Shown: piece after piece, positions 1 through 64,000 of the stretch
Position numbering within the stretch: position 1 is the first letter of the stretch
How the letters are laid out: each line of letters starts with the position of its first letter
Source: an uncultured Verrucomicrobia subdivision 3 bacterium
Lineage (GTDB): Bacteria > Verrucomicrobiota > Verrucomicrobiia > Limisphaerales > UBA11358
NCBI GenBank assembly: GCA_903917705.1
Contig: CAIXBQ010000103.1
Span: forward strand, 36,889-100,888
Length of the DNA: 64,000 nucleotides
Direction of reading: 5' to 3'
Made by a program: the position numbers and the translations under genes
The notes under the pieces: generated by a model
What the model was told of the DNA's origin: nothing
Seen by the model: the letters and a program-made list of their open reading frames with translations, nothing else
Databases searched by the model: none

Positions 1-44
1 CAGCCTTGCCGGCGATTTAATCGTCTATTTATTGGACACTTCGG

Positions 45-491
45 CCGGACGGCCGCTTTTCCCATGCTTCCGAAGGTCATTTCCTATTTAGCGGGTGGCT
101 CCGAACGAAGGAAATAGTCTCCGCTATCCAGGAAATGACCTTCGGAAGCAGGAAATAGTCGTTTCCTGGATAGCGGATGGCTTCGAACGAACGAAATGGT
201 CATTTCCTAGATTGCGGACGCCTTCGAATGAATGAAATAGCCATTCAAATTATTTGAACGACATTTTCAATACAGAAATAGTCTCCCCAATTTTTTGAAC
301 GACCTTTTCACGCTTGCAATGCCCTCCGCTAATTTAGCGGGTCGTATTGTATGCTTACAATGGCCTCCGCAATTCCAGCTGGTGGCTTTGTAAGCTTACA
401 AAGATCATTTCCAATTTAGCGGGTCGTATTGTAAGCGTACAATGGTAATTTCCTGTTTGGCGGATGGCATTGTAAGCATGCAATGGTCATC
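45..491. repeat. Degenerate tandem array of ~11 units of ~41 bp. Each unit has a 'TTTAGCGG(G/A)T(G/C)G'-like head, a private short palindrome and a 'GGTCATTTCC'-like tail
   Basis: Read by eye. Unit starts lie near 45, 86, 126, 167, 208, 247, 289, 330, 371, 413 and 454. Units 330-370 and 413-453 are near-identical, giving an ~82-bp higher-order period. There is a perfect palindrome TTTGTAAGCTTACAAA at 387-402 and a hairpin ATTGTA-AGCG-TACAAT at 428-443. Unit 126-166 is inverted relative to its neighbours. Confidence 0.8.
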
Positions 492-599
492 TTTTTGGCC
501 GGAACGACCCAAACAAGCGTTGGAAGGCCATGGTCTGGATTTAGGAGGACTCTGGGAAGGTTCAGGCGGACATCCCGGTTTTCCCCAGGCCGTCCGGCG

Positions 600-1256
600 T
601 CACGGAAGCGCCAAGTGGTTGGTCTCAAGTCCGGTGAGCTGGAGCAATTGGCGCAGACTGGAGGCCATGGTCGCTTGCACGCTGCCGTCGGCCAGGCCGA
701 TATTTCCTGAGTTGATGTGGCGGGTCGCCATCCAGGCGACGGGATCGTTCGTCCCGATTGACCGCAAACCCGGCCGCAGCGGCACGCCGCCAACTTGAAA
801 ATTGCTGTCGCCGGAAAGCATCAACTGCGGATTGACGTCGTTGGTCACATCCAGGCCGACGAAATAGCTGATGTTGGAATTGGAGAGTTCCGCAAAGTTG
901 GTCGCCCCAATCCGCGCCGTATCTTCCGGGCAAACCAGGATCTTCGTTAAGCTCAATTCGTTCGACATCACCTGAAAGACTTGCGCCACATTTCCGGTGG
1001 CGGCCATTTCCATCGCGCCGCCTGACTTTGTGGGAACGGCCATTGGCGACAAGTCGCTATTGTCGCCTTCCCAAATCCGGTAGGCCAGACCGATTTGTTT
1101 CAGGCAATTGGTGCAGCCGAGTTTGGAAGAACGGCGGGTGGCCTTGGACAATGCGGGAAGGAGCAGAACCGCGAGAACCATCACGATGGCGATGACCACG
1201 CCGACTTCAAACAGGGTCATCGCGGCGTTGCGTTGGGAGGAAAGGCGCGGTTGCAT
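600..1256 (-). CDS. Prepilin-type N-terminal cleavage/methylation domain protein with H-X9-DG C-terminal motif (pseudopilin-like)
   Basis: The N-terminus ..NAAMTLFEVGVVIAIVMVLAVLLLPALSKA has a hydrophobic helix with E at +5. The C-terminus RHINSGNIGLADGSV matches H-X9-DG. This family is expanded in Verrucomicrobiota/Planctomycetota. Confidence 0.8.
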   Translation of the reverse strand: MQPRLSSQRNAAMTLFEVGVVIAIVMVLAVLLLPALSKATRRSSKLGCTNCLKQIGLAYRIWEGDNSDLSPMAVPTKSGGAMEMAATGNVAQVFQVMSNELSLTKILVCPEDTARIGATNFAELSNSNISYFVGLDVTNDVNPQLMLSGDSNFQVGGVPLRPGLRSIGTNDPVAWMATRHINSGNIGLADGSVQATMASSLRQLLQLTGLETNHLALP

Positions 1257-1267
1257 GACCGCGGGAG

Positions 1268-1828
1268 TTATTTCGCCATGTTCAGCGCGTAAACGATCAA
1301 ACCGATGATGACGACGCCGACGACAATGCCGATCACCAGGAAAACGCGGTTGGTCTTGTTGGACTTTTTGGAAAAGGCGGCGTTGGTGTCGAAGCCGCCC
1401 ACGCGGGTGCCGCTTTCCTCGAGATCGCTCATCTTGACGCCGCGCGACATGACCATGGTTGCATCCACCGGACTTTTCCGGGGGGCGGGCGGCGGCGGGG
1501 CGGACGGGGCGGACGCGACCGGCGCCGGCGCCGCGACGGGCTTGCCGTCGTCTATCTTCAGTTCCACCTGGCCGAAGCGCAGGGTCTGGCCGGGCTTGAG
1601 GACGATCTCGGTAAACTTTTCGCCGTTGAGATACGAGCCGTTTGTCGAATTGAGATCCTTGATGACGATCTCAGTGCCGCGCAGGATGATCTCGGCGTGA
1701 TGGCTGGAAACCGACGGGTCGGGAATCTGAAAGGTGTTATCCTCCACCCGGCCAACCGTCGTGCGCTCTACGTTCAGCTCGAACGTGCGACCGGTCATGC
1801 CCTGGTTCAGGATAACAAGTTTGGCCAT
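1268..1828 (-). CDS. FHA-domain protein with Pro/Ala-rich linker and C-terminal transmembrane anchor
   Basis: FHA signature TTVGRVEDNTFQIPDPSVSSHHAEI...DLNSTNGSYLNGEK, linker APAPVASAPSAPPPPAP, and C-terminal helix VFLVIGIVVGVVIIGLIVYAL. Confidence 0.8.
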   Translation of the reverse strand: MAKLVILNQGMTGRTFELNVERTTVGRVEDNTFQIPDPSVSSHHAEIILRGTEIVIKDLNSTNGSYLNGEKFTEIVLKPGQTLRFGQVELKIDDGKPVAAPAPVASAPSAPPPPAPRKSPVDATMVMSRGVKMSDLEESGTRVGGFDTNAAFSKKSNKTNRVFLVIGIVVGVVIIGLIVYALNMAK

Positions 1829-1894
1829 AGATTGTTTCGGCAGATTATGAGCGCGGCGGCTTTCAAGTCAAACGCAAATCTGAGGCGGGGTGTT

Positions 1895-3055
1895 TCATCC
1901 GCGCTTTTCGATTAGCTGCCGGAATTCCGCAAACAGCGGCGTGGAATCGTGCGGTCCGGGCGAGGCTTCGGGATGGTATTGCACGCAGAACACCGGTTTG
2001 GTCTTGTGCCGCAATCCTTCGACGGTCTGGTCATTCAAATTGAGGCGGTTCACCGCCACGTCGGCCGGCAGGCTGTCCGGGTCCACGGCGAAACCGTGGT
2101 TTTGCGAGGTGATCTCCACCCGGCCGGATTCCAGGTCCTTCACCGGCTGGTTGCCGCCGCGATGGCCGAATTTCAGCTTGAAGGTTTTCCCGCCGAGCGC
2201 CTGGCCGAGAATCTGGTGGCCGAGACAAATCCCGAAAATCGGGATGCCGCTGTCGAGCAGCGTCTTCACTTCGCGGACGATGTAATCGAGCGCCGCCGGG
2301 TCGCCGGGGCCGTTCGAGAGGAAAATCCCCGCCGGCTTGTGCTTGAGCGCGTCGGCGGCGGTGGCGGTGGCCGGCAGGACCTGCGTCGCGAAACCGTGCT
2401 GCCGCAGCCGGCGCAGGATATTGTACTTCATCCCGTAGTCGAACGCGACAATCGGGATGTCCGCCGGCGGCAGCGGCTGGCGCATGTTGCGCGCGTCGGC
2501 AAATTTGATGCCGCGGACCAGGTCGAACGCCGCGCTCTGCTCGTCCTTTTCGTCCCAGCGGAACGCCTTTTTATGTGTGACTTCCTTGACGTAGTCCACG
2601 CCGACGAAGACGAATTCCTGCGCCCGCTTGACCGCCTCGGCTTCGGTGATCTTTTCGGTGGAAATGAAGCCGTTCAGCGCGCCGCGCACCCGGAGTTTCT
2701 TGGTCAAGGCGCGGGTGTCAATGCCCTGGATGCCGGGGATCCCGTTCTTCTCCAGGTATTCCGCCAGGGAAGCGTCCGCGCGCCAGTTGCTCACGACCGG
2801 CGAGAGTTCGCGGATGACAAAGCCCGCCGCGTGCGGCCGCCACGATTCCACGTCCTGCGAATTGACCCCGTAGTTGCCGATGAGCGGATAGGTCATCGTG
2901 ACAATCTGGCCCTTGTAGGACGGGTCGGTGAGGATTTCCTGGTAGCCCGTCATGGAAGTGTTGAAACATACCTCGCCGCAGGCTGACGCTTTCGCGCCAA
3001 AACCCGTGCCGTGGAAAATGGAACCGTCTTCAAGGGCCAGAATCGCTTTCATCAA
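1895..3055 (-). CDS. carA: Carbamoyl-phosphate synthase small subunit (glutamine amidotransferase)
   Basis: Full-length family pattern: N-terminus MKAILALEDGSIFHGTGFGA; GATase triad region GICLGHQIL, FGHRGGNQPV and QYHPEASPGPHD. Confidence 0.93.
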   Translation of the reverse strand: MMKAILALEDGSIFHGTGFGAKASACGEVCFNTSMTGYQEILTDPSYKGQIVTMTYPLIGNYGVNSQDVESWRPHAAGFVIRELSPVVSNWRADASLAEYLEKNGIPGIQGIDTRALTKKLRVRGALNGFISTEKITEAEAVKRAQEFVFVGVDYVKEVTHKKAFRWDEKDEQSAAFDLVRGIKFADARNMRQPLPPADIPIVAFDYGMKYNILRRLRQHGFATQVLPATATAADALKHKPAGIFLSNGPGDPAALDYIVREVKTLLDSGIPIFGICLGHQILGQALGGKTFKLKFGHRGGNQPVKDLESGRVEITSQNHGFAVDPDSLPADVAVNRLNLNDQTVEGLRHKTKPVFCVQYHPEASPGPHDSTPLFAEFRQLIEKRG

Positions 3056-3106
3056 AATCGCGCTATACTAAAGTCGCGGCGCGGCCGGTTCAAGTTTTAA
3101 CAAAAC

Positions 3107-3131
3107 GGGCGCGGCAGTTTTTGCCGCGCCC
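3107..3131 (-). terminator. Candidate rho-independent terminator after the thioredoxin-like gene
   Basis: Perfect 10-bp stem GGGCGCGGCA / TGCCGCGCCC with a 5-nt loop. On the minus strand it is followed by GTTTTGTTAAAAC. It lies 25 nt downstream of the stop at 3156. Confidence 0.55.
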
Positions 3132-3155
3132 GCACTCCGGCGAACCAGGAGAATC

Positions 3156-3593
3156 TTATTTTTTGAACCCTTCCAGCTTGGCGATGAACGCCTTCGGGCC
3201 GCCTTCCGCATAACCGACCTGCCGGCCGATTTCCTTGCCGTTTTTGTCCAGCACGATCAATGTCGGGAAGCCGCTGATTTTATATTGTTTTTTCAACGCG
3301 GCGTTGGCCGTTTTCAGATCGGCGTCCTGGACTTTCTTGTGCGGATAATCCAGCTCCACCAGCACGACGTTTTTGGCGGCATATTCCTGGAACTCGGGTG
3401 TGTCGAGGACCTCCTTGCGGAACTTGATGCACCAGCCGCACCAGTCCGAGCCGGTGAAATCCATGAGCACGATTTTGTTTTCGGATTTCGCCTGTGCCTG
3501 GGCTTTGGGCAGGTCGGTTAGCCAGGCGGCTTCCGCCGCGTTCACCTGCCAACAAATCGTGGCAGCCACCATTGCAAGGAGCAGTTTTTTCAT
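3156..3593 (-). CDS. Secreted thioredoxin-fold protein (CxxC)
   Basis: Signal peptide MKKLLLAMVAATICWQVNAAEA, redox motif DWCGWCIKF, and GFPTLIVLDKNGKE typical of the thioredoxin fold. Confidence 0.8.
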   Translation of the reverse strand: MKKLLLAMVAATICWQVNAAEAAWLTDLPKAQAQAKSENKIVLMDFTGSDWCGWCIKFRKEVLDTPEFQEYAAKNVVLVELDYPHKKVQDADLKTANAALKKQYKISGFPTLIVLDKNGKEIGRQVGYAEGGPKAFIAKLEGFKK

Positions 3594-3619
3594 AATTGTA
3601 TATAATCCGGCGTCGGAGT

Positions 3620-4996
3620 TTAGACCGCCACCTGGTCCGGTCGTTCAACCAAAACACTTTTACCGGCGACGATCGTGGCCGCCGCCTTGCCCTTGAGCGT
3701 CCAGCCGAAAAACGGATTGTTCTTCGATTTGCTCGCCGAATCGTCGCGGTTGAATACCCATTCCTGTTCCGGGTCAAACACCGTCACATCGGCGTCCGCG
3801 CCGATGCCCAGCGTTCCTTTGTTCAGCTTCAGCAGTCGCGCGGGGTTGATGGTGAACTTCGCGATCATGTCCGTGAGCGAGATCCGTTTCGTGTGGACGA
3901 GTTGCATGAGCGCCAGCGCCAGCTCCGTCTCCAGCCCGGTGATGCCGAACGGGGCATAATCAAATTCGACCTCCTTTTCGAAATCGCAGTGGGGCGCGTG
4001 GTCGCTGCACAAAATATCAATCGTGCCGTCGGCCAGGCCTTCGAGGATCGCCTCGCGGTCCCGGGCTGAGCGGAGCGGGGGATTCATTTTGAAGTTGGTG
4101 TCATATTGCGGCCAGGCCGGCAGCTTGCCGGGTTGCGATTTCGCCAGCAGCTTGCCGTCGTTACTCCAGAATTTATCGCTGCCGGCCACCGCTGCGTCGG
4201 TCAGGGTGAAATGGTGCGGGCAAGCTTCGCCGGAAATGGGGACGCCGCGTTTCTTAGCCGCCCGGATCAGGGCGACGCTGCCGGCCGCGCTGAGGTGCTG
4301 GCAGTGGATTTTCGCGCCGGTCAGTTCTGCCAGCAGGATGTTCCGCGCCACGATCATTTCCTCGCCCGCCGCCGGCCAGCCGCGCAGGCCGAGCGCCGTG
4401 CTCCAATAGCCCTCGTGCATCACGCCGTCGGTCACGAATGAATAATCCTGGCAATGGTCGAACAGGGGCAGGTCGAACATCTTCGCGTATTCGCAGGCGC
4501 GGCGCATGAGGTCGTTGTTCTGCACGCAATGGCCGTCGTCGGTGATGGCCACGACGCCGGCCTTTTTCAAGCCGCCGATCGGCGCCATCTCCTCGCCGGC
4601 GATGCCCTTGGTGATCGCGCCCGTCACAAACACGTTTACGATGCCCTCGCGGGCGGCGCGTTCGTGGATGAGCGCGACGGTGCCGGCATTGTCAATCGCC
4701 GGCGCCGTGTTGGGCATGCAGACGACGGAGGTGAATCCGCCGCGGGCGGCGGCGGCGGTGCCGCTGGCGATGGTTTCTTTCGCGGTTTGGCCGGGTTCGC
4801 GCAGATGGACATGCAAGTCAATGAGGCCGGGCGAAACGATTTTCCCTTTTGCGTCAAGCCGCTCCGCGCCGGTGGGGGCGGGCAGTTTGGCGCCGATGGC
4901 GGAGATTTTGCCGTCGAGGATCAGGACGTCGGCAATGGCATCAAATTTGTTGGCGGGATCAATCACGCGACCGCCGGTGAGAAGCAGCGAATTCAT
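3620..4996 (-). CDS. pyrC: Dihydroorotase
   Basis: Start taken at MNSLLLTGGRVIDP (the ORF track extends to 5032). Metal ligand motifs DLHVHLREPG and CSDHAPH; amidohydrolase length. Confidence 0.9.
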   Translation of the reverse strand: MNSLLLTGGRVIDPANKFDAIADVLILDGKISAIGAKLPAPTGAERLDAKGKIVSPGLIDLHVHLREPGQTAKETIASGTAAAARGGFTSVVCMPNTAPAIDNAGTVALIHERAAREGIVNVFVTGAITKGIAGEEMAPIGGLKKAGVVAITDDGHCVQNNDLMRRACEYAKMFDLPLFDHCQDYSFVTDGVMHEGYWSTALGLRGWPAAGEEMIVARNILLAELTGAKIHCQHLSAAGSVALIRAAKKRGVPISGEACPHHFTLTDAAVAGSDKFWSNDGKLLAKSQPGKLPAWPQYDTNFKMNPPLRSARDREAILEGLADGTIDILCSDHAPHCDFEKEVEFDYAPFGITGLETELALALMQLVHTKRISLTDMIAKFTINPARLLKLNKGTLGIGADADVTVFDPEQEWVFNRDDSASKSKNNPFFGWTLKGKAAATIVAGKSVLVERPDQVAV

Positions 4997-5058
4997 CGGC
5001 GCGAGCGTAGCGCGGCGCGATTGACAAGGCAAGTGCGGGCGCTATGATTTGAGCCGTT

Positions 5059-5132
5059 GCGGGTGTAGTTCAATGGTAGAACGGAAGCCTTCCAAGCTTC
5101 ATACGTGGGTTCGATTCCCATCACCCGCTCCA
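5059..5132 (+). tRNA. tRNA-Gly (anticodon UCC), CCA encoded
   Basis: Manual cloverleaf: acceptor GCGGGTG/CACCCGC, D arm GTTC-AATGGTA-GAAC, anticodon arm GAAGC-CTTCCAA-GCTTC (TCC at positions 34-36), variable ATAC, T arm GTGGG-TTCGATT-CCCAT, then T-CCA. Confidence 0.93.
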
Positions 5133-5157
5133 TTGATTATCAACGACTTGCGAAGCG

Positions 5158-5179
5158 GTGCAAGTAAAGTGCAAGTAAA
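5158..5179. repeat. 11-bp word duplicated in tandem (GTGCAAGTAAA x2)
   Basis: Read directly, 26 nt downstream of the tRNA. Confidence 0.9.
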
Positions 5180-5271
5180 TTAGGGTTTTTTGGAGGGCAC
5201 CGGATTTGCAGTCAACTGGCTCGGATTTCGACCGATTTGGACACATCATTTCGATTTTCAAGGAAGTTTTT

Positions 5272-5601
5272 TTAACCCGCCTCAGCCAAAATTTGAGCCA
5301 AACGACCAGTAAATCTAACGCCGGTTTTCGTTGGGATGGGTCGCTCGGTTTCCGGTTTGGGTGAGGGGGTATCAATGGTGGCTTTCAATCCGGTTTTGGC
5401 GTTACGCCATTGTACAAAGTCTTGCCAAAAAACAACGCCCGAGAAAGAGGGAAAACCCGGTTGTCGAAACCAGGCGCGAGCAGTGGAGTAGGAAACCCCG
5501 GTTAGCACCGCAAACTCCTTGGTGTTTAGCGCCTGATCCAAACGCCGCTTTTCAACGACTTGATCAAGGGCAACATTGAGCAGTTGCTTGTCGCGCGTCA
5601 T
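5272..5601 (-). CDS. Small helix-turn-helix DNA-binding protein (excisionase/MerR-like HTH)
   Basis: LNTKEFAVLTGVSYSTARAWFRQPGFP resembles excisionase-type HTH. The gene sits in a low-GC flank of the tRNA (5161-5220 = 27/60 GC). Confidence 0.55.
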   Translation of the reverse strand: MTRDKQLLNVALDQVVEKRRLDQALNTKEFAVLTGVSYSTARAWFRQPGFPSFSGVVFWQDFVQWRNAKTGLKATIDTPSPKPETERPIPTKTGVRFTGRLAQILAEAG

Positions 5602-5604
5602 GGA

Positions 5605-5877
5605 TCAAACCTTGGTTGTCGTTTCGTCAACGGCAGCTTTTGCAGCATCCACCAACCCGCGAAGCTGCCCATGCCGGTGCGCGAAGAACCAGACACCCAC
5701 GGCCGCGCCGACACCGCCCAAAATCAGAAGTTCATTCCCGACGATCAGCGACGGGAGAATCATCAAGGCGATGCCACCAACCAGAATCGCCGCGCTCGTC
5801 GTCACGCTGCCGATAATGAGCTTCAGGGGCGGATAAAAGATCGACGCTAGGCCGAATAGGAACATGGCCACGCCCAT
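5605..5877 (-). CDS. Small membrane protein (about 3 hydrophobic helices), unknown function
   Basis: Hydrophobic segments MFLFGLASIFYPPLKLIIG, AAILVGGIALMILPSLIVG and LLILGGVGAAVGVWFFA. Its stop is 3 nt from the HTH gene start. Confidence 0.5.
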   Translation of the reverse strand: MGVAMFLFGLASIFYPPLKLIIGSVTTSAAILVGGIALMILPSLIVGNELLILGGVGAAVGVWFFAHRHGQLRGLVDAAKAAVDETTTKV

Positions 5878-6056
5878 CCACCAGACCGGCGCCGGTCTCC
5901 TTGATGAGCGTAAGTGGCATAAAATTTTGGCCCGTCCGTGCTACGGACTCATGCAATGACTTCGAGGCCGAACCGCGCGAGGATCAGCCCTTTGAGCAGG
6001 TGCAAAGCGAACGCCTCAAAGAAAGGCGGGCGTAGCGCCGGACCAAGCCGTCCGGC

Positions 6057-6851
6057 TCAACCGGGCAGGTCCAGTGACGCGGCTTTGGCTGCTGCGCGGC
6101 GGGTGTAGGCGCCCCAGGCGAACCAGATGGCGATGAACAATACGACGGCGCCGAACAGGTAAAGCACCGTGTGCCCCAGGTCCTCTTTGCGCAAGCCGGA
6201 TCCAATCAGGACCATGGGCACGGCCTCGGGAAATAAGCCGAGGCTGGTGCCGAGGAAGAACTCGCGTCGGCGGATGGGCGAGAGGCCGAGCACGATGTTC
6301 GCGACCATCCCCGGAAGTGGAATCTGACGGAAGAGGATCACGGCAGGAACGGTGTTGTGCTTGAGTTTGGCGGCCAGTTTTTCCCAGGCGGGATGCTTGC
6401 GCAGGATCGTCTCCCGCCAGCCTAGTCGGCGCACGGCAAAGAAGACCACGCCGTAACCGATCATGGTGCCGAGGCAACTCCACAGCAAGCCGCCCCAAAA
6501 CGCGAACAGCGCCCCGCCCAGAAAATGAAACGCCAGCCGGGGCAGACCGCATCCCACCAGCACCGCCAGGCTCGCCGTGAACACCACCGGCGCCCACGGA
6601 CCGCAATCATGGATGAACTGTTTAAGGCGCGGCTGGTTGTCTGTGATGAAGTGCCGGACCGGCGGCAGCGAGGTCAGCACTCCCATCACCAGCAACGCGC
6701 CGAGCAGCAGCCCCGCCTGCTTGAAGACTCGGCGCTTGAACTGGGCCGCCGCCTCCGGCTGCGGGTTTGTGTCCGCCAACGCGTCGAGGCCGGCGGTTTC
6801 TTCATCGGCCGCCCGGGGGGCCGGGTTTGGGTTGTCGCTGGGTATCGCCAT
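6057..6851 (-). CDS. TVP38/TMEM64 (DedA-related, SNARE-associated) family membrane protein
   Basis: Multi-TM protein. FRQIPLPGMVANIVLGLSPIRRREFFLGTSLG matches the family signature region. Confidence 0.75.
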   Translation of the reverse strand: MAIPSDNPNPAPRAADEETAGLDALADTNPQPEAAAQFKRRVFKQAGLLLGALLVMGVLTSLPPVRHFITDNQPRLKQFIHDCGPWAPVVFTASLAVLVGCGLPRLAFHFLGGALFAFWGGLLWSCLGTMIGYGVVFFAVRRLGWRETILRKHPAWEKLAAKLKHNTVPAVILFRQIPLPGMVANIVLGLSPIRRREFFLGTSLGLFPEAVPMVLIGSGLRKEDLGHTVLYLFGAVVLFIAIWFAWGAYTRRAAAKAASLDLPG

Positions 6852-7018
6852 TCGTTTTAGTGATGGCGAACACGCTATGCGGCGGCCCGGCCGCAGGCAA
6901 TGGCAAATCGTTGGCCCCAGAGAAAAGACAATTGCGCCGTCAGAGACGGCCTTTCCCGAGGTGGAGTTGAGGCATGAGACAGAACGCGCGTTTGCGTGGT
7001 TGCATACGCGTGAGATTT

Positions 7019-7037
7019 ATCTGTCGGACCGACAGAT
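7019..7037. promoter_or_regulatory. 19-bp palindrome ATCTGTCGG-A-CCGACAGAT, candidate operator upstream of the OMP/glucanase operon
   Basis: Perfect 9-bp arms around one central base, about 240 nt upstream of the 7277 start. Confidence 0.35.
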
Positions 7038-7136
7038 GTCGTATCGCTGGAAGCAGTTTTTGGCTGGGTTTTGCCCTGAAGAAAATCTTGGTTCGCTAAG
7101 GAAATTACTAGGATATCTCGCGTGGCCGTTTCGATT

Positions 7137-7164
7137 GTTTGTTCATGACCGTTTGTTCATGACC
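7137..7164. repeat. 14-bp word duplicated in tandem (GTTTGTTCATGACC x2)
   Basis: Read directly. Confidence 0.9.
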
Positions 7165-7276
7165 GTTACAGTTTCATCTACTACGTGAAACAGGTTTGGC
7201 AAATGGGCAATATCTGGAAAGATCGTGCCAAAAGATGTTCATCGCATGCTCTCGTGAATTGGTAATTTGCATAAGC

Positions 7277-8626
7277 GTGAAACTGAAAATTGAATTATTC
7301 ATTGCCGGCGCCCTTGGAATGTTGTGTTTGGGTGTTTTGTCCGCGCATGCAGTGGAAAAAGTCGTCAATACCCCGCTGCAAAAGCCGGTATGGTTGACGG
7401 ATTGTTCCTTGGCCATAAAGGAAAGCTACGACAACAATGTATTTCTCTCCGGCGTGTATTCGAAATACCTTCCGGCTCCCTACACCGTGCCATCGGGCAG
7501 CGTGGCCGCGGTGAAAAATCTTTCTTCATGGGTCACCACTGTCTCGCCGAAGCTGGGCGTCAACTTTGCGCCGCTGCTGGGGGAGCAGAAAACGCTTCAA
7601 GTCTTGTCACTGGCGTATGCACCAGACCTTGCTGTGTATCACGACCAGGATTCGGAAAATTTTAATGCACATCGGTTTTTGGTCGCAATCAAGGTCCAAG
7701 CGGATCCGGTTTCGTTTGGAGCGGAAAACAGTTTCGTGTTTGTGGACGGCAGTCAATCAGGGCCATTTTATCCCAACGCCTTGTTAAGCGCCTTTGCCAC
7801 GTCAGCGGCGCGAGAACGGCGGGAGCAAATCATGGATCGGGCAAATATTTCGGTTCAGGTTGGCCAGAATCAGTGGTTTGTCCGGACCGTGGCGTCGCTG
7901 CTATATTATGACATGATGACGGATTTACGCAGTCTCAGCGGCTACCAGAATTACGCGGATCGCTATGACGTCAACGGTGGCGTTGATTTCGGATGCAAAA
8001 TCATACCGTCAATGGCGCTCACTCTGGGCTGGCGTTACGGCCATCAATATCAGGAGACATTTGCCTTCGACCCAAGTCATTACAGTTCGACTAGCGATTA
8101 TCAGCGCTTGCTGCTCGGCGTCGAGGGCAGACCGTTGAAATGGCTCGAAGTGAAAATTCAAAGCGGTCCGGATTTCCGCAATTACGGTGTGGCCGCGCCG
8201 GTGAACGACCGGCATCCGGTGAAGTATTACGGGGAGGCTCAATTGACGGCAACGCTCACATCGGCGGACACGCTGACCTTCAAGTGCAAGCAATGGCAAT
8301 GGGTTTCAATGCTCGGCAAGGCTCCGTTTTACGACAGCCTCTGCGACCTGACCTATCACCGCAGGGTCACGGATAAACTTGCCTTGGACTTGAGCGGGCG
8401 ACTGGAGTCATGGGATTATACCTCCGGCAACCTGTCTGCCTGCCAGCGGGACGATTGGCAATACACCGTTTCTGCTGGTTTGGGGTACAACGTCAGCCCG
8501 CACCTCGGCGTCAACCTAGGTTGCGTGTTGAACTTGGGTCGCAATAATCGTGACGGTCTGGCCAATTCGCAGACCCGTGAGTTTGATCAGCAGTTGGTTT
8601 CACTGGGAGCGCTGTGGAAATTTTGA
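7277..8626 (+). CDS. Putative outer-membrane beta-barrel protein
   Basis: A GTG start at 7277 gives the signal peptide VKLKIELFIAGALGMLCLGVLSAHA|VEK (the ORF track starts at 7196). Alternating amphipathic strands and a C-terminal ...SLGALWKF with terminal aromatic residue. Confidence 0.6.
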   Translation: MKLKIELFIAGALGMLCLGVLSAHAVEKVVNTPLQKPVWLTDCSLAIKESYDNNVFLSGVYSKYLPAPYTVPSGSVAAVKNLSSWVTTVSPKLGVNFAPLLGEQKTLQVLSLAYAPDLAVYHDQDSENFNAHRFLVAIKVQADPVSFGAENSFVFVDGSQSGPFYPNALLSAFATSAARERREQIMDRANISVQVGQNQWFVRTVASLLYYDMMTDLRSLSGYQNYADRYDVNGGVDFGCKIIPSMALTLGWRYGHQYQETFAFDPSHYSSTSDYQRLLLGVEGRPLKWLEVKIQSGPDFRNYGVAAPVNDRHPVKYYGEAQLTATLTSADTLTFKCKQWQWVSMLGKAPFYDSLCDLTYHRRVTDKLALDLSGRLESWDYTSGNLSACQRDDWQYTVSAGLGYNVSPHLGVNLGCVLNLGRNNRDGLANSQTREFDQQLVSLGALWKF

Positions 8627-8707
8627 AATAGGGAGCAGGTTGGTCGGGATAAAACCGTTGCGCTTTTCCATTTCGCACCGAACCGCTTCCTGTTAAAACA
8701 TTTTGCG

Positions 8708-11700
8708 GTGGAACCACCCAGCCCAATCATGTCTCCCGCCGCCGGCGATCGCCTTCTGCGCTTTGTCGGCGATAAAATTATCTTTTCAATCCGCGCCGAT
8801 AGTTTTGCCGTGCCAAATAATTGGTCAGCACGCCTTCGCACCAATCTTGGTCGGGCTGCGGTCCGCCGCCGCGAAATCATTGCCGCCCACGCCGGCGGGG
8901 CGGTTGCCGCCGGCGCATCCTGGCGCGACGTGCCGATGCAAAAAAGCGCCACCGGTTGGCAGATCGAGCTACCGCTTGCTGAAGTCGGATATTTCAAGGC
9001 CAAAGCCTATCTGCTCGATGAAAAAAACTGGCAGCATTGGCCGGCGGGTTCCGATGTCGGAATTTCTGTCCATCCCAACTTTGCCCGGACGGCAAACACG
9101 ATTTATTGTGCCTTTACGCGGCTATTCGGCGCGACAAAAAACCTTTCTTCAACCGCCGCCGAAAAATTAGAAGCCCAGCTTAAATCGCTCGAAGTGCTTG
9201 GTTACGCCACGCTGCCGCCGTCGGGGACGTTCCGCGACCTCGCAGCTCAGCTGCCGCATATTGTCAACAGGCTTGGCTGCCGGATCATTCATCTTTTGCC
9301 GGTTCATCCGACGCCCACGACTTATGCGCGTTTCGGGCGCTATGGCAGTCCGTATGCCGCGCTGGATTTGACCGCCGTGGATCCAGCGCTCGTGGAATTT
9401 GATAAGCGTACCACGGGCATTGAACAATTCTGCGAACTTACCTGCGCCGCGCACATGCTCGGGGCGCGCGTGTTTATTGACATCGTCATCAACCACACTG
9501 GCTGGGGCTCGACGTTGCAGGAGAATCACCCGGAATTTTTCCTGAAAAATTCCACCGGTAATTTCGCCAGCCCTGGCGCGTGGGGCACCGTCTGGGAAGA
9601 TCTTGTCGAACTTGAACAGCACGATGTCAAACTTTGGGACCTCATCGCCGATTCGCTGCTTACGTGGTGCCGGCGGGGGGTGGACGGTTTCCGCTGCGAT
9701 GCCGGCTATAAAGTCCCCGTTCCCGCGTGGCAATACATCGTGGCCCGAGTGCAGGAGGATTTTCCTGGAACCATTTTTCTGCTTGAAGGCCTCGGTGGTT
9801 CGTGGGAAGCCACGGAACTGCTATTGACCGAAGGCGGTATGCAGTGGGCCTACTCCGAGTTATTCCAAAATTATTCCGGCCGGGATGTGGCGGGCTATCT
9901 CGACTACGCTATTCGCCAGAATGATCGCGTCGGCAGCTACGTCCACTACAGTGAAACACACGACAATGATCGCCTCGCCAAAAAAGGTCGCGCATGGTCG
10001 CTGCTGCGAAACCAGCTTTGCGCGCTCTCAAGTCCGAGCGGAGGCTTCGGCTTCACTTGCGGCGTGGAATGGCTCGCGGCAGAGAAAATAAAAGTCCATG
10101 GCAATACTGGTTTGTACTGGGATAACCACCACAATATCGTCCCCGAACTGGCGCACCTGAACCAACTTGTCTCCAACCATCCCTGTTTTTTTGATGGAGC
10201 GAAACTCACGCGCCTGAGCGCGCCTGACTCACCCGTTTATGCGCTGCTCCGCGAATCGGCTGACGGCCGGGATGCCGTCTTGGTTCTCATCAATACCGAC
10301 ATGGAAAATGAGAACCCGCTCGCGCTGGATACTTCGGGTGTCCGCCTGCCGCTATCAGATTTTACGCATGACCTGCTCGGCCGGTCGTACCCGGAATGTT
10401 CCGCCAACAAGGGCAAACTCATCTTCACGCTTCCGCCAGGCTCGGCCTTTTGTCTCTCGCCAACGCAAAAGCCCGCCGGTTTGAATGGTGACGATTACCG
10501 ATGTCTTCGTGCCCAGGCCGCCTGGGCGATGGAATCACTGAATCAAATTATCCCCGCCGAAGTCGTGGACGGGTTTGATTGGCGCTGGCTCGCGGAACAA
10601 GTTGTACGTTCGCCAAAGAATTTTCTCGCGGCCGCCAGCGAGTTCGTCGTCCGGGCCGCCCAGATTTCACTCGTTGATATATTGCGAGAAGCTGAAGCCG
10701 GGAAAGTATTTCCATGCGTGGTTGTCTGGACGATGCTCGACGCATGGCGCGTCACGCTGGTGCCGCCTGGTCACTGGCTTTTGGTTGAAGATTCCGTGCC
10801 CTTCCGGGCAACGCTGGCGTCACAGAATTCAGCGGTTCACCTGCAATCCATCGCCGTTGGCGACCGCCACATTGCCAGCTTCGCGCCGCGTGAATCAGCG
10901 ACAGATGCCGAATTGAAATTGGAACGATACGCGGCAACCTCGCAACAGATTCCGGCGGTCGTTCGCTATCTCGCGTCTGAACCGCTGCTTTTGACTGCCC
11001 GCGCTCGTTTGCCTGTACCTGACGCCGTGGTTTTGCTGACCAACGGTATTGGAGGTATGGCGCGGCTCTGTGTTGACTTGGGTCGCGTGAATTCAAAGTA
11101 TGATTGCGTTCTTGGCGCAAACTTGAGTCCCACCATGCCGGTGGATCGCCATGTGTTCGTGAAGCGCATCCGCGCCTGGGTAAACGCTGATGGGTTTCTT
11201 TCGCCCCTCAATTTCAAAAACCTCTCGTCGTTCCAGCCCGGTTCACCTGCCGCATGGAATTTTGTGGCGAATGCCGGGGACGGGCGCACGGTGGAAATTG
11301 AACTTCGAGCGGAAATGCTTGAAGGCAAGAACACCACGGTCTTTAATTTCCGCCGCCCACCGGAAAACCTCGCGTGTGGTAAACAACTGCCAATTGCTGC
11401 TGATGTACGCCTGACCGTGCGGGTGGACATCGAAGACCGGAATTTTCACTGCGAGACCAAGCGCAACGGCGGTGCGGATTTTCATTTCTCATCGAATATC
11501 AGGGAAATCAAAGATTCAATCGCCGCGTCAAAATTGGATGACAGCTGGAATTTGAAGTTGAAAGGCTGTGACGGATTTGAATTCACACCTGCAGCGGATC
11601 GTCATTTGAGTGTGTTTGCCGATGCGGGCGAATACCACCCACAGCCGGAATGGTGCGAAAACATCCCGCATCCCGTGGAACAGACGCGCGGCCAGAACGG

Positions 11701-13114
11701 CAGCGGCGATGCCTACAGTCCCGGCTGGTTTGAACTGCCGCTGGCGAAAGGCGAAACCGTCAAACTCGTAGCCACGGCGGAAACGGGAAGTCCCGGAGAC
11801 ATTTTATTCGCAATGGGTCGTTGTCAAACAGACGCCGGCGACTCGTTTATTTCACGATTAATCCAAGCTGCGGTGCAATTCGTTGTTCGTCGTGATGATC
11901 GCAAGACGGTCATAGCTGGCTATCCATGGTTTCTTGATTGGGGCCGTGATTCGCTGATCTGCGCTCGCGGACTGGTGGCGGCAGGAATGATTGACGAGGT
12001 AAAACAACTGCTGCTCACGTTTGCCAGGTTTGAAAAGGACGGCACACTGCCGAACACTATTCACGGCAACGATGTTTCCAACCGCGACACTTCGGATGCG
12101 CCGCTGTGGTTTGCCGTGGTTTGCGAGGAATTTTCCGAGGTAATCAATAATTCACCTGCAAGTACGAGAGGAAATGCCCAAGCCCAATTAAAGCTTAAAA
12201 AATTCTTCGACACGTCCGTGGATGAAAGTGGCCGCACCATCTGCGACGTGTTGACGAGCATCGCGGACAATTATTCCAAAGGCACGCCTAACGGCATTAG
12301 CATGGACGCAGATTCGGCGTTGATCTGGAGTCCGGGCCATTTCACTTGGATGGATACGAATCATCCCGCCGGCACGCCACGTGAAGGTTATCCGGTCGAG
12401 ATTCAAGTGCTGTGGATGCGCCTGCTCCGGCTGTTGGTAAAAATCAGCAACCCGTCCGATCAAGGGAAATGGCGCGAGCTCGCCGACCACGCGACGGCTT
12501 CATTTGAAAAACTATTCTGGCTTGAGGACAAAGGCTGGTTTGCCGATGTGCTGGTGGCCAGACCGCGTGTTATCGCACGGGATGCGCTGGCCAGCGATGC
12601 GCTGCGGAGTAATTGCCTTTTCGCCATCAGTCTTGGTCTGGTCGCCGGCGAACGCGCAAAACGCTGCGTCGAGGCGGCACAGAAATATCTCATCGTGCCG
12701 GGCGCCCTGCGATCACTGGCGCCGCTGCCGGTGGCGGTGCCTTTGCCGGTTTACCGCAATGGCCAGATCATCAATAATCCATCGGAACCATACTGGCCGC
12801 GTTACGAAGGAGATGAAGACACGCGCCGCAAGCCGGCGTATCACAACGGCACGGCTTGGACATGGACATTTCCAACGTTTTGCGAGGCACTAGCGGCAGC
12901 GTGGGATCATTCTCCTTCTGCGGTCGCGGCGGCGAAAAGTTATCTGGGAAGTTCGGAAAGATTTCTCCAGGAAGGCTGTCTTGGCCAGATCCCTGAAATT
13001 CTCGACGGCGATGTCCCCCACACGCCGCGTGGATGTGACGCGCAAGCGTGGGGCGTGACGGAGGTATTGCGGGTGTGGAAAGGATTGAATTCGCAATGCT
13101 CGCAGGCAAAATGA
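8708..13114 (+). CDS. Fusion protein: N-terminal GH13 alpha-amylase-family catalytic domain plus C-terminal amylo-alpha-1,6-glucosidase (GDE_C, six-hairpin) domain
   Basis: All four GH13 regions are present: DIVINH (9479-9496), GFRCDAGYK with Asp at 9698-9700, FLLEGLGG with Glu at 9785-9787, and YSETHDNDR (His-Asp at 9959-9964). The C-terminal part has GYPWFLDWGRDSLICARGL and GYPVEIQVLW, typical of debranching-enzyme glucosidase domains. No signal peptide. The start could instead be 8729. Confidence 0.8.
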   Translation: MEPPSPIMSPAAGDRLLRFVGDKIIFSIRADSFAVPNNWSARLRTNLGRAAVRRREIIAAHAGGAVAAGASWRDVPMQKSATGWQIELPLAEVGYFKAKAYLLDEKNWQHWPAGSDVGISVHPNFARTANTIYCAFTRLFGATKNLSSTAAEKLEAQLKSLEVLGYATLPPSGTFRDLAAQLPHIVNRLGCRIIHLLPVHPTPTTYARFGRYGSPYAALDLTAVDPALVEFDKRTTGIEQFCELTCAAHMLGARVFIDIVINHTGWGSTLQENHPEFFLKNSTGNFASPGAWGTVWEDLVELEQHDVKLWDLIADSLLTWCRRGVDGFRCDAGYKVPVPAWQYIVARVQEDFPGTIFLLEGLGGSWEATELLLTEGGMQWAYSELFQNYSGRDVAGYLDYAIRQNDRVGSYVHYSETHDNDRLAKKGRAWSLLRNQLCALSSPSGGFGFTCGVEWLAAEKIKVHGNTGLYWDNHHNIVPELAHLNQLVSNHPCFFDGAKLTRLSAPDSPVYALLRESADGRDAVLVLINTDMENENPLALDTSGVRLPLSDFTHDLLGRSYPECSANKGKLIFTLPPGSAFCLSPTQKPAGLNGDDYRCLRAQAAWAMESLNQIIPAEVVDGFDWRWLAEQVVRSPKNFLAAASEFVVRAAQISLVDILREAEAGKVFPCVVVWTMLDAWRVTLVPPGHWLLVEDSVPFRATLASQNSAVHLQSIAVGDRHIASFAPRESATDAELKLERYAATSQQIPAVVRYLASEPLLLTARARLPVPDAVVLLTNGIGGMARLCVDLGRVNSKYDCVLGANLSPTMPVDRHVFVKRIRAWVNADGFLSPLNFKNLSSFQPGSPAAWNFVANAGDGRTVEIELRAEMLEGKNTTVFNFRRPPENLACGKQLPIAADVRLTVRVDIEDRNFHCETKRNGGADFHFSSNIREIKDSIAASKLDDSWNLKLKGCDGFEFTPAADRHLSVFADAGEYHPQPEWCENIPHPVEQTRGQNGSGDAYSPGWFELPLAKGETVKLVATAETGSPGDILFAMGRCQTDAGDSFISRLIQAAVQFVVRRDDRKTVIAGYPWFLDWGRDSLICARGLVAAGMIDEVKQLLLTFARFEKDGTLPNTIHGNDVSNRDTSDAPLWFAVVCEEFSEVINNSPASTRGNAQAQLKLKKFFDTSVDESGRTICDVLTSIADNYSKGTPNGISMDADSALIWSPGHFTWMDTNHPAGTPREGYPVEIQVLWMRLLRLLVKISNPSDQGKWRELADHATASFEKLFWLEDKGWFADVLVARPRVIARDALASDALRSNCLFAISLGLVAGERAKRCVEAAQKYLIVPGALRSLAPLPVAVPLPVYRNGQIINNPSEPYWPRYEGDEDTRRKPAYHNGTAWTWTFPTFCEALAAAWDHSPSAVAAAKSYLGSSERFLQEGCLGQIPEILDGDVPHTPRGCDAQAWGVTEVLRVWKGLNSQCSQAK

Positions 13115-13118
13115 CGTC

Positions 13119-13604
13119 ATGAATTTTCGCAGCAAAATCATCACGTGGGACAAGTTATCGGAGTGGCGAAAGGCTGTCCGGGCGAGCGGCAAACAACTGG
13201 TGGTCACGAATGGCTGCTTTGATATCTTGCACCTCGGCCACGTCACCTATCTGGAGAACGCCCGCAACTTCGGCGACGCGTTGCTTATTGGCGTGAACAG
13301 CGACGCGGCCGTGCGCGGCCTAAAAGGGGCCGGGCGGCCGGTAAATTCCGAGACAGATCGTGCGGCAATCCTCGCGGCGCTGCAAAGCGTGGACGGAGTC
13401 TGTGTTTTCACAGACACGGCCGCCACAAAATTTCTCGCCGCTGCGCAACCGGACATCTATGTCAAGGGCGGTGATTACACCCTGGAAACGTTGAATCAGG
13501 ACGAACGACGCGCGGTCGAGTCGTCCGGCGGTAAAATTGTTCTCGTACCCTTTGTCCCCGGGAAGTCCACGACTTCGCTGCTGGAAAAAATATCGCGGCT
13601 GTGA
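13119..13604 (+). CDS. hldC: D-glycero-beta-D-manno-heptose-1-phosphate adenylyltransferase (stand-alone RfaE domain II)
   Basis: NGCFDILHLGHVTYLENARNFGDALLIGVNSDAAVRGLKGAGRPV...VKGGDY matches the cytidylyltransferase-like RfaE/HldE C-terminal domain. It starts 4 nt after the upstream stop. Confidence 0.85.
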   Translation: MNFRSKIITWDKLSEWRKAVRASGKQLVVTNGCFDILHLGHVTYLENARNFGDALLIGVNSDAAVRGLKGAGRPVNSETDRAAILAALQSVDGVCVFTDTAATKFLAAAQPDIYVKGGDYTLETLNQDERRAVESSGGKIVLVPFVPGKSTTSLLEKISRL

Positions 13605-14665
13605 AAATTCTGGTTATTTCCATGGCCGGCATAGGCGACACCCTGATCGCCACGCCGTTTCTGCACGAACTGCGCGCTAATTTCCCCGACGCGACCATTG
13701 ACGTGCTGGCCATGTGGGCCGGTTCGAGGGATTTGTTGGAGAGCAATCCGCACGTCAGCCGGGTCTTCCAGAAAAACCTGATGAAATGCGGGAAGCTGGA
13801 GGCATTGCGGTTTCTCTGGTCGCTGCGGCGCGAGCACTATCAACTGTCCATTAACACCCATCCGCAGAGCCGTATTCATTACCGTTTAGCGGCTTTTATC
13901 GCAGGTGCGCAGGTGCGCATCAGTCACGAATACGAGTGTTTTAACTGGCTGGACCGCTGGCTTGTCACCGGCACGCTGGCGCAGGATTATTCACGCCATT
14001 CCATTGAAAACAATTTCGACGTGCTGCCGCTCATTGGTGCGAAGCAAAAGCTGCCGACGCATGAAATGGAATTTTACCTGACGCCCGCCGAGGAACGGTT
14101 TGCCGATGATTTCCTGGCGAAACACCAATTGTCCGGGCAGAAGATTCTGGGCATCCATGTCGGTTCCGGCGGCACAAAAAATCTACCGTTGAAACGCTGG
14201 CCGTTAAAAAATCACGCCGGGCTGGTCCGGCAGTTGAACAAGGAACGCCCGGATATCCGCGTGCTCCTGTTCGGCGGCCCGGAAGAGGCGAAAGATCATC
14301 AGGTCGTGCTGGCGCAGGCAAGCCCCGATCTGACCCTGGAAGCGAAGACGAAAAATCTGCGGGAAACCGCGGCGCTGATGAGGCGGTGCAGTTCGTTTTT
14401 AAGCGTGGACACGGCGCTGATGCACATCGCGGCGGCGGTGAAGGTGCCCAATCAGATCGTCATCGAGGCCCCGACGCTGAATGTGACGAACTGGCCTTAT
14501 GGAAATAACTTCACGCTCGTCAAGAATCCCGCAGTGAACGGGCGCGGGTTGGACTTTTACCGCTACGACGGCGGCGACATCAAGGGCACCCGCGAGGAAT
14601 TGATCGCCTGCATGGAGTCGGTAAAGGTTGCGGATGTCTTTGCGGCGGTGACGAAGCTGATTTAA
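13601..14665 (+). CDS. Glycosyltransferase family 9 (heptosyltransferase-like)
   Basis: N-terminus MKILVISMAGIGDTLIATPFLHELRANFPDA and VDTALMHIAAAV are typical of GT9. The GTG start overlaps the hldC stop (GTGA). Confidence 0.8.
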   Translation: MKILVISMAGIGDTLIATPFLHELRANFPDATIDVLAMWAGSRDLLESNPHVSRVFQKNLMKCGKLEALRFLWSLRREHYQLSINTHPQSRIHYRLAAFIAGAQVRISHEYECFNWLDRWLVTGTLAQDYSRHSIENNFDVLPLIGAKQKLPTHEMEFYLTPAEERFADDFLAKHQLSGQKILGIHVGSGGTKNLPLKRWPLKNHAGLVRQLNKERPDIRVLLFGGPEEAKDHQVVLAQASPDLTLEAKTKNLRETAALMRRCSSFLSVDTALMHIAAAVKVPNQIVIEAPTLNVTNWPYGNNFTLVKNPAVNGRGLDFYRYDGGDIKGTREELIACMESVKVADVFAAVTKLI

Positions 14666-15385
14666 TCAGAGCGTAAATCCAGCCGCCTGCGCATCGCTGG
14701 CGAACATCTTCACGGTATCGAGCGAGAGTTCTGCCAGATCCATGCCGGCCATTTTCATCGACTTGCCTAGAATATCGTGCGGCACGGTGACGATGTGAGT
14801 GCCGCAGTCGTTTGCCTGGAAAATGTTCAGCACCTCCCGGACGCTCGCCCAGAGCAGTTCCGCCCGGGGCAGATCTTTAAGAATCGTTTTGCTCTGGGTC
14901 ATGATGGCGACCGGATCAACGCCTGTGTCCGCGATGCGTCCGGCAAAAACGGAGACGACGGCGGGGGCTCTTGGATTCAATGCCGCCGCCACGCCGCTGA
15001 CCTGTTCCAAAGTTAAAATTGCGGTGACATTCAGCTTCACGCCTTCGTGCGCTAGTTCTTTGATGAGCGGCAGCGACGATTCCTGGCGCGTGTTGGTAAT
15101 GGGGATTTTGACGTAAACATTCTTACCCCAGCCGTTGATTTTCAGCGCCTGTCGTTTCATCTCGGAAAATTCGTCGGAAAACACTTCGAGCGACAGCGGT
15201 TTGACCGTGATGGTCTGCAAAATATCGCGAGCGAAGGCCTCAAAATCCGTAAGGCCGGCCTTGCGCATCAGCGTCGGATTGGTGGTCAGGCCCTGAATGA
15301 GCGGATTGGCATTGAGCTGGAGCATGCCGGCTTTGTCCGCGCCGTCGGCGAAAATCTTTATGGTGAGGTCTTTGAGGGTTCGCAT
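14666..15385 (-). CDS. Short-form transaldolase / fructose-6-phosphate aldolase family protein
   Basis: IKIFADGAD, GLTTNPTLMRKAG, and the Schiff-base lysine region NVYVKIPIT. Confidence 0.8.
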   Translation of the reverse strand: MRTLKDLTIKIFADGADKAGMLQLNANPLIQGLTTNPTLMRKAGLTDFEAFARDILQTITVKPLSLEVFSDEFSEMKRQALKINGWGKNVYVKIPITNTRQESSLPLIKELAHEGVKLNVTAILTLEQVSGVAAALNPRAPAVVSVFAGRIADTGVDPVAIMTQSKTILKDLPRAELLWASVREVLNIFQANDCGTHIVTVPHDILGKSMKMAGMDLAELSLDTVKMFASDAQAAGFTL

Positions 15386-15387
15386 GA

Positions 15388-15957
15388 TTAATATGTTTTG
15401 GATTGGCTCAAGATAATGTCCACCGCCCCGGCTAAATTGCGAGCCGAAAAATCAGGTTTCCGCTTCAAATCTTCGGCGTAACCCCGGTCAATGAAAATGG
15501 TTTTACAACCGGCGGCATGGCCGCAGTCCACGTCGCGCCAGCGGTCGCCCACCATCCAGCTTTGTGTCAGATCAATGCCGAGTTCGCGCGCGGCGCGGCG
15601 CAACATCCCCGGTTTGGGTTTGCGGCAATCGCAGTCGGACAAGCCCTGACCGGCATGAAAACAAACCTCCACGTGGTCAATCGGCAAATGCGCCGTCATG
15701 TACGCATGGATCGTATCAACGATTCCTTTCGACAGGGTGCCGCGGCCGACATCCGGCTGATTGGTGGCAACCACCAACAGATAGCCGGCGGTCTTCAGCC
15801 TGGCGCAAGCGGCGGGAACCTCGGGAAGAATTTCAAATTCAGCGAGACTTGTGGGCGGATACGGCTTCTCATCGCGTTCCAAGGCGCGATTAACAACCCC
15901 ATCGCGGTCGAGGAAAACGGCGCGGCAACCAGCCGCTTTCACTTCGTACTTTCCCAT
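15388..15957 (-). CDS. gmhB: D,D-heptose 1,7-bisphosphate phosphatase (HAD-IIIA)
   Basis: VFLDRDGVVN, VATNQPDVGRG, zinc-site pattern VCFHAGQGLSDCDCRKPKPGM, and MVGDRWRD. Confidence 0.88.
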   Translation of the reverse strand: MGKYEVKAAGCRAVFLDRDGVVNRALERDEKPYPPTSLAEFEILPEVPAACARLKTAGYLLVVATNQPDVGRGTLSKGIVDTIHAYMTAHLPIDHVEVCFHAGQGLSDCDCRKPKPGMLRRAARELGIDLTQSWMVGDRWRDVDCGHAAGCKTIFIDRGYAEDLKRKPDFSARNLAGAVDIILSQSKTY

Positions 15958-16535
15958 TTTGTCGGCGCGACTTTGAGCTTGGGATGGGACACGAACAAAT
16001 GCCAGATGACCGCCTGAAACGCCTCGCTGTGCGGCGTGACGTGCGTTGGATTCACGGTTGGCACAATCACGCAGGCGGTCGCCTCCTTTGCGGTGTAACC
16101 GCCGTCGCGTCCGACAATGCCGATGACCGACGCCCCGACTTTTTTGGCGAGCTGAATGGCGCTGACCAGATTCGGGCTGACGTTTTTTTCAAGGCTGCCG
16201 CCGCCGACGGAGAAAATCAGCAGGCCGTCTTTGGCGCCGAGGCGACTGCCCTTGAGCCATTCGGCGAAAATCGTCGGCCAGCCTTCGTCATTGGTGCGCG
16301 CGGTGAGTTCGGAGACATTATCCGTGGGCGCGTAGGCTTCGAAGCCGCAGATTTTGCGAAAATCGTTCACCGCGTGACCGGCGTTGCCGGCGCTGCCGCC
16401 GACGCCAAGAATGAACAGCCGGCCGCCACGCTCCCGGATGGCGGCCAGTTCGCCCGCGCATTTTTCAATCGCGTTCACATCCAGTTGCGCGGTGACTTGC
16501 TGGACCTCGGTCAAAAATTGTCTGGCAAAACTCAT
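15939..16535 (-). CDS. gmhA: Phosphoheptose (sedoheptulose-7-phosphate) isomerase
   Basis: SIS domain: LFILGVGGSAGNAGHAVNDF and LLIFSVGGGS. Confidence 0.88.
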   Translation of the reverse strand: MSFARQFLTEVQQVTAQLDVNAIEKCAGELAAIRERGGRLFILGVGGSAGNAGHAVNDFRKICGFEAYAPTDNVSELTARTNDEGWPTIFAEWLKGSRLGAKDGLLIFSVGGGSLEKNVSPNLVSAIQLAKKVGASVIGIVGRDGGYTAKEATACVIVPTVNPTHVTPHSEAFQAVIWHLFVSHPKLKVAPTKWESTK

Positions 16536-16580
16536 GGGAATGACAAATTACATTTTTCGAAGGCCGAAAGAAAGCAGACT

Positions 16581-17288
16581 TTAACGGGGGTTCAAGATGG
16601 TTTCCAGTTCCGCCAGGCCCGCTGGCGAACCCATTTCATAAAACCGATCACGGACCTCGTAGCCGGCGAGCTGTTTTTTACGGAGGAGGCCGGCCATGAC
16701 TTCGGCCAGGTCAAAAGCCCGATCGGAGGCATATTCGTCGAAGGCCGACGCCTGGAACATGCTTAAGCCGTAATCAATATGATGCATCTCCGGCAGCTTC
16801 GCCTTTTTATCGTAGACCACGATTTCGCCATTCCGGAAAATGACGTTGCTCGCATCGTATTTTCCTTCGTTACAATAAACGGTCATCAAGCCCTGCCGGC
16901 CGCGGCGGTGAAAGGTTTCGGCGACCGGCGCGTATTGAACCGGCAAATACGAATCGCCGTAGAGAATAAAAAACTCGTCACCGAGCCTGGGCAATGCGCG
17001 TTTGATCGCGCCACCGGTGCCGAGCAGCTTATCGCCGTCGAAGGAATAATCCAACTTCACGCCAAAGGCTTCGGCGCCGAAATCGCGCTGGATCAATTCG
17101 CCGAGATGGCCGATGCATAAAACCGCCCGGCGAATGCCGCGCGCGTGGAGCATTTCCAACTGGTGGGCGAGAAACGGGCGACCGGCGACGGGCACGAGCG
17201 ATTTGGGAATCCGTTCCGTGATGGGCCGCAGCCGCGTGGCCAGCCCGCCGGCAAGAATGGCAACCGGAATTTCCAGCGGCTGGTTCAC
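16581..17288 (-). CDS. hddC: Sugar-1-phosphate nucleotidyltransferase, D-glycero-alpha-D-manno-heptose-1-P guanylyltransferase-like
   Basis: VAILAGGLATRLRPITERIPKSLVPVAGRPFL glycine-rich loop. Its ~235-aa size and position between hddA and gmhA fit hddC. Confidence 0.75.
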   Translation of the reverse strand: MNQPLEIPVAILAGGLATRLRPITERIPKSLVPVAGRPFLAHQLEMLHARGIRRAVLCIGHLGELIQRDFGAEAFGVKLDYSFDGDKLLGTGGAIKRALPRLGDEFFILYGDSYLPVQYAPVAETFHRRGRQGLMTVYCNEGKYDASNVIFRNGEIVVYDKKAKLPEMHHIDYGLSMFQASAFDEYASDRAFDLAEVMAGLLRKKQLAGYEVRDRFYEMGSPAGLAELETILNPR

Positions 17289-18265
17289 GAGGCGACCAGT
17301 TTTGTTCCCTCGAAATCGAACCGGAAGCGGACTTCCTTCAAGCCGTGCTGCCGCATCGCGTGACGGAGCCGGGCCTTGTCCTCGGCGTAGAACATCAGGA
17401 AGCCGCCCCCGCCCGCGCCGATAAGCTTGCCGCCCAGCGCGCCGCTCGCCAGCGCGAGGTCATACCATTCATTTATCTTGGGATTGCTCATCCCGCCGCT
17501 GCGCTGCTTTTTGCGCTGCCAGTGAACGTCCATCAGCCGCGCAAACTCGGGCAAATTTCCGGCCTCCAGCGCAGCCTGGCTTTGCAAGCCGAGGTCTTTG
17601 ACAAAGTGCAGATTTTCGAGCATGGCCTGGTCATCCGATTTGGACTTTTGATCCTGCTCCTTCAGGATGGATGACGCGCTCCGGGAATAGCCGGTGAAAA
17701 ACAGCAGCAGATTATCCTCCAGATTGTCGCGCGTTTCATCGGAGACTTTCAACGGCCAGGCCTCGACCTTGCCGCCCGGGTGAAAATTAAAACAGGTCAG
17801 CCCGCCGTAGGCCGCAATATATTGATCCTGTTTGCCGATGGGTTCTTTCAAGCGGTTCAGTTCGATGTCGCAGGCCTGGGCGGCGAGTTCGGCAGGATGC
17901 ACCAGATCTTTTTTCTGCGCATGCAGCGCCTTGAGCAACGCCGTGGTAAAGCTCCCGGACGAGCCAAGTCCCGTTCCGGAGGGAATGTCCGCCATGGAAG
18001 TCACTTCCAACCCCCGCCCGTCCATGCCCAGCAGGCCGAAGGCTTCGCGAATGATGGGATGCTCCAGCTTGCCGGCGTCTTCGACCCGCTCCAGCCGCGA
18101 GTACTTCACGATCAGGTCGGGGGTGAAATTCTCGTGCAAGGTGATGTAAACGTAGCGGTCAATGGCGCCGGCGACGAGAAAGCCGCCGTGCTTTTCATAA
18201 TACGACGGCAGATCGGTGCCACCGCCACCAAGGCTGATGCGAAGAGGGGAGCGCGCAATGATCAT
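17285..18265 (-). CDS. hddA: GHMP-family sugar kinase, D-glycero-alpha-D-manno-heptose-7-phosphate kinase-like
   Basis: PLRISLGGGGTDLPSYY, PSGTGLGSSGSFTTAL (GHMP motif II) and GAGGGGFLMF (motif III). 4-nt overlap with hddC. Confidence 0.8.
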   Translation of the reverse strand: MIIARSPLRISLGGGGTDLPSYYEKHGGFLVAGAIDRYVYITLHENFTPDLIVKYSRLERVEDAGKLEHPIIREAFGLLGMDGRGLEVTSMADIPSGTGLGSSGSFTTALLKALHAQKKDLVHPAELAAQACDIELNRLKEPIGKQDQYIAAYGGLTCFNFHPGGKVEAWPLKVSDETRDNLEDNLLLFFTGYSRSASSILKEQDQKSKSDDQAMLENLHFVKDLGLQSQAALEAGNLPEFARLMDVHWQRKKQRSGGMSNPKINEWYDLALASGALGGKLIGAGGGGFLMFYAEDKARLRHAMRQHGLKEVRFRFDFEGTKLVAS

Positions 18266-18268
18266 AGG

Positions 18269-19255
18269 TTATTTCTGATAAATTTGTTCCACGACAGCCA
18301 GCGCCGCCCGCGCCTCCTTCAAGCCGGGCACGGGCGTCCGTTTCAGTTTGATATCCTCAAAGAATTCCGCCATCTCGATTTTCCACGATTCGTCGCCGCG
18401 CGGGAACTCATAAATAGTCGTCTCCGGCGGGCCCATCTGCGGCAGCATTTTATAATACGTCAGGCGCTCGATGCCGTAGCTGCCGCCGAGGCCCTCCCAG
18501 TGGAGTTTCGCGTCGCGCCCGTAAATTTCGAGGCTGAACAGATTTTTCCATTCGCTGCAACTGACGTGCAGCCAGGCGGTATGGCCCGCCGCATTGCGCA
18601 GGCTCAAAAACGCGTTGTCGTCCACCGGCATTTTCCAAAAATAGGTGGCCGCATGGCCTTCAACCTTGGTGAACTCGCCGAGAAAAATTCCCGCGAGGTC
18701 GATCAGGTGAACCCCCTGGTCAATCAACTCGCCGCCGCCGGAAAGTTTCGGGTCGGCGCGCCATTCTTTTTCGTAGCCCACGCGGCCGCCCTGGCCGTAG
18801 CGGCCCCGCACAAACATCATCGGCCCCAGGGCGCCGCTGCGGAAAATTTCCACCGCCTTCAAACCGGCCGGATGGTAACGGTGATTGTAACCGACGCGGA
18901 CAAGCGCGCCGGTTTTTTTCGCGGCGGCGGCCAATTCGTCCAGTTCGGACACGCTGATGCCGGCGGGTTTTTCAACGAGGACATGCTTGCCGTTTTTGAC
19001 CGCCGCGAGCGCGATCGGCGCGAGCGCGGAATTGACCGTCGCGATCATCACCGCGTCCACGGCTGGCGAGCTGACGGCCGACTCAAAGGATGCCGTGGCG
19101 ACGCACCCGGGGCTTTGCGCGGCCAGCTTTTTGGCGCGCTCAAGCCGGGTGTCGCATGCGACGGTGACGCAGCCGGGCGGCAGCAGGTTCAGCCGCTTTT
19201 GCCCGATGAGGCCACAGCCAATCAGGGCGATGCGATCAAGTTTGGGTTGGCTCAT
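18269..19255 (-). CDS. Gfo/Idh/MocA family NAD(P)-dependent oxidoreductase
   Basis: Rossmann N-terminus IALIGCGLIGQKR and the HVLVEKP motif. Confidence 0.8.
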   Translation of the reverse strand: MSQPKLDRIALIGCGLIGQKRLNLLPPGCVTVACDTRLERAKKLAAQSPGCVATASFESAVSSPAVDAVMIATVNSALAPIALAAVKNGKHVLVEKPAGISVSELDELAAAAKKTGALVRVGYNHRYHPAGLKAVEIFRSGALGPMMFVRGRYGQGGRVGYEKEWRADPKLSGGGELIDQGVHLIDLAGIFLGEFTKVEGHAATYFWKMPVDDNAFLSLRNAAGHTAWLHVSCSEWKNLFSLEIYGRDAKLHWEGLGGSYGIERLTYYKMLPQMGPPETTIYEFPRGDESWKIEMAEFFEDIKLKRTPVPGLKEARAALAVVEQIYQK

Positions 19256-19411
19256 AGCGGTAATCCCGGTTCGACCGGGGCAGATTAGAAAAACGGATTA
19301 GAAATGGGGCGAGGCGGCGACAGCGGCTCAAACGAGCACCCCCGGAAAAAGCATCAGACTGGAACAAGGGAAAAGCCTCATCCCATTTACGGTCAGCGGA
19401 TAGTGGGGGCC

Positions 19412-19473
19412 GGTTTTGGCGCTTTTTGGCGCGATTTGGCGTATTTTGGCGGCTTTTGGCACCCTGTTTTGGC
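19412..19473. repeat. Six T-tract iterons, G(C/G)nTTTTGGC; five are spaced exactly 10 bp apart
   Basis: TTGGC ends at 19420, 19430, 19440, 19450 and 19460, then at 19473. Confidence 0.9.
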
Positions 19474-19542
19474 GCGCGCCCGAATGGGGAAAGGCAGAAG
19501 GAAGAAGGCAGAATGTAGAAAGTGCGTGCCGCACGGGCCATC

Positions 19543-19580
19543 AATTGGCACGAATAGGAAAGGGTCAGAACCTTTACAAC
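19543..19580. repeat. Copy 1 of a ~38-bp direct repeat (AATTGGCRCGAATRGGAAAGGGTCAG..TTTAC)
   Basis: Matches 19771-19810 with a few substitutions. Confidence 0.8.
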
Positions 19581-19770
19581 TCCCCGGGTAAAAACTTTAT
19601 CGCTACCGTTTTCTTTACCACCCCAAGGCTCATCTTTTGTAAGTGCTTGATAGAGGTTAAAAAACTTTACCTTTTCTTTACCACTTTCATTTTTTGAGGG
19701 GTGGTAAAGCGGAAGGGTCGCGCGACGAAAGCGAAGGAGGCGAAGCGGAAAAGCAGACACAAATTGCCCG

Positions 19771-19810
19771 AATTGGCGCGAATGGGAAAGGGTCAGGGAT
19801 TTTACCAACA
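19771..19810. repeat. Copy 2 of the ~38-bp direct repeat
   Basis: AATTGGCGCGAATGGGAAAGGGTCAGGGATTTTACCAACA versus AATTGGCACGAATAGGAAAGGGTCAGAACCTTTACAAC. Confidence 0.8.
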
Positions 19811-19927
19811 ACTGGAGCAGGTTTTGCAAGTGGTTGATGGAATTTTCAAAATTTGACCGTTTCTTGACCCTGGCGAGGCATTTTTTGCACGGTCCGGTTT
19901 TCAGGAGGGGGTGGTGGCCGCGAAGAT

Positions 19928-19962
19928 GACATTTCGTGACATTTCGTGACATTTCGTGACAT
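19928..19962. repeat. 10-bp word GACATTTCGT x3 plus a partial fourth copy
   Basis: Units at 19928-37, 19938-47 and 19948-57, followed by GACAT. Confidence 0.95.
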
Positions 19963-20271
19963 GAATTTGAATTTTGCAACGCCAAGCGCATAGCCGGGAT
20001 GCAAAATTCATCGCCAAGACGCCAGGTGGAACCGGAGACTACGGACGTCAGACCACCGACCGGCGGGTGGCGATCCACGACGGGGCGACACCGGTTGGCA
20101 GACCGGTTAGATGCTGGCGGCACGGTAACCATGCGATATTATGGTCCGATGTTTCGGCGGATGCAAGAAAAATATCTGTACAATAATAATATCATACAAA
20201 CATAGTTGTTTTCATAATGCGGCAGCGTGAGCCTCCGAGGGCGGCCATGTGATTTTGAAAGGGGCGGCATA

Positions 20272-21072
20272 TCAACTCCATTTCCGGCCGCGATCTTCCG
20301 GCAGGATCCGGCGCAGGGTATAAATATCCGACTTCATCAACTCCTCGCGCAAGGCGGCGAGATTTTGCCAGGGATCCCACGGCGCGCTGATGAGCCGGCC
20401 GCTGAGACCATCGCTTTGGGGGGAGAGCAGCAGTTCGACGAGGCTGAGCACTTTTTCGAGTTTGGCGGAATTATCGCGCCCAAGCCGGGCGGCGGATTCA
20501 AATTCCCTGGGTCCGGCAAGGGTTTCGCCACGCGCGAGAACCTCCTCGGTCATTCTGGTGAAAATGGCGCCGGGCGCGATGGCGTTGATATCAGGCGGAC
20601 AACCTGCCCACTCGGCGGCGAGCGTTTCGACGAGGCGAACCACGCCGGTTTTGGCAACGCCGTAAGCGGCAAAATTCGGCCGCGGACTGGTCGAGCCGCC
20701 ACCCGAGAAACAAATCACTTTCGCCCGGGCGGAAGATTTTTTCAGCAACGGATAAAACGCGCGAATGGCGAAGAAAGTTCCGTCCAGATTGACCGCGAGA
20801 TTTTTGCGCCATGCGAGCGGGTCCATTTCCATGGCCGGGCCGATGGGCTCCTGGGTGCCGGCGCAGCAAATGAGCGCATCCGCATTTTCCCAGGCCGCGG
20901 AAACTTTTTTGGCGCACTCTGCCACGGCGCTCCAGTCGGAAACGTCGCACTGAAAACCAAAGCCGGCCTGCGGCGAGCGGGCGAGGCGGCAGACCTCATG
21001 GCCTTTGCCCGCGAGGGAGTCCGCGAGAAACCGGCCGATGCCGCTGCTGCTGCCGGTGAGGACGATTTTCAT
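20272..21072 (-). CDS. Short-chain dehydrogenase/reductase (classical SDR)
   Basis: Start taken at MKIVLTGSSSGIGRF (the ORF track extends to 21234, which would overlap the upstream gene). Catalytic YGVAK. Confidence 0.8.
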   Translation of the reverse strand: MKIVLTGSSSGIGRFLADSLAGKGHEVCRLARSPQAGFGFQCDVSDWSAVAECAKKVSAAWENADALICCAGTQEPIGPAMEMDPLAWRKNLAVNLDGTFFAIRAFYPLLKKSSARAKVICFSGGGSTSPRPNFAAYGVAKTGVVRLVETLAAEWAGCPPDINAIAPGAIFTRMTEEVLARGETLAGPREFESAARLGRDNSAKLEKVLSLVELLLSPQSDGLSGRLISAPWDPWQNLAALREELMKSDIYTLRRILPEDRGRKWS

Positions 21073-21082
21073 AAGGCAAAGC

Positions 21083-21161
21083 GGAAAGTGGAAAGTGGAA
21101 ACCGGCGACGGGAGCACCAAGGGAAAGACCGGTTCCCGAGGTCTGATGTCCGAGGTCCGAT
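21083..21161. repeat. Intergenic stuttered words (GGAAAGT x2 plus GGAAAC; CCGAGGTCTGAT / CCGAGGTCCGAT)
   Basis: Read directly in the 91-nt spacer between two minus-strand genes. Confidence 0.8.
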
Positions 21162-21163
21162 CT

Positions 21164-22138
21164 TCATGTGCGTGTTTCGTAGACCCATTGGTTTTGCTGC
21201 AGCCATTGGAGCGTGCGGCCGATGCCCTGTTCAATCGTCAGGGACGGTTTCCAGCCGGTGCCGCGGATTTTCCGGGTATCGAGGAAGATGAACGGGTTGT
21301 CGCCGACCCAGCCGCGGCTGCCGCCGGTGTATTCCAGTTTCGGCTGCAAACCCAGCGCGCCGCAGAGATAGCCGATGGACTGGTTGACCTGGACGTATTC
21401 GTTGGTGCCGAGATTGTAAATTTCCGCGCCATGCCGGGCGTTTTTGGCCGTCCCGAGGCCCATGACATGGAGCATGGCGCTGACACAGTCCTGAACGTAG
21501 AGATAACTTTTCCGCTGCGAACCGTCGCCGAGCACCTGCAGGCGGCCGGGATGTTCGAGGAGCTGCCGGTAGAAATCAAAAACGTGGCCGTGCGTGTAGC
21601 GCTCGCCGAGGATGGAAACGAACCGGAAAATGTAGCCCTCGAATTTGAAGCCTTCGCAGTAGGATGAGATCATGCCCTCGCCGGCCAGCTTGGAGGCGGC
21701 GTAAAGCGAGGTCTGCACGGGAAACGGCGCGACTTCCGGCGTGGGAATGGTTTCCGCCTCGCCATAAACGCTGCCCGTGGAGGAAAAGGCGATGCGCCGG
21801 ATGCCGTTGGCGCGCATGGCTTCGAGCACGTGGAAGGTGGCGACGGTGTTCTGCTGCAGGTCTTTGGAGGGATGGTCGAGGCCAAAACGGACGTCGGCGT
21901 TCGCGGCCAGATGGAACACGGTGTCGCAGCCGGCCATGGCCTTCGTCAGGGCGGGCAGATCGAGATTGTCGCCTTCGACCAGCTGGAAACGGTCGTGGCC
22001 CAGCGCGCCGGCCAGGAATTTTTGCCGGCCGGTGGAAAAGTTATCCCAGCCGGTGACGGATTTGCCGTCGGCCAGCAGGCGGTCAACCAGATTGCTGCCG
22101 ATAAAACCCGCCGCGCCGGTGACAAAAATTCGTTGCAT
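21164..22138 (-). CDS. NAD-dependent nucleotide-sugar epimerase/dehydratase (extended SDR)
   Basis: VTGAAGFIGSNLVDRL and the catalytic YAASKLAGE. Confidence 0.8.
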   Translation of the reverse strand: MQRIFVTGAAGFIGSNLVDRLLADGKSVTGWDNFSTGRQKFLAGALGHDRFQLVEGDNLDLPALTKAMAGCDTVFHLAANADVRFGLDHPSKDLQQNTVATFHVLEAMRANGIRRIAFSSTGSVYGEAETIPTPEVAPFPVQTSLYAASKLAGEGMISSYCEGFKFEGYIFRFVSILGERYTHGHVFDFYRQLLEHPGRLQVLGDGSQRKSYLYVQDCVSAMLHVMGLGTAKNARHGAEIYNLGTNEYVQVNQSIGYLCGALGLQPKLEYTGGSRGWVGDNPFIFLDTRKIRGTGWKPSLTIEQGIGRTLQWLQQNQWVYETRT

Positions 22139-22531
22139 GATTCAGGCGAACGATAGCAACCCGGGAATCAGGTCGCCAGTATTTTTGGCTCCGGAGCCCA
22201 CGCAAGACCATGGCAGCGGTGCGATCAAAACCGGATTTTCACCGGGCGGGCGCCGGCAAAATCCAACCTTGACGGCACGGACCGGCCGGATAAATTTGTG
22301 TTTCGCTGAGGGATTGCACGGACGGGTTCAAAAATTCAACTTAAAGTTGACGCCCTGACAGGATGAGCACGCCCTTGAAACGGAAGCCGGGGGAGGGCAT
22401 AGCGCACACCGCCGCCGCACCGATTGGAACCGGAGCAGGGCGCAAGCCCCGTTAAATTATAATGAAGACCGCCAATTCGACTGACACATCCTCAGGGGAA
22501 GGCAAGGACAGGCTAAATATAGCCTCCGGCT

Positions 22532-23920
22532 ATGCTATTTAACAGCGGCATATTTTTATTCGCCTTCCTGCCGATCGCCTATCTGGTTTTCTGGCAGCTC
22601 AAAACCAAGCAGCAGCGCTATGTCTGGCTGACGATCACGGGCTACGTTTTTTACTCGTTTTGGAACTACAAGTTTTGCGCGCTGATGGCGTTTTCGACGA
22701 TGGTCAGCTATGTGGCGGGGCTGGGGTTTTTGAAATGGAAGGATCCCCACCGCCGGCGGCTATGCCTGGTCATCCCCATCGCGGTGGACCTCCTGCTGCT
22801 GGGTTTCTTCAAATATGCAAACTTCGTAGTGGAATCAGCGGAGACAATCGCCAAATGGGCGGATTCCCCGTTTCACGCGGCCACGATGTCGATCATCCTG
22901 CCGGTCGGCATTTCATTCTACACATTTCACACGATCACCTACATCGTGGACAGCTATCGCGGCACGATCAAACCGACGAGAAATTTCTTCGAGTTCACAG
23001 CCTATGTGTCGCTTTTTTCCCAATTGGTGGCCGGGCCCATTGTCAGGTTCCGCCAAATCGAGGGCGATCTTGAAAACATCGACCATGCCAACCGCTGGGG
23101 AGCCCGGAGCATCGGCTGGTCCTATTTCATCATCGGAATGGTCAAGAAGGTGCTGATCGCCGACACCATCGCGAGCATGATCAATCCCGGGCTTCATGCC
23201 GATCATCCGATACCCACCGCGACCGCCTGGCTGCTGACGCTGGGCTACACCTACCAGCTCTATTTCGATTTTTCCGGCTATAGCGACATGGCAGTGGGGC
23301 TGGGTCATCTCTTTGGCCTGCGCCTGCCGCAGAATTTCAATTCCCCGTACAAGGCGCTGAATGTGGGCGACTTCTGGCACCGCTGGCACATCTCGCTTTC
23401 CAGTTGCCTGCGTGATTACCTGTATATCCCGATGGGGGGCGGCCGCGGACCCCTATGGAAGGTGAACCGGAACCTGCTGATCACGATGCTGCTGGGCGGG
23501 CTGTGGCACGGGGCGAATTGGACGTTCGTCGTATGGGGGGCGTATCATGGCCTGCTCCTGCTGGTGCATCGGATGATTGCCCCATCCTGGGAACGGCTGC
23601 CCGTCGTGGTGCAGCGGGCCGCGACTTTCCTGCTGGTGATGATCGGCTGGGTTTTCTTCCGCTCGGATAACTTCGGGATGGCGTTCGGGTGGCTGCATTC
23701 CATGTTTTGCTGGGTCCCCGGCAGCGGCCTCCCCTGGGAAGCCGGCCTGCTGGCCATGCTGGCCGCCGCCGGGGCCATCGCTCACTTGGGGCGGAACACC
23801 TTTGAACTGCGCCATGAATGGAATCCATGGTCCAGCCTGGGGCTGGCGGTGCTGTTCACCGCCTGCGTGATGCAGGTGGTTGGCGGACAATGGACCCCGT
23901 TCCTATATTTTCAATTTTGA
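22532..23920 (+). CDS. MBOAT-family membrane O-acyltransferase (AlgI/DltB-like)
   Basis: N-terminus MLFNSGIFLFAFLPIAYLVF, the conserved His region FWHRWHISLSSCLRDYLYIPMGG, and GGLWHGANW. Confidence 0.88.
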   Translation: MLFNSGIFLFAFLPIAYLVFWQLKTKQQRYVWLTITGYVFYSFWNYKFCALMAFSTMVSYVAGLGFLKWKDPHRRRLCLVIPIAVDLLLLGFFKYANFVVESAETIAKWADSPFHAATMSIILPVGISFYTFHTITYIVDSYRGTIKPTRNFFEFTAYVSLFSQLVAGPIVRFRQIEGDLENIDHANRWGARSIGWSYFIIGMVKKVLIADTIASMINPGLHADHPIPTATAWLLTLGYTYQLYFDFSGYSDMAVGLGHLFGLRLPQNFNSPYKALNVGDFWHRWHISLSSCLRDYLYIPMGGGRGPLWKVNRNLLITMLLGGLWHGANWTFVVWGAYHGLLLLVHRMIAPSWERLPVVVQRAATFLLVMIGWVFFRSDNFGMAFGWLHSMFCWVPGSGLPWEAGLLAMLAAAGAIAHLGRNTFELRHEWNPWSSLGLAVLFTACVMQVVGGQWTPFLYFQF

Positions 23921-23929
23921 TTCCCCACC

Positions 23930-25153
23930 ATGGCCAAACCCCTCAAAACCAAATCGCGGTGGCAGCTCGGGACGCTGGCCCCGGTCGTGCTGATCCTCGT
24001 GGCGGCGGCCGATGTGGCATTGCGGTTTCTCCCGATGGATTTCGTGTCTTTCCGGGCCTGGGAAGCCATGGAGTTCAACCGGGTGGAGGGAGTTCCCTTC
24101 CAGGCCTCAAAGGTCTATCACGGCTCACGGTGTTTCGGGGATCTGGCCAACATGGGCAATCTGCCGGCTCAACGTCATTACCGCGCGGAGACCTTTACCA
24201 GCGACCGGTACGGCTTTCGCAACCCGCCCGAGATGGCGGATGGCCCCGCGCCCGAGGTGTTGCTGATGGGCACATCGTATTCGGTGGGGGCGGGGGTCAA
24301 TGATGACGAAACCCTCTCCGCCCAGCTGGGCCGGCTGGCGCAATGCCGGGTGTATAACGCCGCCGGGAGCCTGGTAAAAACCCCCGAGGAAATCCGCTCG
24401 CTCGCCCAGCGGCTGCACATGAAAAGCGGGATCGTGATCTACGAATTTCTCGAAGGCCACTTCGTTTACCCGGAGTTTCAGGATTTTCTAAAAAAGCAGT
24501 ATCCCTGGCTCGTGCGGCCGCCGCCGCCCGAAGCGCCCAAGCCGGTGATCGACCGCGTCCTGCTCCGGGTGGGCGGGACGAACCTGCTGGCAACCTGGCA
24601 GCCGTTGAGCATTTCGCGGTTGCAGATCGTGTCCCAGCAGCTTTACCGCAAGCTCGAGAATGACCGGTTCCTGCCCAACCCGAAGCGAGCCGATATCCTT
24701 GTAAAAAAACTGAGCAACGGCGAAGAAATGCTGTTTGAACCCTGGGAAGCGGTGATGGATCAACAGCCGCGCGACCCCTCCTGGGCGGCGCCGTATTGGA
24801 GCTGGCTGGCGCAGGAATTGAGAAAGGACAATCTCGCATTGTTGGTCCTGCTGGTCCCGCAAAAATACACGATCTACAAACCGCTGCTCCAGGAACCGGC
24901 GCCACCGGCCGTGGAACCCACCGGCTATCTGGAACGGATCGAAGCCGAGCTGCGCAAAGCCGGCGTTCCGGTCGTCAATTTGACGGCGCCGATCAGCGCG
25001 GAAGCCCGAGCGCGGCTGGCACACGGGGAAACCATTTATTTCCCCGATGATTCGCACTGGAACGCCGCCGGGATTTCCATCGCCGCCCAGGTGATCACCA
25101 ATGTCTTTGCCAAACCGGCACCCGCCGGCGCCACCCCGGCCGCTCATCCGTAG
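23930..25153 (+). CDS. AlgX/AlgJ-like SGNH-type polysaccharide O-acetyltransferase partner
   Basis: N-terminal membrane anchor, the IYFPDDSHWNAAG motif, and a position immediately after the MBOAT gene. Confidence 0.65.
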   Translation: MAKPLKTKSRWQLGTLAPVVLILVAAADVALRFLPMDFVSFRAWEAMEFNRVEGVPFQASKVYHGSRCFGDLANMGNLPAQRHYRAETFTSDRYGFRNPPEMADGPAPEVLLMGTSYSVGAGVNDDETLSAQLGRLAQCRVYNAAGSLVKTPEEIRSLAQRLHMKSGIVIYEFLEGHFVYPEFQDFLKKQYPWLVRPPPPEAPKPVIDRVLLRVGGTNLLATWQPLSISRLQIVSQQLYRKLENDRFLPNPKRADILVKKLSNGEEMLFEPWEAVMDQQPRDPSWAAPYWSWLAQELRKDNLALLVLLVPQKYTIYKPLLQEPAPPAVEPTGYLERIEAELRKAGVPVVNLTAPISAEARARLAHGETIYFPDDSHWNAAGISIAAQVITNVFAKPAPAGATPAAHP

Positions 25154-25454
25154 AAGCCGGCGAACACTGTAGCAGTTCTTGGCAACATTGGGGACAGGCA
25201 GGTCGCGCTGCTCCGTGAGCGCCGTCGTGGTGAATACGACCGCGTCGTTGGCAATGGTGGCCGTCTGCAAAGACCGGCTCGCGAGGACGCTCGCCCCACC
25301 AAAGGAACTGAGCTGGTTTCAATATGAACGGCCATGGCCGCAGAATCCGCTTGCCTCCTCCGCCCGCTACCGTGGAAGCTGATGGTTGCGGATGACGCAC
25401 CGAGACCATGATTTTTGCGACCACTGACACATTGCGGCCGGCCGGCCGGCGCGC

Positions 25455-26711
25455 ATGAGCGGCAAACTGCGCATGAGCAGCCTGCTTCAAAGCGGGCTGA
25501 TTTTTTCCGCCGTCAATTTCATCACCGGTCTGGGCAATCTTGCCTTTCAGGGCGTCATGGGGCGGCACCTGGGCGACCAAGGGCAATACGGCAACGCCAA
25601 CAGCGCGCTGGGCGGCTTCATGCCGCTGCTGGGCCTGCTGCCGTGCGTGGCGACGCTGGCAGTCACGCATTACATCGCCCACTACCAGGCCTGCGGCGAC
25701 CACGCGCGGCTGCAGGGGCTGCTGGCCGGCAGCCGGAAATTTCTTTTCCGGTTCACGGTGGTCGGCTCGCTGCTGGCCCTGGCCGCGGTGAAGCCGCTGA
25801 GCGATTTTTTCCATTTCAGCCAGAGCCTGATGCTGGTGTCGCTGGGCTGCACGCTGTTCGGCCTGTGGGGTTCCTATGCCACGGTGCTGTGCCAGGGCTT
25901 CGGGTGGTTCAAGCGGCTCGCGCTCATCGGCCTGCTGGGAATGGCGCTCCGGTTCGGGTTCGGCTGGTTTGTCACGATAAAATGGCCCTCGGCGGAAACC
26001 GCCGTGCTGGCCACCGGTTTTGCGCTGCTGGCAAATCTCGCCCTTCTCTGCTGGCGGAAAGACCTGGTCATCCGCAGCGCGCCGGTCTCGCCCTGGAACC
26101 GCGAGTTCGTACTCTACTTTGTCATCAGCGCGGCGTGCGTGGGCGGCAGCTACTGTTTCTTCCAGGGCGACCTGCTGGTCGCCAAAAAATATTTTTCCGG
26201 GAAGGATCTCGACGCCTACACCGCCGCCGGCCAGCTCGCGCGGGCGCTGCCGATGACGGTGGGGCCGATGCTGACGGTGCTGTTCACCTCGCGCTCAAGC
26301 CAGCGCGCGGGCGGCATCGTGGCGGAGCAGCTAAAGCTGATGGGGATTTATGCGGCCGGCCTGCTTGCCGGCGCGGCCGGCCTGTTTGTGCTGCGGGGTT
26401 TCTGCGTGAAGCTCATCTTCGGCCACGCCCTGCCGGCGGCCGAGGCCATGATCGTCCAGCTTTCGATCACCATGGTATTTGTCGGCCTGCTGCAAGCGCT
26501 GGCGCAATGGGCGCTGGCCAGCCGCTGGACGCGGCTTTCGCTGCTCTACGGCGCCCTGGGCATCGCCTATTGGCTGGTGCTGCTGGCGCTGGGCCGGACC
26601 CCGGCATCCCTCCTGCCCGTCATGGCCGGGGCGACCGGAATCGCGCTGGTCATCCTGCTGGCCGGCTGGCTCATCATGATGTGGCGGCACAAACCGGTCC
26701 CGCAAAGCTGA
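25455..26711 (+). CDS. Polysaccharide flippase-like multi-TM protein (MOP/Wzx superfamily)
   Basis: About 12 hydrophobic helices. The N-terminus SLLQSGLIFSAVNFITGLGNLAFQGVMGRHLG is typical of Wzx-like proteins. Confidence 0.65.
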   Translation: MSGKLRMSSLLQSGLIFSAVNFITGLGNLAFQGVMGRHLGDQGQYGNANSALGGFMPLLGLLPCVATLAVTHYIAHYQACGDHARLQGLLAGSRKFLFRFTVVGSLLALAAVKPLSDFFHFSQSLMLVSLGCTLFGLWGSYATVLCQGFGWFKRLALIGLLGMALRFGFGWFVTIKWPSAETAVLATGFALLANLALLCWRKDLVIRSAPVSPWNREFVLYFVISAACVGGSYCFFQGDLLVAKKYFSGKDLDAYTAAGQLARALPMTVGPMLTVLFTSRSSQRAGGIVAEQLKLMGIYAAGLLAGAAGLFVLRGFCVKLIFGHALPAAEAMIVQLSITMVFVGLLQALAQWALASRWTRLSLLYGALGIAYWLVLLALGRTPASLLPVMAGATGIALVILLAGWLIMMWRHKPVPQS

Positions 26712-26747
26712 TTTGAATTTGTCCACGCCTTCCGCCACACTGGCGGC

Positions 26748-27782
26748 GTGCCGTCCGATTCCGAATCCTTTCACTGGCCCCGCGTCAGCATCATCATGCC
26801 GACGCTGAACGCCGGGGAGCTGCTGGACAATGTGCTCGGCTCCCTCGCGCGCCAGACCTGGCCGCGCGACCGCTATGAGATCATCCTCGCCGACGCCCAT
26901 TCGAAGGACCGCACCCGGGAAATTGCCGCCCAATACGGGGCGATCGTCCTGGACGACAACGGGAAAAACATGGAGGAGGGCAAGCGCCTCGCGCTTCGTC
27001 ACGCCACCGGCGAATACATCGTCTTTGTGGACGCGGACAATGAGATCACCCACCCCGACTACCTGGAGCTTGCGGTGAAGGCGCTCGCGGCGAATCCGCA
27101 GGCGCTCGGGGTGGAGGGCTATTATCTGCCGTCACCGAAAATGAGTTCGTTCTGCGCCTACCTCACGCACCGGCTGCACATCAGCGACCCGATCTGCTGG
27201 CTGATGAGCGCCAATCCGCAGCTCGTGGCGCGCGACGGCGAGGCGGAACGCTGGCGGCTGCCGGGGAATTCCTGCTCGTATCCGCTCGGCGCGAACGGGT
27301 TTGTGTACCGGCGCGCGGATCTGCAGGCGGTGCAGGCCGGCGAAAAATTCCAGGACACGCATGTCGCGCTGTTCCTGATGAAGAACGGGAAGCGCGAATG
27401 GCTGCGGATCCGGGGGCGCGGGGTTCATCATTATTACGTCCAGACGCTGTGGGGCTTCGTGCAGAAGCGCCGCCGCGCCACGGTGCATTTTCTGCGCGTG
27501 CAGGAAGAGATGCCGGTGAACTGGATGAAGGAAAAGCCGCCGGTGCCGCTGTGGCTGGCGGCGGCCTATTGCGTCACTTTTTTCGGCCCGCTCTGGCACA
27601 CGCTGCGCGGAATCGCCCGCGACCGCGACGGGCGGTGGCTCTGGCATCTGCTCGCGAGTCCGGCCAGCGTGCTGGGCAATGCGTGGGGAGTGCTGACCTA
27701 TCGGCGGCGGCGCAACGACCGGGGCACCGGCGGCCAGAGCCTCATCGCCGAACTGCAGGTGAAACAGACTTTGAAGCGGTGA
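26748..27782 (+). CDS. Glycosyltransferase family 2
   Basis: VSIIMPTLNAGELL, ILADAHSKDRT and the FVDADNE (DxD) motif. GTG start. Confidence 0.8.
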   Translation: MPSDSESFHWPRVSIIMPTLNAGELLDNVLGSLARQTWPRDRYEIILADAHSKDRTREIAAQYGAIVLDDNGKNMEEGKRLALRHATGEYIVFVDADNEITHPDYLELAVKALAANPQALGVEGYYLPSPKMSSFCAYLTHRLHISDPICWLMSANPQLVARDGEAERWRLPGNSCSYPLGANGFVYRRADLQAVQAGEKFQDTHVALFLMKNGKREWLRIRGRGVHHYYVQTLWGFVQKRRRATVHFLRVQEEMPVNWMKEKPPVPLWLAAAYCVTFFGPLWHTLRGIARDRDGRWLWHLLASPASVLGNAWGVLTYRRRRNDRGTGGQSLIAELQVKQTLKR

Positions 27783-27795
27783 GGTCGGACGACAA

Positions 27796-27946
27796 AAACA
27801 GAGGTCAGAGATCAGCGGTCAGAGGTCAGACCGCAAGACTACGGACTACGGACCAAATCCGGAATGCGAAAAGCGAAAAGCGGAAGTTAAACACCAAGGC
27901 ACCAAGCATTTCTTAGCCACAGATGGGCATAGATGAAACACGGATT
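27796..27946. repeat. Chain of stuttered words in a convergent spacer
   Basis: Words: GAGGTCAGAG..GGTCAGAGGTCAGA (27796-27830), GACTACG x2 (27837-50), GCGAAAA x2 (27866-79), CACCAAGG/CACCAAGC (27892-27907), and TTAGCCACAGATGGGCATAGATGAAACACGGATT (27913-27946). Confidence 0.9.
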
Positions 27947-27987
27947 CAGGGGAATAAACAAACGCCTCGCAGAACCGGAGCAGACCA

Positions 27988-29049
27988 TTACTTTTTTGGC
28001 CGTTTGGAGTAGTTGAACGTCTGCCGGCCGCGGATGAAGGCGCGCACCATGCTGAGGGCGTAAACCGAAAACATGACGGCTACGGCGAACGGGATCAGGG
28101 GCGCCCGCCAGTCGCGCGTGAGCATGGCCCACCGTCCGTAGTAGGTGGCGAGCGCCAGCAGGAGCACCAGGGAGGTCAGCGAGATGATCGGGACCGGGAT
28201 AAAGATGCCCACCAGCAGGCCCAGCTTCAGGCTGTTGACGATCGTGATCGGCAGGGCGCGCCGCGCCAGCGCCCAGGCCAGGCCATGCTTGCGCAACATT
28301 GCGCCGGCCCCCTCGCCGATCTGGGCATGTTTCCGCAGCGTGGAGCTGAACCGCGACGAGGGCGGATGCAGGTGCGCGTGAATGACGATGACATCGGAAA
28401 AAGCGACCTTGCCGACGGCCAGCAGGCGCTCAACCATGTCCGCATCCTCACCCGCCGAAGCAAAGTGCACCTCATCGTAGCCCCCGATTTTTTCCAGCAC
28501 ATCGCGCCGGATGATGTCAAACTTGTTGGCCAGCCCATGCGCGGGCTTGGCATGGCGAAATTGCGACGAAGTCACCCGGTCCCAAAAGCTCATGGTATCC
28601 CAGTCGCTCTGCGGAATGTCGATCAGCGGCTCGACCGCCACCGCCCCCTCCCGCTCCAGCCAACCCACCTGGCGCAGCAGGGCATTGTCGTCCGGCAGAT
28701 AGCAATCGGGATGCATGTAGCAGACATAGCGCGAACGCGCGGTCTGCCAGCCCAGATTGCAGGCGCCGGCCATCCCCCGGTCCAGACGCTGGACTTTCAC
28801 GATGTCCCAGTGCGAGCCCAGCGGGTGGGCCTGGATGATTTCCAGCGTATCGTCCTGGATGAGGTCGCAGAGGAAAATAATCTCGCAGCGGGAGGGCCCC
28901 TGCTGCCGATGGAGGCTGTCGAGCGCCTTGCCGATCGTGACCCGGCAGCTATGGATGGGCATCACCACGCTGACCCAGGGGGCGGCCGGGTCCGGGGGCG
29001 GTGCGGGGGTGGATTTGGCGGTGGCCGGTTGCTCCATATTGATATTCAT
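27988..29049 (-). CDS. Glycosyltransferase family 2 with C-terminal transmembrane segments
   Basis: Start taken at MNINMEQPA (the ORF track extends to 29160). VSVVMPIHSC, IIFLCDLIQDDT, and three C-terminal hydrophobic helices. Confidence 0.7.
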   Translation of the reverse strand: MNINMEQPATAKSTPAPPPDPAAPWVSVVMPIHSCRVTIGKALDSLHRQQGPSRCEIIFLCDLIQDDTLEIIQAHPLGSHWDIVKVQRLDRGMAGACNLGWQTARSRYVCYMHPDCYLPDDNALLRQVGWLEREGAVAVEPLIDIPQSDWDTMSFWDRVTSSQFRHAKPAHGLANKFDIIRRDVLEKIGGYDEVHFASAGEDADMVERLLAVGKVAFSDVIVIHAHLHPPSSRFSSTLRKHAQIGEGAGAMLRKHGLAWALARRALPITIVNSLKLGLLVGIFIPVPIISLTSLVLLLALATYYGRWAMLTRDWRAPLIPFAVAVMFSVYALSMVRAFIRGRQTFNYSKRPKK

Positions 29050-29071
29050 GGATGAAAGCTGCGGTGCGGGG

Positions 29072-29668
29072 CTATGTCGCAGCCCCGCTTGGAACGGATG
29101 AAGGGTTGATCCGGCGCAGCAGCCTGGCCGGCGCCCCGGCGATGACCGAGCCGGCCCCAAACGATTTTGTCACCACAGAATTCGCCCCCACCACAGAATT
29201 GGCGCCAAGGGTCACGCCGGGCATGATGACCACGTTGCAGCCGATGAAACATTGGTCGCCGATGACGACCGGGCGGCCCGGGGTGAGGCCGCTCGTCACC
29301 GGGCTGAGGCCGGGGCCGGTGACATGCGAATGATCCATCACCGTCACGCGGTAGGAAAGCAGGCAGCCGACGCCGATCTGAATGGCCTGATTGGCGGTGA
29401 TGACAAAATCATTGCCCACGGAAGTGCCCGAACCGATCCGGATTTTCGCCTGGCGATTATCCAGCGGCAGATAAAACCAGCCGCGCCGCCCCAGGCTGAC
29501 GCGGTCGCCGAGCTCCAGATTCCGCACATTGCCCAAAGGCCACTCGATGCCGGCACCGGCGCGCACGCCGCCGCCGGCCCGCAGGCCCAGGCAGCGCGGC
29601 AACAGGAGTCGGAAGAAACTGACGAGTCCGTTCCAGGCACCCAGGATGCGACGAAGAAAATTCACCAT
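29072..29668 (-). CDS. Hexapeptide-repeat (LbH) O-acetyltransferase
   Basis: Repeating [LIV]-G-x4 pattern: [27 protein letters not shown]...[31 protein letters not shown]. Confidence 0.8.
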
Positions 29669-29670
29669 GA

Positions 29671-30870
29671 TTATTTTTTGGGTTTGGTGAAAAACACCGG
29701 GGCGGCCGGCGAAATTGAGGCTTCAATGGCCTGCCACATTGCCCGGGCGCGGGCATTCCAATCCCATTCCAGGCCGGCGGCCAGCGCCTCCCGGCTCGTT
29801 TCGGCGTAGAGTTTTTCGTCGGTGAGCAGGCGGTGGATGCAATCGGCCAGCCCGGCAAAATCGCCCGGCGGCGCTTTCAGCCAGCCGCGCGGATAATAAA
29901 CCCGCAGCGGCGGCAGATCAAAGGACACGCCCGGCAGCCCGCAGCAGAGCGCCTCCGCCGAAGCCATGCCGCCGACCTCAAACACGGCGGGGTAAACCAC
30001 CACGCGGGCCGACTTGATGATCCGGTATTTCTCCACGCCGTCCCGGAAGCCGAAGAATTCCACGTTTTTCGCGAGGCCCAGTTTTTCCGCCCTGGCCTTG
30101 CAGGCGGCGTCCAGCGGGCCCGAGCCGATCATGGCCAGGCGGGCGTCCGGTTTCTTTTGGGTCAAAAGTTTCCAGACGTCCATCAGTTCCAGCGGACCTT
30201 TTTGCGGATGCAGCCGGCTGATGAACACGGCGTCGAAGGTTTTTTGCGCCGGCTCGGGCACGCTTTGCGGGATGGCCAGATCCACGCCGCCCATCACGGC
30301 ATAAGTGGATTCCGGCGAGCGGCCGTCGGCGATCATCAGGTCGCGGTCCTGCGGCACCGTGGTCAGGATCATCTCCGCCTCGCGCAGGGTGCGCCGGTAA
30401 ATCTGCTGCTGGAACGGGCGGTAGGCGGTGAACATCAGGCCGGGGCCGGGCTGGCCGGAAAACCATTTGGGCGCGAAAAAGTAAAGCCCCACCACCAGCG
30501 GAGCCTCGGGATAGCGTTTTTTCAGGCGCATGGCCGGGAGGCAACTTGGATGAAATTCCGACGCGGCCATGATGAGATGCTTTTCGTCCGGCGAGAACCG
30601 GATTTTATCCACGCCCCGGAGGCCCTTGAGCATTTGCATGAACCACCAGAACGGCCGGCCGAATTTTTTCAGATGGTCGGCCGGCCAGGTGACATGTTCG
30701 AGGCCTTTCAGTTCAAACCAGTCGCAAAGCTGCCGGGCGCCTTCATTGCCATAGACCGTGACCCGGTGCTCCCGGCTCCAGCGGCGGATGCACTCCACCA
30801 TGATGCGGTCCCCGCCGCTCAGGGAGATCGGCGGCGGCACCGTGGTGTTGGCGATCCAGTGGATGTGCAT
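29671..30870 (-). CDS. Glycosyltransferase family 4 (GT-B fold)
   Basis: C-terminal [27 protein letters not shown] (E-x7-E-like region). 2-nt gap to the acetyltransferase gene. Confidence 0.75.
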
Positions 30871-30989
30871 TGGCGGGGATAATTTAGCGGCAGAAAAGCG
30901 TCAGTGTCCATCGGCAATTAGTCAAAGCACCGGCTAGCCGCAACCATTTCCCACAGCTGCCCACCGACCCCTCGTGCCACAGAATATGT

Positions 30990-31023
30990 TTAGCCACAGA
31001 TGTGCACAGATGAAACACGGATT
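30990..31023. repeat. Second copy of the CACAGATG module (32/34 identical to 27913-27946)
   Basis: TTAGCCACAGATGTGCACAGATGAAACACGGATT. Confidence 0.9.
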
Positions 31024-31081
31024 GGAGACAACCGACAACGGACCTGAAACCTGCGGTTTAATCAAGACTACCCCAGGCAAC

Positions 31082-31111
31082 CCCGGACGGCGCAGCGCGA
31101 CCGTCCCTACC
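31082..31111. repeat. GGACGG-N10-CCGTCC hairpin module, copy 1
   Basis: CCCGGACGGCGCAGCGCGACCGTCCCTACC. Confidence 0.85.
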
Positions 31112-31166
31112 TAAGCAATGTCAACCCTGCGGCGCAGCACACCATCGACCAAAGCAAACATAATTC

Positions 31167-31195
31167 CCGGACGGCGCAGCGCACCGTCCCTACCA
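31167..31195. repeat. GGACGG-N9-CCGTCC hairpin module, copy 2
   Basis: CCCGGACGGCGCAGCGCACCGTCCCTACC, 85 nt from copy 1 in the same orientation. Confidence 0.85.
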
Positions 31196-31204
31196 TGCCG
31201 ATTG

Positions 31205-34200
31205 CTATTGACCGAGCAGGCGGAAGAACTGCAGGTGCTGGGCGGTGGTGATGGGCACGGTCACGGAGACATTCGCCCCGTTGGTGGTCAGGGGCAGCAC
31301 CAGGGTGGTCCACGGACCCAGCAGGCTATCCGCGCCCTGCACCTGGAAGGTCCCGGCATCCAGCTGCCACGAAAGTTGCATGCCCGAACGGGTGACCGAC
31401 GAAAGCGCCATGACTGGCTGGGGCGGCAATACCACGGCGCCGTTCACATACGCCGTTGAAAGCGCGTTCGCCAGCTTGTCGGCGACTTGCAGCCTGGCCA
31501 CGTTGTTGTCCAGGGTGAGGGTTGCGGAGCCGCTGGCATTGGTGGCGGTGGCAAACCGCAGCACGGCCACCTGATTGGTTCCGGCCGCCAGGGACGCCCC
31601 CGGGGACAAGGCCAGCGCCACCCCGACTTTTCCCGTCAACTGGTTGGAATTAACATTCAGCCGGCCGCTCGGTATGGCTGAGCCGAGGGAGACATTGAGC
31701 AGGGTCAACTGGCTGGGATTGTATCCCACGGTCATGCCGACGGCATTTTCATTGGTCGTGCAGACCAGTTGCACCGGCACATTGATGATCTGACCGCGCT
31801 GCGCCGGCAGGCTGGCGATCTGCAAGGTTCGGGCAGGAGTCTGGCCGCCATGGGGCACCGCCACCAGGTTTGGAGCGACGGGCAAGGTGACCAGGGTCAA
31901 GGGATCGAGCCCGAGCGCATAGCGTCCGGCCTGCACCCAGTCGGCCACGGTCAGGATGGCATCCGGCGCGTTGCGGGGAGCGCAATCCGCCCGCAACATT
32001 TCGTCGCTATTGGTCACCACATCGAGCCCCGCCACCATGCGGCCGACTTCCAGCCAGTCTTGAACACTGACCTGATGGTCGCCATTGGTGCGCGGATAAA
32101 CATCCGCGGCATATTCCGCCGGTATCAGCGAGATGCTCCCGCTTTGATAGATGGCAGGCATGCTGTCCAGATTGTTGTCCCAAACCTGCCGGCCCGTGGG
32201 GAGGTCGCCGAAGGTAAGATTGGCCGTTGTCGAATTGGTCACGGACAGGGCCAGGAAGGTCAGCCGGGCCACTTCCTGGGTACCGGCGGGGATCACCGCG
32301 CCGGTATCCAGCAGGATGGCAAAGCCCACAAAGCCGTTGTTCGTCTGCGAATCCACCTCCTGCAAATAGGCTCCCGCGGTCGCCAGTCCCGGCTGTACGC
32401 TTTGCAGCACCAGTTTGGCCGGGTCATATCCCACGCTGCCCATGAAAGCGTTTTCAAATCCCACGGCGGTCATCATGACCGGAATGGTGATCGTGTTGCC
32501 CGACATGGCGTTGGTGGAACCCAAAGCCAGCACAGTCTGCTGCAGCGTCAGCACCGCCGCGGCGCTGTTGGTCGTGGCATAGGCGTTGCTCACGACCACA
32601 TCGTAATTGCCGGCATCACCAATGGTCGCACTGGCCAGCGTCAAGTTGGTCGTGGTCGATCCGGAAATATTGGCGCCGTCAACCAGCGGGGTCCCGTTTT
32701 TCCGCCAATGATAAGTCAACGGCCCGGTGCCGGTGGCCGCCACCGTAAAGCCGGCGCTGTTGTAGCTTAACACGGACAGGCTTTGCGGCTGCTGGGTGAT
32801 GGTGGGCGGCAATACAACTGTCAGGGTCGCCGCACCACTGTTGGTCGCGCCGACCGGGTTGGTCACCAGCACGGCGTAATCCCCCGCCTGGGTCAACTGA
32901 ATATTGGGAAGAATCAGAGTCGAATTGGTGGCACCGATGAGGTTCGTCCCGTTCCAACTCCATTGATAGGTATACGGGGCTGTCCCGCCGGCCGTCACAT
33001 TAAATGTGGCGGTTGTTCCCAGAAGGTTGGTCTGGTTCTGCGGCTGGGCTGTGATGACTGGAAGCGCCAGCACGTTAAACGGATTGCTGGAGGCGGTATG
33101 ACCGCTGCCATCATTGGCGAGCAACACGACGTTCGTTGCGGGCTGGGTCAGGGTGATGCTGCCATTCCACGCGCCATTGACGAGGTTTCCGGTGTTGGTC
33201 GGCGACAGGGGAAGGTTTGCCGGCAATTGCAGGCTGACGTTGTCAACGTAAGCATCAATATAGCTGTAGGATTCATCCACCCAGAACATCACCCGCACTT
33301 TTTGTCCGGCATAAGCCGTCAGGTTGTAGTTCGTTTGCACCCAGTTGCCCAGCAAGACATTGCCGGGGCTGGTCGTGAACGCCGTGGCCAGAACAGTGTT
33401 GTTCGTATTACATATCCGCACCTGAAATCCCTGAAAGGAATTGAATGAACTGTAATAATTGCGCACGCAATGCGCCCAATTCAAGGTCGCCACAGAGACC
33501 CCGGACGGAATGGTGACGTCCTGATACATATAAAAAACGCCGGAGCCGGTTTCCTGGCCCAAGGCGCTGAAGCTTCCGGCGAAGGGCGCCAGCGCCCCGC
33601 TTGCGCCGGGCGGAATCACCGTTCCGTTGTTGGTGATGAATTTTCCATAGGTGCTGTTCACCAGCGTCCAATTGGTGAGGGTGCCCGTTTCAAATCCACC
33701 GTTCAGAATGGCCCCGCTATTGGTTATCACGCCGGCACTCGAAGCCTGCAATGAAAGAGCACCGGTGTAATTGGTGACAGTCACGTTATTGACATTCTGT
33801 GCCGTGAGGGTGACGCCGAACGGCTGGCTGGCAGCCTGCGGTGAGGCAATCGGGGACCAGGCAAAATGATCCAGGGTCAAGAGCACTGCAAGGGCGGCGT
33901 TGGAACTGACCGTCGAGCCATAGGCATTGGTCACGGAAACAGCGTAATTGCCAGCTTGCGACATTTGCAAATTGGTCAGCGTCAGCGTGGCGTTCGTGGC
34001 ATCGGCAATATCGGTCCCGTTGCAATTCCATTGATAGGTGAACGGCTTCGAGCCGGTGGCGGTCACGGTAAAAGACGCGGTGCCGCCGGCCTGAACCGAC
34101 TGATTGGCAGGCTGGGCCGCAATGGTTGGCGGAACCGTTAAAACAGTCAGGATCGCATTGGTGCTGTTGGTCTGGCCGTAGCCATTCGAGATGAAAGCGG

Positions 34201-35503
34201 CGTAGGCACCCGCATCCGTTGGTTGCACATTGTTCAATGTCAGCGTCGCATTGGTCGCGTTGTCCAGATTCGTCCCATTGATGCTCCATTGATAGCTCAT
34301 CGGCTGCGAACCGTAGGCGCCCACGGTGAAGGCGGTCGCATAACCCGCCACCACCGCCTGGCTAACCGGCTGGCTCGTGATCGAGGGCGGCGTCGCAGGG
34401 AAGATAGTGGTGTTGAACAAGACCGAAAGCGTATTGGCTCCATAGTTCCCACTGATCAAATCCACCCGGCCATCGCCATTCACATCCGCAGCCGCTACGG
34501 TTCCAGGAGCGCTGCCCACGCTTACCGTAGCCGCCAGCCCGAAGGCGCCACTCCCGTCGTTCGTCATCACCGAGAGCGTATTAGTGGTTCCCACATTTGC
34601 GGTGATGAAATCCAGCTTGCCATCCCCGTTTACATCCGCCGCCGCGATCCCGTTTGGCTGGGTGCCGACTGGATAGGAGCCCCGCAGCGCAAAACCGCCG
34701 GAGCCATTATTTGTGAACACATTGATCGTGGAGTTATTATTGTTTGCCGTGATCAAATCCACCTTGCCATCGCCATTGACATCCGCCGCCTTGACCGCAA
34801 CCGGGTAGCCTGCGGCATAGGTGCCACTTAAACCAAAAACGGCGTTGCCGTTATTCGTGAACACCGAAAGAGTGCTGTCACCACTGTTCGCGGAGATCAA
34901 ATCCATCTTGCCATCGCCGTTGACATCGGCCGCCGCGATCCCGCCGGGTGCGCTGCCTGCGCCCAGCGTCGCAGCAAGCAACCAGCCACCGTTCCCATTA
35001 TTCGTAAACACCGTGAGCGTGTTGGCGTCATAGTTCGCGGAGATCAAATCCATCCTGCCATCGCTATTGACATCTGCTGCCGCGACCCAACCTGGCCGGC
35101 TACCTGATCCGGCTGACAGTGTCGCCGCGAGCGCAAAGCCGCCGCTCCCGTTGTTGGTGAACACCGAGAAAGCGCTGCCCCCGGGGGCAGCGTTCCCGGC
35201 GAGTATATCCATTTTGCCATCGCCGTTGACATCCGCCGCTGTGAGTCCTGAGATTCCAATGCCTGAACTCAACGTTGCCGCCAGCACAAACCCACCACTG
35301 CCATTGTTCGTCAAAACCGACACAGTGTTGGCGGCATAGTTCGCGCACATTAAATCCATCTTCCCATCGCCGTTGATATCCCCCGACACGACCCCTTGAG
35401 GTTGGCTACCCACGCCCGGTGAGGATGAAAGTGTAAACGTGACTTGGGCCTGAAGTTGGAAAGTGACGACCCCAAAAATGATAAATGATAGAATTTTTTT
35501 CAT
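31205..35503 (-). CDS. 1432-aa secreted multidomain protein: 7 FG-GAP/VCBS repeats, 4 Ig-like modules, a central jelly-roll-like domain, 2 cohesin-like domains and a dockerin-like segment
   Basis: Signal peptide MKKILSFIIFGVVTFQLQA. Seven D(I/V)N(G/S)DG(K/R)(M/V/L)D motifs (aa ~25-365, nt ~34409-35431). Ig-like modules carry the Y(Q/H)W..NG...ATN.TLTL motif (aa 372-541 and 814-987). Cohesin-like GNTITIPVMM...VGYDPAKLVL (aa 990-1127) and GQIINVPVQL...VGYNPSQLTL (aa 1225-1358). Confidence 0.8.
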   Translation of the reverse strand: MKKILSFIIFGVVTFQLQAQVTFTLSSSPGVGSQPQGVVSGDINGDGKMDLMCANYAANTVSVLTNNGSGGFVLAATLSSGIGISGLTAADVNGDGKMDILAGNAAPGGSAFSVFTNNGSGGFALAATLSAGSGSRPGWVAAADVNSDGRMDLISANYDANTLTVFTNNGNGGWLLAATLGAGSAPGGIAAADVNGDGKMDLISANSGDSTLSVFTNNGNAVFGLSGTYAAGYPVAVKAADVNGDGKVDLITANNNNSTINVFTNNGSGGFALRGSYPVGTQPNGIAAADVNGDGKLDFITANVGTTNTLSVMTNDGSGAFGLAATVSVGSAPGTVAAADVNGDGRVDLISGNYGANTLSVLFNTTIFPATPPSITSQPVSQAVVAGYATAFTVGAYGSQPMSYQWSINGTNLDNATNATLTLNNVQPTDAGAYAAFISNGYGQTNSTNAILTVLTVPPTIAAQPANQSVQAGGTASFTVTATGSKPFTYQWNCNGTDIADATNATLTLTNLQMSQAGNYAVSVTNAYGSTVSSNAALAVLLTLDHFAWSPIASPQAASQPFGVTLTAQNVNNVTVTNYTGALSLQASSAGVITNSGAILNGGFETGTLTNWTLVNSTYGKFITNNGTVIPPGASGALAPFAGSFSALGQETGSGVFYMYQDVTIPSGVSVATLNWAHCVRNYYSSFNSFQGFQVRICNTNNTVLATAFTTSPGNVLLGNWVQTNYNLTAYAGQKVRVMFWVDESYSYIDAYVDNVSLQLPANLPLSPTNTGNLVNGAWNGSITLTQPATNVVLLANDGSGHTASSNPFNVLALPVITAQPQNQTNLLGTTATFNVTAGGTAPYTYQWSWNGTNLIGATNSTLILPNIQLTQAGDYAVLVTNPVGATNSGAATLTVVLPPTITQQPQSLSVLSYNSAGFTVAATGTGPLTYHWRKNGTPLVDGANISGSTTTNLTLASATIGDAGNYDVVVSNAYATTNSAAAVLTLQQTVLALGSTNAMSGNTITIPVMMTAVGFENAFMGSVGYDPAKLVLQSVQPGLATAGAYLQEVDSQTNNGFVGFAILLDTGAVIPAGTQEVARLTFLALSVTNSTTANLTFGDLPTGRQVWDNNLDSMPAIYQSGSISLIPAEYAADVYPRTNGDHQVSVQDWLEVGRMVAGLDVVTNSDEMLRADCAPRNAPDAILTVADWVQAGRYALGLDPLTLVTLPVAPNLVAVPHGGQTPARTLQIASLPAQRGQIINVPVQLVCTTNENAVGMTVGYNPSQLTLLNVSLGSAIPSGRLNVNSNQLTGKVGVALALSPGASLAAGTNQVAVLRFATATNASGSATLTLDNNVARLQVADKLANALSTAYVNGAVVLPPQPVMALSSVTRSGMQLSWQLDAGTFQVQGADSLLGPWTTLVLPLTTNGANVSVTVPITTAQHLQFFRLLGQ

Positions 35504-35757
35504 AATTTACTCCAAATTATTGTAGATACCGTTGCGTGACTGTGAAGATTCGAATGACTCTGATCCCGGTCGGTCGTGGCTGTGGAATGCGCCCGAAGCC
35601 CATAAAGCCACTGTTGCCGGCTGCCCAAACCATTAAATTAACGGCCCTTACACTCACGATACTATTACGAACATAAATAAGCCGCCGTGTCAACTATTTT
35701 TTGATCTTGCTTTCATGCCCGCAGTGACGGGGTTTGGATTGGTCGGCCCTCAATCCA

Positions 35758-35786
35758 TTGACGCTTCTTTTTCAACCAGCTAACTT
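35758..35786 (+). promoter_or_regulatory. Sigma70-like promoter candidate TTGACG-17 nt-TAACTT, only 7 nt before the rmlD-like ATG
   Basis: Hexamers at 35758-63 and 35781-86 with a 17-nt spacer. Would imply a leaderless or near-leaderless mRNA. Confidence 0.3.
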
Positions 35787-35793
35787 TGCGCGC

Positions 35794-36663
35794 ATGGAAA
35801 AAATTCTCGTCACCGGCGGCGATGGGCTGCTGGCGCATCAACTAAAAACCATCGCACCGGCCGGTTTTGAATTTTCATTTCTAGGCCGGGCGGAATTCGA
35901 CCTGACCCAAAAGGAATTGATGGCGCGGCGGCTGGCGGAACTGCGGCCGCAGGCGGTCATCAACACGGCCGCCTACAATCTGGTGGACCGCTGCGAAATC
36001 GAGCGCGACCTTTCCTGGGCGGTCAATGCCACGGGACCGGAAACGCTCGCCAGCCTGTGCGCGGAAAAAAACATCCGGCTGGTCCACTACGGGACGGACT
36101 ATGTTTTCGACGGCGCAAAAAAATCGCCCTATTCGGAGGCCGACGCGCCCCATCCGCTGAACCATTACGCCGCCGGGAAATCCGCGGGCGAGCAGGCGGT
36201 GCTCCGGGCCTCGCCGGAGCATCTGGTGCTGCGCACGAGCTGGGTGTTCGGCTGGCATCCGACGCAGACGAAATCCTTTGTCCACACGATTTTGCGGGCC
36301 GCGCGCGAGGGCCGCGCCTTGAAATCCACCACCGACCAGATTTCCGTCCCGACCTTCGCCCCGGATCTGGCGCAGTGGACCCTGGAACTGCTGCAGGGGA
36401 ATGCCGGGGGATTGTTCCACGCGGTCAACGATGAAGGCGTCAGCCGGTTTGACTGGGCGAAAATCATTCTGGAGGAAGCGGCCGGGGCCGGGCTGATTCC
36501 CGCCGCCCCGCCGGTTGAGCCGGTGCTGAGTTCGTTTTTCAACGCCACCATGCGCCGGCCGGATTACACGGTGCTCGACAACGGGAAACTGGTGAAGTCG
36601 GTGGGGCATCCCGCCGGGTCATGGCGCTCCGGCCTGAAGAAAATGCTCGCCCAGATGAAATGA
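35794..36663 (+). CDS. rmlD: dTDP-4-dehydrorhamnose reductase-like NDP-sugar 4-ketoreductase
   Basis: Start taken at MEKILVTGGDGLL (the ORF track starts at 35734). RmlD pattern: INTAAYNLVDRCE, HYGTDYVFDG and NHYAAGKSAGE. Confidence 0.75.
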   Translation: MEKILVTGGDGLLAHQLKTIAPAGFEFSFLGRAEFDLTQKELMARRLAELRPQAVINTAAYNLVDRCEIERDLSWAVNATGPETLASLCAEKNIRLVHYGTDYVFDGAKKSPYSEADAPHPLNHYAAGKSAGEQAVLRASPEHLVLRTSWVFGWHPTQTKSFVHTILRAAREGRALKSTTDQISVPTFAPDLAQWTLELLQGNAGGLFHAVNDEGVSRFDWAKIILEEAAGAGLIPAAPPVEPVLSSFFNATMRRPDYTVLDNGKLVKSVGHPAGSWRSGLKKMLAQMK

Positions 36664-36684
36664 TTTTGGGTAGTCTTCGCAAAC

Positions 36685-37200
36685 ATGTCCACTGTCTGGC
36701 AACCAGTTGAAGTTCGCGGAATTGTTGAGATTCCCGGGCTGCCGGGCGTGCGCGTGGAGGCGCTGCCGGTTTTCAAGGACGCGCGCGGCAGCCTGCATGA
36801 GCTGTTCCGCGTGGACGAAATCCCCGCCGGCTTTCAGCCGCTGATGGCCTGTTCCTCGTGGTCGCATCCGGGCGTGACGCGCGGGCCGCACCAGCACGTG
36901 GGGCAGGACGATTATTTCACGTTTGCCGGGCCATCCGATTTCACGGTTTATCTCTGGGATGACCGCCCCGGCGCGGCCGGCCCCGCCAAGGGCTGGTTCA
37001 TCAACACCGGCGAGCAGGCGCCGACGCGCATCCATGTCCCGCGCGGCGTGGTCCATGCCTATCGCAACACCGGAAGCGCTTTTGGCCTCGTGGTGACCGT
37101 CACCAGCCTGCTGTTCAAAGGCGCCGGCCGGCGCGATCCCGTGGATGAAATCCGCCACGAACTGAATCCGAATTCACCCTACCAACCCCCACCGATATGA
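36685..37200 (+). CDS. RmlC-like cupin (NDP-4-keto-6-deoxyhexose epimerase/isomerase family)
   Basis: FKDARGSLHELF, TRGPHQH and VPRGVVHAYRN in a cupin-sized protein. Confidence 0.65.
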   Translation: MSTVWQPVEVRGIVEIPGLPGVRVEALPVFKDARGSLHELFRVDEIPAGFQPLMACSSWSHPGVTRGPHQHVGQDDYFTFAGPSDFTVYLWDDRPGAAGPAKGWFINTGEQAPTRIHVPRGVVHAYRNTGSAFGLVVTVTSLLFKGAGRRDPVDEIRHELNPNSPYQPPPI

Positions 37201-38444
37201 TCCAAGAACGCACCCATTGCCGCACCTGCGGCTCGAAAAACCTCAAGCTCATCCTCGACCTCGGCAAGACGGCGCTGGTGAATGATTTTCTCAAGCCGGA
37301 GGAAGTGGCCAATTACAAAATCTCCCTGCCGCTGCGCGTGGTGCTTTGCCCGGACTGCTCGCTGGTGCAGCTTGGCGACACGGTGGATCCCAAAATCCTC
37401 TATTCGCACTACGCGTACGTCACCTCCACCTCCAAGACGATGGATACGCATCTGGACAACATGATGTCGCACCTGCTGGCGACGGCCCGGCTCGGGTCCG
37501 GCTCGAAGGTGCTGGAGATTGCGTCGAACACCGGCGTGTTCCTGAAAAAGTTCAAGGAGCAGGGCTGCGAAGTGCTGGGCGTGGAGCCGGCCGGCAACAT
37601 CGCCGATGTGGCCCTGGCCACGGCCATCCCTACGCGCAAGGAATTTTTCAACGCGGCCACCGCGAAAAAGCTGCGGGCCGAGTGGGGCGCGGCGGATCTG
37701 ATCATGGGTCGCCATGTGTTCGCGCACATCGACGACCTGCGCGACCTGGTGGCAGGGCTGGAGGCGATTTCGCATGCGGACACCCTGATCGCGTTTGAGG
37801 TTCCGTACGTGGTGGACTTCTTTGAGCACACGGAATACGACACGATTTATCACGAGCATCTGTCCTACATTTCCATCCGCGCGGTCGAGGCGCTGGTGAA
37901 GGATTCGGCGTTTATGGTGTCGCGCGTGGATCATTATCCCATCCATGGCGGCTCGATTTTATTCCATCTGCGGCATCGTTCCTCCAAAGCCGTGCCGCAT
38001 GCGAGCGTGGCGGCGGCGCTGGAAAAGGAAAAGCAGATGAAGCTGGCCGAGCCGGCGACCTGGGAGGCTTTCGCGCAGCGCGTGAACCACATCCGCACCG
38101 AACTGCCCGCGCTGCTGCGCAAATTGAAGGCGCAGGGCAAGCGCATCATCGGCTACGGGGCGTCGGCGAAGGGCAACACGCTGCTGAACACCTGCGGCCT
38201 GAGCACGAAGGAACTGGACTACATCATCGACAACACGCCGTTCAAGCAGAACAAGATCGCGCCCGGCTCGTGGATCCCGGTGCGGCCGCCGGAAATGCTG
38301 CTGAAGGACCAGCCGGATTACGCGCTGCTGCTGGCGTGGAATTTTGCGCCGGAAATCATCAAGCGCGAGACGGAATTCCAGAAGCGCGGCGGCCGTTTCA
38401 TTGTGCCGATACCGGAGCCGAAGATTGTGGAGCCGGCGGCGTAG
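37197..38444 (+). CDS. NDP-hexose C-methyltransferase-like SAM-dependent methyltransferase (TylCIII/C-methyltransferase family)
   Basis: N-terminal 4-Cys zinc ribbon (CRTCGS...CPDCSLVQL), a class I SAM fold (VLEIASNTGVF) and a C-terminal C-methyltransferase-type domain. The start overlaps the upstream stop (ATGA). Confidence 0.7.
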   Translation: MIQERTHCRTCGSKNLKLILDLGKTALVNDFLKPEEVANYKISLPLRVVLCPDCSLVQLGDTVDPKILYSHYAYVTSTSKTMDTHLDNMMSHLLATARLGSGSKVLEIASNTGVFLKKFKEQGCEVLGVEPAGNIADVALATAIPTRKEFFNAATAKKLRAEWGAADLIMGRHVFAHIDDLRDLVAGLEAISHADTLIAFEVPYVVDFFEHTEYDTIYHEHLSYISIRAVEALVKDSAFMVSRVDHYPIHGGSILFHLRHRSSKAVPHASVAAALEKEKQMKLAEPATWEAFAQRVNHIRTELPALLRKLKAQGKRIIGYGASAKGNTLLNTCGLSTKELDYIIDNTPFKQNKIAPGSWIPVRPPEMLLKDQPDYALLLAWNFAPEIIKRETEFQKRGGRFIVPIPEPKIVEPAA

Positions 38445-38480
38445 GGAAAAGGGGCAAAGCGAAAATCGGAAATATAAAGA

Positions 38481-38630
38481 GTTGGCAGTCGTCAGTTGGC
38501 AGTTGGCAGCAAATGCGGGACCAACGGACCGCGGACCGGGACCAAGACCTGAAGGGGGCAAAGGGGAAAGTGGAAAGGGGGCGTGCGAAGAGGGCGGGAG
38601 GCAGGAGGCAGGAGTTAGGAGTTTGGAGCG
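38481..38630. repeat. Chain of stuttered words in a convergent spacer
   Basis: GTTGGCAGTCGTCAGTTGGCAGTTGGCAGC; GGGACCAACGGACCGCGGACCGGGACCAAGACC; GGGGAAAGTGGAAAGGGG; GGAGGCAGGAGGCAGGAGTTAGGAGTTTGGAG. Confidence 0.85.
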
Positions 38631-38724
38631 AGAAGGGGCAGGCCCAGGACCGCAAAGCGGCTAGAATTGCACAAACCTCAAAATGGCCGGGAAGCGGCCG
38701 GTGTGGCAACGGTTCGCCAATGTT

Positions 38725-39834
38725 TTACTCGGTGCAGAGGGACTGAATCTCCGGGGCAGAGAGCGCCCGGTTGTAGATGCCAATCTCGTCCATCGCTCCT
38801 GAAAACACGCTTCTCGGATTGGCCACGGAGCCGTAAGTTGTCCGGGCACCAAACAGTAAATAAGGAAAGCTCGTTTGAGGAACTATGCTTCCGACGTTCG
38901 CCTGCGCTTCTACGGTTCCGTTGAGATACAACGAGGCTGCCCCGGATGCTTTATCATAGGAGAAGGCAACATGTTGCCAAATGCCAGGAATCAACAGGTC
39001 CGGTCGTGAAACAAATGTATGGCCGGTTCCGTTGTCAGCATCCAGAACATTGGCACACAGGTGCCACCCGCCTGATCCATCAACTTGTTGTATGGTAAAA
39101 TCGATCCCGACATCTGAACCATTCGCTGTCCCAAGTATTCTCTCATATTCAGCAATGATGGTCTCCGTTATTGATGTTGCCGGCTTAAGCCACGCTACGA
39201 TGGTAAATCCGTCTCCCGCCCCGATGTTCAAGACTGGTTTGGTGGGAACGAGCAGAAAGGCTCTACCCCGACTAAATCTGGCATCCGGGAACCCGGTGCC
39301 CCTGCCACTTTCATTCAGGCTGAATGCCTGACCAACTTTGCCCGGGGTGAAACCGGCCCCGTTGACCAGTTGCCCGTGGCAACCGCCCACGCTGTCTTCG
39401 GCGTTGCCCTCGCCCGACCAGAGCGCCACCAGACCTTCCAGCGTCCGGCCCGGATGCCCCGGGGCGGATACCGACAGATGCCGGATGGCAGCCACCGGCA
39501 ACTCCACTTTGCCGAAGCCGGTGATGACGCGCAGTTCGGAATTCACGAACCGGACGGTCAAGACGTCGCCATTGGCGGTTGTCAATTTTGCCGAGTTGGT
39601 CGCGCCAAACTCAACAGTTCGCATGTCTTTCACCGCCAGTTTCAATTCGCCCAGAAGCAATGATTGAAATTTGAACGTGTCTTCCGCGGTTTGCCCGACA
39701 ACCCGCGAGCCGTCCCGCAGATCAATGGTCAGCCGGGCGGCGGATTCCTTGGAGTCGGCGGGAGCCGCCGGGACGGAATGGAGGCCAAACGCAAAGATAC
39801 AAAACGCGCAGAGATAACCCAGAAAGCCTTTCAT
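38725..39834 (-). CDS. Secreted LamG/concanavalin-A-like lectin domain protein
   Basis: Signal peptide MKGFLGYLCAFCIFAFGLHSVPA. The C-terminal half has LamG-type features: WQHVAFSYD, LYLNG and the terminal MDEIGIYNRALSAPEIQ. Confidence 0.7.
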   Translation of the reverse strand: MKGFLGYLCAFCIFAFGLHSVPAAPADSKESAARLTIDLRDGSRVVGQTAEDTFKFQSLLLGELKLAVKDMRTVEFGATNSAKLTTANGDVLTVRFVNSELRVITGFGKVELPVAAIRHLSVSAPGHPGRTLEGLVALWSGEGNAEDSVGGCHGQLVNGAGFTPGKVGQAFSLNESGRGTGFPDARFSRGRAFLLVPTKPVLNIGAGDGFTIVAWLKPATSITETIIAEYERILGTANGSDVGIDFTIQQVDGSGGWHLCANVLDADNGTGHTFVSRPDLLIPGIWQHVAFSYDKASGAASLYLNGTVEAQANVGSIVPQTSFPYLLFGARTTYGSVANPRSVFSGAMDEIGIYNRALSAPEIQSLCTE

Positions 39835-39906
39835 AATGGTTTGAATCTGTGTCCGGCCGCCCGGACAGTCAAGCGGATTAAGCCATTTTAGTCACAGATG
39901 GCTACA

Positions 39907-39940
39907 AAACAGAGGTCAGAGATCGGAGGTCAGAGGTCAG
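39907..39940. repeat. Second copy of the GAGGTCAGAG module (about 32/35 identical to 27796-27830)
   Basis: AAACAGAGGTCAGAGATCGGAGGTCAGAGGTCAG, preceded by TTAGTCACAGATGGCTACA, a partial CACAGATG module. Confidence 0.9.
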
Positions 39941-40036
39941 CAAACCATGAAAGCGGAAAGTGTGTGCCACACGGGCAACCCCTAAAACACGAAAGCAGAA
40001 ATTCACTACCAAGGGGCGAAAATGCTAAGAACACGG

Positions 40037-40068
40037 ACAACTGACAACTGACGACTGACGACTGACGG
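40037..40068. repeat. 7-bp stutter ACAACTG x2, ACGACTG x2
   Basis: Read directly. Confidence 0.9.
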
Positions 40069-40201
40069 CTATAACGAACTCAAAACTTGAAATCCGAAAC
40101 TCCCAAGGGACTGCGGTCTGGGTTTATTTCGGATTTCCGTTTTGGTTTTGCTCCGGTAAAGTTCGCGGATGTCATCTGTCCGTCCCAACTCCGGCGAAGC
40201 C

Positions 40202-41269
40202 ATGAAGCAGGTCGTGCTGCTGGTGGGCATCGGCAACAATGACCGGGGTTCCGCGCAACTTGCCTCCGCCTTCGGCCGCGCGGTGCTGATGCAGGATGCC
40301 TACATCGAGCATCGGGAAATCTGGGAGCGGGGCCAGCGGGTGTTCAACGGCCCGGAAACCAAAATCCAACAGCCCCGCCTGGTGGGGGAGCTGACCTTCG
40401 GGCTGTTTTCCGCCTTGCGGATCCTGAAAAGATACCGCGCGGACATGGCCGGACAATCCTGCGACCTGGTCATCACGAGCGCCTATGTCCAGACCGTGGT
40501 CGGCCTCTGGCTGCGGGCCACCGGCAAAACGCGCAAGGTGGTCTGCGTGATCTCCGATTACCTGCCGCCCCGGGGCCGGCTGATCGTGCGGATACACCGC
40601 CGCATCACCGGCGGGCTGACGCGGCTGGTGGCGCGGCTGGCCGATGAAGTCTGGGCGGTTTCGCCGCGGATTCCGACCGCCCGGGCCAACCCGCGGAATT
40701 TCGTCATGCCGTTGCTGATTGACAACAACCGCACGCTGCCGGACGGTCGCGATGAGATCGGCTACATCGGGTTTCCCTCGCCGGACCATGCGCTGGACGT
40801 GCTGTTTGAGATCTGCCGCAAGCATGGGTTCAAGCTGAATGTGTTCGGGGATTCACCGTATCTGCAGTCCATCCGGCCGCTGGCGCCGCCCGGCACGGTT
40901 TTTCACGGGATCACCAACGACAATGTGAAGATCGGCAGCGTGCTCGCGCGCTGCTTCTGCGGCTATGCGGTGTATCGGGACACCAGCCCGAACAGCTACA
41001 GCCACTACGGGATACCGTCGAAGTGCCTCCAGCTTTTTGCGAGCAACGTGCCGGTGGTGACGACCAACACGGCGCATTTCACCCAATACATCGCGCAGTC
41101 CGGCGCGGGCTGCGTGGTGGAGCCGGCACCGGCGGAAATTGAAAAAGCCGTGCTCGACATCCGGGCGCGCTTTCCCGTCTATTACGAGGCCATCAACCGC
41201 TTTCGCGAAACCTGGAACGCCGGCGTGGAAAAATTTCATCACGAGCGAATCGGCGGGTTATTGAAGTAA
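40202..41269 (+). CDS. Putative divergent GT-B-fold glycosyltransferase
   Basis: Start taken at MKQVVLLVGIG. The C-terminal GIPSKCLQLFASNVPVVTTNTAHFTQYIAQSGAGCVVEP resembles the GT4 donor-binding region with the acidic residue substituted. The assignment is weak. Confidence 0.45.
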   Translation: MKQVVLLVGIGNNDRGSAQLASAFGRAVLMQDAYIEHREIWERGQRVFNGPETKIQQPRLVGELTFGLFSALRILKRYRADMAGQSCDLVITSAYVQTVVGLWLRATGKTRKVVCVISDYLPPRGRLIVRIHRRITGGLTRLVARLADEVWAVSPRIPTARANPRNFVMPLLIDNNRTLPDGRDEIGYIGFPSPDHALDVLFEICRKHGFKLNVFGDSPYLQSIRPLAPPGTVFHGITNDNVKIGSVLARCFCGYAVYRDTSPNSYSHYGIPSKCLQLFASNVPVVTTNTAHFTQYIAQSGAGCVVEPAPAEIEKAVLDIRARFPVYYEAINRFRETWNAGVEKFHHERIGGLLK

Positions 41270-41395
41270 CTCTCAAGATAGATTGGGGTGGTTGTTATCA
41301 TTCTTCAAGTTGGGAATACGTAGCCTCAAATGGTCATAATATTGATTAATGTTTTGTTTTCTAACGTCGATGCGGCATAAAATCTGAGCATAAAT

Positions 41396-42415
41396 ATGAA
41401 AGTCAGTGTTGTCATAGTCACCTATAATAGTGCGCCATTTCTTCCTCGCTTGTTCGAGTCGATTCGGAACCAGACAGCCTTTGATGATTTGGAGGTGATC
41501 GTCATGGATAATGGATCTTCTGACGATACGGTGGCGTTATGTCGTCAGCTTTCGGCGGCGTGGCCGAGAGCCGCCCGGATCGAGCCGCGCGGGCAAAACT
41601 TTGGTTATGCCGTTTCGTCGGAGGCTGGTGTAAAACTTGCGACCGGCGAGTATATATTAAATTCAAACGCGGATACCTGGCTGGAGCCGGATTGTCTTGA
41701 AAAACTGCTTTACGCCATAGAGGATGCCAAGGCTGCGTCCGCGTGTGCCACCGAGGCAGAAATGGATTCAAACAAGACAGCTGCTCCATCTCCTGGCGGC
41801 TTTGACATTTTTGGGCGGCCAACCTGGACTGAATTAGTGCCCAACACCCGCTCGGATTCTCGCCAATGGGACTTTTGTTTTATGGTTGCGGGAGCAGCGT
41901 TTCTGACCCGTCGTGATGTTTGGAATCAACTTGGAGGTTATGATTACAAACATTTCATGTATGCCGAGGATGATGACATTTCGTGGAAGCTCTGGCTGGC
42001 TGGCTACCAGAACATTTCCGTCAAAAGTGCCATTGTGCATCATCGCTCCGGCCGAGGATGGGAAATAAAGGAATTCACTCGTTATCTCGTAAACCGGAAC
42101 AGCCTGATCGTGGTGCTCAAGAACGCGCAGCATATATTGCTGCTGTGCGCCTTTCTGCAAGTTCTGATGTTGATCGGTGAGGCAATGCTGTTATTGGTCA
42201 TCAGCCGGAGGTGGAAATTCGTCTGGAACAGCTATTTCAAGGCCATCATTGACGCTTTCAAAATGTGGCGACATATCCTTGAAAAGAGAAAATTCAACCG
42301 TCGGATCCGGCACCGTTCGGATTGGGCCATGGCCCGGATGTTCCTACGGTTCCGCATCAATCGATGGGATAGGGTTAAAGACTTTTTCAAGGGCAAGCGG
42401 CCCGTGGTGAAATAG
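41396..42415 (+). CDS. Glycosyltransferase family 2 (low-GC gene)
   Basis: VSVVIVTYNSAPFL, VMDNGSSDDT and NADTW/EDDD motifs. 41401-41460 is 27/60 GC. Confidence 0.8.
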   Translation: MKVSVVIVTYNSAPFLPRLFESIRNQTAFDDLEVIVMDNGSSDDTVALCRQLSAAWPRAARIEPRGQNFGYAVSSEAGVKLATGEYILNSNADTWLEPDCLEKLLYAIEDAKAASACATEAEMDSNKTAAPSPGGFDIFGRPTWTELVPNTRSDSRQWDFCFMVAGAAFLTRRDVWNQLGGYDYKHFMYAEDDDISWKLWLAGYQNISVKSAIVHHRSGRGWEIKEFTRYLVNRNSLIVVLKNAQHILLLCAFLQVLMLIGEAMLLLVISRRWKFVWNSYFKAIIDAFKMWRHILEKRKFNRRIRHRSDWAMARMFLRFRINRWDRVKDFFKGKRPVVK

Positions 42416-42619
42416 ATCCCAGACCTCCCGCCCTTTTGGCGGGTAGGGTGGGAAGATTCGTGTTTCTGGTAAGCGAGTGGCCCCGCGAGCCGCGCCTTAC
42501 GGCGGGTCACCTTGGGGGAACCGGCTCGCGAGTACGCTCCCCCACCGCACCTGGTGGATGGCCACCTTCAGGCAATCCTAGCCCGCCGTGGGTGAGGCAT
42601 GGCAACCGGACGGCTCGGT

Positions 42620-42649
42620 GGTAGGGACGGCACGCAGCGCGCCGTCCCC
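42620..42649. repeat. GGACGG/CCGTCC hairpin module, copy 3, in inverse orientation
   Basis: GGTAGGGACGGCACGCAGCGCGCCGTCCCC, compared with the reverse complement of 31082-31111 (GGTAGGGACGGTCGCGCTGCGCCGTCCGGG). Confidence 0.75.
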
Positions 42650-42721
42650 ACCGACTCCGGTTTTCGGGTCAAACCCCGTGTGCGACGTGATTGACTTGCG
42701 CGGGGGAAAGCTTATTTTGTC

Positions 42722-43012
42722 ATGGCTGTGACAACTATTGAACAGTCTGTTCCCCTCGTCCGCCTGGACGAACTGCCGCCGCGCGTCTGCGCCGTGGTGC
42801 GCAGCGTGGCGACCGACGACGAGGACACGCAGCGCCTCAAGACGCTTGGCGTCTGCCTGGGCCGCCGCGTGGAGCTCGTCCGCGCGGGCGATCCCCTTAT
42901 TTTGAAAGTCTTCGGCTCGCGGCTCGGGATCTCCGCCGAGCTGGCCCGGCGCGTCCGGGTGGAAATCTGCCAGCCCGGCCACTGCGCCCTGCGCGAAAAC
43001 GACTGCGCATGA
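42722..43012 (+). CDS. feoA: FeoA-domain protein
   Basis: SH3-like FeoA pattern: VPLVRLDELPPRVCAVVRSV...LGVCLGRRVELVRAGDPLILKVFGSRLGI. 4-nt overlap with feoB. Confidence 0.85.
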   Translation: MAVTTIEQSVPLVRLDELPPRVCAVVRSVATDDEDTQRLKTLGVCLGRRVELVRAGDPLILKVFGSRLGISAELARRVRVEICQPGHCALRENDCA

Positions 43013-45039
43013 ACGGGTGTCATGAAACTCCGGCGGCGCCGGCCGGCGCCGCGCCGCATCATCACGCCTTCACCCTGGCGCTGGTCGGCAACCCGAACGC
43101 CGGCAAGACCACCCTGTTCAACGCGCTGACCGGCCTGCGCGCGAAGACCGCGAATTTCCCCGGCACCACCGTGGAGCGAAAAGTCGGCCGCCTGCACCTG
43201 GACCACCGGCAGATTGTGGTGGTGGACCTGCCGGGGCTGTACAGCCTGGACAGCAAATCCCCGGATGAGAAGCTGGCCGCCGACGCGCTGCAGGGGAAGC
43301 TGGAACACACCGCGCCCGACGCCGTGCTCGTGGTGGTGGACGCGACGAACTTGGAGCGAAACCTGTTCCTGGCGAGCCAGGTGCTGGAATTGAAATGTCC
43401 CGTGGTGGTGGCGCTGAACATGATGGACATGGCGCGGCGCGACGGCATCCGGATCGATGTGGCCAAACTGCGCGACGAACTCGGCTGCGTGGTGGTGCCC
43501 ATCGCCGCGCGCAACGGCGACGGCCTGGACGAGCTCAAGCAGGAGCTGAACCGCCTCGTCGCCGGCGCCATGCCGGAAGCGGTGGATCACGTGGACCCGA
43601 ACTGCGCCGGCTGCACAGGCTGCACGTTCCAGGCGCGCTACGAATGGACGGAGCAGATCTCCACGCGGGTCATGGATGCCGTCATCATCCAGCGCTCGGC
43701 GTGGACGGACCGGCTGGACGATATCTTCACGCATCCGGTCTTCGGCGTCATCGTGTTCAACCTGGTGATGATCGCGCTGTTCGGGCTGATCTTCTGGGCG
43801 GCAAAAATCCCGATGGAGCTGATCGACCACGGGTTCACGGGCATCGGCAAATGGGTCGGCGCGCACATGGCGCCGGGCGACTGGCAAAGCCTGCTGGTGG
43901 ACGGCGTCATCGGCGGCGTGGGCGGCATCCTGGTGTTCCTGCCGCAGATCTGCATCCTGTTTTTCGCGCTGTCGCTGCTGGAGGACACCGGCTACCTCTC
44001 CCGCGCCGCGTTTGTGATGGACAAGATCATGCGGAAGCTCGGCCTGCCGGGGAAGGCCTTCGTGCCGCTGCTCTCGGCGCACGCCTGCGCGATCCCCGCC
44101 ATCATGTCCGCGCGCGTCATCGAAAATCCGCGCGACCGGCTGCTGACGATCCTGATCACGCCGCTGATGACCTGCTCGGCGCGCATCCCGGTCTATGCCA
44201 TGGTCACGGCCCTGCTGTTCCCGCATTCGCCGCTGAAGGCGGCGCTCGTGTTCACCGCGGCCTACGGCGTGGGGGTGGCGGCGGCGCTGGGCGCGGCGCT
44301 CGTCTTCCGCCGCACCATCCTGCCGGGCGGCAGCAAGCCGCTGATGATCGAGCTGCCGCAATACCGCGTGCCCGGACTGCGGACGGCCCTGCTGCACACG
44401 TTCGACCGCGCGAAGATATTTGTGAAGCAGGCGGGGACGATCATCCTGGTGATCTCGCTGGTGCTGTGGGCCCTGGCGCATTATCCGAAATCCGCCGCGC
44501 CGGCGGCGGCGGCGAGCCTGACCGCGCAGGCCGCGCAGCTGGAAACGGCCGGCGACGCGAAGCAGGCGGCGAAACTCCAGGCAGAAGCCGGCCGGCTGAC
44601 CGCGCAGTCCTCGCTCCAGAATTCCTATGCCGGCAGGATCGGGCACTGGCTGGAGCCCGCCATCGCGCCGCTCGGCTACGACTGGCAGATCGGCATCGGC
44701 ATCGTAAGTTCGTTCGCGGCGCGCGAGGTGATCGTCTCGACGCTGGCGATCGTCTACGGCGTGGGCGACGACGGGAAGGGCGACGACCGCACCTCGCTTT
44801 ACGATTCGCTGCGGCGCGCCACCCGCACGGATGGCACGCCAATCTTCAACACCGCGACCTGCGCCAGCCTGCTGGTGTTTTACATCCTGGCGGCGCAATG
44901 CCTGTCCACCACGGCGGTGGTGCGGCGCGAGACCAACAGCTGGAAATGGGCGCTGTTCCAGATCGCCTACATGACGGGGCTGGCGTATGTGGCGGCGTTC
45001 CTGGTCTATCAGGGGCTGCGCCATTTCGGCCATCTGTAA
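43009..45039 (+). CDS. feoB: Ferrous iron transporter B
   Basis: G-domain LALVGNPNAGKTTLFNALTG, DLPGLYSL and a polytopic C-terminal gate domain. Confidence 0.93.
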   Translation: MNGCHETPAAPAGAAPHHHAFTLALVGNPNAGKTTLFNALTGLRAKTANFPGTTVERKVGRLHLDHRQIVVVDLPGLYSLDSKSPDEKLAADALQGKLEHTAPDAVLVVVDATNLERNLFLASQVLELKCPVVVALNMMDMARRDGIRIDVAKLRDELGCVVVPIAARNGDGLDELKQELNRLVAGAMPEAVDHVDPNCAGCTGCTFQARYEWTEQISTRVMDAVIIQRSAWTDRLDDIFTHPVFGVIVFNLVMIALFGLIFWAAKIPMELIDHGFTGIGKWVGAHMAPGDWQSLLVDGVIGGVGGILVFLPQICILFFALSLLEDTGYLSRAAFVMDKIMRKLGLPGKAFVPLLSAHACAIPAIMSARVIENPRDRLLTILITPLMTCSARIPVYAMVTALLFPHSPLKAALVFTAAYGVGVAAALGAALVFRRTILPGGSKPLMIELPQYRVPGLRTALLHTFDRAKIFVKQAGTIILVISLVLWALAHYPKSAAPAAAASLTAQAAQLETAGDAKQAAKLQAEAGRLTAQSSLQNSYAGRIGHWLEPAIAPLGYDWQIGIGIVSSFAAREVIVSTLAIVYGVGDDGKGDDRTSLYDSLRRATRTDGTPIFNTATCASLLVFYILAAQCLSTTAVVRRETNSWKWALFQIAYMTGLAYVAAFLVYQGLRHFGHL

Positions 45040-45049
45040 GACCATCATC

Positions 45050-45077
45050 GTTGAAGGTTGCAAGTTGAAGGTTGCAG
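45050..45077. repeat. 14-bp word duplicated in tandem (GTTGAAGGTTGCAA / GTTGAAGGTTGCAG)
   Basis: Read directly, 10 nt after the feoB stop. Confidence 0.9.
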
Positions 45078-45078
45078 G

Positions 45079-45119
45079 TTTAGCGGTTTGGTGGCTTTGC
45101 CTTCGGATATCCGATTCCC
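45079..45119. repeat. Solitary unit resembling the 41-bp array unit of 45-491
   Basis: TTTAGCGGTTTGGTGGCTTTGCCTTCGGATATCCGATTCCC has the TTTAGCGG..GGTGGC head, an internal palindrome CGGATATCCG (45103-45112) and a TTCC tail. Confidence 0.55.
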
Positions 45120-45164
45120 GGGAATTTGTTTCCGCCGCCGTACGCCAGTGTTTATCCTGAAGCC

Positions 45165-45842
45165 ATGAAACGCCTCCTCCGGTTGCTGCCCCTGGTCTGC
45201 CTGTCCGCCTGGTGCCTGTCCGCCGCGTCCGGCGCGGAGACCAACCACAATTTTGCCAGGTGGGAAAAGGAGATTGCCGCCTATGAGCGGGCGGACCAGA
45301 CCAATCCGCCGCCCAAGGGGGCGATCGTGTTCACCGGCTCTTCGACCATCGCCCGCTGGAAGACCCTGGCCCAGGATTTTCCGTCGGCGCCGGTGATCAA
45401 CCGGGGGTTCGGCGGTTCGGAGATCGTGGATGCCACCCATTTTGCGGATCGGATTGTTTTTCCGCCGGCGCCGCGGATGGTGTGCCTGCGCGCGGGCGGC
45501 AACGATTTGTGGGCGGGCAAATCACCGGCCCGGGTCGCGGCTGATTTCACGGAATTCGCGGAGCGCGTCCACGCGCGGCTGCCGGAGACGGAGATCGTGT
45601 TCATATCATTAAGCCCCAGCGGGTCGCGCTGGCGGCAGCATGAGCAGGAAAAAGCCGTGAACACGCTGGTCCGCGAATATATCCAGGGCAAGGACCACTT
45701 GAAATATATCGAAACCTACGACCTGCCGCTGGACGCCGCCGGCAAGCCGCGACCGGAATTGTTCGTGGCGGACCAGCTGCATTTTAACGCCGCCGGCTAC
45801 CGGTTGCTGGCGGCGCGGGTGCGTCCGTATCTGCCCCATTGA
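45165..45842 (+). CDS. Secreted SGNH/GDSL-family hydrolase (esterase)
   Basis: Start taken at MKRLLRLLPLVCLSAWCLSAASG. Block I is FTGSSTI, block III is GGNDL and block V is DQLHFN. Confidence 0.75.
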   Translation: MKRLLRLLPLVCLSAWCLSAASGAETNHNFARWEKEIAAYERADQTNPPPKGAIVFTGSSTIARWKTLAQDFPSAPVINRGFGGSEIVDATHFADRIVFPPAPRMVCLRAGGNDLWAGKSPARVAADFTEFAERVHARLPETEIVFISLSPSGSRWRQHEQEKAVNTLVREYIQGKDHLKYIETYDLPLDAAGKPRPELFVADQLHFNAAGYRLLAARVRPYLPH

Positions 45843-46308
45843 TTGCCGGCGCGCAGGCCGGTTGACCCAGACGGTGGCGGGGCCAATCTGAAAGCGACCG
45901 GTTTTTCCAGACGGACATTTTTAACCGGCCTGGGAAAAAATCAACAGGGCGGTTCCGCTTTCGCCGGTCAAACCCCGTCCATTTCCAAGCAAATCGGCCC
46001 AGGGCGCGGCTGGCATCGCGCTTGCTTGGCTGGCGGAGGTTGAATTTGGGTGGGGAACCGGGCTGCCGGCGGATATTTTGCGGGGACTGAAATCCGGCCG
46101 GCAGCACGGACAAGCCCAAGGAGGAACACGGCGCACGCGCCGGGTTGTTTGGCCGGTAATCCGGCCGCGCCTGATGGAGGAGGCGGCGGCAACTGCGGCC
46201 GAATGGATCCGGCGCGTGCGGGCGGGTTTCGGTTACTAATATGCCGCTATTGGTTTATCTCAATCTTCTCGTCGTGACACTGCGCAAGGCGTGGTTTAAT
46301 TTTCGCGG

Positions 46309-47160
46309 ATGCAACAAACGACTTTGACGCTGGGCCACTCGCCCGACCCCGATGATGCGTTCATGTTTTACGCGCTGGCGAAGGATCTCATTCCCACGCA
46401 CGGCTTCCGGTTCCAGCACATTTTGCAGGATATCCAGACGCTGAACGAACGCGCCACGCGCGGCGAACTCGACATCACCGCAGTCAGCATCCACGCCTAC
46501 GCCCATGTCTCCGGCCAATACGCGCTGCTCCCGAGCGGCGCCAGCATGGGCGACGGCTACGGCCCGATGCTGGTGGCCAGACAGAAGTTTTCCCGCGAGG
46601 AAATTGCTAAGAAAAAAATCGCGGTGCCCGGCACCATGACCAGCGCGTTTCTGGCGCTGCAGCTCTGGCTGGGCAAGCCGGCGAAGGAATTCAATTTTGT
46701 GGTGGTGCCGTTCGACCAGATTTTTGCCGCCGTGAAAAATGGCGCGGCGGAAATCGGCCTCATCATCCACGAAGGGCAGCTGACCTATCAAAACGAAGGG
46801 CTCGTCGTGTGCGAAGACCTGGGCGTCTGGTGGGGGAAACAAAACGACGGGCTGCCGCTGCCGCTCGGCGGGAACGTCATTCACAAAAAATTTGAGATCG
46901 CCACGCGCCGGCGGATCTCCGACACGCTGACCGCGAGCATCCAGTTCAGCCTGGACCACCGCCCGGAAGCCGTGCAGCATGCGCTGCAATACGCCCGCGA
47001 CATGGGGCGCGACCTCGCGGACAAGTTCGTGGGGATGTACGTCAACCACTGGACGCTCGATTACGGCGACAAGGGCCGCGAGAGCATCCGCCGTTTTCTC
47101 GGCCAGGCGTTTGAGCGCGGGCTGATCCCGCACCGGCAGGAACTGGAGTTTGTCGTTTAG
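46309..47160 (+). CDS. mqnD: MqnA/MqnD-family protein, likely 1,4-dihydroxy-6-naphthoate synthase (futalosine pathway)
   Basis: LGHSPDPDDAFMFYAL, GLIIHEGQLTY and DLGVWWGKQNDGLPLPLG follow the MqnD pattern as I recall it. Confidence 0.65.
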   Translation: MQQTTLTLGHSPDPDDAFMFYALAKDLIPTHGFRFQHILQDIQTLNERATRGELDITAVSIHAYAHVSGQYALLPSGASMGDGYGPMLVARQKFSREEIAKKKIAVPGTMTSAFLALQLWLGKPAKEFNFVVVPFDQIFAAVKNGAAEIGLIIHEGQLTYQNEGLVVCEDLGVWWGKQNDGLPLPLGGNVIHKKFEIATRRRISDTLTASIQFSLDHRPEAVQHALQYARDMGRDLADKFVGMYVNHWTLDYGDKGRESIRRFLGQAFERGLIPHRQELEFVV

Positions 47161-48080
47161 AAATCCAGCTTTTCACCCTTGGGCTTCAAGCTGAAGAGGT
47201 AGGCGGCCAGGTCGCTCATTTCGGCGTCATTGATGATGGGATCCCACTTGGGCATGAAATGCGGCGGTTCGGGGCCGTTTGGATTCATGCGCGGAATGAC
47301 GCGCTCGCCGCGCTTGACGAAGGCAATCAGCTCGGCCTGGTTGTAGCCGTCGGCCACATAGACCAGGCTGGGAACCTGCTCCGCGGTCTTGGCGTTGGGG
47401 TTGGTCACGCCGCCTTTGCCGTCCTCGCCGTGACATTGAAAACAGCCGTATTTTTTGAAAACCGCATGGCCGCGTTCCGCCGGCGTCATTTTGGCCAGGT
47501 CGGCGGCGGAAGGCGAATTGCCGCTGATGGCGGCGCGGGCGGCCTTCATGTCGGCTTCGGAAACGGGACTGCCCTGGTTGCCCCAGGCGGCGCGGATGTA
47601 AGTCAGCACGGCGGCCAGATCGGCGTCGGACAACCCCGCGCCCATCGGCGCCATCGAAAGGTTCCATTCGTGACCCGCCACTTGAATCGGCCCGTTGAGG
47701 CCGGCGAGCGGCACCCGGGCTAGGGAATTGACATCCCGGGTGACCCATTCGGAAGCCGCGAGCGGCGGAGCCTGGCCGGGTTTGCCGAGGCCATCGCCGC
47801 CGTGGCAGATGCCGCAGACGCTGTCATACACCGACTTGCCCCGCGCGGCCAGCGCGGCCGCGCCGGATTTAGGCTGATAAAACGCCAGGGTTTCGGCGGA
47901 GGAATAGGGCGCAAAAACCTGCCGGTCAAACCAGCCGCTGTGCCGGTCGAAGTACACCGCGCCAAGAAACACCAGCGCGAGGGTGAGGACGACCAGCCAA
48001 ACCGGAACCGGCGCGCTGGCGGCGGTCGGCTCGCCGTCGGGTGGACGACAGCAATTCGGCTCGTCATTCATGGCGGGCAA
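47157..48080 (-). CDS. Membrane-anchored dihaem c-type cytochrome
   Basis: N-terminal TM helix VPVWLVVLTLALVFLGAVYF and two CxxCH motifs (CGICH, CFQCH). Confidence 0.85.
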   Translation of the reverse strand: MPAMNDEPNCCRPPDGEPTAASAPVPVWLVVLTLALVFLGAVYFDRHSGWFDRQVFAPYSSAETLAFYQPKSGAAALAARGKSVYDSVCGICHGGDGLGKPGQAPPLAASEWVTRDVNSLARVPLAGLNGPIQVAGHEWNLSMAPMGAGLSDADLAAVLTYIRAAWGNQGSPVSEADMKAARAAISGNSPSAADLAKMTPAERGHAVFKKYGCFQCHGEDGKGGVTNPNAKTAEQVPSLVYVADGYNQAELIAFVKRGERVIPRMNPNGPEPPHFMPKWDPIINDAEMSDLAAYLFSLKPKGEKLDF

Positions 48081-48125
48081 GGCGGCAACAGCCGGAACGG
48101 AAAAATCCCGGCGGACATCCGCTGA

Positions 48126-48611
48126 TCATTTGGCGTCGTATTGATCGCGGACTTTTTTGATGGCGGCTTCAGCGGTGGCCTTGTCTTCGGCGCTGGCTTT
48201 GGCGAGCTTCTCGTCGAGCTTCGTTTTTTTGCGGACGCTCGAGTCATAGACGAGGAACTCGTAAATCTTCTTGCCGTCGGAGCTGGAGATGCCGGAGCCG
48301 GGTTTGTGCATCATCCGCTTGACGTAGCGCGACCATTCGTCGGGCAGGACGTAATCGGAGTTGATGGGGCGGCTCAGCTTGTGGCATTGCGTGCATTTCT
48401 GGCTGAACAGCTCGTAATTATCCTTCAGCGCTTCCGGATACTTGGAGATGTCAATCGTGGCGGGGCCTTTTTCAAACGCATCAAGGCGCGCCTTGGTGGC
48501 GGCGTCAACCGGGTCTTCGGCGCGAGCCGCCCCCGCCCCGGTCAGGGCGAGGGCGGTCGCGGCGAACAACAAGGCACGGACGGAAACAGAGAGGTTCATT
48601 TTCATGATCAC
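48126..48611 (-). CDS. Periplasmic monohaem c-type cytochrome
   Basis: Signal peptide ending ..LTGAGAARA and CTQCH at nt 48381-48395. Confidence 0.75.
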   Translation of the reverse strand: MIMKMNLSVSVRALLFAATALALTGAGAARAEDPVDAATKARLDAFEKGPATIDISKYPEALKDNYELFSQKCTQCHKLSRPINSDYVLPDEWSRYVKRMMHKPGSGISSSDGKKIYEFLVYDSSVRKKTKLDEKLAKASAEDKATAEAAIKKVRDQYDAK

Positions 48612-48633
48612 TTAATGACGGTTTAAATTTGTT

Positions 48634-49947
48634 TTAGAATCCGTAGGAGAGCTGGAATATCAGCTGGTTGGCCGGCACATTCAAATCGTTGCTGTGCAGC
48701 CATTCGTAATCGCCCTCAAACAACAGCGTGTTGGTGAGGTAATAGACATAGCCAAAAGTGTAGCGCCGGGTGCTGGTGCCCTGGCCGTTGCTTTCCTTGT
48801 CATAGCGGCCGATCAACTCGACGTCGCTGATGACCGGCAGGTCGAGGTTGAGTCCGGCCAGCTTGTAACCGGCCTGCGCCCAGACGGCCCACGGATGAAC
48901 CGTGCCCGCGTCGGTGGTGCCAAACCAGGAATTGATGAATTCACCCTTGAGTTCAAAGCTCGGCCCGATGTGCAGCGAGGCATCCAGCACGCCGGCGGAC
49001 CAGTAATGATCGCCCGCGTCATCCCAGACGCCGCTCTGGCCGGAGATGCCGATTTCCAGGTCTTTGTGCGCCCCGCCCCACGGAATGAACCAGCCGATGC
49101 GCCCGCCGCCGCTGGGCGCGGAATGGAGGTTGCCGGTGGATCCGTCGGACAGCAGCCCCACGTTGCCGCCCAGGTCCAGGCTGCCGGCCAGGGCCGTGTT
49201 ATCAATGGAACTGGGGCCGTTCGCGCCATAGACGGAATAGGTGATCATCTGGCCGGAATCGCCGATCGCAAACGCGCCGCGCAGTTGCGCGCCGGCGCCG
49301 GCCCCCGGCAAAAATTCGCGGCCGAGCGGATCATCGGGAATCTTGTTCAACATGCCGGCTGCGCGCTCGCTGTAAGTGCCCAGGGGAAGCAGCATGTAGC
49401 CGCCGACGAACGTCATATAGTCGTTCATCACGTAATCCAATTGCGCGAAGCTGATGCCCACCGAGGTGGAACTGCTGTTTTCATGGCCGGAAACCGAGCC
49501 ATTATTCAGCATCATGTCAAAACCGGCCTCGAACAAAACATTGTCATTCGCCCGGTAGAGGAAAATCGGCGCGAAATCCGCCAGCAGGAAACCGTTGCGG
49601 TGCGGGTTGCCGTTGGGGTCCGTGGCGCCGCCGAACGTCTTGGCGTATTGAACCTCGGCATCGCCGACCATGGTGAAATTATGCAGCGCATTGCGGATGG
49701 TCGAGGAAGACTGCGCCTGCACGGCGGCGTCGGTCTTCTGGACCTGGGTCTGCGTGTCGCCGAGCTGCTGCTGCAGCTTTTGAATCTGCTGCTGGTCCTG
49801 GTCGTGGGCCTGCTGCAACTGCTGAACCACATTCTTCAGCGCGTTAAAATCCTCGTCGCTGACGGCGGCGGAGGAGCGTGGGGAGGCGGACAGGCCCAGC
49901 ACGCAGGTGGCGGCGGTCGTTCCGAGGAAGCGGGAATTGATTTTCAT
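48634..49947 (-). CDS. Outer-membrane porin with N-terminal coiled-coil (OprO/P-like architecture)
   Basis: Signal peptide, Q-rich coiled coil ALKNVVQQLQQAHDQDQQQIQKLQQQLGDTQTQVQ, beta-strand-rich body and a C-terminal FQLSYGF. No CxxCH motif. Confidence 0.75.
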   Translation of the reverse strand: MKINSRFLGTTAATCVLGLSASPRSSAAVSDEDFNALKNVVQQLQQAHDQDQQQIQKLQQQLGDTQTQVQKTDAAVQAQSSSTIRNALHNFTMVGDAEVQYAKTFGGATDPNGNPHRNGFLLADFAPIFLYRANDNVLFEAGFDMMLNNGSVSGHENSSSTSVGISFAQLDYVMNDYMTFVGGYMLLPLGTYSERAAGMLNKIPDDPLGREFLPGAGAGAQLRGAFAIGDSGQMITYSVYGANGPSSIDNTALAGSLDLGGNVGLLSDGSTGNLHSAPSGGGRIGWFIPWGGAHKDLEIGISGQSGVWDDAGDHYWSAGVLDASLHIGPSFELKGEFINSWFGTTDAGTVHPWAVWAQAGYKLAGLNLDLPVISDVELIGRYDKESNGQGTSTRRYTFGYVYYLTNTLLFEGDYEWLHSNDLNVPANQLIFQLSYGF

Positions 49948-49988
49948 TTATGGCAGGATAAAGGTTGGTTGATTGGTGGAACGGGGGC

Positions 49989-50318
49989 TTAGCCGCCGGC
50001 TTCTTCCTTCAGATATTTCAAAATCTCCTTCGCCTGCTTCGCGGGCAAATTGGCGCGCACCCGCATGTGGGTGATCAGCGTCTGCCACTGGGCGGAATTA
50101 AACTCCGTGGGATACCGCTCCTGATGGCAGCGGTTGCAATTGATCGCGTAAAGCTCGGAACCGGTCAGTTTCTTTTTAGCCGGCCCGGTCTTTTTGGCCG
50201 CGGCCGCGGGTTCGGCGGCCAGCAGGGTGGCGGCGAGCCCGCCGAGGAGGGCGGCCGCGAGGATGAGCCGGCCGGCCGGGCGGATGACGATATTGGAGAA
50301 GCACCGGATGGTTTTCAT
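49989..50318 (-). CDS. Small secreted monohaem c-type cytochrome
   Basis: Signal peptide and CNRCH at nt 50124-50138. Shares a CxxCH...W....HM pattern with the 161-aa cytochrome. Confidence 0.75.
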   Translation of the reverse strand: MKTIRCFSNIVIRPAGRLILAAALLGGLAATLLAAEPAAAAKKTGPAKKKLTGSELYAINCNRCHQERYPTEFNSAQWQTLITHMRVRANLPAKQAKEILKYLKEEAGG

Positions 50319-50635
50319 TTTATTATAGTTTTCTTAACTAGAAGTTATAATGGTGCAGGTTGGCAGAAAGGCCAAACATATTTTGCTAAATTAATGTACA
50401 AATATTGCTAATCCCGTCCGGGCGGCCGGGCCGGGGGCGGCTGCAAGATTGGGATTGCCACGGGCGCATTCTCCGGTATTATCACCGGCTCGCTGCGACT
50501 GGCGACAGTGGCGGCGGATAACGGCCTTATGCCGGTGCCTTCGAGTGGAGGCGGGCGGGCCATAACAACACCAAACCATAATCCCGTGTTCCGCGGGATG
50601 CTTCGGGCAGCCGGAGTTTTAACCAAAGGAAAATT

Positions 50636-51409
50636 GTGAGCACTATCGGAGTAAAAGAACTGTTGGAAGCCGGCGTCCATTTTGGACATCAGACGAAACG
50701 TTGGAACCCCAAGATGAAGCCGTTCATCTTCGACGCGCGGAACGGCATTCACATCATCAATTTGAGCAAGACCGAGGAGCAGCTGCAGGCCGCTTTGAGC
50801 TATCTTGCCACCACCGTCCGCAAGGGCGGCCGGATCCTCTTTGTCGGCACCAAGAAGCAGGCCCAGATCTGCGTCAAGGAAACCGCCAAGGAAACCGGGC
50901 AGATGTTCGTCACCGAGCGCTGGCTCGGCGGCACCCTGACCAATTTCACCACCGTCAAGACCTCCATCAAGCGCCTCAAGGAGATTGAGAAGTGGGACAC
51001 CGACGGCACGCTCGCCGGTTACGGCAAGCAGGAACAGGCCAGCATCCGCCGCGAAGGCGCGCGGCTGTTCAAGTATTTCGACGGCCTCCGCGATCTCGAC
51101 AAGATGCCCGGCGCCCTCTTCGTGGTGGACGTCAAGCGCGAGCACAACGCCGTGGCCGAAGCCAAGAAGCTCGGCATCCCCGTCGTGGCGCTGGTGGACA
51201 CCAACAGCGATCCCGAGGACGCGACCTATCCGATCGCCGCCAACGACGACGCCATCCGCTCCGTCCGGCTGCTGCTCGGCGCCGTCTCCGGGGCCATCAC
51301 GCAGGCCCGCGCGGAATTCGAATCCAAGAAGGCCCGCCGCGTGAACGAGGAAGCCGCGCCCGCTCCGGCCCCCGCCGAAGCCCCGGCGCCCGCGCCCGCC
51401 GCCGCCTGA
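50636..51409 (+). CDS. rpsB: 30S ribosomal protein S2
   Basis: GTG start. LLEAGVHFGHQTKRWNPKM and the C-terminal Ala/Pro-rich tail. Confidence 0.95.
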   Translation: MSTIGVKELLEAGVHFGHQTKRWNPKMKPFIFDARNGIHIINLSKTEEQLQAALSYLATTVRKGGRILFVGTKKQAQICVKETAKETGQMFVTERWLGGTLTNFTTVKTSIKRLKEIEKWDTDGTLAGYGKQEQASIRREGARLFKYFDGLRDLDKMPGALFVVDVKREHNAVAEAKKLGIPVVALVDTNSDPEDATYPIAANDDAIRSVRLLLGAVSGAITQARAEFESKKARRVNEEAAPAPAPAEAPAPAPAAA

Positions 51410-51421
51410 TTGATTTAAACT

Positions 51422-51466
51422 GGCGGGCGGAAAACCACCCTTTCCGTCCGCCGCAACCTTTTGTTT
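51422..51466 (+). terminator. Possible weak terminator/attenuator between rpsB and tsf
   Basis: Imperfect stem GGCGGGCGGAAA / TTTCCGTCCGCC followed by GCAACCTTTTGTTT. Confidence 0.35.
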
Positions 51467-51489
51467 ACAACCTTTAATCCCTAACTGAT

Positions 51490-52335
51490 ATGGCTGAAAT
51501 CACCGCCGCCAATGTGGCCAAGCTCCGCGAGATGACGGGCGTTGGCATGATGGAATGCAAGAAGGCCCTCGTCGAAGCGCAGGGCAGCATCGAGACCGCC
51601 GTGGACCTGCTCCGCAAATCCGGCGCCGCGAGCGCCGCCAAGAAGGCCACCCGCGAGGCCCGCGAAGGCGTCATCGCCCAGTTCATCGCCGCCGGCGGCA
51701 AGTCCGGCGTCCTCGTCGAAGTCAACTGTGAGACCGACTTCGTCGCCCGCAACGAAGGCTTCCGCGCCTTTGCCGACGACATCGCCCGCAAAGTCGCCGC
51801 CGACGCCAGCGTCAATCTCGAAGCCGACCGCGAAGCCGCCGTGGGCAAGATGGGGGAAAACATCAAGATCACCCGCAACGCCCGCCTGGACGTCACCGGC
51901 AACGGCCTCGTGGCCGCCTACATCCACACCGGCGCCAAAGTCGGCGTGCTCGTGGAAGTCGGCGCCGGCAAGGCCGAGACCACCGGCCGGGACGAATTCA
52001 AGCAGCTCGTCAAGGACATCACCCTGCAGATTGCCGCCGGCCAGCCGCACGTGGTTTCCCGCGAAAACGTCGCGCCCGAGGTCATTGCCAAGGAGCGCGA
52101 GATTGCCGCCAACTCCGACCGGCTCAAGGGCAAGCCCGCCGCCGCCATGGAGAAGATTCTCGCCGGCGTGCTGGACAAGTTTTTCCAGACCTACTGCCTC
52201 GTGGACCAGGGCTTTGTGAAGCGCAACTCCGAAGTGAGCGTCAAGGAGCACGTCGCGCAGATCAGCAAGCAGCTGGGCGACGACGTGACCATCCGCCGGT
52301 TCGTGCGGTTCCAGGTGGGCGAAGCCACGGCGTGA
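51490..52335 (+). CDS. tsf: Translation elongation factor Ts
   Basis: MAEITAANVAKLREMTGVGMMECKKALVEA. Confidence 0.95.
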   Translation: MAEITAANVAKLREMTGVGMMECKKALVEAQGSIETAVDLLRKSGAASAAKKATREAREGVIAQFIAAGGKSGVLVEVNCETDFVARNEGFRAFADDIARKVAADASVNLEADREAAVGKMGENIKITRNARLDVTGNGLVAAYIHTGAKVGVLVEVGAGKAETTGRDEFKQLVKDITLQIAAGQPHVVSRENVAPEVIAKEREIAANSDRLKGKPAAAMEKILAGVLDKFFQTYCLVDQGFVKRNSEVSVKEHVAQISKQLGDDVTIRRFVRFQVGEATA

Positions 52336-52356
52336 GCCGCGGCGGACAACGATTAC

Positions 52357-52390
52357 AAGGCGTCCGGCAACGGACGCCTTTTTTGTTTTT
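52357..52390 (+). terminator. Rho-independent terminator of rpsB-tsf
   Basis: Perfect 10-bp stem AAGGCGTCCG-GCAA-CGGACGCCTT followed by TTTTGTTTTT. Confidence 0.88.
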
Positions 52391-52636
52391 GCCGGGGATG
52401 GCAAAGGCGCCGAAGCTGCGGTTCTTCGCTGTATTCAGTGGAATTGATCCTGGGAATGGTGGCAGCCTTCGGAAGGTCCCGGAGGGACCTTGGATATTAG
52501 CCGAGGGCAAGACCGCTTCAGCGGTTGCCGCCCCCGGTAACGGCCACCCATGGGTCAGCGTCCTGAAAGGGACGCCGGAACGAGCTGTCCACCAATCTTC
52601 CGCCGCCCCGCCGGGGCGGACTCCCAGGGTGGGCCA

Positions 52637-53074
52637 TCACGGTTTGCCGGCTTCCTTGGTGTAGGCGCTGAGCAGCTTGATATTGGCCTGCTTGGCCAGG
52701 TCCATCACGCTGACAATCTTGCCCCAGGGCGCCTGCTTGTCGGCGCGCACGGCCAGCTTCACTTCCTGACCGGTGGCCCGCGCCTTCTCGGCCTGGATGA
52801 GCAGCTGGTTGCGCAACTGCTCCAGGCTCATGGGCGTGCCGTCCGGACCAAACCGGAAGACGCCGTTGGCCTCGATGCTCACGACCATGGGCGGGTTTTC
52901 GTTGGCGCCGGACTTGAGGGCCTGGGTGGATTCGGGCAGCGCCAGCCGCAGCGACGGCTGCTGCTTGAACGTGGTGGTGACCAGCAGGAAGATCACCAGC
53001 ACGATGAGCACGTCGATCAGCGCCACGATGATGACGGCGGGCGCGGTGCGGCGTTTATGGACGAGAAACTTCAT
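52637..53074 (-). CDS. exbD: ExbD/TolR biopolymer transport protein
   Basis: Start taken at MKFLVHKRR. TM helix AVIIVALIDVLIVLVIFLLV followed by a periplasmic domain. Confidence 0.85.
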   Translation of the reverse strand: MKFLVHKRRTAPAVIIVALIDVLIVLVIFLLVTTTFKQQPSLRLALPESTQALKSGANENPPMVVSIEANGVFRFGPDGTPMSLEQLRNQLLIQAEKARATGQEVKLAVRADKQAPWGKIVSVMDLAKQANIKLLSAYTKEAGKP

Positions 53075-53664
53075 TTCCGTTCGCGGTATTGGCGGCGGAT
53101 GAATTCGTCGCACAAGGTTTCGAGCTCAACGGCGAGGACTTCGACCTTCTTGCTGTAGTAGCTCCAGAAGATGAGCGAGGGGATGGCGATGAGCAGGCCG
53201 ATGAGCGTGGCGTTCAGGATGAGGGCGATGCCCTTGGCCAGCCGCGCGGCGTCGCTCAACCCGCTTTGCCCGATGTCGCCGAACAGCGTCATCATGCCGG
53301 CGATGGTGCCGACGAGGCCGAGCAGCGGGGCGATGCCGACGATGATCTCCAGCACGACGAGGCCGCGCTCGAGCCGGACGATCTCATGGCGCGCGGCGGT
53401 TTCGAGCGAGTCCACGTTGTCGGCCTTGGGCCAGTCGAGATGGTCGGCGGCGAGCAGCAGGAGGCGGCCGAGGGGCGAGGCGTGATTCTGGCAGAGCTGG
53501 CGCAGGGCCTTGACGTCGTCCGCCGTGCGGCAGCCGGCGAGCGAACCGGCGATGGCCGGGGGCACGACCTTATTCCAGCGCAGCATCCAGCCGCGCCAGA
53601 GGACCACGCCCAGGCCGACCACGGAGGTCAGCGCGAGCAACGTATATACGACGGTAGTTTCCAT
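53071..53664 (-). CDS. exbB: MotA/TolQ/ExbB proton-channel protein
   Basis: Three TM helices. GIAPLLGLVGTIAGMM and ALILNATLIGLLIAIPSLIFW. Confidence 0.88.
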   Translation of the reverse strand: METTVVYTLLALTSVVGLGVVLWRGWMLRWNKVVPPAIAGSLAGCRTADDVKALRQLCQNHASPLGRLLLLAADHLDWPKADNVDSLETAARHEIVRLERGLVVLEIIVGIAPLLGLVGTIAGMMTLFGDIGQSGLSDAARLAKGIALILNATLIGLLIAIPSLIFWSYYSKKVEVLAVELETLCDEFIRRQYRERK

Positions 53665-53685
53665 AAATGCTTGGCCGGAGCCGGT

Positions 53686-54678
53686 TCAATAATAGTAAAA
53701 GGTGAAGGTGATTTCCCGAAAATTCGCGCCGATCATCCGCCGCATGTCGTCCGGCCATTTCTCAAAGGGCGCGGATTGCTGGATGGCTTCGGAGCAGACG
53801 TAGCCGAGCATTTCGCCGACGGTGTTTTCAAGGGTGTTCATCTCCTCGACGGAGCCGTCATATTTCAGCTTGAACCGCAGGATGACCTTGCCGGTGCGGT
53901 CCTGCGCGAAGTGCCGGCTGTCGAGCAGGTCATACCAGTGCTGGGTCACGGCCTCGACAATCTTCCGGTCGTAATCGCCGAACGCGGTGGCCTTGGCATC
54001 GAGCGAGGACCAGACCGCGTGCCGCCGCACGCCGCCGTCCTGCCGCATCTGCTGGCCGGGGAGCGATGGCTGCGCCATCGCCTCCTTCAACGTGCGCGGC
54101 CGCTTGGGCGCCGGCGGGTTCGGCGCCGGCTGCGGCTGCGACTGGCTGGCGGCGGTGCCGTCCGCCGGCTTGGACAGCTTCAAATCGCCGAGGTTCATCG
54201 CGGAGGAGAGATGCACGGGCTCGGCGGGCTTGACCTCCGGCGCGGGCTGCGGCGGCGGCGGGGTGGGCTGGAGTTTCGGCAGGCGCGGCACGTCCTCGGT
54301 CTTGGGCACGTCCCGCTGCTTGCCGGTCAGCTTGGGCTGGTTCGAGTCAACGGTGGTGTCGGGATTGGCGGCGCGGGAATTCTTATTGGAATAATACCGG
54401 GTCTGTTTGGGCGCGTCGGTTTCGGCGTGGGAGACGTCCACGAACGTGGCGGGTTCGGCGGTCTGGGCCACGAGCATGGTGGGCGCCGGCTGCTTCTCCG
54501 CCCGGTGCAGCCACGCGGGCGGATGGAGCTGCTGCCACCAGCCGAATTTCACGCCGGCTTCATAGCCCCCATAGGCGCCCAGATGCACGAGCAGCGACAG
54601 TAATAGCGCCGCCGTCAGCCGCCCGATTTCGAGCCGGCTGAAGCGCAGGGAACCAAGCCCGGTGTCATCGCGAACCAT
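53686..54678 (-). CDS. TonB-like energy transducer (TM anchor, Pro-rich spacer, C-terminal domain)
   Basis: TM helix LTAALLLSLLVHLGAYGG, Pro-rich KLQPTPPPPQPAPEVKPAEP / QPQPAPNPPAPKRP, and operon position before exbB-exbD. Confidence 0.65.
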   Translation of the reverse strand: MVRDDTGLGSLRFSRLEIGRLTAALLLSLLVHLGAYGGYEAGVKFGWWQQLHPPAWLHRAEKQPAPTMLVAQTAEPATFVDVSHAETDAPKQTRYYSNKNSRAANPDTTVDSNQPKLTGKQRDVPKTEDVPRLPKLQPTPPPPQPAPEVKPAEPVHLSSAMNLGDLKLSKPADGTAASQSQPQPAPNPPAPKRPRTLKEAMAQPSLPGQQMRQDGGVRRHAVWSSLDAKATAFGDYDRKIVEAVTQHWYDLLDSRHFAQDRTGKVILRFKLKYDGSVEEMNTLENTVGEMLGYVCSEAIQQSAPFEKWPDDMRRMIGANFREITFTFYYY

Positions 54679-54772
54679 GAATGGTTATCTTGCCTCACCC
54701 CTGCGGACGGGGCAACTGCTAGATTTTTATTTGGCGGAAGCCGGGCTTATGTTACGTTCTGATTATCGCCTT

Positions 54773-55021
54773 ATGTCTCATACCGCACATGCCACCGCCG
54801 ACTATATTGTCGTGGTCAGCAATGAAGATGATTACCACACGGGATTCCACCATTTCGCCGACAAGGTGAACCGCAAGCTCAAGGCCGGCTACCAGCTCCA
54901 CGGCCAGCCGTTCAACATCAATCACATACTCTGCCAGGCCATGGTGCGGTCGGAAGGCCCGTCCACGGTCGGTGACACGGCCATTTTTTATCACCAGGCG
55001 CCCGTCGCACACCATTCCTGA
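54773..55021 (+). CDS. Small hypothetical protein (82 aa)
   Basis: ORF with protein-like composition (MSHTAHATADYIVVVSNEDDYHTGFHHFADKVNRKLKAGYQLHG..). No family assignment that I can support. Confidence 0.4.
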   Translation: MSHTAHATADYIVVVSNEDDYHTGFHHFADKVNRKLKAGYQLHGQPFNINHILCQAMVRSEGPSTVGDTAIFYHQAPVAHHS

Positions 55022-55084
55022 CGGTTGGCGGCCCGGCGGAATTTCCCGCCTTGCAGTTTGGCGGCGATTTGATTTCATCGCGCC

Positions 55085-55846
55085 ATGCCGAAAACATCCC
55101 TCGCCGCCATCGTCAGCCACTGCGACCAGATTCTGCGCACCCGGGAAACCGGCGACTACGACGGCGCGGTCAACGGCCTGCAGATGGAAAATGCCGGCAC
55201 GGTCACGCGGATCGCCGCCACCGTGGATGCCAGCCTGGCCACCGTGCAGCTCGCCATCGCCGCGAAAGCCGACCTGCTCATCGTCCACCACGGCCTGTTC
55301 TGGTCGCCCGCGCAGCCGTGGACCGGCCGGAAATACGAGCTGGTCCGGCTGCTGGTGGAAAACAACCTGGCGGTTTACAGCTCGCATCTGCCGCTCGACG
55401 CGCATCCCCGGCTCGGCAATAACGCGCTGCTCGCCGCCGCGCTCGGTCTGAAACCCTTGAAGCCCTTCTTCGAGAGCCACGGCCAGCCCATCGGCTGGCA
55501 GGCGCGCCGGAAGATTTCCCGGGCGGCGCTGGCCCAAAAAGTGGAGCGCGCGACCGGGGCGAAAACATTGCTGATTCCCGGCGGCCGGGAAATGTGCGAC
55601 CGCATCGGCATCGTCACCGGCGGCGCGGGCGGCGACTTGAAGCTGGCGGCGGCGGCCGGCGTGGACACCTTCATCACCGGCGAAGGCCCGCACTGGACGT
55701 ACGCGCTGGCGGAGGAGCTGGGGATGAATGTCATTTACGGCGGCCACTACGCCACGGAAACCTTCGGCGTGAAGGCGCTGGCGGCGGCGCTGGCGAAAAA
55801 ATTCAGGCTGCCGTGGGAATTTCTGGATCACCCGACGGGATTGTAA
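55085..55846 (+). CDS. Nif3-like dinuclear metal centre protein (GTP cyclohydrolase 1 type 2 homologue)
   Basis: LIVHHGLFW, YSSHLPLDAHP and GGHYATE motifs. Confidence 0.85.
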   Translation: MPKTSLAAIVSHCDQILRTRETGDYDGAVNGLQMENAGTVTRIAATVDASLATVQLAIAAKADLLIVHHGLFWSPAQPWTGRKYELVRLLVENNLAVYSSHLPLDAHPRLGNNALLAAALGLKPLKPFFESHGQPIGWQARRKISRAALAQKVERATGAKTLLIPGGREMCDRIGIVTGGAGGDLKLAAAAGVDTFITGEGPHWTYALAEELGMNVIYGGHYATETFGVKALAAALAKKFRLPWEFLDHPTGL

Positions 55847-56760
55847 AACTTCACGAACCGGTCCCAGGCTTTTTTTTCGCTCCACCCGGGCGCGAGCCGG
55901 GCGGCGGGCTCGGTGTTGACCCGGAACCGCGGCTCACTGAAAACCTCCTGCTTTGACAGTTTCACGTCGCAAACCCAGCCGGTGCGGGCGCTCACCTCGC
56001 GCGCGATGCGCTGCGCAAATTCGCCCTGGCTTTCGCGGTAGCCGGCGGGATTGAGTTTGAGACTTCCAGTTTTATCGGCGGCGGCATCCCCGGCGAACTT
56101 CGCGTAGGCCAGCGCCAGCAAATCCACATGGATATTGTCCCGGACGTAGTCGGGCGTCATCACTCCGGCAACTTTGCCGTCCCGCCAGCTTTGCATCAGG
56201 TGCCCCGTGAAGCGCGGTTCTTCCAGCGGCCCGAACGGATTCGGCAGGACGAATTTCCCGAGCGTCACGGCGGCCTTGCGGCAGTGCCGCTGGAAGGCCT
56301 GAAAGGTCAGCGCCTTGGACTGGCTGTAGGGCGAAAACGCCCGGAGCGGCTCGTCGCCCGCGCCCTCGTCCGGCTCAAAATAGGTGCCGGTCAGCACGAC
56401 GGCTTTCAACCCGTTCGATCGCAGGGCCGCCAGCACGCGGGGCAGGTTATGCGTGTTGTTCCGGAGCGCGGCGGCGGCATCGAAGTCCGGGCTTTTGTAA
56501 TTGGTCACGTCCGCGCCGTGGTGGCAGAGCAGGTCGAAGGATTCCCCGCCCGCCAGCCTGAGGAAATCCTCCGAGCCGAACGGGGCCCGGGGCACAAAGC
56601 GGCAGAGCGGCTTCAGCAGCCGGACCCGCTGCTGGCGCGTGCCGGTGTAGGCGGCCAGATCCCCGGTGATCGGGCAAACAAGCTCATGCCCGGCGGCGGC
56701 CAGCTTTTTGACGAACCAAAATCCAGTGAACGAGCTTGCGCCGGTGAAAAGGATTTTCAT
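55828..56760 (-). CDS. NAD-dependent epimerase/dehydratase-family reductase (candidate CDP-dideoxyhexose 4-reductase)
   Basis: MKILFTGASSFTGFWF Rossmann N-terminus, PYSQSKALT catalytic region, and position at the end of the ddh operon. Confidence 0.65.
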   Translation of the reverse strand: MKILFTGASSFTGFWFVKKLAAAGHELVCPITGDLAAYTGTRQQRVRLLKPLCRFVPRAPFGSEDFLRLAGGESFDLLCHHGADVTNYKSPDFDAAAALRNNTHNLPRVLAALRSNGLKAVVLTGTYFEPDEGAGDEPLRAFSPYSQSKALTFQAFQRHCRKAAVTLGKFVLPNPFGPLEEPRFTGHLMQSWRDGKVAGVMTPDYVRDNIHVDLLALAYAKFAGDAAADKTGSLKLNPAGYRESQGEFAQRIAREVSARTGWVCDVKLSKQEVFSEPRFRVNTEPAARLAPGWSEKKAWDRFVKFYNPVG

Positions 56761-56766
56761 GCGACT

Positions 56767-57303
56767 TCAAAACGGCGAGGCGAAATCGCGGAGCGCGGGG
56801 AATCGGGTGTCGCGCGCAGACAGGACGGGGTTCGTCACCGGCCAGTCGAAACCGAAGCTGTCCCAGCGCACCCCGGCGTCGTGCGCCGGCGAATGGACGG
56901 AGCTGGTCTGATAAACCATCGTCGCGCCGTCCGCCAGCGCCAGGAAGCCGTGGGCGAAACCGGCGGGGATGAAAAACATTTCGCGGTTGGCGGCGCTTAA
57001 TTCGCGCGCGCAACTGCGGCCGAACGACGGGGAATTTTTCCGCAGGTCCAGCACGACATCCAGGACGCTGCCGGCGATGCAATAAACCAGCTTCGCATGG
57101 GCGGCCGGCGGCAGTTGGAAGTGCATCCCGCGCAAGACGCCTTTCGCCGAGGTGGAGAAAAATTCCTCGCGCGGCTCGAAGTCCAGGCCGCGTTCGCGAA
57201 ACCGGTCGCGGTGAAAGGTTTTGACGAAGCTGCCGCGCCCGTCCCGGAATATGGGGGGACGGATCAGTTGCAGGCCGGGCAGTTCAGTCGGGACGAGTTC
57301 CAT
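56767..57303 (-). CDS. RmlC-family NDP-4-keto-6-deoxyhexose 3,5- (or 5-) epimerase
   Basis: FRDGRGSFVKTF, LRGMHFQ, KLVYCIAGSVLDVVLDLR and FIPAGFAHGF. Confidence 0.8.
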   Translation of the reverse strand: MELVPTELPGLQLIRPPIFRDGRGSFVKTFHRDRFRERGLDFEPREEFFSTSAKGVLRGMHFQLPPAAHAKLVYCIAGSVLDVVLDLRKNSPSFGRSCARELSAANREMFFIPAGFAHGFLALADGATMVYQTSSVHSPAHDAGVRWDSFGFDWPVTNPVLSARDTRFPALRDFASPF

Positions 57304-57306
57304 GCG

Positions 57307-58716
57307 TCAATGGCTTTTAACGAAGCGGCGGATGGTGTCCACCATGTAATCCAGCATGGCCGGCGTCAGGCCGGGATAAGTGCCCACGAACACCGCCTCG
57401 TTCATGATACGATCCGCCCCGGCCAGGTCGCCGACAACGCGAAAGGCGCCGGGCGACTGCCGCCGCAGGGTGACGAACGCCGGCTGGCGGACCAGATTGC
57501 CGCCGAACAGCATCCGGTTGCCAATCTTCGCCCCGTCGAGGTGTTTGACGAATTCGGTGCGCGTGAACGGCGCGCTGCTTCTGACGAGCATCATGAAGCC
57601 GAACCAGGAGCACTCCGTCCGGTGGCCGGACGGATCCCAAGTAAAACCCTGCGGCGACCAGGCGGTGGCGTGCGTCGGCAGCTGGAACTGGAAAAATTCC
57701 TCCAGTCCGGCGAGCGCCGCGCGGAGATAATCCCAGTTGTCCATGCGCGCCTGGATGAACGCGGGCAACTTCTTCAACTGCTGCCGGCCAATCGCCGCCT
57801 GCGGGTCGAGCGGCTTCAGGTTGTAGCCGAGATGCGAATAAATGTATTTGTGGTCGTAGCCGGCGGGCAGTTCGCCGAGCTGCCAGCCGAAGCGCTTGTG
57901 GCAGGTGTCGTCCTTGCCGCTCGGACACCAGCAGTCGCGGCCCCAGTCGCGGAAACTTTCGGCCAGCACCTTCAATTTCATGTCGCGCACCACGTTCACC
58001 GCGCCGCCTTCGCCCATCGTGAGGTGATGCGGCGGATAAAAGCTCTGCGTGGAAAGGTCGCCGAACGTGCCGGTGAATTTCCCGTCATAGCGGCAGCCGA
58101 GCGCGTCGCAGTTGTCCTCGATCAGCCAGAGGTTGTGCCGGCGGCAAAAATCCGTGGTGGCCGCGAGATCGAAAGGGTTGCCGAGCGTGTGCGCCATCAT
58201 CACGGCCTTGGTTTTGCCGGGCGCGAAAGCGGCGGCCAGCTGGTCGGCGCGGCCGTTCAGCGTGGCCGGGTCGTTGTCGATGAACACCGGCACGCAGCCG
58301 CTCTGTAAAATCGGCGCGACGGTCGTGGGAAAACCGGCGGCGACCGTGATGACCTCGTCGCCGGGGCGGAGCTGGCGGTCACCGAGCTTCGGGCTGGTGA
58401 GCGCGGCCAGGGCGACGAGATTGGCGGAGGAGCCGGAGTTGACGAGGATGGATTTTTTGACGCCGAGCAGCGCGGCGAGCTCGGTTTCAAAGGCGTCGCC
58501 TTCGGGGCCGAGCGTCAGCCAGAAATCCAGCGTGGCGGAAACGGCGGCCTCCACTTCGTCTTCGGTGAACACGCGGCCCGCATAAGGCACGGTGGTCTGG
58601 CCGGGGACAAAGGCGGGGCGCCGGGGATCCGCGCCGGGCCGGTTGGCGGCGTGGGTGGCGGCGGAGAACTCGCGGGTGAGGCGGAGGATTTCGGCTTTGA
58701 TTTCAGCGGGATTCAT
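57307..58716 (-). CDS. ddhC: CDP-6-deoxy-L-threo-D-glycero-4-hexulose-3-dehydrase (E1, RfbH/DdhC)
   Basis: Near end-to-end resemblance to Rfb[15 protein letters not shown] has His where aminotransferases carry the PLP Lys (nt 58027-58029). The Fe-S motif C-x-C-x7-[13 protein letters not shown], lies at nt 57901-57933. Confidence 0.88.
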
Positions 58717-58733
58717 TTTATCAGGGAAATTTT

Positions 58734-58816
58734 ACCATGAAGGGCATGGAGGATATGAAGGGTTTTTAAGGGATTTTTCCAGCTTTAGGCTTCAGGTTCC
58801 TCATGTTCTTCATGGT
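58734..58816. repeat. Left hairpin of the GxxExxY cassette (ACCATGAAG...CTTCATGGT)
   Basis: Arm ACCATGAAGGGCATGGAGGATATGAAGG (58734-61) and arm CCTCATGTTCTTCATGGT (58799-816). Confidence 0.8.
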
Positions 58817-58819
58817 GGA

Positions 58820-59194
58820 TTAATTCAAGAAACTCCTCAAACCATCCTTGAGCAACCGGACGTTGAAGTTGATCAGCAAACCCTGTTTGAGTTTTGCCAG
58901 CTTGAGATAGCTGATGATCTGGGCTTCGTGGATGGGATGGACTTCATCCACGCTCTTGAGTTCCAGCAAAAGGGAATCCGCCACAACCATGTCCATGCGA
59001 TAGGCGCAGTCAATCGTCATGCCCTTGTATTCAAAAGTGAGCGGAGCCTGCCGGCGGAAGGGGGTGTTGCAAAGTTCCAGTTCCCGGCACAGGCAGGCCT
59101 CATAGGCCGACTCCAAGAGTCCGGGGCCAAGGACCTTGTGAACTTCAATGGCAGCACCGATAACCTGGGAAACCAGCGGATTATCTTTTAACAT
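58820..59194 (-). CDS. GxxExxY-family protein (PD-(D/E)XK-like fold)
   Basis: LGPGLLESAYEACL is the GxxExxY motif; 124 aa, the typical family size. Confidence 0.85.
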   Translation of the reverse strand: MLKDNPLVSQVIGAAIEVHKVLGPGLLESAYEACLCRELELCNTPFRRQAPLTFEYKGMTIDCAYRMDMVVADSLLLELKSVDEVHPIHEAQIISYLKLAKLKQGLLINFNVRLLKDGLRSFLN

Positions 59195-59206
59195 AAAACG
59201 GATTTA

Positions 59207-59299
59207 ACCATGAAGAACATGGAGGACATGAAGAAATTACCTGAGTGATTCTGGAAAGCCCGTTTTCCCTACCTTCATGTGCTTCATGCTCTTCATGGT
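59207..59299. repeat. Right hairpin of the GxxExxY cassette (27-nt arms, 24/27 complementary)
   Basis: ACCATGAAGAACATGGAGGACATGAAG (59207-33) pairs with CTTCATGTGCTTCATGCTCTTCATGGT (59273-99). Confidence 0.85.
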
Positions 59300-59305
59300 A
59301 ATGTT

Positions 59306-60409
59306 TCAGTCCGCGGCCCACGCGATGCGCGCGGCGCGGGCGGCAGCCTCGTATTCGGCAATCTGGTGGAGGGTCAGGCTTTCAGCCGTTGCCGGGCGAT
59401 CGTTCACACCGCGATACCAGGCCACGGTGCGGGCGATGGCGGTCTCAAATTGCCACGTCGGCTGCCAACGCAGAATCTTTTTGGCCTTGGCGGTCGAGAG
59501 CATGAGCAGTTTTGCCTCGTGCAGCGCGTGCGGATCGCTCCGGTCTTCCCACCGGCCCGGCCAGCTTTTCAAAACTTCGCGGACGAGGTCGCCGACGTTG
59601 CGGTTGGCCTCTTTTTCCGGGCCGAAGTTGAACGCGGTCAGCAGGTCGCCAGCCTCGGCGGCCACCAGTTCCGGCTGCGCGAGCGCCGCGGCCAGCCAGA
59701 GATAACCGCTCAAGGGCTCGAGGACATGCTGCCACGGGCGCGTGGCGGCAGGATTCCGGATGGGAATCGCCGCGTCGCGCTGCAGGGCGCGGATGCAGTC
59801 GGGCACAATCCGGTCGAGCGCCCAGTCGCCGCCGCCAATGACGTTGCCCGCGCGGGCGCTGGCGATGCGGACGGGCGACCGGCCGAAGAAGGAGCGGCGA
59901 TAAGCGCTGGTGACGATTTCCGCGGCGCCTTTGCTGGAACTGTAAGGATCATGGCCGCCGAGGTGATCCTCCTCGGCGTAAGCGTAATCCCGCTCGCGGT
60001 TCTCGTAGCATTTGTCGGTGGTGACAATGACGGCGGCGCAGGGTTTTTCCAGCGAGCGCAAGGCCTCCAGGACGTGCGCGGTGCCCATGACGTTCGTGGC
60101 GTAAGTCTCCAGCGGGTGTTCGTACGAATAACGGACGAGCGCCTGGGCGGCGAGGTGAAAGATAAAATCCGGCTGGACGCGGAGGATCGACTGTTGCACC
60201 GCGCCGGCATCGCGCACGTCGGCGATTTCGTGGCCGATGGTTGAGGCCAGGCCGAGCTGTTCAAAAACCGACGGCGTGGTGGCCGGCGGCCGGGCGAAGC
60301 CATGGACGCGGGCGCCAAGCCGGACGAGCCAGCGCGCGAGCCACGCGCCCTTGAATCCGGTGTGGCCGGAGAGCCAGATGGTTTTGCCCTGAAAGAGGTT
60401 GGCGAACAT
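59306..60409 (-). CDS. ddhB: CDP-glucose 4,6-dehydratase
   Basis: GKTIWLSGHTGFKGAWLARWL and DPYSSSKGAAE. Confidence 0.9.
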   Translation of the reverse strand: MFANLFQGKTIWLSGHTGFKGAWLARWLVRLGARVHGFARPPATTPSVFEQLGLASTIGHEIADVRDAGAVQQSILRVQPDFIFHLAAQALVRYSYEHPLETYATNVMGTAHVLEALRSLEKPCAAVIVTTDKCYENRERDYAYAEEDHLGGHDPYSSSKGAAEIVTSAYRRSFFGRSPVRIASARAGNVIGGGDWALDRIVPDCIRALQRDAAIPIRNPAATRPWQHVLEPLSGYLWLAAALAQPELVAAEAGDLLTAFNFGPEKEANRNVGDLVREVLKSWPGRWEDRSDPHALHEAKLLMLSTAKAKKILRWQPTWQFETAIARTVAWYRGVNDRPATAESLTLHQIAEYEAAARAARIAWAAD

Positions 60410-60418
60410 CGGGAAGGT

Positions 60419-61210
60419 TTATTTGAGCCACGGCGCCTGGCCGGATTCGGCGAGCTGGGTGAGATAGTCCCGGTCGCGCTGGGTGTCCATGCAGCCCCAG
60501 AAACCCTGGTGCTTGTGCATGTTCAACTGGCCGTCGCGCGCCAGTTGCACGAGCGGGCCGCGCTCGAGGACGCAACCTTCATCCTCCGGCAGCCGCTTGA
60601 GAAAATCGCGGTGGAAGAAAAAGAAGCCGCCATTGATCCAGTGACCTTCGAGGTCGGGCTTCTCGGCGAATTCAACCACCCGGTTGCCATCCACCTTGAT
60701 TTCGCCGAAGCGCGACGGCGGGCAGACGCCGAGGACGGTGCCGAGTTTCCGTTCCGCGAGGTGGTGGCGGAATTCATCCGCAAGGTTGGCATCGGTCAGG
60801 CCGTCGCCGTAGGTCACGGCAAAATGTTCCGCGGCGCCGAGGTATTTGCGGGCGGCCTGGGCGACGCGGCTGCCGGTCATGTTTTTTTCGCCGGTGAAGG
60901 CGAGCGTGACTTCCCAGTCCAGCGCGTGCTGGTGTTCGTGAACGGTGACCTGGTTGGTCTTGAGATTGATGGTGGTATCGGCATTGCGGAGGTGGAAATT
61001 ACTGAAATAATCCTTCACCACATCGGCCTTGAAACCGAGACAGAGCACAAAGCGGCGAAAACCGTGCCGCGCATAGCTCTGCATGACGTGCCAGAGGATC
61101 GGATGTTCGCCGATGGGGACCATGGGTTTGGGGCGAAACTCGGTTTCTTCCTTGAGCCGCGTGCCGAGGCCGCCGCACAGGATGAAGACGGGAATGTCCG
61201 TTGTGTTCAT
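60419..61210 (-). CDS. ddhA: Glucose-1-phosphate cytidylyltransferase
   Basis: Start taken at MNTTDIPVFILCGGLGTRLKEETEFRPKPMVPIGEHPILWHVM (the ORF track extends to 61240). Confidence 0.9.
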   Translation of the reverse strand: MNTTDIPVFILCGGLGTRLKEETEFRPKPMVPIGEHPILWHVMQSYARHGFRRFVLCLGFKADVVKDYFSNFHLRNADTTINLKTNQVTVHEHQHALDWEVTLAFTGEKNMTGSRVAQAARKYLGAAEHFAVTYGDGLTDANLADEFRHHLAERKLGTVLGVCPPSRFGEIKVDGNRVVEFAEKPDLEGHWINGGFFFFHRDFLKRLPEDEGCVLERGPLVQLARDGQLNMHKHQGFWGCMDTQRDRDYLTQLAESGQAPWLK

Positions 61211-61267
61211 GCGCCCATGCTGGCGAAATCCTGCCGGCAATGAAAGCCGGAACTTGTCGTCACCCGC

Positions 61268-62263
61268 GTGGTTCGCCTAAGCTGGCGGGGCGTGAACTCC
61301 CGAATCATCACCGCCATCCCCGTCTTCAACGGGGAGGCGTTCATTGCGCAGACGCTGGCATCCGTTGCCCGCCAGACGCTGCGCCCGGACCGAGTCGTGG
61401 TGCTGGACAACGGCTCGACGGACCGCACGGCGGAAATCGTCAGCCATTTCCCGGACTTAAAGTGCGAGTTTATCCGCAACCCAAAAAACCTCGGCCTGTT
61501 CGGGAATCTGAACCGCTGTCTGGAGTTTGCGCCGGAGACGGAATTTTTGCATCTGCTCCATGCCGACGACCTGATCCAACCGGAATATTATGAAGTGATG
61601 ACGGGCCTTTTTGCCGGCGGCGCGGGACGCGGGCTGGCGTGGTGCCTCGATGAGCGGATTGACGAGCAGAACCGGCGTTTGAGCGTTTCCGGCCGGGCGG
61701 ACGGGAATATCGAGACGGTTGGCCGCGATGCTTTTTTGCGGCGCAAGGCCGAACTGGGCAACCAGGCCTTTTGCGCGACGCTGCTGCGGACGGATGGACA
61801 GCCGTCGCCGGTCACCTTTCGCGAAGACTTTCCCATCATGGGCGACACGCTGTTCTGGGCGGCCTTCGGCGCCGGCTGCGAAAAAATCATCCATGTCCAC
61901 CGCGCGCTGGCCCAATACCGCTGGCACGGCAGCAATGAAACCTCGCTGCACGCGCCGGTCATTCAATCCCTGGTGCTCGACGAATGGCGGACCATGGAAA
62001 CAAATGAACGGCTGCGCGGCCGGGGCTGGAGCGGACCGCGAAAATTAAAATTAACGGGTTTGTTTGCCGTGCGTTCCGCCATCAAAGCCAAACGAGTCCG
62101 TCAGAACGGGGATGCGGCCGGGGCGGGGGAAATCACCCGGGCGGCGCGCGGCATCACCGGCTGGCCACCCTGGCTGGCGGGGAAAATCCTGGTCGAATTG
62201 CGCGACTTTTATTTGTTTGCCATCCTCCGGCGCGCCCGGCATCCGAAAAACATTTATGGCTGA
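61268..62263 (+). CDS. Glycosyltransferase family 2
   Basis: ITAIPVFNGEAFIAQTLASVARQT, VVLDNGSTDRT and LLHADD. GTG start at 61268 or 61292. Confidence 0.75.
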   Translation: MVRLSWRGVNSRIITAIPVFNGEAFIAQTLASVARQTLRPDRVVVLDNGSTDRTAEIVSHFPDLKCEFIRNPKNLGLFGNLNRCLEFAPETEFLHLLHADDLIQPEYYEVMTGLFAGGAGRGLAWCLDERIDEQNRRLSVSGRADGNIETVGRDAFLRRKAELGNQAFCATLLRTDGQPSPVTFREDFPIMGDTLFWAAFGAGCEKIIHVHRALAQYRWHGSNETSLHAPVIQSLVLDEWRTMETNERLRGRGWSGPRKLKLTGLFAVRSAIKAKRVRQNGDAAGAGEITRAARGITGWPPWLAGKILVELRDFYLFAILRRARHPKNIYG

Positions 62264-64000
62264 GCGGGCCGGTTTTTGCGCGTGGCGGCAAAAAGCAGGC
62301 CGGCGAGCAGGAGGCCCGCGCCCAGCGAGGCCAGCGTGATGTAGAACGGGCGGTTCGGCAGGCTGAAATTAAATTCCACCTTATGCCGGCCCGCCGGCAC
62401 CGCCACCCCGCGCATGAGGAAATTGCAGCGCAGCAGTGCCGCCGGCTGGCCGTCCACGGTGACGCGCCAGTTTGGATCATAGTGATCGTTGAGCAGCAAT
62501 ACGGATGGTGCGGCGGCGTTGGCGGCCAGCACGATGTGTTTGGGCGAGTAACTGGTAAATTCCACCGTGCCGGCATTCTGGTTGGTGGCGGCGGAGGCCG
62601 ACGCGAGCGGGGCCGACAGCAGAACGGTTTGTTCGGGATCGAAATCCGGGGCCGCCAGTTTTTTCAGCGTTAAAAAACCATTCGTGCCCACGCCGGCGAG
62701 GGTGTTCTGATCGAAATCGCCCAGCCCATTGGTCGAAAAATCCTTCAGCTCGCCGGCGCTGACCGTTTCCCAGCGGGAATACAGCTTGGCGCGGGGCAGG
62801 GCGCCGGTGAATTCAAAGAGCGCGAGGTCGCCATCGGGGCTTGCCACGGCGGTGAGGTCTTCCAGTTGCGCCACCTGGGTGACCCCCGGCTTGGGGGTGA
62901 TGTCGAAGCGTTGCTTGATGTGGAAACGGCGCTGGACGGGGTCGAGCTGGAGGTTGAGGGCGTCGAGGTATCCGGCGGCGGCGAGGATATAGCGGGTGTT
63001 GGTGAGCTGCCATTCGCGCGCGGGCCGCGGCGCAAACGTGCCCAAAAAGGCCTTGATGTCGGCCGCGGCGCGGGGCATCTGGATCACATCGAGGCACTGG
63101 ATGTTATAGTAAAGGAAATGGTGCTGGGTCCATTCGATGCGGTAAATGCCGCTGCCGCCGAAATAATTGTCATACCCGCGCAGGGACTGCGGATTTTCCG
63201 GAAGGCCGACCACGCGGTGTTCGTAGGACTTGTCGCGCAAAATTTCCAGGATGGGGTTCAATTCGCCGACCTCGTATTTGTGCTTGTAGTCCCAGTGAAT
63301 GACGAACGGCAGATTGGCCCGGCCCAGGTCAAAGATCAAAAAGGCGCCAAGCAGGACGGCTCCGGCCTTGGCGCGCGGGCCGGAGAAAAACCCTTTCGCC
63401 GTGAGCGCGATCAATCCGCTCGCACCCGCCAGCAGGAAAACCAACCAGCCCGCCTGGCCGATGCTGAAACCGGCGATGTCCCGGGAGAAGTTTTCGTCGC
63501 CGAAGCCGACCTTCTGGAGATATTGAATCAGCTGCGGCTTTTGCGCGGAGTAAACCAGCCAGCCCAGGGCGGCGGCGGCGGCAACTCCGGCGAGGCCAAA
63601 AACCAGCCGGCGGTCGAACCCGTCCCATTGAATCGGGCGGCCTTTCACCGGCGACGCCACCAGATAGCGGCGGTTCAACGCGTCAATACCATAGGCAAAC
63701 AGCACGGCCAGCGCCCATTGGGTGAAGATCAGGAACTTGGCCGGGTTGCGGATGTCAGAAAAATGCGGGATTTTGTAAAGCAGGGCGTAGAAGAGCGGGC
63801 CGTCCGGCGTCCCGGAACCCGGCGCGAACCGGCCCCACGCCAGCGGCAGGGCCAAGGCGAAAGCGGCCAGCCAGAAGTAGATGAGTTTTTTCTGCGCGCC
63901 GCTGAAAATGTCGTCCTGTCGGCGGAATACCTGGGCGACCGACCAGAGCGCCACCAGCACCACGAGGATGCCACAATAGAATCCGGCGTAACCAAACCGC
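62254..64000 (-). CDS. YfhO-like polytopic membrane protein, 5' end beyond the window
   Basis: The frame stays open upstream of the GTG at 63963 to the window edge. Many TM helices, and the C-terminal YDPNWRVTVDGQPAALLRCNFLMRGVAVPAGRHKVEFNF is typical of the YfhO family. Confidence 0.6.
   Translation of the reverse strand, partial: RFGYAGFYCGILVVLVALWSVAQVFRRQDDIFSGAQKKLIYFWLAAFALALPLAWGRFAPGSGTPDGPLFYALLYKIPHFSDIRNPAKFLIFTQWALAVLFAYGIDALNRRYLVASPVKGRPIQWDGFDRRLVFGLAGVAAAAALGWLVYSAQKPQLIQYLQKVGFGDENFSRDIAGFSIGQAGWLVFLLAGASGLIALTAKGFFSGPRAKAGAVLLGAFLIFDLGRANLPFVIHWDYKHKYEVGELNPILEILRDKSYEHRVVGLPENPQSLRGYDNYFGGSGIYRIEWTQHHFLYYNIQCLDVIQMPRAAADIKAFLGTFAPRPAREWQLTNTRYILAAAGYLDALNLQLDPVQRRFHIKQRFDITPKPGVTQVAQLEDLTAVASPDGDLALFEFTGALPRAKLYSRWETVSAGELKDFSTNGLGDFDQNTLAGVGTNGFLTLKKLAAPDFDPEQTVLLSAPLASASAATNQNAGTVEFTSYSPKHIVLAANAAAPSVLLLNDHYDPNWRVTVDGQPAALLRCNFLMRGVAVPAGRHKVEFNFSLPNRPFYITLASLGAGLLLAGLLFAATRKNRPAQP

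Follow-up and report, generated by a model that had tools for sequence, protein, structure and literature searches.

The window (the whole stretch of DNA analyzed in this study, 64,000 nucleotides in length) contains a 566-bp unit at positions 58734-59299, which combines a 124-aa GxxExxY/PF13366 gene with two significant hairpins and is fitted exactly between two host genes, ddhB and ddhC, all on the minus strand. The upstream host gene ddhB (59306..60409; CDP-glucose 4,6-dehydratase, TIGR02622, E 7.6e-139) has its stop codon 6 nt ahead of the cassette, and relatives in which the site is empty terminate the gene at the same codon position. On the other side, the residual junction AAAATTTCCCTGATAAA (58717..58733, minus strand) precedes the start codon of the downstream host gene ddhC/RfbH (57307..58716; CDP-6-deoxy-D-xylo-4-hexulose-3-dehydrase, NF011936, E 1.7e-196), and its TTTCCC stretch corresponds to the entire spacer of an empty site (TAA TTTTCCC ATG). 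A preliminary description of this DNA had proposed that excision of 58734-59299 would leave a junction of about 23 nt, a value reproduced by our recomputation (6 + 17 = 23 nt), and its depiction of a gene with two hairpins fitted between ddhB and ddhC was confirmed by profile searches and by folding against shuffled sequences. The G+C content of the cassette is ~51% vs. ~65% in its flanks, and tblastn detected no second GxxExxY copy elsewhere in the window.

The product of this gene (58820..59194, minus strand; PD-(D/E)XK nuclease-like) belongs to its family by both available profiles, PF13366 PDDEXK_3 (E 2.9e-39; 134.5 bits at a cut-off of 22) and TIGR04256 (E 1.6e-40; 138.1 bits at a cut-off of 35). 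An alignment of 33 homologues shows no variation in the residues of the GxxExxY motif (G25, E28, Y31) and of the PD-(D/E)XK core (D68, E78, K80). The AlphaFold model reaches a pLDDT of 94.6 and resembles known nucleases only weakly (best Foldseek E 2e-3). The gene at the ddhB/ddhC junction is under strong purifying selection (dN/dS ~0.1; 0.09-0.18 at dS 0.5-1.1 among orthologous copies). Our search yielded 32,870 clusters at 50% identity for this family, for which the sole classifying paper found lists the function as unknown (PMC3424549). A defence-system or phage protein was considered and rejected, with no PADLOC or PHROG match and no GxxExxY gene recovered by tblastn from 50,697 phage records. 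A CACGAAG within the gene, where the conserved HEAQ is encoded, was likewise dropped as a meaningful word because ~0.7 such matches per gene are expected by chance.

Hairpins and their constituent words

The upstream hairpin (59207-59299; 27-nt arms, 24/27 paired) folds as RNA at -38.6 kcal/mol (z -5.6) and the downstream one (58734-58816; 27-nt arms, 20/27 paired) at -27.4 kcal/mol (z -5.9), none of 200 shuffles being as stable in either case. Read in the operon sense (minus strand throughout), the outer 5' arm A1 (ACCATGAAGAGCATGAAGCACATGAAG, 59273..59299) carries three CATGAAG words at 9-nt spacing in the orientation of the canonical left arm. It is followed, after a 39-nt loop (59234..59272) that has homologous but poorly conserved counterparts at orthologous sites, by the inverted copy A1' (CTTCATGTCCTCCATGTTCTTCATGGT, 59207..59233), which pairs with A1 or, when the whole unit is folded, with A2. 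Beyond the gene, the downstream hairpin is formed by arm A2 (ACCATGAAGAACATGAGGAACCTGAAG, 58790..58816; three words, partly degenerate), a 29-nt loop (58761..58789) and the outer 3' arm A2' (CTTCATATCCTCCATGCCCTTCATGGT, 58734..58760), the latter in the orientation of the canonical right arm and nearly invariant across orthologous loci. All four arms consist of three 9-nt units nnCATGAAG, as expected from the earlier reading of left and right hairpins made of common words, and the exact hairpin pattern CCATGAAG...CTTCATGG has a chance expectation of 0.00 occurrences in the window. In a 621-nt fold of the whole unit, outer arm pairs with outer arm and inner with inner, enclosing the gene. The original notion of a hairpin-flanked unit is retained in part: the hairpins are real, but the basic unit is arm-gene-arm (i.e., a gene with terminal inverted repeats), and the two full hairpins are a recurring elaborated form of it.

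Among orthologous hairpins the words are invariant, loops and spacers are variable, and the middle word has an A·C mismatch that every orthologue keeps in its sense RNA. Conservation concerns the 7-nt word, its repetition and its spacing rather than stem base pairing. A search of Rfam gave no credible family match for the cassette. Promoter or terminator identities of the hairpins were rejected, as neither sigma-70 hexamers nor a G+C-rich stem with a T run were found at positions 58500-59500. A practical side observation is that gene callers misread word hairpins as short ORFs or N-terminal extensions (e.g., MKSMEFMK).

Orphan CACAGATG modules elsewhere in the window had been proposed as related scars. 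One such lone module (TTAGCCACAGATGGGCATAGATGAAACACGGAT, 27913..27945, plus strand), in which three CAYRGAT words follow each other at 10-nt spacing, is possibly what is left of a related element, and a second is found at 30990..31022 (TTAGCCACAGATGTGCACAGATGAAACACGGAT, plus strand). The modules share the design of the cassette arms (three words, outer end TTAGC|C), but both are lone arms with no inverted partner and can be related to the cassette only tentatively.

Word arrays around GxxExxY genes across phyla

The preliminary description suggested aligning the flanks of other GxxExxY copies, and such a comparison revealed similar arms built of the same kind of word: 57 of 73 unrelated loci have an upstream and a downstream flank that repeat each other in inverted orientation, with scores above every control (mean 17.8 vs. 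7.9). The arms follow one design, (T)TCAC and three 7-nt words CRYNRAG (CATGAAG at ddhB/ddhC) at 8-9-nt spacing, mirrored between the two sides. A pattern derived from this design matched 473 times in 1.12 Mb of fetched loci vs. 0 times in shuffled sequence, with arms typically 380-410 nt apart. Together with the finding that every complete or recognizably decayed gene enclosed by CATGAAG-type arms is GxxExxY, these counts do not fit the concern that generic spacer words had been picked up. Among 120 loci selected by their hairpins, complete genes beside or between the arms were GxxExxY only (L022, L031, L079). Other cargo was sought in the same loci and not found, two candidates (L055, L128) proving to be GxxExxY remnants and the other enclosed stretches having no recognizable gene. 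No rRNA and nothing credible from Rfam was present at 40 other GxxExxY loci. Integron attC sites provided no match either, since no GTTRRRY cores were found and the arms are CRYNRAG arrays on both sides.

Both sides of an element carry the same word type, and words are 93% identical between arms of one element vs. 80% between elements. The arms also agree in spacer length in 76 of 78 cases (vs. 55% between elements), and spacer letters are 46% identical within an element vs. 38% between elements. At the spacer positions of 51 CATGAAG hairpins, Watson-Crick pairs occur at 38% vs. 36% in the control; a candidate signal of compensatory covariation of spacer dinucleotides was withdrawn on these grounds, the observed value being matched or exceeded in 1644 of 5000 permutations. 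Spacer letters that are neither conserved nor complementary suggest that the arms are the target of a sequence-specific reader rather than a plain stem. Word classes follow the protein tree only in part: the nearest neighbour has the same word class in 38 of 66 cases vs. 15 by chance, but the classes are polyphyletic.

The view that generic intergenic palindromes (REP-like or terminator-like) pile up in spacers and lie next to the gene by coincidence is highly improbable: most CATGAAG hairpins from the pattern scan are indeed solo between ordinary genes (a GxxExxY gene within 100 nt in only 3 of 120 loci), but it is already contradicted by the inverted flanks, arm matches and matched word types given above, by the fixed position and orientation of arms, the exclusive GxxExxY nature of the enclosed genes and the absence of terminator-like features, and by solo-hairpin loops that retain remnants of the GxxExxY 3' end (L128, L055, L001).

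Insertion sites, gene-less copies and history of the ddhB/ddhC copy

Empty ddhB-ddhC sites, whose existence in relatives had been raised as a check of the cassette idea, are present in the syntenic close relatives L217, L218 and L220 (RfbH 87-90% identical), with junctions of 7-8 nt (TAA TTTTCCC ATG in L217). Target-site duplication was rejected as a feature of these elements: in 39 of them direct repeats amount to 0 nt (22 elements), 1 nt (10), 2 nt (4) or 3 nt (3), approximately as expected by chance. The upstream neighbour runs in the same direction as the GxxExxY gene in 49 cases and in the opposite direction in 17; for the downstream neighbour the counts are 48 and 16. In cultured examples the arms touch the stop and start codons of the adjacent genes, as between radA and the gene of an FAD protein in Bacteroides finegoldii and between fabD and fabG in Sphingomonas. 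Overall, the insertion contexts (radA, fab operon, ade, ddh and others) are mutually unrelated, and a hairpin-gene-hairpin layout like that of the window recurs in Gemmatirosa.

Gene-less hairpins with the same words were found in Methylococcaceae, Desulfobacterota, Acidobacteriota, Planctomycetota, Chloroflexota, Nitrospirota, Bacillota and others, in multiple copies in several genomes. In decayed, nested and tandem forms, parts of the 3' end of the GxxExxY gene are still recognizable. A literature search under GxxExxY, PDDEXK_3, PF13366, TIGR04256 or the arm sequences returned no description of the arms. Word-armed cassettes apparently constitute a very large and undescribed class of tiny selfish gene cassettes distributed over many bacterial phyla.

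At the ddhB/ddhC junction itself, comparison with locus L230 gave 69% identity for the cassette, 69% for ddhC and 61% for ddhB. The insertion is ancient and has been inherited together with ddhC, its protein and words being kept by purifying selection. Recent transposition was rejected, because the four candidates (P0016, P0031, P0015, P0072) all represent the same ddhB/ddhC locus and no new locus. The earlier picture of a small mobile cassette landing between genes is supported by the arms and empty sites, but its landing here was not a recent one. As the cassette co-diverges with its flanks, one old insertion followed by allele replacement could explain the pattern of presence and absence.

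Possible mode of propagation and relation to known elements

We consider it reasonably probable (roughly 0.6) that 58734-59299 is a member of a group of compact selfish cassettes (~0.45-0.57 kb), whose gain and loss are driven by their own nuclease. The canonical unit comprises a left arm, a ~15-nt spacer, a ~125-aa GxxExxY PD-(D/E)XK gene, another ~15-nt spacer and an inverted arm; the ddhB/ddhC copy is a variant with single arms elaborated to full hairpins (A1-A1'-gene-A2-A2') and canonical outer arms. The unit is fitted precisely into the junction between one operon gene's stop codon and the beginning of the following gene, with no target-site duplication, and its operon orientation and lack of a promoter- or terminator-like site suggest that it is presumably expressed by read-through transcription. 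As to mechanism, we favour, as a conjecture, recognition of the arms by the protein that they enclose. This protein may bind, as an oligomer, the word arrays of both arms and cut DNA at or near the element ends. Through such cutting the element could be gained, either by transposition or by being copied into empty alleles, and could also be lost without a scar, with gene-less hairpins as probable non-autonomous derivatives. Pairing of the arms in the operon transcript may also create RNase III sites releasing the cassette RNA, as in ORF-bearing 23S rRNA intervening sequences (IVS). Movement of the cassette is itself inferred. Against the selfish reading, a nuclease that is selfish and nothing more would not usually stay under purifying selection for so long, and a host-useful or addictive function fits equally. 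It also counts against this reading that we know of no route by which a 124-aa PD-(D/E)XK protein would achieve strand transfer alone, that word classes fit the protein tree only in part, and that the model's resemblance to known nucleases is weak. Four-helix-bundle cassettes have similar arms and no nuclease, so the arm-acting machinery may be host-encoded.

By analogy of design, the closest known parallel of the GxxExxY cassette is the ORF-bearing 23S rRNA intervening sequence. IVS encoding S23p proteins (PF05635, TIGR02436) are of similar size (~430-460 nt) and likewise hold a small ORF within inverted arms with tandem heptamers (about three in the IVS 5' arm), a G+C content below that of the host, a sporadic distribution and an obscure mechanism of movement (PMC4990558). 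In addition, four-helix-bundle (PF05635) genes outside rRNA have their own inverted word-repeat arms in the fetched loci. The two differ in cargo (PF13366 PD-(D/E)XK vs. the PF05635 four-helix bundle), in word (CRYNRAG, not GACAGAT, GTCGGAR or GATGAAK) and in site (a protein-coding operon junction, ddhB/ddhC, vs. a helix of 23S rRNA).

This parallel underlies an IVS-type explanation, to which we would assign less than an even chance, in which the arms serve mainly for pairing within the operon transcript and cleavage of the stem by RNase III sets the cassette RNA free or destroys it. The protein would have another role, and ordinary recombination or horizontal transfer would account for the spread of the DNA; removal of the cassette RNA would make the insertion harmless to the operon. 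The stability of both hairpins relative to shuffles, the whole-unit fold that encloses the gene, the co-orientation of cassettes with operons at sites with no promoter- or terminator-like feature, and the equal spacer lengths of the arms, which would give symmetric internal loops, are all consistent with this explanation, as is the precedent of the Coxiella burnetii IVS (428 nt), with three tandem heptamers (GACAGAT) at the RNase III site and excision at the first repeat (PMC4990558). Nevertheless, spacer positions are no more complementary than the arms of unrelated hairpins, the word sequence is conserved across phyla in a way that pairing alone does not need, the A·C mismatch of the middle word is kept in the sense RNA of all orthologues, and Rfam holds no matching family. 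The IVS-type explanation and the selfish cassette are compatible with each other.

A second alternative, which we regard as unlikely, is a domesticated or host-beneficial gene, with GxxExxY serving as a housekeeping, repair or defence nuclease, the word arrays as its operators and the locus as an immobile relic of an ancient insertion. The low dN/dS maintained over dS of up to 1.1, the divergence of the cassette in step with ddhC and ddhB, to identities as low as 69%, and the conservation of words at orthologous sites would all follow from such a role. However, close relatives manage with no cassette, the insertion contexts are mutually unrelated, no known defence (PADLOC) or phage family matches, and the huge cluster count, together with copies that are decayed, nested, in tandem or gene-less, is characteristic of a proliferating element.

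The selfish-cassette reading may also be set against other mobile systems. Like REP/REPIN-RAYT (TnpA-REP), the cassette has one gene flanked on both sides by hairpin repeats that are also dispersed gene-less in intergenic DNA of the same genomes, and the layout in the window and Gemmatirosa resembles REP-RAYT-REP. Unlike these, its protein is PF13366 only (PD-(D/E)XK) and not an HUH/Y1 transposase of the IS200/IS605 family; its arms are 7-nt word arrays common to many phyla rather than lineage-specific palindromes, and GxxExxY is a very large family whereas RAYTs are usually single-copy. Free-standing homing endonuclease genes (T-even seg and mob; the PD-(D/E)XK enzyme I-Ssp6803I) are similar in the precise location of a small nuclease gene between conserved genes, presence/absence polymorphism in close relatives and lack of target-site duplication. 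They need no terminal inverted repeats, however, leave no gene-less hairpins and usually decay after fixation, in contrast to the strong purifying selection on GxxExxY, which in further contrast to seg/mob is absent from the phage records searched. With MITEs and their parent DNA transposons the cassette shares terminal inverted repeats, dispersed short gene-less derivatives, and nested and tandem insertions, but it has neither a target-site duplication nor a DDE transposase, and its inverted repeats are three-word arrays rather than a single end sequence.

More broadly, we tentatively propose, at well under even odds, that GxxExxY and four-helix-bundle "IVS protein" genes may be cargo of undescribed "word-armed" mini-elements, whose protein would read at least three heptamers per inverted arm and support scarless insertion and excision at operon junctions by a chemistry unlike that of DDE, HUH, serine or tyrosine recombinases, with gene-less hairpins as non-autonomous offspring. 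If this is true, word-armed units, at ~450 bp, would rank with the smallest bacterial elements capable of autonomous movement. Since the 1990s it has been asked what ORF-bearing 23S rRNA IVS are and how they move; GxxExxY cassettes may represent the same kind of element, located in protein-coding operons. Cultured model organisms are available in Bacteroides finegoldii (radA junction) and Sphingomonas (fabD/fabG junction). For the family, GxxExxY moves from a "hypothetical protein" to a defined genetic element with word-repeat inverted arms, location at operon junctions and empty sites in relatives, and cross-phylum intergenic hairpins with CATGAAG, CACAGAG and similar words become interpretable.

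The cassette at the ddhB-ddhC junction

The 589-nt spacer between ddhB (CDP-glucose 4,6-dehydratase; 59306-60409, minus strand, the upstream neighbour) and ddhC (RfbH; 57307-58716, minus strand, the downstream neighbour) contains a 124-aa GxxExxY ORF on the same strand as both genes (58820-59194, minus) together with two hairpins. This arrangement, proposed in the preliminary description, is borne out by profile matches of the ORF (PF13366 PDDEXK_3, E 2.9e-39; TIGR04256 GxxExxY, E 1.6e-40) and by RNA folding of the hairpins, both of which have 27-nt arms, with 24/27 positions paired at 59207-59299 (-38.6 kcal/mol, z -5.6) and 20/27 at 58734-58816 (-27.4 kcal/mol, z -5.9); for each of them, none of 200 shuffles folded as well. 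Every arm is made up of three 9-nt units nnCATGAAG, and the G+C content of the cassette is ~51% vs. ~65% around it. A 621-nt RNA fold of the whole unit pairs outer arm with outer arm and inner with inner, enclosing the gene. No promoter-like or terminator-like sites were found in the unit, and no second GxxExxY gene in the 64-kb window.

On other contigs, whose outer neighbours differ, the ddhB-ddhC junction also encodes proteins 82–93% identical to that of the cassette, accompanied by one to four copies of the same CATGAAG hairpins. One such locus (L001) additionally has GxxExxY 3' gene fragments joined to a hairpin arm. Empty sites do exist in relatives retrieved via RfbH: in locus L217 (Limisphaerales; 90% RfbH identity), where synteny is complete as far as the isomerase, epimerase and NIF3 genes, ddhB and ddhC are 7 nt apart, in L218 (RfbH 88%) they are 8 nt apart, and in L220 (RfbH 87% in the search table, 86% in our own alignment) the two genes overlap. 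The junction is filled in L219 (RfbH 88%), and L230 carries a 69%-identical copy in a plain single-arm form at the same place. The empty junction reads TAA TTTTCCC ATG and the filled window junction TGA AACATT [ACCATGAAG ... CTTCATGGT] AAAATTTCCC TGATAAA ATG, a comparison that places the unit directly 3' of the ddhB stop codon.

Among orthologous copies, identity is 82–89% for the cassette protein, 86–91% for RfbH and 77–85% for ddhB; the corresponding values against L230 are 69% (to protein P0072), 69% and 61%. The dN/dS ratio among orthologous cassette copies is 0.09–0.18 at dS 0.5–1.1, and the D-ExK and GxxExxY residues are invariant in an alignment of 33 homologues. Because of this matching divergence, the dN/dS values and the invariant residues, the sequence comparisons indicate an ancient window copy that has been inherited along with ddhC and is maintained under purifying selection. 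Should the ancestor shared by L230 and the window already have had the cassette, L217 and L218 would have reached their empty state by scarless loss or by allele replacement. In L219, the cassette (85%) and ddhC (88%) are close to those of the window but ddhB (752-1918) is only 58% identical to the window ddhB (59306-60409), which suggests a recombination breakpoint right beside the cassette. An 85-kb ENA contig (sample ERZ1426829) that encodes an identical cassette protein has ddhB annotated as two separate genes of 277 and 88 aa, as opposed to the single intact 367-aa ORF of the window, a possible sign of a frameshift or an assembly difference between samples.

Word-built arms across the GxxExxY family

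Scanning metagenome contigs with the 33-homologue alignment yielded 80 unrelated GxxExxY genes (50–63% identical to the window protein), and the flank test was restricted to the 73 of them having at least 120 nt of flank on each side. Similar flanks are indeed present at other GxxExxY genes: in 57 of these 73, the flank on one side is an inverted repeat of the flank on the other and outscores all controls; the mean ungapped inverted-repeat score is 17.8 vs. 7.9 in the reverse-not-complement control (control maximum 11). In the family arm, (T)TCAC precedes a row of 7-nt words, three or in some cases four in number, spaced at 8–9 nt. The words include CACAGAG, CGCnGAG, CACGGAG, CACGAAG and CATGAAG (consensus CRYNRAG), so that CATGAAG is one variant among several, and the generic three-word pattern has 473 matches in 1.12 Mb of fetched loci and none in shuffles. 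The left arm begins 30–60 nt 5' of the start codon and the right arm 10–30 nt 3' of the stop codon; paired arms are usually 380–410 nt apart, giving a whole unit of ~430–460 nt. The hairpin-gene-hairpin unit first described stands for the window, and also for the cultured Gemmatirosa (with CGCAGAG words instead), as an elaborated form of a basic arm-gene-arm unit. As a side observation, gene callers overextend GxxExxY ORFs into the left arm, producing false N-termini such as MKSMEFMK and MEIMKG (P0054, P0059, P0072; L230 1501-1540), and call spurious ORFs of 34–63 aa on the hairpins of loci L001-L016.

The arms usually adjoin the stop codon of the neighbouring gene. Among cultured organisms with this layout, Bacteroides finegoldii has arms that directly adjoin the stop codon of radA on one side and the following gene's start codon on the other, and Sphingomonas parapaucimobilis has its cassette at the fabD-fabG junction. 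The GxxExxY gene is co-directional with its upstream neighbour in 49 cases (opposed in 17) and with its downstream neighbour in 48 (opposed in 16); it shares the direction of both neighbours in 30 cases and of neither in 3. No target-site duplication was found in 39 elements, where direct-repeat lengths were 0 (22 elements), 1 (10), 2 (4) and 3 (3). Overall, the family arms, the empty sites and the junction placement support a small mobile cassette that lands between genes; we infer the movement itself, as well as the role of the encoded protein.

The conserved feature is the repeated word with its spacing, and not the stem. The two spacer letters that separate words were first suspected to covary, an idea refuted by counting Watson-Crick pairs: in 51 distinct CATGAAG hairpins, spacer positions are paired in 38% vs. 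36% when arms are swapped between hairpins. The 7-nt words of CATGAAG hairpins are ~90% paired. In the 39 gene-bearing elements, word letters are 93% alike between an element's own two arms and 80% between elements, spacer lengths are equal in the two arms in 76 of 78 cases (vs. 55% between elements), and spacer letters are 46% alike within an element vs. 38% between elements. At orthologous ddhB-ddhC sites, the words hardly change, in contrast to the drifting loops and spacers. Judged by these comparisons, conserved word and spacing form the pattern expected of a binding-site array for a sequence-specific reader, and not of a helix selected for pairing alone. In both window hairpins (59207-59233, 58734-58760) and in all orthologues (L011, L079, L001, L005), the 3' arm has CTCCATG in place of CTTCATG as its middle word. 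The result is an A·C mismatch conserved in the sense RNA, which would be G·U in the antisense strand; the two arms of a hairpin are thus not strictly equivalent.

Gene-less hairpins and lone arms

A scan for three CATGAAG words in one genome per species returned at least 120 loci, spanning Methylococcaceae, Desulfobacterota, Acidobacteriota, Planctomycetota, Chloroflexota, Nitrospirota, Bacillota, Verrucomicrobiota, Lentisphaerota and other groups. Among the 120 matches listed, an inverted partner arm lies within 160 nt in 56 loci, the majority are solo hairpins between ordinary genes, and a gene stands beside the hairpin only in L022, L031 and L079, each time GxxExxY. Remnants of the GxxExxY C-terminus are retained in the loops of L128 and L055. 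Multiple copies with related loops occur in Thiocapsa, Methylobacter and an uncultured-bacterium MAG (accession prefix CAZIEA01); L139 has three solo hairpins in tandem, and in L122 different word types are nested three levels deep.

In the window, two lone CACAGATG modules (27913-27945 and 30990-31022), earlier suggested to be possible related scars, share the design of the arms (outer TTAGC|C and three CAYRGAT words at 10-nt spacing), but no partner arm for either was found in the 64 kb; each could be what is left of a related element, perhaps one of the four-helix-bundle type (PF05635/TIGR02436). The first lies in the spacer (27783-27987) between convergent ORFs 26748-27782 (plus) and 27988-29160 (minus), which stacks short tandem-word runs of (CAGAGGT) x4.6, (GACTACG) x2.4, (GCGAAAA) x2.4 and CACCAAGG x2 ahead of the module. 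The same CAGAGGT run recurs beside TCACAGATG at 39893-39940 (region 39886-39940). The stacked runs resemble lone arms from a number of word families crowded into one spacer. Window positions 1-500 hold a different repeat family, with ~41-nt tandem units and several long inverted repeats (e.g., arms 65-94/121-150, 90% complementarity, and 346-370/460-484; words including CCGCTATCCAGGAAATGACC and ATTGTAAGCTTACAAT).

The encoded protein and parallels with known elements

The AlphaFold model of the GxxExxY protein is of high confidence (pLDDT 94.6) and has only weak Foldseek matches in the PDB (best E 2e-3), namely Cas4 SSO0001, lambda exonuclease, Hjc and tRNA-splicing endonuclease, and sequence search found no homologue of solved structure. 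PADLOC, PHROG and phage records gave no match, and the gene was found in just 8 plasmid records, for the most part large replicons. The full profile search returned 32,870 clusters at 50% identity (14,553 at E 1e-10). About 15 of the best-scoring members (P0241-P0255; 240–295 aa) have two matched stretches corresponding to two GxxExxY domains in tandem, which may be genuinely fused or may result from read-through across tandem cassettes. PF13366 has been classed as "Unknown" with multiple lateral transfers (PMC3424549), and the domain is named in passing in a reverse-transcriptase classification (PMC8934634). No description of the arms or of the cassette nature of GxxExxY genes was found in the full-text literature library searched, where arm sequences matched only unrelated primers; as far as this library reaches, both are undescribed.

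REP/RAYT systems are alike in layout but employ a different enzyme. MITEs have inverted repeats and gene-less copies in common with the cassette, which lacks their target-site duplication and DDE enzyme, and free-standing homing endonuclease genes share its precise placement between genes but have no arms. The closest parallel is the ORF-bearing 23S rRNA intervening sequence. The Coxiella element (428 nt, G+C below that of its host) encodes an S23p four-helix-bundle protein, and three GACAGAT heptamers lie in tandem ahead of the ORF. RNase III excises the element where the first repeat begins; how the element arose and how it moves are unresolved (PMC4990558).

In the fetched DNA, four-helix-bundle genes outside rRNA (PF05635, E 9e-11; TIGR02436 "IVS protein", E 4e-17) also lie between inverted word-repeat arms, with the words TTGCAGA in a Chthoniobacteraceae MAG (L125, 4038-4406, minus strand), GTCGGAR x4–5 in Nostoc punctiforme pNPUN01 (L225) and GATGAAK x5 in a Chlorohelix plasmid (L227). 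Inverted arms are clear in two of the five plasmid-borne genes examined (Nostoc and Chlorohelix), the repeats of the other three being direct or reversed in orientation. Several of these genes lie between unrelated genes such as cas2 and cas1, others on cyanobacterial plasmids are in that position or beside cas1, and one four-helix-bundle gene is 500 nt from a GxxExxY cassette. The arm word appears to differ with the cargo family, in a small four-helix-bundle sample, and such cargo-specific words would be expected if each cargo protein reads its own arms.
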